A stretch of DNA of 64,000 nucleotides from Scenedesmus sp. PABB004 (lineage: Eukaryota). Both the position numbers and the translations under genes were made by a program. The stretch spans positions 1 to 64,000 of the forward strand of contig JABVCE010000011.1 in the NCBI GenBank assembly GCA_014905635.1. The letters are read 5' to 3'. Positions 1 to 64,000 of the stretch are shown one piece after another. Each line of letters begins with the position of its first letter. Position 1 is the stretch's first letter. The notes under the pieces are model-generated. The model ran no database searches. It saw only the letters and a list, made by a program, of their open reading frames with translations, and was not told where the DNA came from.

Positions 1-153
1 GCGCCGCCGCGGCGCGCGGGCCGGCACGCGGCGGCCGCCGCAGCCCGCGCAGCAGCCGCGCGCCCCTCGCCTCCTGACGCCCCGCTCGCTCCCGCCCCGC
101 CCCGCCCCCTTCACGCCACCCCCCCCCTCCCCCACCCCGGCCTTGGCCCGCAG

Positions 154-3100
154 CGTCCATCCCGGTGGTGGGGTTCAACGCGGTGCTCATGAGCGAGCAC
201 TTTGGCGCCTTCCTCGCCTGCGCCGCCATCCACGCCGCGCTCGCGGTGCGCTGGGTGCGCTCGCTGCTGCCGCCGCGCCAGTTTGAGGCGGCGACGCGCG
301 TCGTGCTCGTCGGCGGCGCGTGCGCCCTCGCCGCGGTCACGCTGCTCGTGCTCGGCTACGTCCTGCGCTCGCCGACGTTTGGCTGGACCGGTGCGCGCCC
401 GCGCCGCCGCCGCCGCGCGCCCGCGCATGCGCCGCCGCCGCGCCCCCCCCCCCCCCCCCCCCCCCTCACGCGCCCCTCCCCTCATCACGCCCCCCCCCCC
501 CCTCGCCCAACACCCCCCCCCCCAGGGCGCAGCCTGACGCTGCTCGACCCCACCTACGCCTCGCGCTTCGTGCCCATCATCGCCAGCGTGAGCGAGCACC
601 AGCCCCCCAGCTGGCCCAGCTACATCACGGACCTCCACTTTGCCGCGCTGCTCGCGCCGGCGGGGCTCATCGCAGCGTTCCGGCGCCTCGACAACGGCGA
701 GCGGCCGCGCCGCGCGGGCGCGCCGTCACCCCCCTCCCTCTCTCCCTCTCTCTCCCTCTCTCTCTCCCCCTCCCTCTCTCCCTCTCTCTCCCTCTCTCCC
801 TCTCTCTCCCTCTCTCTCTCCCCCCTCTCTCTCTCTCCCCTCCCTCTCTGTCCCGCCCTCCCTCTCACCACCCACCCACCCCCCGCCCGCCCACCCCCTC
901 ACGCGCAGGCTCGCTGTTCCTGGTGCTGTACGGTGTGACGGCCGCCTACTTCAGCGGCGTCATGGTCCGCCTCATGCTCGTCCTCGCCCCCGCCGTGTGC
1001 TGCCTCGCGGGCGTGGCGGTCAGCGACGTCCTCTCCACCCTCACGGCGAGCCTCAAGGCCGGCGTGCGCTCCGCGCGCGGCGGCGGCGCCCGCGCCAGCG
1101 CCGGCGGCGCGGCCGACGCGGCCGCGGCCGACGCGGGCGACGACGCCGACGGCGGCGGCGGCGCACCGTCGGCGGGCGGCGGCAAGCGCGGCGGCGGGCG
1201 CGGCAAGCGCGGCGCCAAGGGCGGCGCCGGCGGCGACGAGGCGCGGGCGCTGGGCGGCTTTGGCGACGCGTTCCTTGGCTGGCTGTCGCCCGAGGCGCGG
1301 CCCCTGCCCGCGCCCGTCGCGGCGCTGGGGCTGGGGCTCATGCTGGGGCTGATGGCGCTCTACACCATCCACTGCGTGGGGTGAGCGTGTTTTGTGTGGG
1401 GGGGGGGGGGGCGCTCGGGGGCACGGGAGGCGCGCGCGGCGGGGCGGCGGGGCAGCAGGGGCGGCGGGGGCGGCGGGGCGCGCCCGGCACGCTCACCCTT
1501 GTCCCACTCCCCCCCCCCCCACATCCACCCTCCCACACCACCCACTCCCACCCACCCACACCACCCACTCCCACCCACACCACCCACGCCACCCACTCCC
1601 GCCCGCCCACCCACGCAACAGGTCTCCGCCGACATGTACAGCGCGCCGAGCATCGTGCTGCAGAGCCACAAGCCCGACGGCAGCTTCTACGTCTTTGACG
1701 ACTTCCGCGAGGCCTACGCCTGGCTGCGGCACAACACACACCCCGAGGCAAAGGTCGCGAGCTGGTGCGGCGCGCGGCGCACGGCGCGCGGCGCGCGGCG
1801 CGCGGCGGCACACCGGGGCACCGGGGGGGGGGGGCGTGTGGGAGTCGCGGGGTTGGGGCCGTAACCCGCGCGGTGCCTCGGGAGGGCAGGCGGGCGTGGG
1901 GGCGTGGGACCACCATGTGGCGGTTGACCCGCGCACGTGCGTCCCACGCCCCCACGCCCGCCCTACCTCTCTCGAGCGGCCCGCGGGCGGCCTGGTTCAG
2001 GCCTTGGCGCCCCTGCCTGAGCACCTACCCTAAAACCCCTAAACCACTCCCTCCCCCGCCAACACCCCTGAACCACCGCAGGTGGGACTACGGCTACCAG
2101 ACGACCGCGATGGCCAACCGCACGATCGTGGTCGACAACAACACGTGGAACACGAGCCACATCGCGACCGTGGGCCGCGCGATGGCGAGCCCCGAGGCCA
2201 AGGCCTGGCGCATCTACCGGTCGCTCGACGTGGACTATGTGTTTGTCGTCTTTGGCGGCCTCATCGGGTACAGCAGCGACGACATCAACAAGTTCCTCTG
2301 GATGGTGCGCGCGCCGCGCGCTGCGCTGCGCGGGCTGCGCGCAATGTGTGCTGCGTGTGCTGCCGCGTGTGCTGCGCGTGCTGCGCCGCGCGCCTCGAGC
2401 GGCGCCGGCGCCCCTCGCGCGCGCGCGCGCGCTCCCCCATCCTCCGCGCACACAATGCCACACTCACACACTCACACACTCGCATACACACTCACACACT
2501 CGCATACACACTCACACTCTCACACACTCACACATGTCACACACACGTCACCCCCGCTCCGACGCACACTCACACCCACCAACGCCAGGTGCGCATCGGC
2601 GGCGGCGTGTACCCGGAGATCAAGGAGCCCGACTACATCGGCGAGGGCGGGCAGTACCGCATCGACGCCGGGGGCGCGCCCGCGATGCTCAAGAGCCTCA
2701 TGTACAAGCTCTCCTACCACGAGTGAGGGCTCTTTGGGGGGCGCCGGGGGTGAAGGGTTCAGGGTTCAAGGGCGCAGGGCAAAGGGACGGCGGCGAGAGG
2801 GGCGGCGAGAGGGGCGGCGAGGGCGCCGCGCCGCTGACCCGCCCGCGCGCGCGCCCGCAGCTTTGCGCAGGCGTCGCAGCGCCAGCTCGGCATGGCCGGC
2901 TTTGACCGCGTGCGCCAGACGCAGATCGGCAAGACGGACGTGAGACGCGCCGCGCGCACGCGCACGCACGTGCCGCGCCGCGCCCATTCGCCATCCGCAT
3001 TCGCCCGCACCGCGCGCCCGCGCGCCCCGCCCCCTGCGCCCCGCTGCCCCCCCCCCAAACCTCCCCCCCTTACAACCCCAAACCCTTCCCCTTCAAACCC

Positions 3101-3261
3101 CAAACCCAAACCCCGCGCAGGTGCCGCTCAAGTACTTTGAGGAGGTCTTCACCAGCGAGCACTGGATGATGCGCATATACCGCGTCCGCGACGCGCCCAA
3201 CCGCGAGGCAGCAAAGCCGCCGCGCAAGCCGCGGCGCGTCGCCGCGCCCGCGGCGGCGTAG
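154..3261 (+). CDS. STT3A: Oligosaccharyltransferase catalytic subunit STT3 (plant STT3A type), 5' partial
   Basis: Exons 154-390, 526-696, 909-~1380, 1622-1764, 2082-2304, 2589-2722, 2861-2939, 3121-3261 (TAG). Motifs: [24 protein letters not shown] (split by intron 1765-2081), [27 protein letters not shown]. There is a phase problem at 1376-1381. Confidence 0.97.
731..865. repeat. Imperfect (CT)n / CTCTCTCC pyrimidine microsatellite in STT3 intron
   Basis: Directly visible; lies inside the GC-AG intron 697-908. Confidence 0.9.
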
Positions 3262-3454
3262 AGGCCGCGGCGGCGCGGCCGCGACCGCGCGCGGGAGGCT
3301 GCTGGGCGGGGCGGCGTCGGGGAGGGGCGCCCAGGGGGGGGGGGGCGGGGGAACGGAGGGGCGTCGAGCACTGCTGCGCTGGCGGGGGGCGCGTGGCGGC
3401 CGGCGCGCCGGACCACACACGCGCGCGCCGCGCGCTCGGGACCCCCGACGCCGT

Positions 3455-3459
3455 TGTAA
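3455..3459 (+). promoter_or_regulatory. TGTAA polyadenylation signal (STT3A)
   Basis: Canonical chlorophyte poly(A) signal about 190 nt after the stop at 3261. Confidence 0.6.
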
Positions 3460-3667
3460 CGGCGGCGGCGGCGGTTCTCCGGCGAAGCCCGTGCCAGCGC
3501 GCCGCCACCACCCCCGGCCGCCCAGGCAGCCCGGCGCCGCAGGCTCCCGCGGCCCGCGCCGCACGCCCCACGCCGCGCGCCGCCCGCGAGCAGCAGACGC
3601 GCGCCCCACCGCCGGCGGTCGCCGCCGCGGCCAGCCGAGCGGCTCACCGCGGTCGCACGTCGCTCCG

Positions 3668-4259
3668 ATGCAGGGCAGCGCCGCCTGTGCTGCGCGCGAG
3701 GTGGGGGGGGGGCAGCGACGGCTGGGAGACGGGGGCCCGCTGCTCTGCCGCTGCTTCCCGCTTCCACCGGCGCGCTGGGCGGCCCAGCGGCTGCGGCGTG
3801 GCTTCTCCAAGCTCCTGTTCTCCCGTGTGCCTGCGCAGCTCCCGTGCGTTTGCGCCGCCGCGCGTTCACGCGGCCGCGCCGCGCGCGCTGCGACTGCCGC
3901 AGCAGGCGGGGCCGGACGACGACGTGGCGCGGCACCCCTTGTTGCAGCAGCCCGAGCTGCTGGCCAAGGTGCTGGCGCGCCTGTCGCTGGAGCAGCGCCT
4001 GCGCTGCACGGCGCACGTGTGCCGCGCTTGGGCGGCCGCGGCGCGCGCGGCGACGAGCATGGATGATGATGCCAGGGAGCGGTGCCTCGTGCTGGCGCAG
4101 CGGCTGGCGGCGGTCAAGGCGCGCCTCGAGGAGCTCCGCGCCGAGGTCGGCCGCGTCCGCGTGGCCCGGGCGCGCGCGGTGGCGGCGGATCCGCGCACGG
4201 CAGAGGCGGTGGCCGGGATGCTCCGCCGCTGGCTACGACGACGTTGCGGGGCGCGGTGA
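3668..4259 (+). CDS. Small F-box-domain protein with C-terminal coiled coil
   Basis: Proposed exons 3668-3700 and 3903-4259, which are phase-compatible. PLLQQPELLAKVLARLSLEQRLRCTAHVCRAW matches the F-box pattern (PE..L..L....R....VCR.W). The start and the 3' end (possible donor at 4256) are uncertain. Confidence 0.6.
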
Positions 4260-4409
4260 GACGCTGTTGCGGTTGCCGTCCAAGGCCCAACGCCCCCCCC
4301 CCGGCAGGACCCGCGCCCCCGCCCGCCGAGGCGCGCCGCCCGCCCGGGGTCGCCGCCGCAGAGCGCGCCGCCGCCGCTAGCTGCAAGGCCAGCCCGCGGC
4401 TGACCGCAG

Positions 4410-5655
4410 TCACCCCTTCTTGCCCGCTGCAAAGAAGCTGGTGATGTTTTTCTGGCCCTTGCCGCCGCCCCTGCCGCCGCCCCTGCCGCCCTTGGCGCCG
4501 CCGGCGCCCCTGCCCGGCGCGCCGCCGCCCCCGCGGCCGCTGCCGCCGCCGCTGCCCGCCGCGCCGGCGGGCTTGCCGCTGCCGGGCGCGCCCTGCCCCG
4601 CCGCGGCCGCGCCCGCCGGCCGGGGCGACGCGGCGGGCGGCGCCGCCTGCGGGGCCTGTGCCGCCTGCGGGGCCTCGTCCTGCACCCACACCTCCTCGCC
4701 TGTCGCAGGGTCAAACTCAAACCGCCCCCCAGACGCAGCAGCAGCAGCAGCAGCCCCAGCGCCAGCAGCGCCACCACCGGGCGCGGCCGGCGCCTCGCCC
4801 TTCTGGCGCTTTGCTGGCGGCGCCGCCGCGCCGCCGCCGCCCGGGCGCGCCGCCGCCGGCGACCGCGCCGCGCCGCCGCCGCCGCCGCCGCCGGGCGCCG
4901 GCGCGGGCCGCGGCGCGGCGGCGGCGATGGTCGGGGCAAACGCCACGCTGCTGCAGGTGTTGCGCGCAAACACCTCGGCCCCCGCCGCGTCGCCGCCGGC
5001 CTGCAGCAGCGCGGCGTGAAAGTGCTGCGCCTGCTCCCGGTCCTCCGCGCAGAGCCGCGCCGCGTCAGTGACGGCGCGGCGCTCCGCCGGCAGCACGCTG
5101 TGCACGTGTGTGCTGGTCCGGGTGCCGAGCTCGGCGCAGCACGCGTCCAGCGCGTCGGCGTCGACCAGCCGCACCACGTAGCTCGACTCGTCGCCCTGCG
5201 CGCGCAAAGCGGCAAGCGGCCGGCGCTTGTCAGGCGCCCGGGACCAGCGCGCGGCGCGGCGCGGCAGGCGAGCGCGCGGCAGGCGCGGCAGTTGAGCCGC
5301 CGCCGCCGCAGCGCCGTGCCTTGCGCGTGCCGGCGACGAGGTAGATCGCCTTGACCTTGCCGGGGCCCTTCTCCTGCAGAAACTGAAACAGCAGCCTGCC
5401 AGGCGGCGGCGGTCGAGGGCGGCGGTCGATGCGCGGCGCGCCCGCTGCTGCTCTCCGCGGCCAGCGCGCGCGGCGCTGCGTCGCGCACCGCTTGGCGGTG
5501 TTGGCGGGCAGCTGCGCGCTGCGGGCGAGCCACTTGTAGCTGACAACCCTGAGCTCGCCCAGGACGAGCTCCTCGAGCTCAGCGAGCGCCGCCGCGTGCT
5601 GCTGCTGCGCCGCCGGCGCCGGCGGCGCCTGCTGCCCTGGATCGCAGGCCGCCAT
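4410..5655 (-). CDS. POLD3: DNA polymerase delta subunit 3 (Cdc27/p66)
   Basis: Exons 5655-5489, 5395-5320, 5195-4410. N-terminal winged-helix signature VVSYKWLARS..LPANTAKRLL..F..IYLVAG, a disordered middle, and a C-terminal PIP box QKNITSFF. Confidence 0.9.
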
Positions 5656-5936
5656 CTGCGGCTGCTGCGCGGGCTGCGGGAGCAAACGGCGCGGTGCCGG
5701 GCGGCCTGGGCGCGGAGCGGCGGCGCGCGACGCGGGAGGCGGTTGGCGCCGGCGGCGTGCGCGCTCGCTGCAACTGCAACTGCTGCCCTGCTCCTGCTGC
5801 TGCTGCCGCCGGGGCGCACGGAGGAGGTCCGGCGCCGAAGGAGCGCCCGCAGCGGCCAGCGGCGGCGGGTTTCACGATCGACGAACCGCGGCCGTTTGAA
5901 GAACCCTCGCGCCGCCGCCCCCGCGGCCCGCGCCGC

Positions 5937-7316
5937 TCACTGCGCCGCCGGCGGCGCCGCCGCGCGCGCGAGCCGGTCCAGCACCGCGGCGAGCAGCTCC
6001 GCGTCGTCCGGGTCGGCCGCGCCCGCGGCCTGCAGCATCGACGCGCGCTCGGTCACGTCGGCCAGCACGCGCGTCGGCAGCGCCAGCCCGAGCGCGTGCG
6101 CGCCGAGCGCGGCCTGCGTGAGCTCGTCGTGGTCGTACAGCTGAGTCTCCTCGCCCAGGTGGCCCAGCAGCGCGGCCGCGAGCGCGGGCCCGGGGCGCAG
6201 CCCCAGCCTGTGGCGCGCGCGGCGGCGCGGGCGGGCGGCGGGCGGGCCGGGGTCGGCGCGCGGCAGTGCGCCCGTGACCCCGCCCGCGCCCGCGTGGCGC
6301 CCGCGCGCGCGCGCGCACCGCACGTAGCACGTGAGCGTCTGCGCGACCGCGAGCCCGCACAGCCGCCCCGGGCGCGCGGCCACCGCGGCCTCCCACAGCG
6401 CCTGCGCGCCCGCGCTCGGCGGCCGCTCCGCCGCGGCGGGCAGCAGCAGCAGGTTGGCGAGCGCGGTTGCGCTCGGCTCCGGCGCGCCGCCGCCGCCGGC
6501 CGCGAGCGCCTCGAGCGCCGCGGCGACCGCCGAGGCATAGCGGCCGTGCCACGCGGCGTCGAGGCCGTACGCCGGCGCGGCCGCCGGGTCGGCGGCGGGC
6601 GTGAGGCGCATGAGCGCCCAGCCCAGGTTGGCGAGCCCCGGGAGGTCAAACTCGTGCAGCCGCGCCCCCGCCGCGGCCACGAGCGACGGCACAAAGCCGC
6701 GCGGCAGCGGCAGGCCGAGCGCGGCGAGGTGCTTCAGCGTCGCCGCGAGCTCGCGCGCCGTGAACTGCCGCACGAGGCCGCGGCCCGTCAGCTCGTCCAC
6801 GATCTCGGCCAGCTGCGCCGGGTTGACCTCGGAGCCCCTGGACCGCGCGGCGCACTCGAGCGCGTGCGTGAAGTCGGCGACCGTGACGGGCGCGTTGGGT
6901 GCGTCGCCGCCACCGGGCTCGCCGCCAGTCGGGTCGTACTGCGGCGCGGCGCGGCGGCGGCGGCGGCGGCGTGGGCGTCGGCCGCACGCGCGCGCGCGGG
7001 GCGCTGCACTGCGCCCAGGGGCGGCGCGGCGCGACGCGTGGGCGCGCGAGCCGGCCCCCGGCCGCACCTGCTTCGACGGCGGGCGCAGCAGGCCCGCGAC
7101 GAGCGCCGCGTTTGAGAGGTTGAGCTTGTTCAGCGACTCCAGCGACGGCGCGCCCCGCGCCCCGTCGGCGGGCCCCGCCGCGGCCGACGCGGCGAGGCGC
7201 CGGCAGCGCCGCGCCGGCGGCCAGGGCGGCGGCGGCTGCTGCTGCCCCGCCGCCGCGCGGCCGCCGCAGCCGGCGCGGCCCGCCACGGGCAGCGCGCGGC
7301 AGCGCAGGTGCGACAT
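5937..7316 (-). CDS. Organelle-targeted helical-repeat (OPR-like) protein
   Basis: Exons 7316-7068, 6938-6319, 6207-5937. R/A-rich transit-like N-terminus. Degenerate OPR-like units FTARELAATLKHLAALG, FDLPGLANLGWALMRL, YDHDELTQAALGAHALG. Confidence 0.65.
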   Translation of the reverse strand: MSHLRCRALPVAGRAGCGGRAAAGQQQPPPPWPPARRCRRLAASAAAGPADGARGAPSLESLNKLNLSNAALVAGLLRPPSKQVRPGAGSRAHASRRAAPGRSAAPRARACGRRPRRRRRRRAAPQYDPTGGEPGGGDAPNAPVTVADFTHALECAARSRGSEVNPAQLAEIVDELTGRGLVRQFTARELAATLKHLAALGLPLPRGFVPSLVAAAGARLHEFDLPGLANLGWALMRLTPAADPAAAPAYGLDAAWHGRYASAVAAALEALAAGGGGAPEPSATALANLLLLPAAAERPPSAGAQALWEAAVAARPGRLCGLAVAQTLTCYVRCARARGRHAGAGGVTGALPRADPGPPAARPRRRARHRLGLRPGPALAAALLGHLGEETQLYDHDELTQAALGAHALGLALPTRVLADVTERASMLQAAGAADPDDAELLAAVLDRLARAAAPPAAQ

Positions 7317-7627
7317 GGCGGCGCGCCGGGCCCGCAGGCGCCGGACCAGCGGCGTGCGCGCAGGCGGCAGCGGCAGCAGCAGAGCGGCGCGGCGGCTGGT
7401 GCGGAGCCGGCAGAGCCGTGGTGCGCCGCTCTGCTTGACGGCAGTGGAGTGCGTAATGGGGCGGTGGCGGGCGCGGCGACGCCGGTGCAAGCGGCGGCGG
7501 CGGTTGGCGGCGAGCGTCACGTGCGCGTTTTTTTGCGCTGCCGCCGCCAGCGCGCCGACGCGTATCACGCAGGTGACTGACGCCAGCAGCGACAGCGCCT
7601 TGGGCGGCGGCGGCGCCGGCGGCAGAC

Positions 7628-10298
7628 ATGGCGGCGGCACGCCGGTGCCTGCTGCTGCTCGCGGCGCTGGCGGCGCTGGCAGCGTGCGCGGCAGCTGACT
7701 CGCCACCACCGTGCGCCAAGGGCGACGTGCCCTGCCACTGTGCGGCGCTCGGGGGCCGCTGGAAGGCGCTGGCACCGCCGCTGCTGTCGGCCTGCCAGGT
7801 GGACTACGAGCACGACGGTGCGCCGCTGCGGGTCTGCGCATCAGCGTTGGCGCGCGCGCGTCGCGGCAGGCGCCAGCACCGACTCGCGCGCCTCAGCCCG
7901 CCTGCGCGGCCTGCGCCGGGCCCGGCGGGCGCCCGCGTGGGCCGCTCCGGTCTCGGAGAGCTGCCCACAGCGCGTCGGTGCAGGCGCGGCGCAGCCACGC
8001 CAGGCGGCGCAACCGCCGGCGCGCGCAGCAGCGCCGCTCGCTGGTGACGCCGCGGTGCGCGCCTCGGTGCGGGCCCCGGCAGCCCGGGCGAGCGAGAGAG
8101 CGTCCCACGCCGGATCGCCGTCGGCTCGCGCCCGCCGGCCCCGCCCACGCGCCCGCCGGCCGCCCACGCGTCCGCCCACGCCCGCCGCACCCGCCGACGC
8201 CCGCTGTGCAGGGCTCGGACGCTACGTCAACGTGTACCTCCCGCCCGCCTACGACGGCGTGACGCCGTTCCCGGTGTGGGTGCACCTGCACGGCGTGTTC
8301 TGGTCGACCATGGGCGACATCGGCGCCCGCGTGGGGCGCGGCGTCAACGGCACCGACATCATCCCCGACTGGGACCGCAGCGTCGCGCTGCTCGGCGACC
8401 GCGCGGTCATCGCCTACCCGCAGAGCCTCGGCGACGCCGGCACCGGCGACGAGGCGGCCGAGGGCCAGGGCGTCAAGTTCCGCCAGGCGCGCGCGCAGCG
8501 GCGCCGGCGGCGCGGCCGGGCGCGGGCGGCGGTGCCGCGCGCCGCGCGGCAGCCGTGGCCCACGCCCCCGCGCGCCCGCCCCCGCCTGCGCGCGCCGCCC
8601 TCCTGCAGTTCTGGAGCGTGCCGTTTTGGCGCTGCTCCGTGGGCATCTGCCGCCCGCCGGGGCTGGACGACGTGGGTTTCATCGAGGCGGTCATCGCCGA
8701 CCTGCCCACGCGCCTCGCGGCAGCGCCGGGCCGGGTGCGGCGGCCGCGCCGCGCGCGTGCGGCGGCCGCGCCGCGCGCCGCCGCCGGGCAGCGGCCGGGC
8801 AGCGGCGGACACGACACCCACGCCCACGCCCACGCCCGCGCCCCCGTGGCCCCGCGCCGCCGCCCACGCGCCCGCGCCGCAGCTCTACCTGTCTGGCGAG
8901 TCGGCGGGCGGCATGCTCGTGCACGCGCTGCTCTGCCAGAGCAAGAGCGTGCCGGCCGCGATCACCGCGGCCGCCGACCTGCTCGGCGGCATCGCCGCCG
9001 AGTACGCCGCGGGCCCCGCGTGCGCGGGCAGCCCCGCGGTGCCGTTCCTCAAGCTCCACGGCATGGTCGACCCCTCGCTCACGTACGACGCGCCGGTCCT
9101 GGTCGACGGCGTGCCCTTTCTGTCGGCGGTCGACGCGGCAAAGCGCCGCGCCGCCACCAACGGCTGCGCCGCGGCCGACGCGGGGCCGGCGGCGCCCGCC
9201 GCCGACGGGCTGATGCTGTGCACCGAGCTCTGCGGCGCGGCGGCGCCGCCGCGGCCGGCCGCGCGGCTGTGCGGCATGCCGGGGGTGGGCCATACCACCG
9301 ACTACCCGCGCCCGGGCTTTGTGTTTGAGCAGGCGTTCAAATTCTTCGAGGGCCAGGCCGACGCCGCGCCCAAGGCGGCGCCGGCGCCGCGCGCCAGCAA
9401 GGCGCCCAGGGCGGCCGCGGCCGCCGGCGCGGCCGGCGCGGCCGGCGCGGAGGGCGCGGAGGCGGAGGCGGAGGGCGCGGGCCCGCTGACGCTCGCGCTC
9501 ACGCTGCCGGGCGTCGGCCTCGCCGAGTTCGAGGCGGCGCTCACGCGCCCCGCGCTCGCGGCCGTCGCGGCCGCCGCGCGCCTGCCCGAGGCCAACGTCT
9601 CGGCCACGTACGCCGCGGCGCCCGGCGGCGGCACCGGCGGCACCGGCGCCGGCGCGGGCGGCGCGCGGCGCCGCCTGCTGCTGGGCGGCGCGGCGCCCGA
9701 GGCGCGCGGCGTGCTGGCGCGCTACGCCCTCGACGCGGCGGCGCCCGGCGCGGCGGCGGGCGCGCTCGTGGGCGCGGTGCGGGACGGCAGCCTGCTCGCG
9801 GCGCTGGAGCGGGCGGGCGCGGCGCCGCCGGGCGCCGCGGCGCCGCGCGCCGCGCTCGCGGCCGGCGCGCGCGAGCTGCTTGCGCCCGTCAGCCTCGGCA
9901 GCGCCGCGGCGGCGGGCGCGGACGCGCGGCAGGCGGCCGCGGGCGCGCAGCGCGCGGCGGCAGCGGCGGCGCCGTGTGCGCCCGGCACCGGCGGCGGCGG
10001 CGGCGACGCCGCAGGCGCGGCGGCCGCCGCCAGCGGCGGCGGCGGTGGCGGCGGTGGCGGCCGCGGCGCCGCCGTGGTCGCCGGCGCGGTCGTCGGCGCG
10101 CTGGCCGGCGCCGCGCTGCTCGCGGGCGGCGCGTGGGCGCTCGCGGCGCGGCGCCGGCGCGCGCGCGGCATGCGCCTGCCGCCGGGCCTGGTGGCGTCGG
10201 TCGACGCCAGCGGCGGCGGCGGGCCGCCGGCCGACGCGGTGATGACGCTCGGGGACGGGCCGGGCGAGGCGGTGGTCCTCAAGGCCGCCGCCAAGTGA
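7628..10298 (+). CDS. Secreted/type I membrane alpha/beta-hydrolase (LpqC/PHB-depolymerase/CE1-like esterase)
   Basis: Exons 7628-7817, 8212-8486, 8609-8734, 8883-10298. Signal peptide; VYLPPAY..PVWVHLHG; DDVGFI; nucleophile GESAGG; LHGMVD; GVGH; RRLL motif; C-terminal TM (AVVAGAVVGALAGAALLAGGAWAL) followed by RRRR. Confidence 0.85.
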
Positions 10299-11030
10299 GC
10301 GGATGCTGATGCTGCTGTGTATGGTGTGCATTGCAGAGAGAGAGTAGAGGCAGGGGGCAGAGGGGGCAGCGCGGGAGAGAGCGGCGAGCCGGCGGCAGCG
10401 ACCGAACAACGGACGAGCGCGGGGTGGCGGCAGCGCGGCGGCGGCGTCCCAGCGCTGCGCGTGGTGGTGATGGGGTGTGAGTTGGCGCCGGCGACGCGCC
10501 AGAGCGAGGCGGCAGCCAGTGTCACCGCCGCGAGGCTCGCCGCTGCTCCGCGCAGTGAGGTTCTTGGGAGGCCGCCGGTCAGCCGGTCGGCCAGCCGCCG
10601 CCCCGGGCGCCTGCGCCGCACAGCCACGCTACGTAGCACGCACCGGCGGCTCCGACCGCCGCTCGAGCCCGGGCAGCTGCGCAACGAAGCTCCCAGCGCG
10701 CGCTGCGCCGACAGAAGCGCCCCACGCCGCGGCTGCGGGTCGCTGCTGGCGAGGGGGACGACCGGATCGGGCGCTCTCTGCCATGGCAGCGCCGCAGCAG
10801 GTGGGCGCGGGGCCGCATCGGCCTGTCCGCCCGCCACGGCCGCGGCTGGCGCCCCCAGCCCGGGCCGGGCGGGCGTGGCGGTCGGCAGCAGCGCGGGCCG
10901 TATCCCTGTGGCGCCTGCGGGCACGCAGCGCGCGGGGCCGGCGAACGCCGTTTGCAGCTGCGCCCGCCAGCGCGCCCGCCGACGCGCAGCGTGCCCGCCG
11001 ACCCGCTCCCGACCGCCGCCTACAGGCACC

Positions 11031-12484
11031 ATGATCGTCACCGCGCCCTGGCGGCCGGCGGGCTGCGGCTGGTGGTGCCTGCTGGCGCTGCTGCTCGCTA
11101 CGCGCGCCGCCGGCCTCCTCGCGCCGCCCTGGACGGATGCAGGTGCGGGGCGCGGGCGGGGGCCCTGGCCACGCGCCCGAGCTTCGCCTGGGTGGCGTGC
11201 GGCGGGCTCACGGCGCGCACGCGCGCGCGCGCCGCCGCCGCCGCGGGCTCACGGCGCGCACACGCGCACGCGCGCGCACGCGCGCGACGCGCAGGCGCGG
11301 CCTGCGCGCCGGGCGCGCTCGAGTGGCCAGCCGGCTCGGGCCACTGCTGGCGCGCGCGTGAGGGCGCCGCGGGCGTCGGCCCCGCCAAGGGCGTGGGCGT
11401 GTTCACGTCGGACAACGTCGCGCGCGACGCCGCGACGGACCAGCTCACCCTGCGCGTGACGCGCGGCGCGCCCGGCGCGCCGCCGCGCTGCGCCGAGCTC
11501 GCGCTCGAGGGCGGCTCACTCGGGCACGGCACGTTCGTATGGCAGGTGGAGACGCCCGCCGCCGAGGTGCGCCACACGGCTCGCCGCGCCGCGCCGTGTG
11601 CTGCGCTGCGCCCGCCGCCGCGCCTCGCCAGGCGCGCCGCGTCACCAAGCTGCGTGTGTGCGCGCGCACGCGCGGCGCGCGCAGGTGCACCACAACCTGG
11701 TGGGCGCGGCGATGCTGTCGGCGGGGCAGGACCGTGAGTTTGACGTCGAGTACGCGCGCTGGGGGCAGCCGATCATAGACAACGCGCAGTACGTCGTCCA
11801 GCCCTACCGCGCCAGCCCCGAGCGGCGCTTCAACCTCACCGCGCCGCGCGTCACGCACCGCCTGCGCTGGGCCGGGTCGGACGGGCCGGGGCAGATCTCG
11901 TTCGAGGCGTGGGGCCCCGACGGCGCCCTCATCACGAGCTGGACGGCGCAGAGTGAGCGCGGGGGCGGGGCGGGGCGGCGCGCGCGCGCCCCGTGGCGCC
12001 GCGGCCCGCGGCCCCGCGCGCTGGCGCTGACGCCGCCGCTCCCGCCGCCTGCCGCGCGCGGCGCAGCCGGCAACAACTTTGCGCCCGGGCCCGAGTCGGT
12101 GGTGCTGAGCCTCTGGGCGTTCCGCGCCGCGCCGCTGCCTGCGGCCGGGGCGATGACGTTCAACTGCTTCAGGTTCTGTCCGCTCGGCGCCGAGGCGCCC
12201 TGCGAGACCGAGGCGGGCCGCCCCGTGTGCGCGTCGGCGTGGCAGGCCGCGGCGCTGCCGACGCTGGCGCAGACCGCGCCGCCGCCGGCGCGCGCGTCGC
12301 CGTGCGGCCCGGGGCTGCTGCAGTGGCCGCCGGGCCGGCCCTACTGCTGGGTCCGCCGCGACAGCAAGGGCGGGCGCGAGTTCCCTGGGAACGTTGAGTA
12401 CCGCGCGACCAACACGTACGTCGAGGCCAGGACCGGCCGCCTCGCGCTGCGCGTGAACCGCCTGCCCGCCGCCGGCGTCAAGGC

Positions 12485-12516
<32 letters not shown>

Positions 12517-14243
12517 CGCCCAAGGCCGGCGGCGGCGCGCCCGCGGCGTGCGGCGAGGTGTTCCTTGACCGCTCGCTCGGCTACGGCGACTACGTGTGGG
12601 AGGTCGAGACCGGCGCCGCGGCGGTGAGCGGCGGGCGGCGGCGGGCAGGCACCGACGGAGGCAGAGGGCTCCCGCGCGGCCCCGCCCCGCCCACCCCGCC
12701 CGCCCGCGCCCTGCTCAATGGCGCGCCCGCACCCCACACCCCGCCGCGCGCAGCTCTCCCCCTCCGTGGTGGGCTCTGCCTTCATCTATGAGAGCGAGGA
12801 CGCGGCGTACGACGTGGAGTACGGGCGGTGGGGCGACCCCGCGGCGGTGCCGCTGCAGTACGTGCAGCACCCCGCGCCCGCCGCGGCCGCGACGGGGCAC
12901 CGCTTCGCGCCCGCGGCCGGCGGGCGCATGACGCACCGCGTGCGCTGGGCGCCCGGCGGCGTGACGTACGAGACCTGGGACGACGCGGGCGAGCTCGTGC
13001 ACTCGTGGGCGGGCGACCCGAGTGAGCGCCGCCGCGCCGCGCGCGAGCTCTCGCCCGCGCCTCGCCCCAGCGCTCCCCGCTCACGCCCGCCCGCCGGCGC
13101 CGCGCCCGCGCTGCTCCGCCGCCGCGCAGGCGGCACCGTGTTCGAGCCGGGCCGCGAGCGCGTGCACATCGCGCACTGGCTCTTCACGCCCGCCGGTGCG
13201 CCCCCGAGCTCCACGCTCCTTCTAAACTGCTTCGCGCACTGCCCGCCGGGCGCGGAGGCCGAGTGCTCCAGCCCGGCCGGCGTGCGGCCGCGCTGCGCGG
13301 GCTCGGCGGCGCCGCCGTCGGCGCCGCCGCCGCCGCCGCGGCCGCCGCCCTGCCCCGCGTGGCAGCTGCAGTGGCCGCCCGGCTCGCCCTACTGCTGGTA
13401 CACCCGCGACAGCGAGGGCGCGCGGCAGGGCCCGGGCGACAACCTCTTCGCCTCGGCCAACGCCGCGCTGCGCGCCGCCGACGGCGCGCTCGTGCTGACC
13501 GTCGCGCCGCCGCCGCGCGCCGGCGGCGCGGGCCCGGCGCCGCCGCCGGCGTGCGCCGAGGTCTTTCTGAACCGCAGCCTCGGGCTGGGCGACTATGTCT
13601 GGGCCGTCGAGACGCCCCCGGGCGGCGTGGCCGCGGCGCGCGTGGCCAGCACGTTCCTCTACGCGGCGCAGGGGCGGGAGTTTGACATTGAGTTCATGGG
13701 CCCCGCCGCGTGGGGCGACCCAAGCAGCCCCGACAACACGCAGTACGTGCTGCAGCCCTGGGACGCGGCGGGCAACGCGCCGCACGCGTTCGCGCTCCCC
13801 GCCGGCGCCGGCGCCGTCACGCACCGCCTGCGCTGGGCGGGCGCGGCCGGCCCCGGCGACGTGTCGTTCGAGTCGTGGGCGGCCGACGGCACGCTCCTGC
13901 ACAGCTGGACCGGAACCGGTGCGCGCGTGCGCGCGCGTTGCGGCCGGCGGCGGCGCCGCCGGCGGGGCGCAGGGGCGCACCGCGCGCGCTGCGCGCCGAC
14001 GGCGGGCGCCGCGCGCTCACCCCGCCGTGCGCGCCGCCGCCGCCGCGCCCCGCCCCCTGCTGCACAGGCGGCAACAATTTTGTGCCGTCGGGCGACGAGC
14101 GCGTGCACATCAACCACTGGATCGCCAACGCGACCGCCGACGGCGGCGCGCCGAGCAGCTTTGTGGTCACCTGCTTCGCTCACTGCCCGCGCGGCGAGGA
14201 GGCGCGCTGCTCCACGCCGCTCGGCACGCGGCCCCGCTGCTGA
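11031..14243 (+). CDS. Secreted protein with three tandem GH16-like (ConA/glucanase fold) domains
   Basis: Exons 11031-11142, 11295-11566, 11685-11952, 12067-12623, 12754-13021, 13130-13918, 14068-14243. Three repeats of C..L.WP.G...CW..R / C.EVFL..SLG.G.YVW.VET / ExDxE (EFDVE 11736, AYDVE 12805, EFDIE 13678) / QYVxQP / THR.RW / CF..CP.G.EA.C. Confidence 0.8.
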
Positions 14244-14784
14244 GGGGGCAGCGCGAGCGCGCGCCGGCCTGGTCGGCCGTCGACGCGCCGTTTGATGCTT
14301 TGAACGCAACGACGCGCCGCCCCGCCGGCGGCGCTGAGCGCTGCAGTCGGCACTGGCGGTGTAGGCTTTGTCGGTCCGGCAGGATCGCAGCTGCGCGAGA
14401 GAAAGCGGGGGACTGCGCACTGGGGCCGCGCGGCGCGCGGGCGCCACCGCCTCCCGCGGCACGCACCACGCGCCGGCGGGCGCGAAGAAACTTGCCGGCA
14501 CTGCCGCATTGAGGAGGAGAGCTGAGAAACCCGCCCGCGAGTGAGCTTGCACGCATTGCACCCCCACGTTGAGCGGCCACCACCCAGGCAGGCACGCCGC
14601 GCGTCGCTTGCACATCCCCTTTGCTGGCTCATGCCGGCGCCGCACTTTCCCTCGCCCGCTTGACTGCATCAGACAGTACAGGCTAATTCGAAGCGCGCTC
14701 TGTTGCGCTGCGCAGCGCGCGCAGCCTGCGGTCGCGGCACGCCTCGGCGCGAGGTTGAGCCGCACGGCAACACAAGACCTTCCG

Positions 14785-15616
14785 CTAGCGCGCGCTCTCG
14801 GCCGGGCTCCGAGCGCTGCAGCTCTGCAGCGGCCCGCCGCCCGCCTCGCCGCCGCGGTCAGCAGGCGCAGCCAGCTGCAGCTGCTCGCGGCCCTCCAGCT
14901 CCGGGGGATCCCCGCGCGCTGGCACCGGCTGCTCCAGTGGCTGCTCCAGCGGCTGCTCCAGGCAGCACCCCGACTCGGCCTGGCTGTCAGCGGGGGCTGG
15001 CTGCTCTGGCGGCAGGCGCGACGCGGGCGGCTGGGCGGGCGCGCAGCCGCTCGGCGCGCAGCCGCGCGGCGCGAGCGCCTGCCGCAGGCGGCCGCCCCAC
15101 CCCCGACCCGGCTGCTGCTGCAGCTGCTGCTCCACGGCCGGCGCTGCCGGTTCGGCGGCTGGCGCTGCGGCCACGGCGGTCGCCGGCGCGGCGCGCGGGC
15201 CAGCAGCCGCGCGCGCAGGCCGCCGCACGACGCGGCGTCGTGCTCCTGGCCCGCGCAACAGACCGACGTCGGCGCCGCGCCGCGCCCGGCGAGCTCAAGG
15301 GAGACGGCCGCGCGCGCCGGCGCAGGCGCGCCGAGGACCGCCAGCGGCGCCGGGCCCGGGCCGCCGCCCCGCCGGCCGCGGCCGCCGCGGCGCGCAGCAG
15401 CTGCCCCCGCAGCGCGGCCACGCCGAGCAGCAGACCGGGCGCCAGGGCCGCCGCCCCGGCGTCCCCGTCGAGCGGCGCCGGGCAGCCCGCGCCGCCCGCG
15501 CCGCCTGAGGCTGAGGCCGCCAGCAGCGGGTGGCCCGGCAGCGCGCAGGCCAGGGCCTCCGGCGCGCGCCGCGGCCAGCGTGGCGGCGCGCGCTCCTCTG
15601 CGGCGGCGCACCACAT
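14785..15616 (-). CDS. Possible hypothetical low-complexity protein (needs two frameshifts)
   Basis: ATG at 15616. Three consecutive minus-strand frames each carry coding-like segments (..PLAVLGAPAP..VSLELAG.., ..LEQPLEQPLEQP..), and single-base losses would join them. No recognisable domain. Confidence 0.25.
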
Positions 15617-15971
15617 GTTGACCGCCCGCCGCGTGCGCGGGAGTGGGGTGGGCGGCCGGTTGTCGGCGAGCTGTGGGGCGTCGTTCGAAGCGGGGTTTGG
15701 GCGCGCGCGACCGCTGCTGCGCCGCGCGCGCGCCGCGCCGCCGCGCAATCTGCCAGCGCGGCGCCGCCGCCGCGCCACGCCCTTCTCAAAGCCGTCCGCC
15801 CAGGGCTCCCTGCCGCGTTGAGGGCGGCCCGCGAGCATGTCGCAGCAGCATCAACAGCACTGAGCGGCCCTGCTCAGCGCCAGTCAGATGAGGGGCCTCC
15901 TGAGGCCAGCCCCGGCGCCGCCCACGGCCGGCAGCGGGCCGCGCAAGGGCGGGGGCCCCGTTTCGCGACGA

Positions 15972-17706
15972 ATGCCGCACCCTCCCGCCGGGCCGGCGAA
16001 GCTGCTGGCGACGCTGGTGGCGCTCCGCCTCGGCTACAAGCTCGCTCGCACCGCGGGTGCGGCGCGGGGCGTCGCAGGCGGCGCGCGGGCGCTGGGGCGG
16101 CCATCATCAGTCGAGTGCGAGCCGAAATCATAACCCCCCGCGCCGCAGTGGGGCGCCTGGTGGAGCCGCGCGTCGCTCCCGCGCCCATCAGCGACGGCGG
16201 CGCCTGCGAGGACCCGTTTGACGAGCAGGCGCGCGGCGCGGCGCGCAGCAGCGGCGGCGCGCCGCGCTGGCGCGCGGCGCTGGCGGGCTGCGCCGCGGCG
16301 CTGTGCGCCTGGGCCGTCTGGCGCCCGCGCCGCTGACTCGCCCGCGCCGGCCCGCGCCGCCCACGCCCGCAGGCGGCGCCCGGCGGCGCGCCGACCGCGC
16401 GCGAGCAGTGGACGCTGTGCGACGCGCCCGCGCCCGACGTGCCCGACGGTGCGTGCCCCGGCCCGCCGCTGCCCTGGTGCGCACGCCCCGCGCGCGCCGC
16501 GGCGCCGCCCACGCCCGCGCTGCGCCGCCGCAGGCTTCCGCGTCGTCGCGAGCGAGCACTTGGCGATCAGCGTGTACGCCTTCTACGAGCAGTTCCTGTC
16601 CGTGCAGGCGAGCTGCCTGCAGGACCACCACCGCTCGACCGGGCAGTACGACTTCCGGGCCTCGCGCTGGAAGGCCGACGGCGAGGGGCGCCTGGGGCGG
16701 GTATTTGAGTTCATGCAGCCCAAGCGCGGCATCTGCAGCGCCAACGCGCACTGCGTGCAGGAGCACCGCCTCTCGGTGCACGCCGGCAGCGTGCTCGTGC
16801 TGCGCACCGACATGACCGTGCAGCACGTGCCCTACGCCGACGCGTTCACCGTGCACAGCTTCTGGCGGGTGCGCACGGGCGTGCCGCGCGCCCGGCGCGG
16901 CGGCACGCAGCGGCAGCCCTCGGCCGCGACGCAGCCCTCACCGCGCCGCGCCGCGCGCGCCGCCGCCGCCGGCCACGCAGGCGCAGCCCGACGCGAGCGG
17001 GCTGGGGACCAACGTCGCGATCCATGTCGGCGTCGCGTTCAGCCGGCGCGTGCTCGTGCGGAGCATCATCGTGTCCAACACGCTGTCCGACTGCCGCGCC
17101 TTTTACGGCGACTTCCTGGCCAAGGTGCAGAACAGCATCGCGACCGAGCTGCTCCCCAGCGCCGCGGCGGCGGCCGCCGCGGCCGAGGCGCTGCTCGGCG
17201 GCGGCGAGCCGCCGCTGCTGTCGCCGCGGCGCCGCGGCCCGCCGAGCCCGTTTGCGTCGGTGGACGCCGAGGTCTTTGTGCGCTCGAGCAGCCGCGGCGC
17301 CGGCGCGGGCGCCGGCGCGGCGGCCTGCCACCGGCGCGGCGCGTCGCTCAGCCGGGCGCAGCCGCAGCAGGCGCGCGCGTCGCCGCTGCCGCCGCCGGCG
17401 CCGCAGCAGGAGCAGCAGCAGCCCGGCGGCGCTGGCGTCAGCGCGTTTGCGGACCAGGCCGCGCTCGGCCCGCTCAGCCCCGGGCGCGGCGCGCCGCGCG
17501 CCGGCGCGCGGCCGCCCAGCCGCCGGGTCAGCGCCAAGCCCTCGTTCGCGCAGCCGGCGTCGGAGCTGCACCTGCCCACCAGGGGCCCGCCGCCGCACGT
17601 CATCGGCGCGGCGCAGGCGATTCTGCTGGTGCTCGTGCTGCTGCTGCAGCTGCTCACGCTGCACGACAACGCCACGCTGCACCGCCGCATCGCCGCGGGC
17701 TGCTGA
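15972..17706 (+). CDS. VASt (StART-like, LAM/Aster family) lipid-transfer domain protein with C-terminal TM
   Basis: Exons 15972-16056, 16149-16228, 16373-16448, 16534-16868, 16981-17706. Motifs ISVYAFYEQFLS, SRW, RVFEF, VPYADAFTVHSFW, V.FSRRVLVRSII; TM AILLVLVLLLQLLTL. An alternative ATG lies at 15888. Confidence 0.82.
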
Positions 17707-18533
17707 GCGCGGGGCGGGGCCGCCCGCAGCCGCTGTTTTTTTTCTCGCGGTCGCCGCCGCGCGCCCTTTTGCAGACCGCGTGGTGCAAGGTTGGTTCCGT
17801 GCACGGCAGGCCCGCCCAGCCACATGGGGGCCGTTTTGAGGTTCGGCGATTCGTTTGGGACGTCGGGACGGCACTCTTGCACCGCCAGGCAGGCCCCTAG
17901 GCAAGGCCCCTAGCCAGCTAGCGAGCAAGGGCGCGTTCGGTTCGGTGTGTGTGCTGCGAAGACCAACCAGGCACGAGGCGGCAGCCAGGTGTGTGCGCGG
18001 GTGTGCGCGTAGTGGTTGGGCGCGCGGCGCATCGGTCAAGACAAGGCATGCTCCTCCCAGGCGGCGGCGCCTTTCCGGCCGCCGCTGCCGCCGAGGCGAT
18101 GACGATGAGGAGCGCCGGCTCACACAGCGGTCTGCTGCTCTTGCGCGCGGCGCCGCCAGATCGGCTGCGGCGTAGCGCGCAGCGCGCGGAGCCGCGCACG
18201 GAGCCGAGCGAGCAGTGCGCCGCGCGGAGCCCCTCTGCGACACGAGGGTTGGCAGCGTGTACAGTGAACAGCACGGCTTGAAGCAGGCGCAGGCGCGGGC
18301 CGGCGCGCGGTCGGTAGGCGGCGGTGCTGTGCGAGGGTTTTCGGCCCCGCCCCGTCAAAGCGCCGCCACCCGGCCCCGCGCCATTCTCGTCCGGCAGACG
18401 CCGCACGACTGCCCCACGCGCCCCTGCATCGGCCCGCGCGCGTTTGTGGCAGCAGCAGCAGCAGCAGTGATGGCGCACTGACCCGGGGGCGCCGAGGGGC
18501 GAGCGCCTGCCTGCCTCGCCGCGCCCGGCCGCG

Positions 18534-25686
<7,153 letters not shown>

Positions 25687-25991
25687 GCCGGCCGCGGCCG
25701 GGCCGCGCGGGGCCGGCGCGGTCGGCGGCACAGCGCGGCACAGCGCGGCACAGCGCCCAGAGCCGGCGGCAGGTCGGGCCTGCCGGCCGTCGTTGATGCG
25801 GTTGACCTCCTGCCCATGGACACCCGCAGCAACGACGGCCGGCCGCCCCGACCGCGCTGAGCGCGTCGCTGCCTGCGGGGTGGCCGGCTGCCGTCTGGCG
25901 GTCTGGGCTGCTGCGGGACGACGCGCGCGTCGGCCGAGAGAGCGCGGCGCAGCGTTAACGGGCGCCGCCCCCGTGCGCGCGCCGTCCCCGC

Positions 25992-28023
25992 TCACGCCGC
26001 CTCCGCCGCGGCGCCGCTCGGCTCGGCGCCGCTCCCGCTCTGCTCGGCGCCGCCGCTCAGGTCAAAGTTGAGCGTGCGCAGCGCCGCGCCGGCCTCGGCG
26101 TCCCAGCCCGGCCCGCCCGCGAGCGGGCGCAGCGCGCGCAGCGGGGCGAGGAACTCGGCCGCGCTGCTCCCCCGCACCGCGCCGCACACGCCCGACAGCA
26201 GCGGCTCCGGCAGCGCGGCGAGCTGCATGCGGAAGCTGCCGTAGATCTCCCAGGCCCACGCCCGCGCCTCGGCCTGGTCGTCCGGCACCGGCGGCAGCAC
26301 CTCCTCCACGTCCTGCAGCACCTCCGCCGGCACGCTCAGCTGCAGCACGGCCTCGAGCAGCCCCCGCTTCGCGCCCGCGCCGGGCGCGCCCATCGACGAC
26401 GCGTCGAGCGCCGGCGCGGCGAGCACGGGGCTCGCGGGGCCGAGGCCGTCCGGGCCGACCATGTCGCGCCACGCGCCGCTGTCCCACAGCTCCTGCAGGC
26501 CTGCGCGGCGGCGCGGCGGCGCGCGGCAGGGGGTGGGCGCGCGCTCGCCTCGGCCCGGCGGCGCGCGCACGCGCAGCGCGGCGCGGCGCCCACCTGGCAG
26601 GTGCGCCGAGCCCACCACGAGCGCGACCGCCGGCGCCGGCGCGCCCGGCAGCTGCATCAGGCCCCGGCAGCACTGGTCCACCACGCCCAGCATCACGCCC
26701 TCGCGCTCCTGCGCGGCGGGCGGGCGCCGGCGCTCGTGCTCGCGCGGGCGCCGGTGCCTGCTGCCCGCGGCCGCGCGCCGCCCACGCCGCCGCCGCGACC
26801 CTCTGCCTTTCTCCGGCCCTCCCCTGCCGCCTCTCACCCGCATCATGATCCCCCACACACACGTCTGACTCAGCGCCGCCTGGTAGTCAGCAGCGACCGC
26901 CGCCGCGGCCGCCGCCGCGTCGCCGCCGCCGTCCGCGGCCGCCGCGGCGAGGTAGCCCGAGTACAGCGCGGCCGCCTCGGCGCCAAACGCGGCGTCCAGG
27001 TCCGCCAGGCTCGGGATGGCAAACAGGCGCCTGCGGCCGGCCGCCGCGGCGACGGCGGCGCGGTTGTCGGCCTGCGGCCCCGCGGCCGCAGGCGCCGCGC
27101 CGCGCCGCCGCTCACTTGTAGGTTGTGGCCTTTGGCCGGTCGCCAAAGAGCAGCTGGCTGCCGGTCGCAAACGCGGCGACGTACGCGAGCTGCTCGCCGT
27201 TGAACTGCCCCGCCGCCTGCTGCCAGATGCCGCCCGGCGCCATCGCCGACTCGCCCTGCTCCTGGATCGCCGCCGCGACCTGGCAGAAGACGCGCAGGAA
27301 CATGCCCGCCGAGCCTGCGCACGCCAAACGACGGCACGGGCGGGCCGGCGGGCAGGTGGGCAGGTGCGCGGCGTGGCGCGGCGCGGCGCGGGGCGCGGCG
27401 CGGCAGGGAGCGCTCCCCCGGCGCCGCCCCGCGCACCTTGGACCTGGTCGCGGCAGGTCACGCCGCGCCCCGGCTCCGCGCCATGCTCCGGCGTGGCGGC
27501 CGTCTCGACGACCACCGCCGCGGGGCGCTGCGCGAGGATCCACTCGCCTGCGCGGCGGCGGGCGCGGCGGCGCGTGGGCGGCCGCGCGGCGCGGCCGCCG
27601 CGGCTGCCGCCGCGCAGGCTGCCGGCGCGCCTGCCCTCCCGCGCTGTCGCGTGCCGCTGCGTTGCCGCGCGGCGCACCGATGTGGGGCTGGCGGTCGAGG
27701 TGCTCCACGCCAAACACGCACACACACACGCCCGCCGGGTGCGACAGCACGAGGTCCGGCCCGCCCTCGGCCGGCGACAGCTGCGCCTGAGGTGCCGGCT
27801 GCTCCTGCGGCGGCGCCGCCGCCACCGCCACGGCACGCCTCTGGCCGGCGGCGGCGGCGGGCCAGGCTGGCGCGGCGCCGCTGCTGCCGCCGCCGGCGCG
27901 CGCCGCCGCCGGCTGCGCCGAAAACGCAGCTGCTCTGTCGCGGCGCGTGGAGGGAGTCCCGGCCAGCCGACGGGCTGCGCGAGGGGCTGCAATGCGTCCG
28001 CTGGGCGGCGAGAGGGCCTGCAT
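25992..28023 (-). CDS. TraB/GumN-domain protein, probably organelle-targeted
   Basis: Exons 28023-27678, 27547-27437, 27314-27116, 27030-26838, 26708-26594, 26500-25992. Motifs VFGVEH, RPAAVVVE, GEQLAYVAA, LLFGDRPK.TTYKR, MRERE, VALVVGSAHLPGL..LW. Confidence 0.85.
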
Positions 28024-28462
28024 GGCGCGCAGACGGCGTGCAGCACCGCGAGGGGGCCGCTGGACGCCGCGGCAGCGATGCTGAACGGACTCACCCACGC
28101 CGGCGCGCGTCGGGGGAAGCGGGTGCGACGCGCCGGAGGCCCAGCGCTGCGCCCCGGCCGCGTTGCGACCGCTCTGCTGCCGCGTGGGCGTCAGATGGAC
28201 CTCACGGCGTCCGCGGCCGACCACACCCCCAGCGCAGCGGCAGGACGTGCGCGTGCCCGCTGGCGCACGGGCAGCAGCAGTTGATGGCCTGAGCGGCAGC
28301 GCGCCCGCCGCCCGCTGCACGCGCCGCCGCCGGCAGCCGCCGCAGCGGGCTGACGAGGTAGGAGAAAGCGCCAGCTCACGAGCCCCCGGCCAGGCGCGTC
28401 CCGCCCGCGCGTGAGCAGGCGGCAGCAGCAGCAGCTGCAGCAGCGGGGGCGCCCGCGGCGAC

Positions 28463-30825
28463 ATGGGGCGGAGCCGCAGCCGCAGCCGCGAGCGGCGGCG
28501 GCGCAGCCGCAGCCGCAGCCGCGACCGCGACCGCGACCGGCGGCGGAGCAGCCGGAGCCGCAGTCGTGAGCGCAGCCGGCGCGACCGCGACGGCAGCGGC
28601 CGGCGCGAGGGCGGCAGCCGGCGCAGCCGCAGCCGCGAGCGCAGCGGCAGGCGCGAGCGCAGCCGCAGCCGTGACCGCGACCGTGACCGCCGGCGCAGCC
28701 GCGAGCGCAAGCGCAGCAGGAGCGGCGAGCGCGGCGCGCCGGCCGCGCCCGCACCCGCGCCCGCACCCGCGGCCGCGCCGCCGCCCACTGGCGGCGGCGA
28801 CGACGAGCTGGAGGCCAAGCGCCGGCGGCTGGAGGCCTGGAAGGCCAAGCAGCAGGCGCTCAAGGCAGCGGCGCCGCCGGCCGGCGCCGCAGCCAAGGCG
28901 GGCGGCGAGGAGGAGGACGGGCACATCTCGTCGGTGCCGTGGGACGGCAAGCCCAGCGGCGGCGGCGGCGGCGGCGCCGCGCCCGTGCGGCCGCCGCCCG
29001 GCGGCGACCCCAAGGCCGTCTTCTGGTCGCCGTACAGCGACGACGAGGACGACGAGGCCGCCAAGGCGGCCGCCACGGCCAAGGCGGCCGCGGGTCCGGG
29101 CGCGCTGCCGGCCAAGGTGGTCGCGCTGAAGGCCAAGGACGCGGCGGAGGACGTCGCCGCCGCGCTCAAGGCGGCCGCGGGCGGCGACGAGCCGGACCCG
29201 CTCGACGCCTTTATGAGCGCTGAGGTGTGGCAGGGCTCCGGAGGGGAGGGTTTGGGAGAGGAGGGTTTAGGAGAGAGGGCAGCCGGCGGAGGGAGGGCAG
29301 CGCAGCGGGCGCGCGGCCGAGCGCCGCCCCTCAGCCGCGCACCGCCGCGCCGCGCGCAGGTGATGCCGGAGGTCGCGGCGCGGCAGGCCGAGGCGGCGCG
29401 CGCGGCCGAGGCGGCGCGGCTCGAGGCGGCCAAGGCCCTCGCGGCGGGGAAGAAGCTGCCGAGCGAGCGCGTGCTGGAGGAGGACAGCGACGAGGAGCCG
29501 GAGCCAGACCTGGAGATCACGGTGCGGTGTGCGGCCCGCGCACGCGGGCGCGGGCCGCGCGCGGGGCCGCGTGCGGCGCCGGCCGCTGAGCTGAGCGGCG
29601 CGCCCGGCCTCGCCGCCCGCCGCCGCGGCGCGCGGCCGCGCAGATCCCCACCAACCGCGTCAAGCTGCTCGTCGGCCCCGGCGGCGCGACGATCAAGGAG
29701 ATCCAGCGCAAGTGCAAGTGAGCCGCGCAGACGGGCCGGCGCGGGCGCGCTCGCGGCTCAGCTCAGCGCGGCGCGCGCCGCCCCGCCGCCGCCGCCGCAG
29801 CCGCCACGTGCAGCGCCGCCGCGCCCGCGCCGCCGCCCGCCCGCCGCTCTCCAACTCCCGCCGCCTCCCGCCTCCTGCCGCGCCGCCGTGCACCAGGGCG
29901 CGCATCCAGATCAAGAAGGAGGAGGAGGAGCTCAACCGGGCGTGGGGCAGCGGGCCGATCATCCGCCCGGCGGCGCAGCCCCACTCCGGCCCGCGCGCGC
30001 CAAAGGGCACCGCGCTGCTCACCGGCCCCGCCGCGCCGCAGCCGCTCGTGGCGGTGGTCGGCAAGGGGGACAAGGACAAGGAGGACGGCGGCGACGGCGA
30101 CGGCGACGGCGGCGAGGGCGGCGAGGGCGGCGAGGGTGGGCAGCAGGCGCAGCAGCGGCTGACGACGCTGCAGATCTACGGCGACAGCGGCGCGGTCGAA
30201 AAGGCGGTGGCCATGATCGAGGAGGCGGTGGCGAACAAGGAGCAGAAGGCCAAGCAGCGCGCGAGCCAGTACGAGCGCAAGCGCGAGCAGCGCCGCCGCG
30301 ACCGGTGCGTGCATCTGTGTCTGTGCGCGCGCGCGCGTGCGCCGTCGCCGCCGCCGCCGCCACCGCCGGGCGCGCGGCTGCCGCGGCCGCCGCGCGGCGC
30401 CGACCCCGCGGCCTGACCCCCAACCCCGCAGGCAGCTGTACCACCTGCGCCACGCCAAGGACTATGAGGAGCTGGGGCTGCCCATGGGCGCGAGCAAGAC
30501 CGACATCAAGAAGGCCTACAAGTGAGAGCCCCCACGGCCCACACACCGCCCGCTCGCCGCTCCGCTCGCCCCGCGCCCTCGCTCGACCGCGCCTCACGCA
30601 CGCGCGCGCCGCTCTCACCCCACGCCGCCGCCCTGCGCCCCCTATGCCCCGCGCCGCAGGAAGCTGGCGGTGCAGTGGCACCCCGACAAGCACCCGAACA
30701 ACGCCGAGGAGGCCAAGGCGCGCTTCCAGGCCATTGGTGCCGCCTACAACCGGCTCATGTCCAGCGACGAGGACGAGAGCATCGCGCAGCTCGAGGCCAA
30801 GGCTGGCAAGGCCAAGGCGCCGTGA
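28463..30825 (+). CDS. RS-rich / DPLD-motif / KH-domain / C-terminal DnaJ J-domain protein
   Basis: Exons 28463-29224, 29360-29521, 29644-29717, 29897-30304, 30432-30521, 30660-30825. RS repeats; DPLDAFM; KH IPTNRVKLLVGPGGATIKEIQ..ARIQI..IYGDSGAVEKAVAMI; J-domain YEELGL..IKKAYKKLAVQWHPDK..AKARFQAIGAAY. Confidence 0.9.
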
Positions 30826-30879
30826 CACCGCCGGCGCCTCGGGAGGCACGCGCCGCGCTGGGGGCCGCGCCGGCGGCGT

Positions 30880-30884
30880 TGTAA
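30880..30884 (+). promoter_or_regulatory. TGTAA polyadenylation signal (KH-J gene)
   Basis: 55 nt after the stop at 30825, in the 113-bp gap between convergent genes. Confidence 0.6.
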
Positions 30885-30938
30885 CCAGCGGGCGCCCGTC
30901 CGCGCCCCGCGCCAGCGCCCGCGCGCCGCGCCGCCGCC

Positions 30939-32499
30939 TCACGCCAGGCGCGGGCCGCCGCCCCTACGCTCGCCGCCGCGCGCGCCGTCGAGCTCGCCCG
31001 CCGCGCGGCGCCGGGCCTCGCCCGCGCGGCGCTCCTGCACCGCGGCCTCGTACTGCGCGAGGCCGGGCAGCTCGTCCCGCCCCACGCGGCCGCGTATGAT
31101 CGCGCTCGCCCAGCGCCGCTCCGTCTGCTCGCACGCGTCGCGCAGGTCGCGGCCGCTGAAGCCGCGCGTGGCCGCCGCGAGCGCCGCGCGCTCGTTGGCC
31201 GACAGGTGCGCGGCGTACTGGCCCAGTATGGCCTCGCGGCAGGCCGCGTCGGGCAGGCCAAAGTGGATGGACAGGTCAAACCTATAGGTCACGCGGCCAG
31301 CGGCGGTCGGCGCCGGTCAGCGACCGTCAGCGGTGGCGGCGGGCGCGTGGTTTGCAGCACGCGTCAGCGGGGCGCGCGGCAGGGTGGGCAGGGGGCGGGC
31401 AGGGTGCGCGGCCCGCAGCCCGCGGCGCGCGCGCGGCGCGCGCCTGCTGAGCAGCGCGGCGTCGAGGTCGTCGCGCCGGTTGGTCGCGCCGATGACGACG
31501 CTGCGCCCCCCGCCGCCGCCGCCGCCGCCGCTGAGCTGCCCGCCGCCGCCGGGTTGCCCGCCGATGGGCTGCCCGCCGCCGCCGCCGCCGCTGCCGAGGG
31601 TGTTGTCGAAGCCATCAATCTCACGCAGCAGCACGCCCAGAAGCCGCCTGCGCGGCGCGGCGCGGCGCGGTGCGGCGCGGCACGCGCGGCGCGGCGCGTC
31701 GGCTCCCGCCCCTGCGGCGTGCAGCTCACCCGCAGCCCGCACGCGCCGCGGCCCGCGGCGGCGCGCGCGCCTGCTGGCCTCGTGCATGTCCCCCCGGTCG
31801 CGGCTGGTCGCGAGGGAGTCGAGCTCGTCCAGGAAGAGGATAGCCCCGCCGAGCGACGCGCACGCGGCAAAGACCTTGGCCAGGTTCTGCTCCGACTCCC
31901 CATACCACTTGCTCACGATGCCCTGCAGGCGCGCGGGGAGAGGGGGTGCGGGTGTGTGGAGGGGCGCGGCGGGCGCGTGGAGGGGCGCGGCGGGGGTGTG
32001 GAGAGGCGTGGCGGGTACGAAGCGAGCGGCAGCGGGTGCGGGGCGAGCGGCGGCGGGCGCGTGGCGAGGGGCGGTGGGTGCGGGGCGAGGGGCGGTGGGT
32101 GCGGGGCGGGCGCGTGGAGTGGCGCGGCGTGGCGCGCACCTCGAGCGGCACGTACACGAGCGGCACCGCGGCGCGCCGCGCGAGCAGCCGCGCGCTGCTG
32201 GTCTTGCCCGTGCCTGCGCCGCGCGCGGAGGGGCGGCGGGCGCGCGGCGCGGCGTCCGCCCGCGGCGCCCGCGCGGCGGCGGCCGGTGCCGCCCGCTGCA
32301 GCGCGCGCCTGGGGGGCCCTCGAAGAGCACCGCGCGGGGGCGGCTGCTGCCGCCCTGCTGCGCCCTGTCCTTGCGCGTGCGCGCCGCGATGGAGTCGAAC
32401 ACCTCTGGGTGCTTGAGCGGCAGCAGCAGGCAGTCCTCCAGCGCCGCCTTTTGCGACTCGTACCCCGCCAGGACGCCCCAGCCATCGCCGCCGCTGTCA

Positions 32500-32533
<34 letters not shown>

Positions 32534-34248
32534 GCAGGGCCTCGCCGCGCGCGAGCGCCTCGGGCGGTGGCAGGTACACCTGCGCGCCCAGCGCCGCGAG
32601 CTGCGCCACCGCCGCGCGCGCCGCGGGCTGCTGCCACGGCAGCAGCGGCGGCTCGGCGCGCGGCGTGTCCGGGCTGGCGGCGCGGCCGCCGGCCTGGCCG
32701 CCGGGCTTGGCGGCGCCCTGCGGCTGCTCCTGGCCCTGCCCCTGCGCCTGCCGCGCCGCCTCCTCTTCCAACTGCCGCAGCCACGCCTCCATGTCCGGCG
32801 GCGACAGCTCGCGCAGCTGCTGCTCCATCTGCTGCCGAAGCTGCGCAGACAGCCCGCCGCCGAGGTCGCCCAGGAAGGAGCGCCACCTGCGGCCGCGCGG
32901 CAACGGCGCGGCGGCGGCAGCGGCAGCGGCGCTGAGCGTGCCGCCCCGTCGACGCCGGCGGGGGCCACCCGCCCAGCGCCCGGCCGCGCGGCGCCGCCGC
33001 CGCCGCCCAGCAGCGCCCAGCAGCGCCACTCGCCGGCCGACAAAATCGTCGAGCTCCGCGCCGCCGTCAGGGCCCCACCCCGCCGCGAAGCCCTGCTCCA
33101 GGTCGCCCAGCAGCCCCTGCGCCGCCTGCTCCAGGGCGCGCCCGAGCGGGCCCAGCGCGCCGGGGCCGTCCAGCCCCGTGCCGCCGGGGTCGCCCCAGGC
33201 GCCGGCCCAGGGGCCCCCGGCGACGAGGGCCCGCCCGGCGCGGCGCGGCTGGCGACGGTGACGAGGCGGGACAGCAGTGCCAGCTCGTCCTCGGCCAGCG
33301 GTCCCCGCTTGGCCAGCGTCAGGACGCCGCCCGGCTGGCCGCCGCCGCTGTCCTCCTCGTGCGGCGACGCCGGCCGCAGCGGCAGCACGACCTGCACGCT
33401 CAGCTGCTCCCGCGCGCCGATGCCGCGGGCGGCGGGCGCGCCGGGCGGCGCGGCGGCGCGCGCGCGAGAGAGCTCAAAGCTGACGACCTTGGTCGTGCCC
33501 AGCAGCCGGCTGCCCTGCGTCTGCGTGCTCGACGCGGCGCGGCGCGCGAGGCCGTCCAGGCCGGCGTCCACGGTGGAGAGCAGCGCCGCCACGTCGGTGC
33601 CGGGCGCGAGCGGTATGCTGACGCTCAGCAGGCCGTCCGAGAGCTCCGCCGTCGGCGGGGCCGGCGCCGCGCCGGCGCCGGCGCCGCGCGCGCCGCCGGC
33701 GGTGGCGGCCGCCGCCGCGCGGTCGGCATCGAGCTGCGCCTCCTCAAACGCCGCGGCCAGCGTGCGCCGCACGGCCGCCAGCGCCGCGGCCGAGCCCTGC
33801 GCGCGGCGCGGCGCGGCGCAGCGCGGGCTCGCGCATGCGCAGCCACCCGGGAGGTGGGGAGCGCGCCAGCGCACCGCCGCGGGCGCACGGCCCCTGGTGC
33901 GCTCACCTCGTCGTGCGCGTCCGCGGCCGCGGGGCGCGCGGCAGCGGCGGCGGCGGCGAGCGCGGCGGCGAAGCCCGTCCAGCTCGCCCAGGCTGCGCGT
34001 TCCCTTCCACTCCTTCCCGCGCTGGCGGTGGCGGCAGGCCGGGGCGCGCCGGCGCCCGCGCTGCTGCGAGCGGGCCGGCCCGCTGCTGCCGCTGCCGCTG
34101 CCGCTGCCGCGCCGGGGCTGCTGCTGAATGAGCGCGCCAGCGCGCCAGTCGCAGCGCCTGCTCCCTGCAGGGTCTGGGCGCCGGGGGCGCCCAGGCCGCG
34201 CCGCGAGGCGGCGGCGGCGGCGAGCAGCGCTGCCCGGCCCCGCGCCAT
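30939..34248 (-). CDS. AAA+ ATPase (single classical AAA module), probably mitochondrial
   Basis: Exons 34248-33907, 33796-33034 (frameshift ~33216), 32886-32309, 32213-32140, 31922-31771, 31647-31444, 31281-30939. Walker A GPPGTGKT, SKWYGESE, Walker B ILFLDELD, IGATNR..LDAALLSRFD, GFSGRDL. Mitochondrial-type N-terminus (ARSFSS). Confidence 0.93.
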
Positions 34249-34319
34249 CGCCGTCGCGCGGGCGGGCGGGGAGGCTGTCGGGAAGCAGGGCGTCCTGTCG
34301 GCGCTGCGCTCGGGCGAGG

Positions 34320-34324
34320 TTACA
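34320..34324 (-). promoter_or_regulatory. TGTAA polyadenylation signal (Kazal gene)
   Basis: TTACA on the + strand, about 175 nt downstream of the minus-strand stop at 34499. Confidence 0.55.
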
Positions 34325-34498
34325 TAGGGCGGGGTCGTCGGTCGTGCGCGCCGCCGTCGCGCGTCAAAGGGTGACGTCAGGTTTTTGAGCGCCACTGGCA
34401 AGGGCGCGGGGCACCGTATTTCACCACCGTATTTCATGTCCATGGCCCAGCATCACCGTATGCCGCATTGTGCCGTACCGTACCGAACATCCCTGACG

Positions 34499-35806
34499 TC
34501 ACCCGATCGGCGGCCGCCCCGCGCTCGTGTTCCAGCAGCGCCCCGGGGCGCCCTCCTCGGCGACGGGGTACTGGGCGCAGCTCGTCCCCGCGCAGCACTG
34601 CCCCGCACGGCCCATGTCGCAGCTCTCGCCGGGCGCCTGCGGCACGGACGGGCGGCGCGCGCGTGGGCGGGCGGGCGCGTCGCCGGCCGCCGGCGCCGCG
34701 AGCCCCGCGAGCCCCCCCCCCCCCCCCCGGCCCCGGCGGCGGCGGCTGCCTGGCTGGGGCTCCAGGCTCACCGTGCAGTTGGTGGTCGGGCACTCGCCGG
34801 GCGCGAGTGGCGTGACGCCCTTGCAGCGCGCGAGGCAGTCGTTGCCGTACGTCGCGCCGTCGGCGCCGCACACGGGGCTGAACTCCTTGGTGCAGCTGCA
34901 CGGGCACGCCCCCTTGGCCCGCACCGCCGCGCCCGCGCAGCGCGCCTCGCACGCGTTGCCATACGTGACCCCGTCCTCGCCGCAGACCTGCGCGGGGCCG
35001 GCGGGGCGGCTCGGGCGGGGCCCCCGCGGGCCGCCCGCCGCGCCGCGCCGCGCCGCGCCGCGCCGCGCCGCGCGCCCTGCTGCCGCCGGCGCGGCGCACC
35101 GGGTCGTACATCATCGCGCACGCGCAGCCCTCGGCCGCCTGGCTCGCGGCGCAGGCGGTCGCGTTGGGCGGCGCGAGCGCGCGCGCGCCCGCGCACACGC
35201 GCGCGACGCAGGCGTTGAGGTATACGGACCCGTCGCCCGCGCAGCGCGGCGCGTAGACGGGGGCGCACGTGCACGCGTCGCGCGGCGAGCAGCGCCCCGC
35301 CGCGGCGACCGCCACGCCCGCCGCCTCGGCGGCGCAGCGCCCGAGGTAGGTCCGGCCGTCGGCGCCGCACACCGGCCCGCGTGGCGCGCCGGCGCAGTCC
35401 GACGCGCGCGCGGTGGGCTCGCAGAACGCGCCGCACCCGCCGCAGTAGCTCTCCACGCACACCGTCCCGCGCGGGCAGATCTTGCCGCCCGAGCCGCACA
35501 GGACGGGGCACCAACGCACCGCTGTGTCTTGCGTCGAGCACCGGAAGCGCAGCGCTGCGCCCGGCGGTGTGGCGGGCGGCGGGCGCGGCAGGCAGGCTCA
35601 GGGCGCGAGGCTGGCGGTCGAACGCGGCGCGCTCGCGGCAGGCTCAGGGCGCAGGCTCAGGGCGCGGGGCTGGCGCTGCTGCCGCGCCCACCTTTGGGGA
35701 AGGCCAGGTTCAGGGGGCGCGCTGAGCCGGCCGCGGCGGCAGCGGCGGCGAGCAGCGAGCAGGCCAGCAGCGCCATCAGCGCGAGAGCGCGCCCTGCAGC
35801 CGCCAT
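34499..35806 (-). CDS. Secreted multi-domain Kazal-type serine protease inhibitor
   Basis: Exons 35806-35692, 35521-35100, 34987-34772, 34636-34499. Signal peptide and four Kazal units (PVCGADGRTY, PRCAGDGSVYLNAC, PVCGEDGVTYGNAC, PVCGADGATYGNDC), with extra Cys-rich modules at both ends. Confidence 0.92.
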
Positions 35807-36263
35807 TTTGTGTTCAGCAGACAGTTGGACCTCTCCCCAGCGCTGCTGGGGCTCGTGGGGGCTGGGGGGGGCGGCCGGCGGCGCCTGCACAAAACGCTTG
35901 CAGAACGCTTCTATTTCGGCGCGTGCACCCGGTCCGTGCAGTCGGGCAGCGGCGCGGTCGGGGCTGCTCGATGATTCGGGGCTGGTGCACTGGACGGCCG
36001 GGCGGCCGCGGGCACGCGTGTCACCGGCGGGCGGTTTTGCTACTGCTGCTGCCACGCCGACGAATGCCTCACCGCTGCGCAAAAATCAAAGGCACGGGTG
36101 CCTGACAGTGCTTGGTTGGCACGCTCACACACGGGAAATAGAACATCGCTGCTGCGCGCCCACACTCGGGGGCCCAAAAAAAGCCCAAAAACGCCGCGTG
36201 ACGCGCCGCGCGGCGCGGCCGCGCCCTCGCCGCGCCGCCGCAGGCGCCCGAGCTCGGCGCGCC

Positions 36264-37430
36264 TCACGCCGCCAGACCGAGCGGCGCGGCCGCGCCCTCG
36301 CCGCGCCGCCGCTCGAGCTCGGCGCGGTGCTGCTGCTGCTCCGATCGCGCCGCCTGGCGCGCCGCCTCGGCGCGCGCCGCCTCGAGCAGCCGCGCCTGCT
36401 TCGCCGCCAACGCGGCGTGCGCCTCGGGGTCCTCCGCCGCCCAAAAGGGCACAGCGCGGCCCGCGAGCGCGGCGCGGTCGGCGGCGCGGCGCTCGGCCTC
36501 GCGCTCGGCCGCCTGCCGCGCGCGCGCCGCCTCCTCGCTCTGCTTCCGCGCCGCCTCGCGCTCCGCCTGCTCGCGCTGGTGCGCCTCAAACTCCTCGCGC
36601 GTCACCCTGCATGACAAGGAGGGGGCGGGGGCATTTGAGCGGCGCGGAGCCAGGACGCGCCGCGAGCATCGCGCCGCCGGCCCTCCCGCGCCCCACCTGC
36701 TCCCCAGGCGGCGGTGCCCCGGCTCGGCCAGCTCCGCGACCGGCGCCGCGGGGCCGAGCTCGCTGAGCTTGCGGCTGCGGCTCTTGCACTGCGCGCGGCG
36801 CGGCGGGGGCGCGCGGCGCGGCGGCGTGACGCGGTGCGGGGGCCGCGCTTCCACGGCGGCTGCGTCCGGCGCGGCGGCTCACCACGGGGTGGCGGTCGAT
36901 GCAGTACACCGGGTCGCTGAAGTCGAAGCTCGCCCAGCGCGCCTGCGCGGGCGGGCGCGCAGGCAGACGTGGGCGCCGGGTGCCGCCGCTGCGCTTCGCT
37001 GGCGCGCGCTGGCGCGGCGCGGCCGCCGCGGCCGCCGCGGCGAGAGGCGGCGCGAGGCATCGAGCGCGGCCCTGCGCCTGTGCCAGGCCGCCGGGCAGAG
37101 CGCCGGCACGCGGGGGCGGCGGCAGCTGCGGGAGCTGGCACGCGGCGCGGCACCTGTCCTGCCTGCCTGCGCCGCCCGCGCCGCCACCGCTGCCGCCCGC
37201 AGCCCGCGATGGGCATCGAGATGGCCATTGCCGCGTTCCGAGCGGTGTCGTGCGACCCCGGGCCCCACCTTGGTGGCCGGCGAGCCGGGCTCGGCGCTGC
37301 TGGAGCTGCCGCCGCTGGGCGTGTGCCTGTGCTGTCCCGGGCGCTCCTCCGGCGCGCTGAGCTGCTTGTGCAGGTCACGCCCCGCGGCGGGCGATCCCTG
37401 CCGCTCGCGCTGCGAGAAGAGCCGCAGCAT
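36264..37430 (-). CDS. Hypothetical protein with E/R/A-rich coiled-coil C-terminus
   Basis: Proposed phase-consistent exons 37430-37269, 36942-36883, 36788-36697, 36606-36264 (…ARWASFDFSDPVYCIDRHPVCKSRSRK…VTREEFEAHQREQAEREAARK…). No domain recognised. Confidence 0.6.
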
Positions 37431-37608
37431 GTTGCGCCGCTGCGGCCGTAGAGCTGTCTGTTTGCTGGAGTGGCCTGGTCGCGCGCGCGTGGATGCGTGG
37501 GTGTCAAGGCGCTGCGAGTCTGAGCGCGCGGGGGGCCGCCTGGCGCGGCCGTGCGCCGCCAGCTTCGTGCCGGGGCGCGGGTTTCAGCTCCGCCGAGTGG
37601 CGCCACTC

Positions 37609-38296
37609 TTAACGGCCGCCGCCGCCGCCAAAGCCGGTCGCCGCCTCGGCCGCGGGGTCGGCCGGCGGCAGGGCGGTGTAGTCGGCGCCGTCGCGGCTCG
37701 TGCGGCGCCCCGCCTCGCGCAGCGCCTTGGCGCGCAGGCTCAGCAGCGCGTCGCGCAGCCCCGGCTCGCGCAGGTCCGTGACCAGCGCCTGGATGGCCTC
37801 CTCGTCCAGCACGCCCTCGGGCGCGTCCGCCGCGGCGTCAAAATACTTGTCGAGCCTGCGGCCGTGTCGGTGCGGCGGCCGGTGAGCCGCGACGAGGCGG
37901 GGCGCGCGCGGGGCTCCCCGCGCGGGGCGCCCGGGCGCGCGGCGCGCGTGCGGCGCACCGCGGCTCCGCGACGTAGTGCACCCGGATGTTCTGCGCCGAG
38001 CCCCGCTGCGTCACAAACCTGCGCCGCGGCGGCGCGCTTTGCAGGACCGCGCGGCGCGGCGCGGCCCCGCCGCTCCAGCCCCCCCCCCCCCCCCCCCTCC
38101 CCCCTGCCGCCTGCCGCCTGCAGCCCCCCCCCCCCCCCGTGGCGGTGGCGCGCTCACTTGGTCATGCGGCTCGACCCGACCGCGCCGCTCGTGTTGCGCC
38201 ACAGCTCCCACGCGGTGAAGTAGGTTAGCACCTGCGCCGCCGCGCGGCGTCGGCGTCGGCGCGGCGTCGGCCGGCGGCCGCGCCCGTGCGCTCGCC

Positions 38297-38339
<43 letters not shown>

Positions 38340-40254
38340 AAGCGGCGCCGCCGCCCCGCGCCTGGGGCCCCGCAGGATGACCAGGTCCACGCCGACCGCG
38401 ATGGGCAGCATCACCGTCGCCGCGGCGGCGCGGCCGACGGCGCGGAGGCCGTAGGTGCGCGTCATGGCGGCCATGGTCTCCATGATGGACTCGGGGGACA
38501 CCTGGTTGCGCGGGGTTGACGGGGCGCGACGGCGGAGCTGATAGGCCTGGGGCTCAGGCGCCCCCGGTCGCAGCGCGGCGCGGCGCGCGGGCGCCTGCGC
38601 GGCTCGGCGGGGGCTGCGGCGCGCGCCTGCGTGGGGTGGTGTATGATGACCTTGGAGCAGTCGGCCGGCACGCCGCGCATGAGGCGCTCCTCGGGGGTGA
38701 TGCTGTCCAGCACGCGCCGACCCAGCCTGGCGCGGGCGCGGCGGCGCGGCGCGTGCGCGGGCAGGGGCGGGGGCGGGGTGCGCGGCGGCGCGTGAGCGCG
38801 GCTGCGACAGAGGGCCGGGCGGGCGCGGCACGCGGTGCGGCGCAGCGGCAGCCCCCGCGCCACGCGCCGCACTTGTAGACGCGGTGGGCCATGCTGCCCG
38901 CCTCCGCCTCGGCGAGGCGGGACCACATGTCGCTCGCCTCGCCCTGCACGCGCCCCACCTGGTGCGCCGCCCGCGGCGGCGGCAGCGGCGGCGGGCCGGC
39001 CGGTGATGCGCGCCGCCGTGGGCTGCCGCAGCGCGCGCGCGCGCGGGGCACGCGCCCCCCAGGGTGCGCGCTCACGTGGCCGACGACCGCGCGGCGCCAG
39101 CCCGCCTTGGGCGCGTCGGTGGGCTCCGTGGTCCAGGGGCACACCGGCAAATAGATGACCTGGCCGGCGCGGCCGCGGCGGCGCCGCGTGGACGGCCGCG
39201 GCGGCGGCGCCGCAAGCGGCGCGGCCGCCGCGGCTGCCGTCCTGCGCGGGCGGCGCCGTGCGCGCGCGCGCAGGGGGGCGCACCTTATCGCGCTGCAGTG
39301 GTATGGCGTAGATGATGAGCTCCTGGCGCTTGTCGCTGTGGTCATAGTCGGGCACGCCGTCGCTGCCGGCGTCGCTGCCCGCGGCGGCGCCGCCGCCGGC
39401 CCCGCCCGCGCCGCCGTGGTCGTCAGCGCCGCGGCTGTCGGCGGCCGCCCCCGGTGGCGGCGGCGCGCTGCTGCTGCTGCTGCTGCTGGCCTGCGCGCGC
39501 CGCGCGTCGGGCACGGGCGGCTGGTGACGGTGGTGCTGCTGCGCCCCGTGATGCTCCTGCTGCTGCTCCAGCTCCTGCCCCTGCTGCTGCCCCTGCTGCT
39601 GGCCCTGCTGCTGCCCACCAAAGTCCGCCCAGTCCGCCACCCAGCCGGGCCCGTCGCCGCTGGCGAGGCGGATGAGGTCCGCCTCGGCTGCGTGCTGCTG
39701 CTGCGCCCCGGTCCGCGCCTCGCCGGCGTGGGTCAGCTCGCCGTCGCTGTGGCAGTGCAGGTGCGTGAGTGCCACGCCGGGCGGTTGGCCCCGCGGGCTG
39801 GCCGGCGCACTGTCGGCGCCGCCGCCGCCGTCCGCGCCGCCCGTTAGCTTGTCCGGCGCGCTCACGCGGCGCCGCGGGCGCGCCGCGCCTGCGTGCGCGC
39901 CCAGGCGCGGAGCGGCGGCGGCGACGGCAGCGGCGGCGGTCAGCGCGGCGCGGCACGGGGCCACGCAGCGCTATCTTGGCGGCGCGCCGCGCGCACCGCC
40001 CGCGTCCTCGTCGTCGCTGTGGTGCGCGACGCGGCCGTAGATGAACTTCTCGGGCTCGGACTCCGCCTGCGCACGCACACACGCGTCGACGTTGGCGGCG
40101 GGACGCGGCCGGCGCGGCCGCGCAGCGGCGCCGGCGCCGTGGGCGCCCTGGGCGCCCGGCGCCGTGGCACCTGCTGCTGCTCGGCGCCGCTGGCGCTCGC
40201 GCGCCGCTCGGCGTCCGCTGCCAGTCGAGCCACCCAGCCCTGCAGCCGCTGCAT
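37609..40254 (-). CDS. Mitochondrial K+/H+ exchange-related (Mit_KHE1/DUF2343-like) protein
   Basis: Exons 40254-40171, 40066-39997, 39888-39284, 39159-39076, 38958-38873, 38726-38627, 38501-38362 (frameshift ~38371), 38231-38158, 38018-37959, 37855-37609. The pattern LIIYAIPL … WSRLAEAEAGSMAHRVYKLGRRVLDSITPEERLMRGVP … KVIIHHP … LPI … GAVGS resembles the family as I recall it. Confidence 0.7.
38299..38339. repeat. (GCC)n trinucleotide run, intronic
   Basis: Directly visible in intron 38232-38361. Confidence 0.85.
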
Positions 40255-40695
40255 CACGTCCTCAGAGCCAGCAGCGCCCCCCGGGCGGCCTCTGCAGGGC
40301 GCTGTGGGCGAGTGATGTGGACTGCTGCCCGACGGGCTCCACGCCCCAGCGCGGAGCCCCGCGATCGCGCCACGGCGTGGAGTTGTAGCTCTGTCCCCGC
40401 GCCACGTCTGCGAGGCTCAGCAGCGGCCGCAGCACCGCCAGGGGAGGAAGCGGCAGGTTTTGTGCCTTCATCCAAGCCGCGGCTCTGCGACTCAGCCCGG
40501 CGCCCCCTCGCTCTCCCCGCGCACTCCCAGCGCCCCCGCCCGCTTCCATCTCGCCATACGCGCAGCCGCAGCCGCGGCCGCGGCCGCCCCGCCCAGCAGC
40601 AGCAGCAGCAGCGGCGCCGCCCGTCGCCCGCCGCCGCGCCGCCGCGCCGCCGCGCCGCCGCCGCTGCAAGCTCGGGGTCGGCGCCAGCGGCGGCC

Positions 40696-41648
40696 ATGGC
40701 GGCCCCTCGGCCGCCGGGGCCGCCCGGCGGCGCGCCGGGGGCGCCGGGAGCGCCGACGTTTGCGCTGCCGCGGCCGAGCGCTGAGGAGCAGTGGGTTCAG
40801 AAGAAGCAGAGCGAGTTCATCCAGGGCGACGTGCGGCAGTTCAGCACCATCGACACGGAGCGGCCGTTCCGGGACCTGGGCGACGCGGTCACGCGGCTGC
40901 TGCCGTTCCACGTGCGCGCTCGCGCCGCGCGGTCGACGGCCGGCGCCGGCCCGCAGCCAGCGGCAGCGCGCCGCGCGCGCCCTTATCGACCCCCCCCCCC
41001 CCCCCCCCCTTGCCGCCGCAGCTGTTCAACTCGGTGGACGCTGGCGACGCCGACCTGGACGACACGCCCGACCACGGCGGCGCGGACCTCATGTCCAACC
41101 GGCACGAGGCGTGGCAGGAGCTGGTGATCAGCAAGGCCGACGAGCTGCGCAAGCGCGCCGACGCGAGCGGCGAGCACATTGCGGCGCTCGAGGGCCAGCT
41201 CGAGGCAGAGGCGCTGAGCGGCGCGCGGCCGCTCGACCGCTTCGCCATGGTCAAGCTGCAGCAGGAGGACCTGCGGCGCGCGATCACCGCCGACCGCGCG
41301 GTCGTCGCGAAGCTGGCCGCGCCGGCGCCGGCGCCGGCGGCGGCGCACGCGGCGCCGCACCAGCCGCCGGGCGGCGCCAAGGCCGCGCCCAAGGCCGCCG
41401 CCGGCGGCGCCGGCGCCGGCGCGCAGATGCGCTCCGGCGGCGGCGCGCTGCAGGGCAACGCGCTCGCGCTGCAGCAGCAGGCGCAGCTGCAGCAGGCGCA
41501 GCTGCAGCAGGCCGCCGTGCTGCGGGGCCTGCAGCCGGCGCAGGTGCAGCAGCTGCTCCTACAGCAGCAGCTCCAGCAGCAGTACGCGCTCCAGCAGCGG
41601 CTGGCACTGCTGCAGCAGCAGCAACAGCTCGCCAAGAAGCCGCAGTGA
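40696..41648 (+). CDS. GLTSCR1/BICRA conserved-domain protein (SWI/SNF-associated) with Q-rich tail
   Basis: Exons 40696-40911 and 41022-41648. DTERPFRDLGDAVTRLLPFH matches the GLTSCR1-domain pattern D...PF....DA..RLLP(Y/F)H; followed by a coiled coil and a poly-Q region. Confidence 0.82.
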
Positions 41649-42018
41649 GCGACCGCGGCGGCGGCGGGGTCGGGTCGCGGCGCGGCGCGGTTGCGGCGCG
41701 CACGCTGGGCGCTGTGTGCTGTTGGACGGCCGGCCGGCGCCGAGCTGGCGCGGGAGAGCCGGTCCGGTAGCCTTCAGCGCCGTCGGGTCTCGCGAGGGCG
41801 GGTGTGCGGCGTGAACCCTCGCCGCCTGGTTTGGCGCCACGCGCCGCCGCCGCCGCTCTCAAAATTCCGCTGCTCTTTCTGAAGCTTCCTCCGCGCCCCG
41901 CGCCCAGCCACGCAGCCCACGCGCGTGCCGGCGCCGCGGCGCAGCAGACGCCCGCTGCCGCTGCCGCCGCCGCCGCGCCTGCGCCCTGGCAGCGACCGCG
42001 CGCGGCGGTCCTGCAGTC

Positions 42019-43326
42019 ATGATGCAGCGCCTGAGCTCCCAGAGGCAGCACCCGGCCAGCCGCAGTGCCGCGGCGGAGCTGGAGCAGCGGCCGGCGCTGC
42101 GGCACCGGCACCGCCTGGCCGCGGCCGCCCCGCAGCCGGCTCAGCTGCAGGTGCCGCTGCAGCGCGTGCCGCCGGTGCGGCGTGACCCGGAGGAAAAGGC
42201 GCGCCACAGGCGCCCGCCTGGCTGGGCGGCGCCCGGGCCGCCGCCGCTCGGCGCGCGGGGGACGCCGGGCTCGAGCCGGGGCCGGGCGAGACGCTCTCGT
42301 ACCTGTCGGGCGACTGGCGCATCTTTCAGCTGCGCGACGGGCACCGGTGGTCGATGGACGACATGCTCACCGCCTACGTGGCGCTCCAGGAGGCCGGCGC
42401 CGCGCCGCTGCCGGGCGGCGGCGGCGGCGGCGCGCTGCGGCCCCTGCCGCGGCGGCACCTCGACATCGGCTGCGGCATCGGCAGCGTGCTGCTCATGGTC
42501 GCGTGGGGCCTGCGCCGCGCGGCCGCGGAGCGCGGCGGCGCGCCGCCCGCGGCGCTGGGCGTCGAGGCGCAGGCAGTGAGCTGCCGCCTCGCGCGGCGGA
42601 GCGTCGCGTTCAACTGCGGCGCCGGCGCGTGCGACGCGCCGCGCGTGCTGCACCAGGACCTGCGCCAGCCGCTGCCGCCGGGGCTGGCAGGGCCTAAGTT
42701 TGACCTCATCACCGGCACGCCGCCCTACATCGCAGAGGTGTGCTGCCGCGCCGCGGCGCTCTGCCGCGCGGGGCCGCAGCTGCCGCGCCGGCCGCGCACT
42801 GAGCGCTGAGCGCCGCCTGCCGCTCGCACGCGCGGCGCGCCGCAGGGCGCCGGCGGGCGCTCGGCGCGCCCGCAGAAGGCGCCCTGCTGCCTGGAGACGC
42901 GTGGCGGCATTGAGGAGTACGCAGCTGCCGCGGCGGCGCACCTCGCGCCCGGGGGGCGCTTCGTCGTGTGCGGCGGCATCCAGGGGCAACCCGCGCGCTT
43001 CAAGGGCCGCAGGGCGGCGGCGGCGGCCGCTGCGGCAGGGCTCGTTGTCGTGCGCGAGGTTATCGTCGTGACGCGCGAGGGCAAGCCGCCGCTGTTTGGC
43101 GTCGACGTCATGCGCCCCGCCGCGGAGGTCGCGGCCGAGCTCGGCGCGGCGCCGGGGCTCGCGGCGCAGGTCGCGGCGGGGCAGCTCGATGGCTGCACGG
43201 AGCAGCTGCTCGTGCAGCGCGCCGACGGGAGCCACACGGCGGCGTGGCACGCCGCGCGCGAGGCGATGGGCCTGCCGCCGCTCCCTGGAGCTGCTCCCGC
43301 TGCTCCTGCGCCACCCCCCGGCCTGA
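42019..43326 (+). CDS. Class I SAM-dependent methyltransferase, TrmN6/YfiC (tRNA m6A37)-like
   Basis: Exons 42019-42737 (frameshift ~42259) and 42846 onward. WRIFQLRDGHRWSMDD, motif I LDIGCGIGSV, GVEAQ, motif IV FDLITGTPPY, ETRGGIEEY..LAPGGRF. The 3' end is uncertain: as assembled, the frame reads on to 43763. Confidence 0.85.
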
Positions 43327-43579
43327 CGCCGGCCGGGGCGGGGGGACGGGTGAGCCGCAACGCGGCGGCGCGCCCAGGGCGTAGAGTAACGCGGGCCCGC
43401 ACCTCACGGCGGCCGCGGCCGCCCAGCCTCCCAATCCGCGGGGTGCGCCCCACAGCCCGTCCGTCGCACAAAGCTCGCGGTGGAGCACGCCGCCGCCTGG
43501 CAGCCGCCGCGCGCACGCCTGCGCAGACGCCACGCGCACGCGGCTGCTGCTGCCACGCACGCGCCCAGGCGGGGCGGCG

Positions 43580-44001
43580 ATGGCGCAGCTGCAGTGCCGC
43601 GTCCGCATGGGCCTCGCGGGCGGCAATGGCCGGCCGCGCGGCGCCATCGCGGCCGGCGCGCACGCCATGCGCCGCCCGCCGGCCCCGGTGGCGCGCCTGG
43701 CGGGCCCCGCCGGCCGCGGCGCGGCGCCCGCCTGCTGCCCAAACCTCCGGCGAGGCGCCGTGATAGCGGCGGGGGCGAGCAAGCAGTCGCTGTACACGCA
43801 GCTGCCCGAGCGCCTCGACGCGCCCACGCCGGGCTTTGACAGCATCGCCTCCGCGCTGGAGGACCTGGCCGCGGGTGGGCAACCGCGCCCGGCAATCGGC
43901 GCGCCGCCGTCATTGCCGCCGCCGCCGCCGCTGCTCACGGGCCGCCGCTGCTGCTGCCGTGCGCCGCTCCCGCGCGTGCGCAGGCAAATTTGTGGTCGTG
44001 C

Positions 44002-44032
<31 letters not shown>

Positions 44033-45403
44033 CCTCATCATCAATGCCGACCGCGTCACGACCGAGGCGATGGCCTTCATGGTCGAGCACACGAGCGGCG
44101 TGGTGCGCCCGCGACGCGCTCGCGCGGCGGGCGGCGGCGCGCGCGTGGCGGGCGGCGGCGCGCGCTCGCAGGACGGGCGGCAACCAGCAGCGCGCCGCAC
44201 CCGCCGACGCCGACGCCGACGCCGCGCGCGGCGCCGCCGCCGCGCTGCGCGCCGCAGATCTGCATCGCGATGGAGGGCGCCGACCTCGACCGCCTGGCGC
44301 TGCCGCTGATGGTGAACAGCGCGGAGAACGACGAAAGCATGTACACCGCGTTTGCGGTGACCGTCGACCTGCGCGAGGGCACGACCACGGGCATCTCGGC
44401 CGCCGACCGCGCGGCGACGCTGCGCGCGCTGGCCGACCCGGGCGCGACGCCGAACGCGTTCCGGCGGCCGGGGCACATCTTCCCGCTGCGCTACCGCCGC
44501 GGCGGCGTCATCGTGCGCCCGGGGCACACCGAGGCGGCGGTCGACCTCGCGCGCGCGTCGGGCAGCGCGCCCGCGGGCGTGCTGTGCGAGATTGTGGACC
44601 GCCGCGACGGCAGCATGGCGCGCACGCCGACGCTGCAGGCGTTTGCGGCGGCGCACGGCCTGCGCTGCATCACCATCGCCGACCTCATCCGCTACCGCCT
44701 GCGCCACGAGCAGCTGCTCGACGCCGTGGGCGCGGTGCCGCTGGCGACGCGGCACGGCGACTTTGTCGCGCACGTGTTTCGCAGCCGCGTCGACGGCGCG
44801 GAGCACGCCGCGCTCGTCGCGGGCGACGTGGCGCGCGGCGCGGGGCCCGTGCTCGCGCGCGTGCAGATGCAGCAGCACCTCATCGACGTCTTTGGCTCGC
44901 TGCACTGCGGCGCGGGGCCGTTCCTGGACCAGGCCATGGACGCGATCGCGGCGGAGGGCGCCGGCGTGGTGCTCTACGTGCAGGGCCACGCGCCGGACGG
45001 CCCGGGCAAGGGCCTCGCCGCGGAGCTCGCTGCGTTTGCGGCGGCGCAGGACGCGTGCGCCGTGCCGCCGGGCGGCGGCGGTGCGGCCGGCAGCGGCGGC
45101 GGCGCGCTGGCGGGCGCGAACCGCGGCGGCGCGAGCAGCAGCCTCTCGGACGACCTGCGCGACTCGGCCGTCGCCGCGCACATGCTGCGGCACCTCGGCG
45201 TGCCCGCGGTGCGGCTGATGAGCGAGAGCGAGGCCGAGGCGCAGCGCCTGCGCGTGTGCGGCGTCGAGGCGGAGTGCGCGGGCCTGCCCGCCGCCGGCCC
45301 CAGCCGGCAGGCGCTGCAGGCGATGCTGGGCGCCGCGGGCGGCAGCGGCAGCGGCAGCGGCCACGCCAGCGCCGCCGGCAACGGCGTCGCGGTGCCCCAC
45401 TAG
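43580..45403 (+). CDS. RIBA: RibBA-type protein: intact DHBP synthase plus degenerate GTP cyclohydrolase II domain, plastid-targeted
   Basis: Exons 43580-43874, 43984-44102, 44258-45403. [54 protein letters not shown]. The GCHII part lacks the HSEC/RCDC/TNN motifs. Confidence 0.95.
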
Positions 45404-45859
45404 CAGCTGCGTGCGCGCAGGGATTGTGTGTGTACAGTAGCTGGCGGGGGCTTGATGGCGCGGCGGCGGCTGTCGGCGCGCGCAGGATGCAACGGCGATC
45501 GCCGCAGCGGTTCACCCGCGCGCGCGCTGCCCTGCTCTCCCTCCCTCGCTGTCAGGCGCCCCACGGCAGCCCGCGTGCGTGCGTCCCGGGGGCCCAGCCA
45601 GCAGCGAGCAGCCAGCGCCGCGCGACGAGCGCCTCCCGCGCCGAGCGCCGCGCTGCAGCGCCGCTCGCGGCGGCGCCGCGCCGCGCTCAGCGAGCCCCCC
45701 TCGCGCTCTGCTCCCCGCTCGGCGCCAAAGAGCGCAGCAGCTGGGCGCGGCGGTCGTGATGAGCTGACGCCAGCTGCGCGCGCCGCGCGGGCGCGGTCAA
45801 AGCAGCAGCAGCCGCGCCGGCGCCCCGCGGCCAGGCCGGCCCAGCGGCTGGTGCAGGCC

Positions 45860-49519
<3,660 letters not shown>

Positions 49520-49830
49520 ATGAGTGAAGCTCATTTTGTGAACGGAGCACCGCGGGGGAGGGGGCGGCAGGAACGAACGGTCGATCGCTGGGGCTCAGCG
49601 CGCCGAAGAACCGCGCTCGCCGCCACGGCGCGCGCTTACGTCGTGGACAGCCCTCACGGGCACACTGCGAGCATGCGCTGAGCAGCAGCGAGCGCGCCGC
49701 GCGCACGCGGCGGCGCGCAGCAGCGGCGGCGGCAGCGGCCGGCGCGGCGCCGGCGGCGCCGCCGCAGCGGCGCGCGCCCATGCCTTCCAGCACGTAGCGG
49801 CGGTCCCTTTACCGCCCGTCGGGCGCCGCC

Positions 49831-52800
49831 ATGGGCGACAGCGATGTTGAGAGCGACTTCTCGCTCGGCGAGGCGGAGGTCGCGGAGATGCAGGCCCTGC
49901 GCGCCGCCCTGGGCAGCCGATACGTGCGTGGGCACGGGCCAGGGGTGCCGCATGCCTGGGCAGCGCCACGCCCGGGCAGGCTCAGGCGGCGCGGCGCGGC
50001 GGCGCGCCGACGCCGTCGCTGCTGCGCCGCCGCTGCCAGCCATCGGCCGCGCGAGGGCGGGGCGCGCGCGTGCCGCGGGCAGGGAGGCGTGGGAAGAACG
50101 CGGAGCCGCGATGCCGCCGCGCCCGCGACGCGTCGCGCGGCCGCCGGGGGCGCCGCTGCTCTGCCGCGCTCGCCGCGGCCGCGCGCCCTCACGCGCCCGC
50201 CCGGCCGCTCCGTCGCGCAGACGCAGCTGAGCCAGCATGGCGACGGCGCCGCCGCGGCGGCGCCCGCCCGCCGCGCCGTCCCGCCCGCGCGGCGGCGCGT
50301 CGGCGCGGCGCGGCGGGCGGCGAGCGGCACGTCCGGCAGCGACTCCGAGTGGGAGGCGGGCAGCAGCGACCTCACCGGCGGTGGGAGCTCGGACGACGAC
50401 GACGACGCCGGCGGCTGGGGCCCGCACGGCCCCGGCGCCGCGGACCTGGGCGCGGGCGGCTCGCTGCGCGGCCTGCTGGGGCCGGGGCCCGCGGGCGGCG
50501 CCGCGCGCGCGCGCGGCCCTGGCGCCGGCCGCGGCGGGGGCGGCGGCGACGACCCGGACGCCCTTGCTGCTGTCGGGGACCTGCTGGGCATGGAGGAGCT
50601 GCTGCTGGGCATGGCGGACGAGGCGGAGCAGCAGGGCGGACCGCAGCGCCCCGGCGGCGGGCGCGGGCGCGGGCGCGGGCGCGGCAGCAGCAGCGGCAGC
50701 AGCAGCGGCGGCGGTCGCGGCCGCGGGCGCGGCGGGCCAGGGCGCTGGCGCGCGGTGGCGGCGACTCGGACCCCGGCGACGCGAGCGGCGGCAGCGCCAT
50801 CACGTCTGGCTCGGAGGACGACGAGCCGGACGGCGGGCAGCTCGCAGACCTCGATGAGGTGCTGCGGGCGATGCAGCAGCGCCGCGCTGCGCTGGGCCGG
50901 CTGCACGTCGGCTCGGTGCTGCCCGCGGACGAGCCGGGCGCCGACGGCGCGTGCGCGCCCGCGCTGCTGCCGCCGCCGCCGCTCGGCCCCGACGGCCGGC
51001 CGCTCACGGCGGTGGCGGCGGCGCGCCTGGCGACGCTGCAGGTGCCCGACTCGCAGCCGGCGCGGCAGCGGCGGTTCCAGCCGCAGCCACAGCAGCAGCG
51101 CCGCCGGGGGGCCGGTGCCGCGCCCGGCGCGGCGGGCCCCGGCAGCGCAGCGGCCGGGCCCGAGCCCGACCACCTGGGCTCCCTGCTGGACCAGGCCCTG
51201 TTTGGGGGCGGCGAAGCAGAGGCGGAGCCGCACGCGCCGGCGGCGGGCGGCCCCGCCGGCGGTGCCGCGCCGCTGCCGCTGTCGCCGCGGAGCGGCAGGG
51301 CCCGCGGCAGGGCGCGCGGCCGGGGCCGCGGCCGTGGCAGCAAGGGCGCCAGCCCCGCGGCGGACGGTGGCGCAGGGGAGGGCGACGCACAGTCGCTGCA
51401 GCAGCAGCAGCAGCAGCAGGCGCGGCAGCAGCCCCCACCTGCGAGCGCCGCCGCAGCAGCCGCCGCCCAAGTCCCCGCGCCGTCGGGCGCCGGCGCGGTG
51501 CCGGTCGGCGAGACGCACTGGCAGGAGCGCCTGCGGGTGATGCACAGCGCGCTGGACGCCAACCGCGCGCTGCAGGAGCGCCTGCGCGAGTTGCTGGGCG
51601 GCGTGGACCAGGCGCTGGCGGGCAACTGGAGCCAGCAGCTGCGCATCAAGGGCGCCGAGGCGCGGCGCCGCATGGGCCCGGCCAAGGCCCGCGCGCTGGA
51701 CGAGGTCGCCGCCGCTGCCGCCGCCGCGCCGGCCGGGGGCGCCGCGGCGCCCGCCGGCAGCGCCGGCGGGCAGCGCAAGCGCGTGCGCTGGCAGGGCGCC
51801 GGCGGCACAGGCGGCAGCAGCAGCGACGACGGCTGGGGCTCGGGCGATGACGCGCGTGGCCGCGGCGGAAGCCACGACAGCGACACTGACGGCAGCAGCG
51901 GCGGCGGCGGCGGCGACGACGACGACGACGGCGACGGCGACGCGCGGCGGCCGCGCCGGCGCCTTGGCAGCTCGCAGGGCCCGCTCGCGGCGCAGCACCC
52001 CGGCGCGCCCGGCACCCTCGCGGCGGGCGCCGGCGCGCCGCTGGCGCTGGGCCCCAACGCCCCGCTGCTGCGCTCGCGCTTCTGGAGCACGCCCGACGAC
52101 GGCGGCCGCCGCTGCGCGCCGCTGCCGCCGGGTGGCCGGGCGCTGCTGGCCGCCGGCGGCCCGCTCGTGGGGCGCCTGTGGGGCTGGAAGCTCGGCCGCT
52201 GGACGCCCAGCGAGGAGGCGGCGCTGCGCAAGGGGGTGCGCCTGGCCGCCATCAAGACCGCGTACGAGCAGGAGCTCCAGGTGGGCGGCGGCAGCGGCGG
52301 CACGGCCGCCGGCGCTGCACGCACAGCGCCGCAGCCGCGCAACGCGCGCGCCGCCGCCGCTCGCCGCGCGCCGCCCGCCCGCAGGCGCTCGAGCGGCGGG
52401 AGCCGGGGCCCTCGCTGCTGCAGGAGCTGCAGGCCCGCGGCGCTGAGCTCAAGGTGCGGCCGCTGCGTTGCCGGCGCACACGGCGCGGCCGGCGACGGCA
52501 CGTCTGCCCGCCGCCAAGCGTGCCCCAACCCGCCGCCGCGGTGCCCCCGCCGGTGCGCAGGCCGCGTCGCTGGACGACCCGCGGCTGCGCGGCGCGGTGG
52601 AGCGCTTTGGCCGGCGCGAGTGGGAGCAGGTAGCCGCGGACATCAACATCGGCCGCGGCGGCGGCGAGCTGCAGCGCCACTGGCAGTGCTACCTGAGCGA
52701 GGCCGCGCTGCGGCAGTGGGGCCCCGACGAGCTGCTGCGCCTGAAGTGAGTCGGCGCCGCTGCGCGGGCGGCGGCCGGCGGGGCGCGCGCTGCCGGCGCG

Positions 52801-55800
52801 GCGCGGCGGCGCTGCGCGGCGCGCCGCCCTGACGCGGCCGCCGCCCCGCCGCGCCGCAGCGAGCTGGTGCAGGAGCACGGCACCGGGCAGTGGTCGCTGG
52901 TGGCGCAGGAGCTGGGCACGGGGCGGCCGGCCGGCGTCGTGGTCAAGGCCTGGGTGCGGCACTGCCGGCCGGCACAGGGGCAGAAGAGCCGCGCGGGGCA
53001 GTCGCTGACGGGGCAGCTGCTGCTGCGCCTGGAGGGCCAGCAGGGCTCGGGGGCGGGCTGGCCGCGGCGGTCGAGGTGAGCGGCGAGGCGTCGGAGCCGG
53101 TCAGCGCGGCCGGCGGCGTCGCGTTTGGCGGCGCCGAGCAGCGCCGCCTGCTGCAGCTCGTCGCGCAGCACGGCAAGTGCTGGCGCCTGATCGGCCAGCA
53201 GCTGGGCTGCACCCAGCAGCAGGTGGGGCCCGGCGCGGCGTGCCGGGGGCTGTTGCCCGCAAGACCGCCGGCGCTGGGCGGCCGTCGCCTGCCCGCCCCC
53301 TTCGCCGCTGTGCGCCGCCGCGCCCACCCCGCCTGCTCACGCGTCGCCCCTCTCAGGCCAAGGACCACTACCGCCACCTCGTCTCCGCCGCCGGCCGCGC
53401 GGCGGGGCGCTGGCGCCCGGAGGAGGACCTCGCGCTGCTGCGCGCGGTGCGCACGCACGGCGCCGACTGGGCGGCGCTCGAGCGGCTCGGCCTCCTGAAG
53501 GGGCGCAGCGCGCGGCAGATGCGCGACCGCTTCCGGTCCGTGGTCAGCCCGCACCTGGACAACGGCCCGCTCAGCATGCAGGTGCGCGCGGCGTGACGCG
53601 CCATGCGGCGCGGCGGCGCGGCGGTGGCGGTGCGCGGTGGCCGCGCATTCTCGCGCCCACACGCCGCCCCCGCGCGCACAGGAGCTGGAGCTGCTGGTGG
53701 CGCAGGTGGAGCGCCACCAGGCAGCGTTCGGTGGCGTCAAGTGGGACGCGCTCGCGGCGGCGCACTTCCCGAACCGCAGCGCCTCGCGCCTGCGCTGGGT
53801 GTGGCAGAGCATTCGATACCACAGCGTGCGTTGTGGACCCGCGCGGCGGCACTCGCGCCGGGGGCGCGCGGGGTTCCACAGCAGCACGCCGCGCGGCCGC
53901 CGCCGCCGACCCGCCGCCGCCCCGCCGTCGCCGCGCCTCGCAGGGCGACCTGGTCGCAGTGCAGGCCGCCGAGGCGAACCGCGAGCTGCGGAGCATGCTG
54001 GCGGGCGCGCTGCCGGCGGCCACGCCGGCAGCGACGGCGGTGGCGCCGGCGGCGTCGGTCGCGACGGCGTCTGGCAGCGCGCTGCAGTCGGGCGGCGCGC
54101 AGGGCGAGCAGCAGCAGACGCCGCTGCTGCCGACCCTGTCAGGCTACGGCCAGGCGCGCCTGCGCGCCGCCAGCCGCAAGAGCCTCACCGCCTCGCTCCC
54201 GGGCAGCCTCGGCGCGCCGGCGCCGCCGCCCGCGGCCGGCGGTGCCGCGGCTGCAGCGGCGGCGGCGGAGCGCAGCGTGCTGCGCGCCCTCATGCACCGC
54301 ACGGGCGAGGGCGCGGCGCCGCAGCGGAGCGTGGTGTGGCAGGTCGAGGATGTGGTGCTGCTCTCGCCCACGGGCTACGTGGCCGCGCCGCCGCCCGGGG
54401 TGCGGCGCGGCGCGGCGCGCGGCGCACGGCCCGCGCCGCTCCCGCCCGCGGCCGCGCCGCTCGGCAGCGCCGCCGACGCGCCCTGCCGGCGTCCTGCCTG
54501 CGCGCCCCGCCCGCGCCGCAGGGCGTGCACCGCATGTCGTGGCACGCGTATGCCAGCAGCCCCGACACCGCCGCGCCCGCCGCCAACCTGCTGGTGGGCC
54601 TGCCGGAGCGGCTGCCGATGCCGACGCCCCAGCAGCACGCCGCCTTCCTGGCCTGGCTCGCAGAGCGCTACGCGGAGCAGCGCGCCTGGCACGCGCGCCT
54701 GGCCGGCCAGCAGGCGGGCGCCGCCCCGCGGCGTGGCCGCCCGCCCGCGCAGCGGCCGGGCGGCGGCGGCGCGGCGCCCGGCCCGTTCGCGCCGCTCGCG
54801 GCGGCGGCCTCGGCGGAGCTGCCGCCGCTGCCGCGCGTCAAGTACCACGACGCCGCCGGCAACAGGCAGCCGCGCGCGCGCCGGCCCTCGCAGCCCGGCG
54901 GCGGCTCCGGCGCCGACGCCGACGACGAGCAGCGCCTGGCGCGGCGCGAGGCGGCGGCGCGCGAGGCGCAGCGCACGATGCAGCAGCTCGGGCTGGCGGC
55001 GCCGGCGGCGCCTGTGCCGCCGGCCGGCGCTGCGCTGGTGCCGCGGCCGGAGCAGGCGGGCAGCGTGATCCAGTTTGTGATGGCGCAGCAGGCGGCGGGC
55101 CAGCAGCTGCTGGCGCGGCTCGAGGCGGCGGCCGCGGGCGGGCCGCCGTCGCCGCAGCTGCTGGCGCAGCAGGTGGCCATGCGCGGGCAGCTGGTGGCGC
55201 AGCAGGCGGCGCTGATACGGTTCCTGCAGCACCTGCAGGCGCAGCCCGCCGCAGCGGCGGCCGCGGCGTCGGCCGCGTCTGCCGCGACGGCGGCGCTGGC
55301 GGCGCCGCAGGCGCAGCAGCCGCAGCCACAGCCGCCGGCGATCGAGCAGCAGCTGCAGGCCTTTGCCCAGCCCAACCAAGCGCAGCAGCTGGCGGCGCTG
55401 CAGGTGCTGTGGGGGCAGCAGCAGGCACACGCAGCGACAGCGGCGGCGGCGGCGCCGCCGCTGGCGGCACAGCCGGCGGGCAGCGGGAGCGCCGCGTGCT
55501 CGCGCGCGCACACGCCCACGCCGCAGCAGCCGCTGGCCTCGCCCCGGCTCAGCAGCAGCGGCGCCGTGCAGCGGCAGGGCAGCACTGCCGGCGCCGCCGC
55601 TGGCGTCCGCGCCGCGGCCGCCGTGGAGGGCGGGCCAGCCGCGGCCGCCGCCGCAGCGGCGGCAGCGGGCAGCGAGGCGGCCGGCGCGGGGTCGCAGCAG
55701 GCAGGCCAGGAGTCGCAGGCGCCCGCGGCCGCCCCGCCGCCGCAGCGCCCAGCAGGCGCCGCGCGCGCGGCAACCCAGCAGCGCGCCCGGGCGCCCACGC

Positions 55801-57719
55801 TGGCCGACGTCTTTGGCGCGCCCGGGGAGCGCCTGCGGCTCGCGCCGCAGCCGCCGACGCCGCAGAGCCGGCGGCCTGCGACCGGGAGTGATGGCGGGAG
55901 TGATGAGCAGCCGCAGCAGCCGCAGCAGCCGCAGCAGCCGCAGCAGCCGCAGCAGCCGCAGCCGGCGCCGGCAACGCAGGTGCCGGAGCCACCGCTGGCG
56001 GACGGCGCCGACGGCAGCGAGCTGGCGGCCGTGGCGCCGCCGATGGTGCTCCGCTTTCCCCTGCCGCCGCTGCTGGGGCAGGACAGCGCGCGCGACGCGG
56101 CGATGCGCGTGTTCGCCGACTGGCTGGCGGTGGAGCTGCCGCTCGCGGCGGCGCGGCAGCGCGCGGTGGAGCAGCAGCTGCAGTCGGCGGCGCCGACGGC
56201 GGCGAGCCAGGGCGGTGCGCCGGGGCAGCCCGGCAGCGGCGGCGCAGCGCCCGAGGCGGGCGGTGGCCGCCGCCGGGCGCGCAGCGTCAGCAGCACTGCT
56301 GGTGTTGGTGGTGGCGGCGGCGGCGGCGGCGGCGACGCGGCCGACCCCAGCAGCGACTGGGAGCGCGCGAGCAGCGGCGACGAGGCCGCGCCGCCGGGGC
56401 GGCGCTCGGCGTCCGAGGCCGGCGCCGCGGCCAGCGGCGCCGCGGCCGGCAGCGCCGCGGCGGCGCGCGGCGACCGCGGCGCGCCCCAGCCAAAGCCGAA
56501 GCTCACGGCCGAGCAGAAGCGCGTCGCAAACCTGCCGCTCGTGCTGCTGGCCGCGCGCGGCGGCGCCATCCTGCTGAGCGGTGTGGCGACGTTTGTTCAG
56601 CTCTTCCCCACGCCGCAGCACTGCGGCCTGTTCCTGCAGTGGGCGGAGATGGCGGGCGAGCGGGTCGCGCACGCGCCGTTCAAGCTCTCCGAGCTCAAGG
56701 GCGACGCGGTGCGGCTCAAGAGCCTGCGCTGGCTGCACCGCCCGCCGCGCCCGCGCGGGGGGCGCGGCGCCACGTCGCGCGCGCCGGCCGGCGGCGGCGG
56801 CGGCGGCGGCCAGCCGCGGGCGGCACGCGCCGCGGCCGCGGCCGCGGCCGAGCCTGGCACGGCTGAGGCCGCGCTCTCTACAGAGGGTGCGGCGGCCGCG
56901 GCGGCCGCGGCGGCTGCGGCCGCTGGCGGCGAGGAGGCGGCCCCCGCAGATGCGGGCGCGGCCGCCACGGCCGCCGCAATTGCCGGCGGCGCCGTCCGCG
57001 GCAGGTCGGCGCCGGGGCGCGCCAGGGGCGGCCACGCTCCGGCAGCCACGGGCGAGTCGCCGCCGACAGTGGCCCCCGCGGCGGCGGCGGCAGCGCCGGC
57101 GCCAGCGCCACAGCGCGCCGCTGCGAAGCGCAAGCGCGGCGGCTTGAGCGACCAGCCAGAGCAGCCAGGCGGGGCGCCCGGGCTGGCGGCGGCAGCGGGG
57201 CCAGCGGCGGCAGAGGCTGCTGGCGAGCCGCCGGCAACAGCCGCGGCCGACGGAGCTGCGGCTGCTGCGGCTGCCGCGGACGTGCGCGCTGGCAGCGCCA
57301 AGCGCGGCAGGCCTGCGCCTGGCCGAGGTGGCGGTGCCGAGGCGCAGGCGGCCGCCGGGCGCAGCCCGCGCTCCCCGGCGCCGGGTGGCGCAAAGGGACG
57401 CCGGCAGGCGGCACAGCTGCAGGAGCAGCAGGGCGCGCCTGGGGCTGCCGCGCCGGGGGCGGTCGATGCACGCGAGGCTGCGGCGCCGTCGCCGCAGCGC
57501 GCCGCCGCCAAGCGCAAGCAGGGCGAGCAGGGCGGCGACGCCACCCTGGCGGACGGCGGGCCGGCCAAGCGTGCGCGCGGCGCGAAGGCGCCCGCTGCTG
57601 GCGCTGCGCCCGCCGCGCCGGCACAGCCGCTGGCGGCGCAACAGCAGGGGGAGCAGGAAGAGCAGGCAGGCCGCCGTGGCGCGCGGGCGCGGCGCGCCAA
57701 CGTGCGGCTGCACGACTGA
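49831..57719 (+). CDS. SNAPC4: Large multi-Myb-repeat protein, SNAPC4/MYB4R1-like
   Basis: Exons 49831-49923, 50221-52280 (frameshift ~50735), 52385-52453, 52561-52745, 52860-53222 (frameshift ~53051), 53357-53581, 53682-53825, 53944-54399, 54522-57719. Coiled coil ALDANRALQERL before the repeats; Myb repeats RWTPSEEAAL, QWGPDELLRL..WSLVAQELGTGR, GKCWRLIG, RWRPEEDLALL..RSARQMRDRF, KWDALAAAHFPNRS; long disordered tail with NLS-like KRKR. Confidence 0.75.
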
Positions 57720-57885
57720 TGCGCGCGCGGGCCGAGAGGCGAGAGGCGGGCGGGACAGGGGAGGGGCCGGCGGCGGGCCCGCCGCTCCCGGGAGCGGTCG
57801 TCGACAACTCGCGTTGCAACAGTTGCTGCGCCGCGCCACGCGTACGCCCGCCCCGCGCACGCACGCCTGCCCGCGCGGCGCCGTC

Positions 57886-59137
57886 TCAGCGCTCGAGCGC
57901 CGCGACCGCCTCGTTGATGATCTTGGTGACTTCGGTGGCAAACTCGCGCAGCACGGGGTTTTTGTCTGCGGCGGCGCCGCGGGGCGGCGCGCGTCCACGC
58001 CGGCAGGGGTCGGCGCCCGGATGGCGGCGGCGGCGGCGCGGCGCGGCGGGCGCGTGCGCGCACCCGGGTGCCAGCGCAGCTGCAGCTGGCGGATGCGCTT
58101 GCGCCGCTCCGCCTCGGGCTCCGCCGCGGCCGCCGCGACGGCGGCCTGGATGGCGCTGCGCACGGTCACGAGGCTGAACACGCCGCCCTGGTCCTTGGCC
58201 TCGCGCCCGTCCGGCCCGCCGCCGACGCGCTGCTTTGCCGCCTGGCGCAGCTCCAGCTCTGTCACGCGCGCCCGCAGCTGGCGAACGTAGAGGGCCGAGT
58301 CGGCGAGCGTGGCCTGCGGCGCGGCGGGCGCGCGCCGCGGGCATCGTTGGCACTCCGCCGGCGCACACAGCTGCCGCGCCGCCCCGCCGCCCCACCTGCA
58401 TCGCGTCCATGTCGGCGTAGGCGTTGGCCAGCTCCAGCAGCGCGTCGTCCCTGCGGGCGCGCGGCACAGCAGCCAGCGCCGGCCGCCGTCGGGCGCCGCG
58501 CCCCGCCGCCGCCGCCCGGCGCCGCCGCGCGGCCCGCCCGGCGCCCCGCACCGCTGCAGCAGCGCGTCGTCGCGCACGCCGCGCAGGCGCTCCGCGCGCA
58601 GCCGCTCCTCGGCGAGGTCGGCGAGCAGCTGCTCGCTGCCGAGCGCTGCCTGCAGCTTGGCCGCCTCGAGCTGCGCCGACAGGCGCGACGCCTGCAGCGG
58701 CAGCCGCGGCCGGGGGCGTGCGCAGTGGGTCGTCGGCGCTGCGCCTGCTGGAGGGGCGGCGGGGGGGGGGGGGGCGAGGGCGCCGCCGCACCTCGCGCCG
58801 CTGCGCCTGCGCCTCCGCCCGGCTCGCCGCCAGCTGCGCGCCGCGCTCGACCAGCGCCGCCTCGGCCTCGGCCAGCCTGCGCGCGCGGGGGCGGCCGGCT
58901 GCGTGGCGCGGCGCGCGGGGGGGGGGGGGGGCTCGCGCGGGCAGGGCCGCGCGGCGGATTGCGGCCCGCGCACCGCGCCCGCTGCCGCGCCGCGTCCGCG
59001 TCCGCGTCGGCCAGGCGCGCCGCCAGGCCCTCCGCGCGGCCCTCGATGCTCTCCAGCGCCGCCGCGAGCAGGCTGAAGTGCGCGCCCGCCGACTCGGCGA
59101 GCGCCGCCGAGAGCGCGCAGCTCTGCGGCGCGGCCAT
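57886..59137 (-). CDS. Coiled-coil protein with C-terminal truncated J-domain (HPD)
   Basis: Exons 59137-58974, 58876-58792, 58691-58552, 58450-58396, 58313-58064, 57965-57886. ERRKRIRQLQLRWHP|DKNPVLREFATEVTKIINEA. Confidence 0.82.
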
Positions 59138-59588
59138 CGCCGCCGCTGCTCGCGCCGCGCCGCTCTGACAGCCGCAGCCCGGGTGCGGGTGGAGGCGCGG
59201 GTGCTGGTTATTCCTGCGGCCCGGCGGCGCTGCTGGGGCTGCTGGGGCGGCGGTGCGGCGATTGGCGGCGCGGCGCGTCGACGGGCACGGCGGCGGCTCC
59301 CGCGGCGCTGCGGCTGCGGCTGCGGCTGCGGCGCCAGGGCTAGCACTTGCGGCGTGGGTGCGGGGGCGGCCTGCGGCCGCGTAGCCAGCGTTCGAGTTGC
59401 TGCTGAGGCTTGAGACCTTTTCTCCCTCTGCTGCACGGCCAGCGGCCACGCGCACGCTGCCGGGCTTGTGTTTTCCCGCAAGCTGCAGCTCACACACACC
59501 GCGCCAGACGCCCACCACCAGGCCGCGCGCGCCAGCCCAGCCAGGCGCCAGCTGCTGCCGCCGTCCTCGACTCGCTTCCCCAGACGCG

Positions 59589-62261
59589 ATGGCGCGCCGC
59601 GCCCCCGCCGCCGCCCTGGGCCTGCTGCTGCTCGCTGCAGGTGCGGCGCGGCGCGCGCGCGCGCTGCCCCCCCCCCCGCCCGCCCGCCCCAACCACCGCG
59701 CCGGCACGGCGGGCGCGGGCGGCGACCGGCGCGGTCTCTCGATCCTTTACTCACGACCGCGCTCCCGCGATCGCAGGGGCCCTGGTGCGCGGCGCGCGGG
59801 GGGCTGGGTCACCCGCGGCTGTGGCGCCCGCCCGCGCGGCCGCGCGCCCGCCGCGCGCCGTCCGCGCCGCATCGCTCCGCGCGCACTGCCCGCGCGCCGG
59901 CTGGGCGCCGCCGCCGTCGCCGCTCACCGCGCCGCCGCCGCCGCCGCCGCTGCCACTGCACGCACGCAGGCCCAGGAGTGCGACCCCGCGATCGCGGTGC
60001 GCCGCCCGGCGGCGCGCCGCCCTGCGGCCGCCCTCCCCTCACCTCCCCGCGCCGCGGCCCTGCCGCCTGGCGCGCGGCCGCGCGCCCGGCCGCAACCGCC
60101 GCGACCGCCGCGACCGCGCGACCACCTGCGCAGGGCACGGAGCTCGTGGACATGGCGGAGCCGATCGGCGTGCTCGCCTGCAAGGTCCCGCCGTCGGTCA
60201 ACCTCACCGACGTCATGTCCCGCCTCACCGGCGTGCTCGCGGACCTGCCGGCCGAGCAGCTGAGCAAGCTGCCGGGCCTCGTCAAGCTCACGATCGGCGT
60301 CGACCCCGCGGCGCTCGCGCCGCTGCTGAGCCTCACGGGCGCCCAGATGGACGCGCTGCTGCCGCTGCTGCGCGACGTCAAGCCCGCGGCGCTCGCGGCC
60401 GTGTTCCCGCTGCTCGCCGGCCTGCCCGGCGGCACGCTCGAGCGCACCGTGCGATTCCTCAAGGCGGTGCGCGCGCGCCGCCGCGCCGCCGCCGCGCGGG
60501 CGCGCAGACGCGACGCGCGACAGGGAGGGGGCCCGCGCGGCGGCGCAGTGCCGCCGCACGCGCCGCGAGGCACGCGGCCCGAGCCGCCGCGCGCCGCGCC
60601 GCGCCCGCGCCCGCCGCGGCGCAGGTGGGCAAGGCGCAGCTGGCGGAGGTGCTGCCCCTCTTCTCTCGCATCACGGCCAACCAGCTCGCGGTCATGCGCC
60701 ACGCGCTGACCGTGCTGCCGGCGCCCGCGTGGAGCAAGCTCGCGGGCCTGGTGCAGGCGCTCGGCCCCGTGACAGACAGCGTCGTGACCGCCAAGGCCGC
60801 CAAGGGCGCGCTCCCCGCGCCCGCCGCGGCGGCGCCCGCGCCGGCGGCGCCCGCGGCGAGCACCGCGAGCGACGTGACGAGCTTCGCCAAGGGCCCCATC
60901 CGCGTGACCATCCGCGGTCGGCGCCTGCTGCAGGGCGACGCCGACGCCGCCGCCGGCGCGGCGCTCGCGGCCGCGGCGCTCGCGGCGGGCGGCAGCGGCG
61001 GTGACGCGCCCGCGGAGGCCATCCCCGGCCCCCCCGCCTCAGCCTGCGACCCGGGCATGGCGGTGCGGCGGCGGCGCGGCGCGCACCGCGGCGCGCGCGG
61101 CGGCGGCGCCCCTGCCAGCCGCCCTCGCCGCGCCCCTTCCGCCGCGAACGCCGCCGCCGCCGCCGCCGTCGCCCCGCGGCCGTGGGCTGCGTCCAACCCT
61201 GTCCACAGGGCATCGAGATCGGCGTCGCGCTCGTGGCCGACTTTGGCAAGGTGGTCTGCAAGTTCAGCGCCGCCAAGCTCAAGCCGGTGCTCGCCGAGAC
61301 GCTGTCCACGCTCAACGCGCAGCCGCCGGCGGTGCTCGCCAACCTGCCCCTCTTTGTCGCGGGGCTCACCGCGCTCGACCCCGCCGCCTTCAACGTGCGC
61401 GCCCCGCCGGGTCGCCGCCCGTCACCGGGACGCCGCACCGCCGCCCGCCGCGCCGCCGCCCCGCGCGCCGCCGGGCGCCGCCCTGCTCGCGCCGCCCTGT
61501 TCGCCCCGCACCTCCCCCCGACCCGCCCCGCGCCGCCGACCCGCCCCCCGCCGCCCCTCCACCCCCCGCCGCCCCTCCCCGCCCCGCCGCCCCCCAGGCG
61601 TTCTTCCAGATTCCCACCGACACGCTCGCGGCGCTCATCCCCGCGCTGGGCGCGCTCGACCCCGCCGCGGTCGGGGCGGCGCTGACCGTGCTCGGCGGCG
61701 CGGGGCCCGACACGGTCGCGGCGATGGCGCTGTTCCTCAACGCGGTGCGGCGGCGGCGGCGGGCGGGCGGCGCGGGCGGGCAGGGCGGGGCGCACGGGCG
61801 GGCGGGCGGGGGCGGTGCGCTGGAGCCGGGAGGGGCGGCGCCGGGGCGCGCCGTCTTACAGGACCGTCTTGCAGGACCCCCCCCCCACCACCACCCCACA
61901 CGCGCACACACACGCACACGCTGCCGCCGCGCAGGTGCCCGAGTCGCAGATCAAGGTGCTGCTGCCCGTGTTTGGCGGCCTGACCGACGACCAGGTCGAC
62001 ATGATGGCCGCGCTGCTGCGCGCGCTGAGCCCCGGCCAGGTCACGCTCGCGCTGCACCTGCTCAGCACGTTTGGCTTTGCCGTCGACGCCATCGGCGCCG
62101 CCATCCCCGCGGCGTCCCCCGCGGGCGGCGGCGCGGTCATGATCGGCCCGGTGCGCGTGACGCTCGGCGGCGCCGCGCCGGCCGCGCCGGCCGCGGCCGC
62201 CGCGGCGGCGGGCGCGAACCAGCGGCTCGCGTGGCGGCCGCCCTTCTTCGTGATGGGCTGA
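59589..62261 (+). CDS. Uncharacterised secreted protein with two helical 15-aa-repeat domains (paralog A)
   Basis: Exons 59589-59640, 59777-59784 (8 nt), 59970-59996, 60134-60466, 60625-61062, 61209-61394, 61598-61744, 61935-62261. All phases are consistent. Signal MARRAPAAALGLLLLAAGALA; RRLLQ lies between the two domains. Confidence 0.85.
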
Positions 62262-62663
62262 GCTGACCGCCCTGGGTGCTGCACTGCGAACCGCTGACCC
62301 CTGACCGAGCGAACCCCGGCCCCCCCCGGACGTGGCGAGGGGGCGGGCTCTCCCGCGCCCCGCGGCACTTTTGACCCCCCGGCACTGCAATGAGCGTGAC
62401 CGCAGGCCTGGTGTGATATTAACTTGCTGCTGGGGCACGACGTGAGCGCCGCGACACAACACACACCGGCGGCCCGAGCAGCGCGAGCAGCGCGTCACCC
62501 GGTCGGCGGCGGCTGCCTAAACCGCCTCCGCAGCTCCGCAGCTGGCCGACGCGCCGGCCGATGCGTGTTGCTGCTCACCAGCACCACGCGGCGCCCTCCG
62601 CACGTCGCCTGCCAGCGCGCAGCCTGAGGCACTGCGCGCGCAGCTGCTGTCGTCGGTCAGACG

Positions 62664-63977
62664 ATGGCGATCCGTCCGACGATGATCGCGGTGATGATGG
62701 TCATGGTTTGCATCGGTGCGTGGCGGCCGCGCGCGCACGAGCAGGACGCAGGACGCAGAATTGGGAGCGCTGGCGATGGTTGATGGCCCGCCAGCCCGCG
62801 GCGGAGCGACGCCGGCCCACGACGCCGGTCGCAACAAGCGCTCTGACCTGCTCCGCACCCCTACTGCCGCTGCCCGCAGGCGCGGCGGTGAGCGCGGGGG
62901 GCACCACGGCAGCGGCGTCACCAGCCGCCGCTCACTCACCCGACCGCACCGCGCCGCCGCCGCCGCCACGGCGCCGTCGCCGCCGCCGCTGCCGCCGCCG
63001 CCGCCACGCCGCCGTCACCGCCGCCGCCGCGCCGCGTGCGCGCAGGGCGCGTGCGACCTCGAGACCGAGGCGGGCAAGATGTCGGCGCTGGCGGAGCCGG
63101 TCGGGCGGCTCGCCTGCCGCCTGCCGCCGGGCGCGGACGCGGCGGCGATCATGGGCGGCCTGACGGGCACACTGCAGGGCCTCTCGCTGACGCAGCTGCG
63201 GGCGCTGCCGCAGCTCATCAAGGCGACCATCGGGCTCTACCCGGCGGCGGTCCAGGTGGGCCCGAGGTCTCATCGTTCAGGCCCTCGGCGCGTGCGGCTG
63301 GCTCGGCTCGCGCCGACCGGCCCCCCGTTGTCCCGCCGCCGCCGCCACCGCCGCCGGCCCGCAGCCGCTGCTGTCGCTGTCAGGCGGCCAGGTGTCGGCG
63401 CTGCTGCCGCTGCTGACCGAGGTCAGCGCCGAGAAGCTCAAGGTCGTGCTGCCGGTCCTCGCGGCGCAGCCGCCCGGCGCGACGGACCGCATGGTCCGCT
63501 TCCTCAAGGGGGTGAGAGCCGCCAGGGCGCGCTGCTCCCGGGGCGCGCGCGCCGCCGCGCCGGCCACGCCGCGGCGGGCGCGACGCCTGCCTGGCTCACG
63601 CGCCCGCCCGCCCGCCCGCCTGCCCGCCCGCCCGCCCGCCCCGATGCCCGGCAGGTCTCGCGCGCGCAGCTCGAGGCGGTGACGCCCGCGCTCGCGCGCA
63701 TGACGCCCGCGCAGCTCGACCTGCTCTCCCGCGCGTCCGGCGCGCTCCCGGCGGGCAGCATGACGCGGCTCGCGGGCATGGTCCGCGGCGTGGGCCCCGT
63801 GGCCAGCAGCACCGTCGTGGCGCCCGGCAAGGGGCGCGTCGCCGCCGCCGGCGCCGCCGCGGGCCTGGGCGGCGGGCTGCAGCTCGGCCCGTGGGCCTCG
63901 TGCGCGCGGGCCCGATTACCCTCGGCCGCAGGCTCGCGCAGCAGGCGGGCGCCGCCGGCTGCGAGCCCTTCCTCAAG
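62664..63977 (+). CDS. Uncharacterised secreted 15-aa-repeat protein (paralog B), 3' partial
   Basis: Exons 62664-62715, 62880-62887 (8 nt), 63046-63255, 63365-63511, 63655-63977 (frameshift ~63894), then a donor at 63978. Aligns with paralog A domain 1 (AEPVGRLACRLP vs AEPIGVLACKVP; RMVRFLKG vs RTVRFLKA). Confidence 0.82.
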
Positions 63978-64000
63978 GTGAGCTGGGTGGGCCCCAGGGC

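Follow-up and report, generated by a model that had tools for sequence, protein, structure and literature searches.

The closest described systems are the Prp5/DDX46/RH42 helicases, DDX42 (SF3b125) and J-domain proteins associated with the spliceosome. The SR-like region and DPLD motif of Prp5 are reported to bind U1 and SF3b, in agreement with the link between DPLD and U2/SF3b on which the first-pass annotation of the present DNA had drawn. According to cryo-EM work, human PRP5 is held on SF3B1 by helix α1 (residues 152-178, on HEAT repeats 10-12), by an acidic loop, described in a preprint as the most notable PRP5-SF3B1 contact, and by helix α2, which includes the DPLD motif (HEAT repeats 3-5). 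In α2, D226 and D229 bind SF3B1 K656, and L228, Y231, M232 and V235 contact I610, F647 and V651; the basic contacts from α1 are made by R163, K164, R166 and R171, i.e. with i, i+1, i+3, i+8 spacing. The same SF3B1 contacts as those of the PRP5 DPLD helix are reported for D114, E117, F119, M120 and V123 of DDX42, residues which, in the numbering of chain 8hk1_E, belong to its DPLEAFMAEV segment. Use of this one surface by DDX42 and DDX46 is described as competitive and mutually exclusive, DDX42, termed a 'chaperone of the RNA path', having to leave before DDX46 binds. In yeast, replacement of DPLD by AAAA is reported to increase Hsh155 binding in vitro and to decrease it in vivo; given these opposite effects, DPLD is not a simple anchor.

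The class-C J-proteins with a role in the spliceosome include DNAJC17 and yeast Cwc23; DNAJC17 combines an N-terminal J-domain with a single RNA-binding domain (an RRM). In DNAJC8 (SPF31) the J-domain lies near the N terminus, ahead of a coiled coil, and no KH domain, RS domain or DPLD motif is known in this protein. The protein described here differs in architecture from both. The human J-protein SPF31/DNAJC8 is listed among the U2 snRNP-related proteins, as is an Hsp70-family protein, Hsp75, among those of the 17S U2 snRNP, so providing a precedent for Hsp70 at U2.

Gene structure and domain order

The window, i.e. the whole 64,000-nucleotide stretch of Scenedesmus sp. PABB004 DNA that was analysed, has at 28463-30825 (+) one gene of six exons; when these are joined by coordinates, they encode a product of 553 residues with no internal stop. 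The exon boundaries (Table 1) were set by three-frame translation together with the DNA itself. The start codon is the first in-frame ATG downstream of a stop, the N termini of orthologs likewise reading MGRSRSRS or MPRSRSRS, and the stop codon is TGA (30823-30825). All five introns are of the GT..AG type and all five donors have the form GTG(A/C/T)G, such that the relaxed splice donors which had been supposed for this genome are not seen in this gene. The GC content at the locus is about 80%, leaving every reading frame open.

The product opens with an RS domain, after which come KRRRLEAWK, DPLDAFMSAEVMPEV and an acidic patch; a single type-I KH domain, whose variable loop is long, is next, and a charged helix then leads to a C-terminal J-domain with its HPD motif. 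The elements listed in the first-pass annotation are thus all present where it had placed them. The exon junctions match contiguous ortholog proteins and transcripts over three stretches, the first being ...DPLDAFMSAEVMPEV..., the second ...DLEI.IPT.RVKLLVGPGGATIK.IQ.K.KARIQI.KEEEELNRA... and the third ...RRDRQLYHLRHA.DYEELGLPMGASK.DIKKAYKKLAVQWHPDKHPNN. None of the six exons, taken singly, matches the Pfam DEAD or Helicase_C families, in line with the reported lack of DEAD-box motifs, and tblastn with three RH42 helicases as queries finds no helicase gene in the 64-kb window. The gene model, the domain identities and their conservation are established.

Table 1. Positions of exons, domains and motifs of the KH and J-domain gene in the window.
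Feature	Position	Strand	Remarks
Exon 1 (aa 1-254): start codon, RS domain, α1-like helix, W/acidic element, first part of DPLD helix	28463..29224	+	
RS domain, aa 1-90	28463..28732	+	R or S at 66 of 90 residues
KRRRLEAWK, aa 119-127, core of probable counterpart of Prp5 helix α1	28817..28843	+	Family consensus R..(K/R)L.AW(K/R)
FWSPYSDDEDDE, W-plus-acidic element	29021..29056	+	Resembles W(T/S)L(E/D)-acidic stretch of helicases; weak, not family-wide
DPLDAFMSAE/VMPEV, aa 245-259, start of long helix	29195..29374	+	Split (at /) by intron 1 (29225-29359), a phase-0 intron
Exon 2 (aa 255-308): remainder of DPLD helix / coiled coil, acidic patch	29360..29521	+	
Conserved acidic patch EEDSDEEPEPD	29477-29509	+	
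Exon 3: KH β1-α1-GPGG-α2	29644..29717	+	KH_1 Pfam match
GPGG loop of KH	29674-29685	+	
Exon 4: KH β2, variable loop, KH β'-α', charged helix toward J-domain	29897..30304	+	
KH variable loop, about 80 aa	29919-30155	+	
KH β'-α'	30156-30230	+	
Exon 5: end of charged helix, J-domain helices I-II	30432..30521	+	DnaJ profile positions 3-21
Exon 6: end of J-domain helix II, HPD, helices III-IV, acidic tail, stop	30660..30825	+	DnaJ Pfam match
HPD of J-domain	30679-30687	+	

A conserved chlorophyte family

A phmmer search with an ortholog (P0001) against 1.84 billion representative sequences gave 656 matches at E<=1e-3, 83 of them at E<=1e-10; the top matches have DPLDAFM, GxxG and HPD in common and none has a DEAD core. 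When 35 relatives were aligned, both KH_1 and DnaJ were present in every one (35/35), and the columns that do not vary are D-L-D-A-M and P-E in the DPLD motif, two glycines in the KH domain, and H-P-D in the J-domain, DPLDAFM..PE being as invariant across the family as the HPD itself. Because it is conserved in this manner, the combination of elements is not a matter of chance. Relatives whose genomes are less rich in GC (P0154, P0156, P0020, P0033, P0021 and P0010) also have RS/RD-rich N termini.

The genera to which family members could be assigned by name are Scenedesmus, Tetraselmis, Trebouxia, Myrmecia, Parachlorella, Micractinium, Bathycoccus and Micromonas, all eight belonging to the Chlorophyta, and two KH_1+DnaJ clusters in a protein atlas are labelled 'commonest Chlorophyta'. 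DPLD, KH and J elements lie in one frame in transcript-derived ORFs, e.g. a TRINITY record (P0013) and a Bathycoccus record labelled MMETSP and 'type:complete'. A Micractinium model of 1395 residues, named 'Histone deacetylase 14', is a merged prediction that contains the KH and J-domain gene.

The first-pass annotation had allowed that transcripts might split the locus into two genes, that DPLD might vary among orthologs, or that the protein might be an already characterised DNAJC ortholog; orthologous transcripts are single ORFs, DPLD is invariant in the orthologs, and the database records of family members include no characterised name. Full-text literature searches returned no paper on DPLD in J-proteins, nor any on a protein with both KH and J domains, and the co-mentions of 'KH domain' and 'DnaJ domain' that they did return look, by their titles and abstracts, like gene lists. 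The family is thus conserved across the Chlorophyta and uncharacterised.

The KH domain and the J-domain

Exon 3 matches KH_1 with E 7.6e-6 (26 bits, cut-off 21.5) and exon 6 matches DnaJ with E 2.5e-8 (34.3 bits, cut-off 27.8), the latter match being continued on exon 5. GxxG and HPD are 190 residues apart, versus 134-147 in shorter relatives, and the long insertion that had been proposed for the KH variable loop is real. In an AF2 model of the ortholog P0154 (mean pLDDT 72), helices are predicted at the α1 site, with confidence, and from DPLD onward, and the J-domain is formed by four helices. The KH region of this ortholog model has, by DSSP, β-α-α-β...β-α topology (strand 237-242, helices 243-250 and 252-264, strand 267-270, a loop, strand 298-304 and a helix from 307); Foldseek matches it to the KH domains of FUBP1, Nova-2 and PCBP2, with TM-scores to target of about 0.8, and matches the J-domain too.

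The protein thus resembles SF1/BBP, KHDC4, FUBP/KHSRP and Nova in having a type-I KH fold with a GxxG loop, the ortholog model being closest in structure to FUBP1, Nova-2 and PCBP2. It differs from them in that its KH domain is single, has a long β2-β' loop of variable length, lacks extensions of the QUA2/STAR type and is combined with a J-domain. A KHDC4/BBP-like KH profile is touched by 33 of the 35 relatives (best E 2.3e-5), P0154 and P0173 scoring 20 and 13.2 bits, i.e. under its 30-bit cut-off.

DEAD/Helicase_C, KH_12 (PF23469), DnaJ_C, the DnaJ zinc finger and RRM are all absent among the 25 families listed (of 34) for the 35 relatives; KH_12 also has no match at E<=0.1 in P0154 and P0173, nor has RRM on the six exons. 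The KH domain is, therefore, an ordinary type-I KH_1 domain with a GxxG loop, and its suggested identity with the C-terminal KH-like domain of DDX46 does not hold, the helicases carrying KH_12. Derivation from a Prp5 that lost its helicase core and kept its own KH domain is ruled out on the same grounds. With its DnaJ match, an intact HPD and no DnaJ_C or zinc-finger family listed, the protein is, by domain content, a class-C (type III) J-domain protein. SR proteins combine an RS domain with one or two RRMs; the present protein is SR-related at most.

Relationship to the Prp5/DDX46 helicases

From the DPLD region of the family, a profile of 52 columns (A2) was built and searched against 5.8 billion proteins. 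The 68 matches at E<=10 comprised 44 KH+DnaJ proteins, four with KH only, five fragments without a Pfam family, and 15 helicases with DEAD, Helicase_C and KH_12, such that every match to which a Pfam family could be assigned (63 of 68) belongs either to the KH and J-domain family or to Prp5-type helicases. Six of the 15 helicases are significant, i.e. Micractinium RH42 (1.7e-10), P0210 (2.1e-9), P0215 (3.2e-7), Coccomyxa RH42 (8.4e-6), a record labelled 'Chlat1', presumably Chlorokybus (1e-5), and P0219 (8.2e-5); fungal and animal Prp5 reach E values of only 1.4-9.8. The matched helicases carry KH_12 at E 2.6e-10 to 7e-13.

The N-terminal order in the green helicases is RS/RD, EKRRKRIQAWQ, W(T/S)LE-acidic and DPLDAFMAAEV(L/M)PEV, and the same order is present in the Scenedesmus protein; an extended 15-residue motif, DPLDAFM.AEV(L/M)PEV, is common specifically to the KH and J-domain family and the green-lineage helicases. 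Alignment of the DPLD stretches of the two groups by hhalign gave a probability of 98.4% (E 4.2e-15). When the regions upstream of DPLD were compared with no selection for motifs, the best pair was the KRRRLEAWK helix with EKRRKRIQAWQ (E 4.2e-5, probability 69.6%); on segments chosen by regular expression, and hence biased, the probability was 94.7% and the score 29.2, which was reached by none of 20 column shuffles (maximum 19.2). By our own mapping, the spacing of the basic PRP5 α1 contacts fits K119, R120, R122 and K127. The aligned columns number about 19 (α1) and 30 (DPLD), the similarity to Prp5 being limited to these two short helices. The proposal that the N terminus corresponds to the Prp5/DDX46 N-terminal module is borne out to this extent and, on the evidence of the alignments, the DPLD helix is homologous to that of green-lineage Prp5/DDX46/RH42, as the upstream helix probably is to α1.

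The likeness to Prp5/DDX46/RH42 consists of an RS/RD-rich region, an R..(R/K)(L/I/V).AW(K/Q) helix, probably the counterpart of α1, and DPLDAFM..EV.PEV, in the same N-terminal order. By contrast with these helicases, the protein has neither DEAD/Helicase_C nor KH_12, has instead KH_1 and a C-terminal J-domain, and belongs to a family from which the acidic loop is mostly missing. The W-plus-acidic element was found in four of 17 relatives, the Scenedesmus protein included, versus seven of 10 helicases, and its alignment to the helicases is not significant (probability 0.07%); the PRP5 acidic loop was, therefore, rejected as a feature of the family. The valine of the hydrophobic stripe is at +10 in the family and the green helicases, versus +9 in human PRP5 and DDX42.

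The likeness to DDX42 is that its DPLEAFMAEV helix (α-3), reported to lie on the same SF3B1 patch, is followed by acidic helices, as the DPLD helix of the present protein is followed by an acidic patch. DDX42 differs in being a helicase with an acidic N-plug, and its similarity to the family is not significant (E 0.54). Searched against the PDB, the DPLD profile gave five matches at E<=10, to PknG (chance matches, E 0.28-0.86) and DDX42 (E 0.54-0.56), human DDX46 not being among them; with DDX42 no better than the chance PknG matches and DDX46 missing, there is no statistical support from the PDB. A phmmer search of the PDB with P0001 matched generic KH domains and no helicase (DDX46, DDX42 or Prp5) at E<=10. 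With the P0154 N terminus (residues 95-235), the one match at E<=10 among 1137 candidates was the merged Micractinium model, and no helicase was returned; the BLASTP alignment of P0154 with Micractinium RH42 extends over only 13 residues (E 0.003).

Proposed function and alternatives

The joining of part of the Prp5 anchor to a KH domain and a J-domain, with no helicase, argues that the protein probably brings an Hsp70 chaperone to the branch-site recognition machinery, a proposal that derives from sequence comparison. We consider it somewhat better than an even prospect that the SF3B1-anchoring N-terminal module of Prp5, separated from its helicase, serves here as the client-targeting part of an RNA-binding J-domain co-chaperone acting on SF3b/U2. 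The RS domain would localise the protein to the compartment of the nucleus in which splicing takes place and, by homology and by analogy with the published structures, the R..L.AWK and DPLDAFM..EV.PEV helices would bind SF3B1 on the convex face of its HEAT solenoid. The single KH domain may bind a single-stranded RNA segment of about four nucleotides, which could belong to pre-mRNA close to the branch site or polypyrimidine tract, or to U2 snRNA. The C-terminal J-domain would then stimulate ATP hydrolysis by a nuclear-cytosolic Hsp70 at the particle to which the protein is bound, enabling Hsp70 to remodel, release or protect SF3b/the U2 snRNP. Since DDX42 and DDX46 exclude one another from this SF3B1 surface, the protein would be expected to compete with Prp5 for SF3B1, and could in this way influence the assembly of U2 and the proofreading of branch sites as well.

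It is possible, but unlikely, that the protein is instead a general nuclear mRNP or SR-related chaperone, in which the RS and KH domains target Hsp70 to pre-mRNPs or speckles and the DPLD and α1 helices either bind something different from SF3B1 or persist as inherited baggage. An RS domain with one canonical KH_1 domain is a generic RNA-processing make-up, docking on SF3B1 is itself deduced from homology, and the yeast DPLD data are ambiguous. Against this, no other non-catalytic element of the family is as conserved as DPLD, and the retrieval by the A2 profile of only this family and Prp5-type helicases, among matches with a Pfam family, argues for the same partner.

Somewhat less likely again is that the protein acts as a decoy for Prp5, i.e. 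as an ATPase-less occupant of the Prp5/DDX42 site on SF3B1 that tunes U2 maturation or branch-site fidelity, with a J-domain serving only its own turnover or release. It shares with Prp5 the DPLD helix and probably α1, which in PRP5 contact SF3B1, competitive use of that surface already has a precedent in DDX42/DDX46, and green-lineage Prp5 itself still carries DPLD, in many cases twice, so that the two proteins coexist. A mere decoy, however, would not need a J-domain whose HPD is as conserved as DPLD in 35 sequences, nor a KH domain kept in all of them, and the acidic loop by which PRP5 blocks the RNA path is mostly absent.

We regard as improbable that DPLDAFM arose independently as a convergent short linear motif, with no common descent with Prp5 and nothing transferable from it; the motifs are short, the pairwise BLAST alignment covers few residues and the PDB search is non-significant, but the 15-residue motif is specific to green-lineage helicases, with E values as low as that for Micractinium RH42, a second helix matches upstream in the same order, and both families open with RS/RD-rich regions. 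The chance that two adjacent genes or a chimeric model have been read as one is very small since, although a merged Micractinium prediction exists and the high GC content opens every frame, the six exons are collinear with GT-AG introns, independent transcript-derived ORFs carry DPLD, KH and J in one frame, and all 35 relatives have the same architecture.

Implications

Hsp70 specificity comes from J-proteins and, to our knowledge, the route by which chaperones reach the spliceosome is poorly understood. Cancer mutations in the region of SF3B1 on which Prp5 and DDX42 are anchored alter branch-site choice. In the present family, the putative targeting part of a J-protein is recognisable and structurally interpretable, corresponding to the two Prp5-anchoring helices, the second of which is also used by DDX42. 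The docking prediction would be cheap to test, as the DPLD and HPD point mutants are obvious and the family is present in tractable picoalgae.

Returning to the co-chaperone proposal, a broader version, which we offer tentatively and hold to be distinctly less than an even prospect, is that chlorophytes have a third, non-helicase occupant of the DDX42/Prp5 sites on SF3B1, which arose by copying of the Prp5 N-terminal module onto KH and J domains. Such a protein would load Hsp70 onto SF3b/U2, might couple U2 maturation and branch-site choice to chaperone availability, e.g. under heat stress, and would use Hsp70, rather than a DEAD-box ATPase, as the source of energy for remodelling. If docking on SF3B1 is real, the Prp5 anchor would be a portable module, for which the KH and J-domain family provides a natural experiment; the family would offer a direct handle on Hsp70 action at the U2 snRNP, and its members would constitute a chlorophyte-wide regulator competing with Prp5.

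Gene Model and Domain Architecture

The G+C content around the KH-J gene is ~75-83% and all frames are open over long stretches, so that ORF length is uninformative and the gene had to be assembled from exons, which were identified from the three-frame translation and the DNA itself and joined by coordinates in a script. Joining gives a coding sequence of 1662 nt, made up of 553 codons and a TGA stop. The five introns, each of 122-179 nt, are all GT..AG; their donors follow the pattern GTG(A/C/T)G, and each exon junction is spanned contiguously by orthologous proteins and transcripts. In Pfam searches with single exons, KH_1 (E 7.6e-6) and DnaJ (E 2.5e-8) were both over the curated cut-offs, and no helicase family was matched. 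The first-pass annotation had placed DPLDAFM at 29195-29215 and HPD at 30679-30687; these coordinates are exact.

Table. Coordinates of the KH-J gene, its protein and flanking features
Feature	Position	Strand	Basis or remark
Exon 1	28463-29224	+	three-frame translation and DNA
Exon 2	29360-29521	+	three-frame translation and DNA
Exon 3	29644-29717	+	three-frame translation and DNA
Exon 4	29897-30304	+	three-frame translation and DNA
Exon 5	30432-30521	+	three-frame translation and DNA
Exon 6	30660-30825	+	three-frame translation and DNA
Intron 1	29225-29359	+	135 nt
RS domain	first 90 aa		R or S at 66/90, computed from joined exons
KRRRLEAWK	aa 119-127
W-plus-acidic element FWSPYSDDEDDE	aa 187-198
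DPLD motif DPLDAFMSAEVMPEV	aa 245-259		split by intron 1
Alanine-rich helix			after DPLD motif, before acidic patch
Acidic patch EEDSDEEPEPD	aa 294-304
Single KH domain	aa ~305-444		loop of ~80 residues between β2 and β'
Charged helix			between KH domain and J-domain
C-terminal J-domain			HPD at aa 506-508
Upstream open frames	27016-28926	both
Downstream neighbor	31317-33473	-

Intron 1 is in frame, lacks stop codons and lies directly after DPLDAFMSAE, within the putative SF3B1-binding helix; its retention, if any, would add 45 residues to the DPLD helix without truncating the protein. This may be meaningless, an open frame being expected by chance at ~80% G+C. The downstream neighbor is convergent with the KH-J gene, facing its 3' end, and matches the AAA ATPase domain of Pfam at E 1.5e-13 over a stop-to-stop frame that includes intron sequence. 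The long Arg/Ala/Pro-rich frames upstream (422 aa on the + strand, 604 aa on the - strand), for which no Pfam match was found at E<=1e-3, are most likely non-coding and kept open by base composition.

A Conserved KH-J Family

Four relatives were found when the N-terminal half was used in a word-indexed search, among them a Scenedesmus protein labelled only 'DnaJ-domain-containing' and a transcript-derived ORF (P0001). Exhaustive phmmer searching of 1.84 billion cluster representatives with this ORF, which lacks a J-domain, returned 656 proteins at E<=1e-3, of which 83 reached E<=1e-10 and 11 reached E<=1e-30; ordinary multi-KH proteins were listed beneath the family members. DPLDA(F/Y)M, a GxxG KH loop and HPD occur together in all of the family members so identified, and a DEAD box in helicase context in none; Pfam DnaJ and KH_1 are matched in 35/35 aligned members. 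In alignments of 18 and 35 members the columns that never vary are D, L, D, A and M of DPLDAFM, P and E of PEV, two KH glycines, and H, P and D; thus, the DPLD motif is as constrained as the catalytic tripeptide of the J-domain. An RS/RD-rich N terminus is also present in members from far less GC-rich genomes, so that GC-rich microsatellite sequence does not by itself account for the RS domain of the KH-J protein.

In the source databases, members go no further than 'hypothetical', 'predicted protein', 'J domain-containing protein' or automatic labels. Eight genera are named: Scenedesmus, Tetraselmis, Trebouxia, Myrmecia, Micractinium (a merged 1395-aa model), Parachlorella, Bathycoccus and Micromonas, which we take to represent Mamiellophyceae, Chlorodendrophyceae, Trebouxiophyceae and Chlorophyceae, i.e. 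Chlorophyta in 8/8, named sequences being few and a wider range possible. Two KH_1 plus DnaJ clusters in a protein atlas, with 94 and 118 members, are annotated 'commonest Chlorophyta'. The merged Micractinium conductrix model, P0172, is named 'Histone deacetylase 14' and contains the KH, DnaJ, TPR and Hist_deacetyl families; it and the RH42 helicase P0204 of the same species are each reported on a 393,986-nt contig, so the two genes may share one contig. In P0018, a eukprot gene model of 636 aa, the KH GxxG segment VKLMVGAGGLKIGEIQKKSK is present in four tandem copies, which may be a genuine internal duplication or may stem from the assembly or the gene model.

Relationship of the N Terminus to Prp5

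The first tests of homology to Prp5 were negative. No helicases were found by phmmer with P0001 against PDB sequences; a 'longer' search with one family N terminus returned solely the merged Micractinium model and no helicase; and BLASTP against algal RH42 aligned 13 residues. A profile of the DPLD region (A2; 20 sequences, 52 columns) matched human DDX42 in the PDB at only E 0.54, level with a chance match to PknG, and human DDX46 was absent from its PDB matches. These results were reversed by running A2 against 5.8 billion proteins of any greater length, a search that we regard as decisive, at the level of sequence, for a Prp5-like N terminus. The 68 matches at E<=10 comprise 44 KH plus DnaJ proteins, 4 KH-only fragments, 5 proteins without a Pfam family and 15 with DEAD, Helicase_C and KH_12, which are Prp5/DDX46-type helicases. 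Six of these 15 are significant at database scale, i.e. a Micractinium 'DEAD-box ATP-dependent RNA helicase 42' (E 1.7e-10), P0210 (2.1e-9), P0215 (3.2e-7), Coccomyxa RH42 (8.4e-6), a 'Chlat1' record (1e-5) and P0219 (8.2e-5); for fungal PRP5 and a nematode homolog, E is no better than 1.4-9.8.

Green-lineage helicase N termini run from an RS/RD-rich region through EKRRKRIQAWQEQ and W(T/S)LE with an acidic run to DPLDAFMAAEV(L/M)PEV, the latter often twice. The higher scores of the green-lineage helicases arise because the order of elements is that of the KH-J protein, with near-identical sequence over 15 residues. DPLDAFM is doubled in the green-lineage RH42 proteins P0204, P0210 and P0217, and also in P0218 and P0219, where the first copy is degenerate; the copies lie 32-57 residues apart, and a single copy is present in the fungal and nematode sequences compared.

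Profile-profile comparison of the DPLD stretch between family and helicases gave a probability of 98.4% (E 4.2e-15). For the upstream helix, segments picked by regular expression gave 94.7% (score 29.2; reached by 0/20 column shuffles, maximum 19.2), but such picking biases the test, which was therefore repeated without motif selection on whole upstream regions, ending three residues short of DPLD, with 26 family members and 12 helicases. The best local alignment was again DELEAKRRRLEAWKAKQQA with AEMEKRRKRIQAWQEQRRK (E 4.2e-5, probability 69.6%). From these comparisons, the two collinear helices are judged homologous to the green-lineage Prp5 N terminus, the upstream one less securely, as the RS region probably is, and the Prp5/DDX46-type N terminus of the first-pass annotation is upheld. 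The Prp5 acidic loop was rejected as a family feature, the W-plus-acidic element being present in 4/17 family members (the protein encoded here included) versus 7/10 helicases, with no significant alignment of that element between family and helicases.

Predicted Fold of the KH and J-domains

An AlphaFold2 model was made for the Tetraselmis ortholog P0154, rather than for the protein encoded here, with a 35-sequence alignment. Its mean pLDDT is 72, the RS region and linkers being disordered. Confident helices are predicted at the α1 site (94-118, block pLDDT up to 92) and at 179-215, the latter starting exactly at DPLD (pLDDT 82-87). The predicted KH domain is β-α-α-β/loop/β-α, and a 45-residue helix leads from its α' into a four-helix J-domain (pLDDT >90). 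Foldseek comparison with the PDB returned the KH domains of FUBP1, Nova-2, PCBP2 and hnRNP K (TM to target ~0.8) and the J-domains of PFA0660w, DNAJB8, HSJ1a and Ydj1. The KH domain is a normal type-I KH, presumably RNA-binding. The proposal that it corresponds to the DDX46 C-terminal KH-like domain is not borne out, since it is KH_1 and not the KH_12 of the helicases; for the same reason a description as 'Prp5 minus helicase core' was rejected, the N-terminal module being joined to an unrelated KH and J-domain.

Implications for Function

According to Tang et al. (2016, PMC5238730), the SR-like N terminus of Prp5 contacts U1 snRNP and DPLD contacts SF3b, and DPLD mutants alter branch-site fidelity; APLD/AAAA substitution increases Hsh155 pull-down in vitro and decreases it in vivo, so DPLD is not a simple glue. 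The DPLD-bearing N-terminal region of Prp5 is described as still on the Hsh155 HEAT repeats in pre-A complexes (Zhang et al. 2021, PMC8357632). For human PRP5, a preprint (10.1101/2022.11.07.515429) describes α1 (152-178) binding acidic residues of SF3B1 HEAT 10-12 through R163, K164, R166 and R171, the acidic loop (195-209) within the SF3B1 RNA path, and α2 (225-243) with D226/D229 on K656 and L228/Y231/M232/V235 on I610/F647/V651. DDX42 α-3 reportedly occupies the same patch via D114/E117 and residues 116/119/120/123, DDX42 and DDX46 being mutually exclusive on SF3b (Yang et al. 2023, PMC9935549); in the numbering of chain 8hk1_E these contact residues are DPLEAFMAEV. Thus, all SF3B1-contacting side chains of D-P-L-D-x-(F/Y)-M are present and invariant in the KH-J family. 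The fourth hydrophobic residue is at +10, one later, as in green helicases, and by our mapping the spacing of the basic α1 contacts (i, i+1, i+3, i+8) fits K119, R120, R122 and K127.

The best-supported reading of these sequence parallels is that the KH-J protein would be a class-C J-protein with a targeting module for SF3B1. A general mRNP chaperone, its motifs serving another partner, would suit the RS domain and the presumably RNA-binding KH domain, with the strong conservation of the DPLD motif against it; we think it unlikely. Slightly less probable is a pure Prp5 decoy, consistent with a shared site and set against the invariant HPD. Convergence of a short motif is improbable given two collinear helices, and a gene-model artefact, with every junction spanned by orthologs, is very improbable.

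As a class-C J-protein, the KH-J protein would dock on, and be localized to, SF3B1 of SF3b/U2 snRNP by its targeting module, the KH domain would hold nearby single-stranded RNA, and the J-domain would trigger Hsp70 on the bound particle, possibly with an effect on splicing. The site being shared, competition with Prp5 and DDX42 would be expected. A human precedent for a U2-related J-protein is SPF31/DNAJC8, listed with Hsp75; its architecture differs from that of the KH-J protein. In full-text literature covering few subscription journals, and judged in part by title and abstract, neither a protein combining KH and J-domains nor a J-protein bearing DPLD was found described. What appears new here is a probable J-domain co-chaperone whose proposed targeting module is interpretable and comes from a spliceosomal helicase.

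Follow-up and report, generated by a model that had tools for sequence, protein, structure and literature searches.

The window analysed here is a 64,000-nucleotide stretch of Scenedesmus sp. PABB004 (contig JABVCE010000011.1, positions 1 to 64,000). Toward its 3′ end lie two intron-rich genes in tandem, A and B, each encoding a signal peptide followed by two homologous domains of ∼170 amino acids, D1 and D2 (Table 1). The first-pass annotation had described three such domains and the start of a fourth, and the observation as a whole is confirmed: A1, A2 and B1 are intact in the window, and B2 is complete once the continuation of gene B on contig G000:C4 is added. Splicing of the window sequence gives gene A seven introns, all GT-AG and 136–203 nt long. 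Five full-length relatives, to which the gene A protein is 41–46% identical over 462–490 aligned residues, are among those that confirm the splicing of genes A and B. Both genes split their signal-peptide region into a 52-nt and an 8-nt exon. From its sequence, the gene A signal peptide is probably cut at ALA↓Q, leaving an N-terminal Gln, and A↓Q or G↓Q occupies the equivalent position in six of seven full-length relatives (alignment A3). The earlier proposal of secretion is borne out by the signal peptides, recognized by inspection, and by intron-free relatives that share the layout. A1 also carries an N-glycosylation sequon, NLT, at residue 52.

Table 1. Features of genes A and B (window positions unless a contig is named; ↓, putative cut).
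Feature	Position	Strand	Description
Gene A	59589..62261	+	8 exons, 506 aa; open frame after splicing
Gene A exons	59589-59640, 59777-59784, 59970-59996, 60134-60466, 60625-61062, 61209-61394, 61598-61744, 61935-62261	+	
Gene A signal peptide, aa 1-21	59589..59972	+	By inspection; split by 8-nt micro-exon 59777-59784
Domain A1 (D1)	59979..60762	+	Cys24 and Cys45, irregular helices, then six 15-mers
A1 six 15-mers	60335-60762	+	One intron inside
Gene A linker, low-complexity	60763..61044	+	Ala-Pro-rich stretch, GPIRVT motif, cut-type motif, Ala-rich spacer
Gene A RRLL↓Q	60919..60933	+	Site-1-protease-type motif (RxxL/RxLx) then Gln; motif comparison
Domain A2 (D2)	61045..62072	+	Cys281 and Cys303, irregular helices, six 15-mers at 61613-62072
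IGP(V/I)RVT motif after D2	62142..62162	+	Conserved; two short beta strands in a relative's model
Gene A C-terminus, WRPPFFVMG-stop	62232..62261	+	Hydrophobic tail with final Gly; candidate amidation site
Gene B 5′ part	62664..64000	+	Exons 62664-62715, 62880-62887, 63046-63255, 63365-63511, 63655-63977
Domain B1	63052..63792	+	Cys pair and six 15-mers (63380-63792)
Gene B 1-nt frame change, exon 5	63889..63891	+	Codon score and GC3 shift between frames here
Gene B RRLA↓Q motif	63927..63941	+	Downstream frame; partly inside a 41-nt "intron" of the public model
Domain B2 start (CEPFLK)	63960..63977	+	Intron directly after
Gene B continuation beyond window	G000:C4 64109-64294, 64427-64573, 64738-64992		Ends ...GGVTLG-stop

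The repeat register holds as first read, and the frame change in gene B had gone unflagged. This change is an assembly error or a true lesion, and the copy of gene B seen here may be a broken allele; where it has its RRLA↓Q motif, relatives carry an in-frame GRRLAQ or GRKLAQ. The public NCBI model KAF8062900.1, which leaves gene A by a splice inside the IGP(V/I)RVT motif, appears to fuse the two genes wrongly and to drop the gene B linker motif and the gene A tail. A look past position 64,000 for more copies completed gene B and yielded no others: the gene after B is unrelated, and the helix-repeat genes here number only two.

Each of the four domains begins with C(D/E)(P/L)...C(K/R), the opening Cys pair noted in the first-pass annotation, and carries six in-register 15-mers. 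All 18 of the 15-mers quoted earlier were recovered without a single changed letter, and in register; they are exact in length and not in sequence, since the units have diverged, and the layout proposed for them omitted at least four helices of irregular length that precede the six. BLOSUM autocorrelation (200 shuffles, lags 5–45) ranked lags 15, 30 and 45 as the top three in A1, A2 and B1 (z 3.7–5.6), and lags 15 and 30 as the top two in B2, with lag 45 fifth; a 45-residue super-period is strongest in D1. Pairwise identities are 46% for A1/B1, 47% for A2/B2 and 31% for A1/A2. Across eight aligned proteins, position 1 is S/T/D/N/P/G in 91% of D1 units and 96% of D2 units, as the suggested helix N-cap would have it. 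Large hydrophobics fill positions 5, 8, 9, 11, 12 and 15 in 69–100% of units; the earlier list (5, 8/9, 12 and 15) is therefore sound and should be joined by position 11. By angle arithmetic, these six positions span ∼160 degrees of helix, and V/I/L/M/F/W make up 32–39% of each domain. Pro is frequent at positions 1, 2 and 10, the last in 44% (D1) and 29% (D2) of units. The invariant columns of the family alignment are mostly L, P, G, C, F and Q, with no conserved catalytic set apparent among them.

All named members of the family belong to the Scenedesmaceae, and each of the full-length relatives seen carries a single D1 and a single D2. D1 rows form a single clade in the tree (96/100), separate from the D2 rows, and the D1/D2 divergence is shown to be older than the duplication that gave genes A and B. 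By sequence, the family looks undescribed and taxonomically narrow. No Pfam family reached cut-off in scans of 2, 9 and 49 proteins, no NCBIfam family reached its own cut-off for the helix-repeat proteins, and a PDB sequence search returned no match better than E 0.013.

Several known repeats resemble the A and B domains in part. TPR, PPR, OPR, HEAT and ARM proteins are likewise all-alpha, with tandem amphipathic helices bearing N-caps; what differs is a unit of ∼34–47 residues, a helix hairpin or three helices, arranged in one strand. Here the period is 15 with one helix per unit, and although the 45-residue super-period exists, each 15-mer itself repeats; none of these families' Pfam models reached cut-off in the three scans. 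The earlier judgement that the period falls outside them stands, and by sequence no described family is matched, although structural superposition leaves a fold shared with an unlisted family possible. The UniRef record of relative P0010 is named 'MgtE intracellular domain-containing', yet P0010 and eight other proteins scanned gave no MgtE_N match at E ≤0.1, and FliG rows were at chance level (E 0.26 for FliG_M in 1 of 49 proteins; E 0.35). MgtE_N has a period of ∼12, whereas the A and B proteins have a period of 15, are secreted and carry Cys pairs. A right-handed pentadecad (15/4) coiled coil was also rejected: the residues at position 1 and the prolines at 1, 2 and 10 are at odds with it, and a continuous helix of this kind is interrupted every 15 residues in the predicted model of relative P0002.

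That AF2 model, of a two-domain protein with a 49-row alignment, has 259 residues with pLDDT ≥90, pLDDT of 84–97 in both domains and pTM 0.67. As had been proposed, it places one helix, 13 residues long, in each 15-mer (H98-110, 113-125, 128-140, 143-155, 158-170 and 173-185). A1 of the window modelled alone (30 rows) gave a mean pLDDT of 69, no residue ≥90 and pTM 0.41, a comparison in which both the first sequence and the alignment differ between runs; structure matches of this low-confidence model fell below the tool's trust level. ESMFold2, given A1 and A2 as separate chains, returned a complex score of 0.60, within its 'weak support' band, against 0.00 for the best of three controls, with the runs agreeing in at least 88% of contacts and partner pLDDT of at least 75. 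A1 rose from pLDDT 44–49 with unrelated partners to 77–80 with A2, and A2 from 45 to 75–78 with A1. Of 78 solved complexes, 51 attain the pass mark, as do 2 of 108 mismatches; among eukaryotes the figures are 39 of 65 for solved pairs and 2 of 126 for unrelated ones. Just 5 of the 78 solved complexes pass with a score of 0.60 or less, and so do all 4 of the mismatches that pass among 180. Near relatives of a partner pass ESMFold2 as well, so D1-D1 or D2-D2 pairing is possible too.

Both predictors were thus confident only with the partner present, which counts against the earlier view of each domain as a free-standing solenoid cut from a polyprotein. These models suggest instead that D1 and D2 probably pair as they fold, matching N-end to N-end and C-end to C-end, and form one pseudo-two-fold, two-stranded helical body that buries their wide hydrophobic faces. 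An indirect sign of parallel pairing is that small helical bundles superpose on the P0002 model across ranges 24-29..342-349 (64–93 residues, rmsd 3.7–3.8) and 154..470 (62/62 residues, rmsd 3.0). In each domain of this model a single long helix (H26-46 or H299-321) has the Cys pair at its two ends, and the four cysteines may, at slightly less than even odds, form two reciprocal D1-D2 disulfides.

Of the 31 rows carrying the D1 end, 23 have the motif R[RK]L[LQA]↓Q in the linker between the domains, a stretch whose equivalent in a relative has low pLDDT in the AF2 model. The available text of PMC13082318 gives RxxL/RxLx as the cleavage motif of S1P/SBT6.1, and here it lies in what is predicted to be an exposed luminal linker. 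A conserved cut-type motif between domains makes a proprotein likely, and a site-1-protease-type subtilase probably cuts here, leaving two chains with Gln N-termini able to cyclise. None of 76 S8 matches in the genome was picked out as an S1P orthologue. Genes A and B both encode a final Gly, as do 19 of 32 rows carrying the D2 end, with tails otherwise variable; the rate among secreted Chlamydomonas proteins is 49 of 771 (PMC6313938). The genome has a PAM-like gene with PHM-N, PHM-C and NHL in that order (G000:C37:182783-184356), and chances are slightly in favour of these secreted, Gly-ended members being amidated by PAM. Neither feature is universal, since one subgroup (P0011, P0100, P0102, P0103) is without the motif and another, of six rows, ends ...KN or HNH; the counts cannot be taken as independent, since many rows are almost identical. 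Chlamydomonas CAH1, as described in the available parts of PMC4809292, likewise has a signal peptide, a removed internal spacer and disulfide-held subunits, features that are predicted for the A and B proteins. It differs in being an enzyme with unequal, unrelated subunits and no sequence relationship seen to A or B, and in CAH1 expressed in Arabidopsis, spacer removal required no specific motif.

We give an even chance to the overall reading that these are processed, two-chain extracellular wall or matrix proteins, possibly disulfide-locked. They would form a small family of Scenedesmaceae secreted proproteins with the order signal peptide, D1, linker, D2 and short tail, in which D1 and D2 would be anciently duplicated strings of ∼11 short amphipathic helices each. 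The last six units follow a strict 15-residue period, modelled as a 13-residue helix plus a 2-residue joint with an N-cap at position 1. The strings would co-fold side by side, the subtilase would cut the linker to give a two-chain protein, and PAM would amidate the Gly-ended tails; Gly-rich and GP-hydrophobic tails may act as assembly or anchoring elements. The likeliest job, tentatively, is that of a durable module in the cell wall or extracellular matrix, either structural or binding hydrophobic surfaces. Of the earlier interpretation, secretion, one helix per 15-mer and a family undescribed by sequence survive, and free-standing solenoids are not supported as first stated. A check against cell-wall proteomics went the other way: family accessions were not found in the accessible portion of one Scenedesmus maternal-wall proteome (PMC11839794).

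With the same processing and D1-D2 pairing, the body might instead hold a hydrophobic cavity and serve as a soluble carrier of lipids, algaenan precursors or pigments, which we consider rather unlikely. Such a protein would resemble Bla g 1-type or secretoglobin-type capsules, and six large-hydrophobic positions in 15, their ∼160-degree span and the 32–39% of V/I/L/M/F/W would suit it. Chlorophyte walls also hold algaenan, a long-chain aliphatic polymer, according to the available text of PMC10762512. Yet no ligand-binding residues are evident, and the 45-residue super-period, by geometric inference, is compatible with a filled core that has three helices to the turn. That the polyprotein is cut into independent single-domain solenoids, each acting alone, is unlikely: confidence in each domain drops without its partner in AF2 and ESMFold2 alike, the A1-alone model is of low confidence, and all full-length relatives seen have one D1 and one D2. 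The likeness behind this idea is to the nematode polyprotein allergen, which, like Bla g 1 and prosaposin, consists of tandem helical units separated by convertase sites. Two helical units and the motif in 23 of 31 rows do match that layout; the corresponding profiles gave no Pfam match (2, 9 and 49 proteins), and E 0.013 was the best in the PDB.

Very unlikely is a signal precursor of the proGATI type, in which an amidated hydrophobic C-terminal peptide would be active and the helical domains would be its carrier or chaperone. Many members do end hydrophobic-Gly in a genome with a PAM-like gene, and the available text of PMC6919629 describes proGATI as secreted, with subtilase-type sites and a Gly-based amidation signal, and Chlamydomonas as making amidated chemotactic peptides from large precursors; the searches showed no sequence relationship between proGATI and the present proteins. 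The conserved part of A and B is the helical pair and not the tail, tails being far less conserved, lacking Gly in one subgroup and preceded by no conserved cut site. Least probable of all is a vacuolar storage or stress protein of two disulfide-linked chains, modelled on 2S-albumin with the hydrophobic C-terminal tail as sorting signal, which the two-part proprotein, Cys pairs and removable linker would allow, but against which stand a Leu/Ala-rich composition of low nitrogen value, the Ala-Pro-rich linkers of A and P0008, typical of wall glycoproteins, and the members' terminal Gly, which tends to block plant C-terminal vacuolar signals.

The wall or matrix reading can be taken one step further, to a natural protein duplex in which two homologous strands of single 15-residue helices run parallel round a common axis, with reciprocal disulfides locking them and a site-1-type protease cutting them apart, a picture we regard as doubtful. 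Through their beta/Gly-rich tails such duplexes may stack or polymerise to build wall fibres; alternatively, they may surround a lipid channel. Among the closest known systems are designed cyclic helical repeat multiplexes, C2HR1_4r (8EOV) and C3HR3 (8EOZ, 8G8I), and for natural examples of such geometry, which protein design has pursued, the available text of PMC10695826 gives coiled coils and collagen and no others. Two-stranded folding of related helix strings, if true, would be an unusual repeat-protein architecture, and the duplex, if true, a natural counterpart of these extendable designs and a ready scaffold. With these proteins comes an undescribed repeat family of one 15-residue helix per unit, for which there are a confident predicted model and a specific, testable maturation route. 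In an algal family that matters for biotechnology, they are candidates for components of the wall or matrix; beyond Chlamydomonas, they also give algal S1P and PAM plausible substrates.

A second, distant family, also undescribed, includes P0096 in the same genome (C1:2885711-2887277) and P0106–P0110, and aligns with the present one at hhalign probability 96.6 (E 5e-10). It shares a signal peptide, ∼13 units of the same 15-mer pattern, the last helix and an RR(L/F) motif near the C-terminus, and differs in having a single repeat run without the Cys pair and several N-glycosylation sequons.

Genes A and B encode a real, undescribed repeat family. The first-pass annotation had described homologous domains ending in six 15-mers each, and this observation was confirmed: all 18 of its units were found, and in autocorrelation lags 15, 30 and 45 ranked top in A1, A2 and B1, as did lags 15 and 30 in B2. 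Its view of the repeat as unrecognised also held, with Pfam and NCBIfam scans returning no family at its cut-off. In units compared across eight proteins, position 1 is held by an N-cap-type residue, position 10 is commonly Pro, and large hydrophobics occupy 5, 8, 9, 11, 12 and 15; the hydrophobic positions first proposed (5, 8/9, 12 and 15) are retained and position 11 is added. The repeat is a string of short capped helices. A pentadecad coiled coil was rejected because of the N-cap residue and the frequent Pro. N-terminal to the six regular units lie a Cys pair and helices of irregular length. The original interpretation, a one-helix-per-repeat solenoid or lipid-binding sleeve, is supported in part. 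The family's architecture is probably two-stranded.

The window makes up the opening 64 kb of a contig 1.28 Mb long, in a genome of 40 Mb in 80 contigs, and its GC content is 74–83%. Gene A encodes 506 aa after splicing of seven GT-AG introns, an 8-nt micro-exon included. Gene B runs on beyond position 64000, where the annotation had suggested looking for more copies, and is completed at contig position 64992, B2 included. It has its own signal peptide, split by a micro-exon as in A (table); its first two exons have the sizes of A's, and several introns recur at equivalent domain places. Spliced A shares 41–46% identity with five full-length relatives across 462–490 residues. Some of these have their entire CDS within contigs of 1.8–2.3 kb and are therefore intron-free, so their alignment independently supports the splicing. 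In exon 5 of B, the coding score switches frame at ~63889–63891. The downstream frame reads ...GPITLGRRLAQQ, and relatives have GRRLAQ or GRKLAQ in frame there; the shift may stem from the assembly or be a genuine lesion. A protein search matched the locus to a hypothetical protein of Scenedesmus sp. PABB004 (KAF8062900.1, 877 aa), whose model jumps from within A's last exon into B and excises the frame change as a 41-nt intron, the other 14 introns being 109–203 nt. We consider this model wrong.

When 1.84 billion representative sequences were searched with a profile, 99 proteins came out at E ≤ 0.001. On reading, nearly all are either full-length members or fragments about one exon long that run on into an intron. 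P0095 appears to be a chance match, and the name MgtE on one relative's record lacks Pfam backing. Organisms among 20 proteins looked up were Tetradesmus obliquus, Scenedesmus sp. NREL 46B-D3 and Hariotina reticulata; most members lack an organism name, and the family may extend beyond Scenedesmaceae. In T. obliquus, two members are numbered close together (genes 11303 and 11307), suggesting that this species has a tandem cluster as well. First domains (D1) form one clade (96/100) separate from second domains (D2), so the internal duplication predates that of A and B. In P0008 (H. reticulata), D1 lacks a 49-residue block corresponding to one exon of gene B, probably an exon missed in the gene model. 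P0096, a third, distant gene of this genome, and five relatives carry one uninterrupted series of such 15-mers and have no Cys pairs; these relatives end in RRL and a short hydrophobic tail. The public P0096 model seems to read through an intron after a micro-exon; the second exon of this gene is apparently about as short as those of A and B.

A convertase/PAM maturation route is probable for the family. The linker motif R[RKL][LMF][LQAMK] lies upstream of the next Cys in 23 of 31 rows carrying the D1 end, with Gly before it and Gln after it in nearly all cases. The remaining eight are the public model's B half, three intron-stopped pieces and four rows of a divergent short-linker subgroup (P0011, P0100, P0102, P0103) in which the motif is absent; P0011 also has two additional Cys, and its long Gly/Phe-rich tail ends in GRH. 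The S1P/SBT6.1 motif is given as RxxL/RxLx in PMC13082318, and an S1P-like subtilase is present in Chlamydomonas (PMC6313938); an S1P orthologue was not picked out among 76 S8 matches in the genome. Caution is warranted by CAH1, whose spacer removal in Arabidopsis required no specific motif (PMC4809292). A terminal Gly follows varied hydrophobic tails in 19 of 32 rows carrying the D2 end (three from the distant family), and likewise in gene A; in six rows the tail closes with ...KN or HNH, and four further two-domain rows end otherwise. The background among Chlamydomonas secreted proteins is 49/771 (PMC6313938). Since the rows are related, the counts describe a pattern and carry no p-value. 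One gene has PHM-N, PHM-C and NHL matches in that order; two more copper-monooxygenase genes lie on contigs C1 and C2.

No conserved catalytic set is apparent in the family alignment. The putative blocked ends and possible disulfides, together with a sequon and tails rich in Ala-Pro or Gly, are features of durable extracellular proteins, and they point to such a protein here. Our preferred reading is a structural module of the wall or matrix, with a role in presenting or binding hydrophobic surfaces; its main competitor is a capsule that carries lipids. Family accessions are not listed in the searchable parts, one supplementary file included, of one maternal-wall proteome (PMC11839794), whose small list makes this weak evidence against a wall location.

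Features at the locus and elsewhere in the assembly (G000; C4, contig holding the window; C1 and C37, other contigs; L004, a stretch of C4)
Feature	Location	Strand	Remarks
Micro-exon, gene A	window 59777-59784	plus	8 nt, splits signal peptide
Micro-exon, gene B	window 62880-62887	plus	8 nt, splits signal peptide
Gene head to head with A	window ~57880-59140	minus	
Low-complexity Ala/Gln/Pro-rich open frame	window 53499-57719	plus	1406 codons between stops
Gene directly downstream of B	L004:3400-5580 (G000:C4 ~65400-67580)	minus	tail to tail with B
Short tandem repeat	L004:7220-7330		21-nt unit, about five copies, within intron
Direct repeat	L004:9300-9560		~145 nt, downstream of U-box-like gene
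P0096 gene	G000:C1:2885711-2887277		~13 units of same 15-mer pattern, no Cys pair, C-terminal end ...GRRFLH
PAM-like gene and S8 subtilase match	G000:C37:180405-184356		S8 ~2 kb upstream, same strand

The gene downstream of B contains the motifs NAGSSSLKF, GHRVVHG and FDTAFHQT, which we take to be acetate-kinase-like. The gene head to head with A gave no Pfam match in two unspliced frames; its final exons, once joined, seem to give a J-domain-like stretch (LRWHP/DKNP, the slash marking the junction). The start of the low-complexity open frame is possibly Myb-like.
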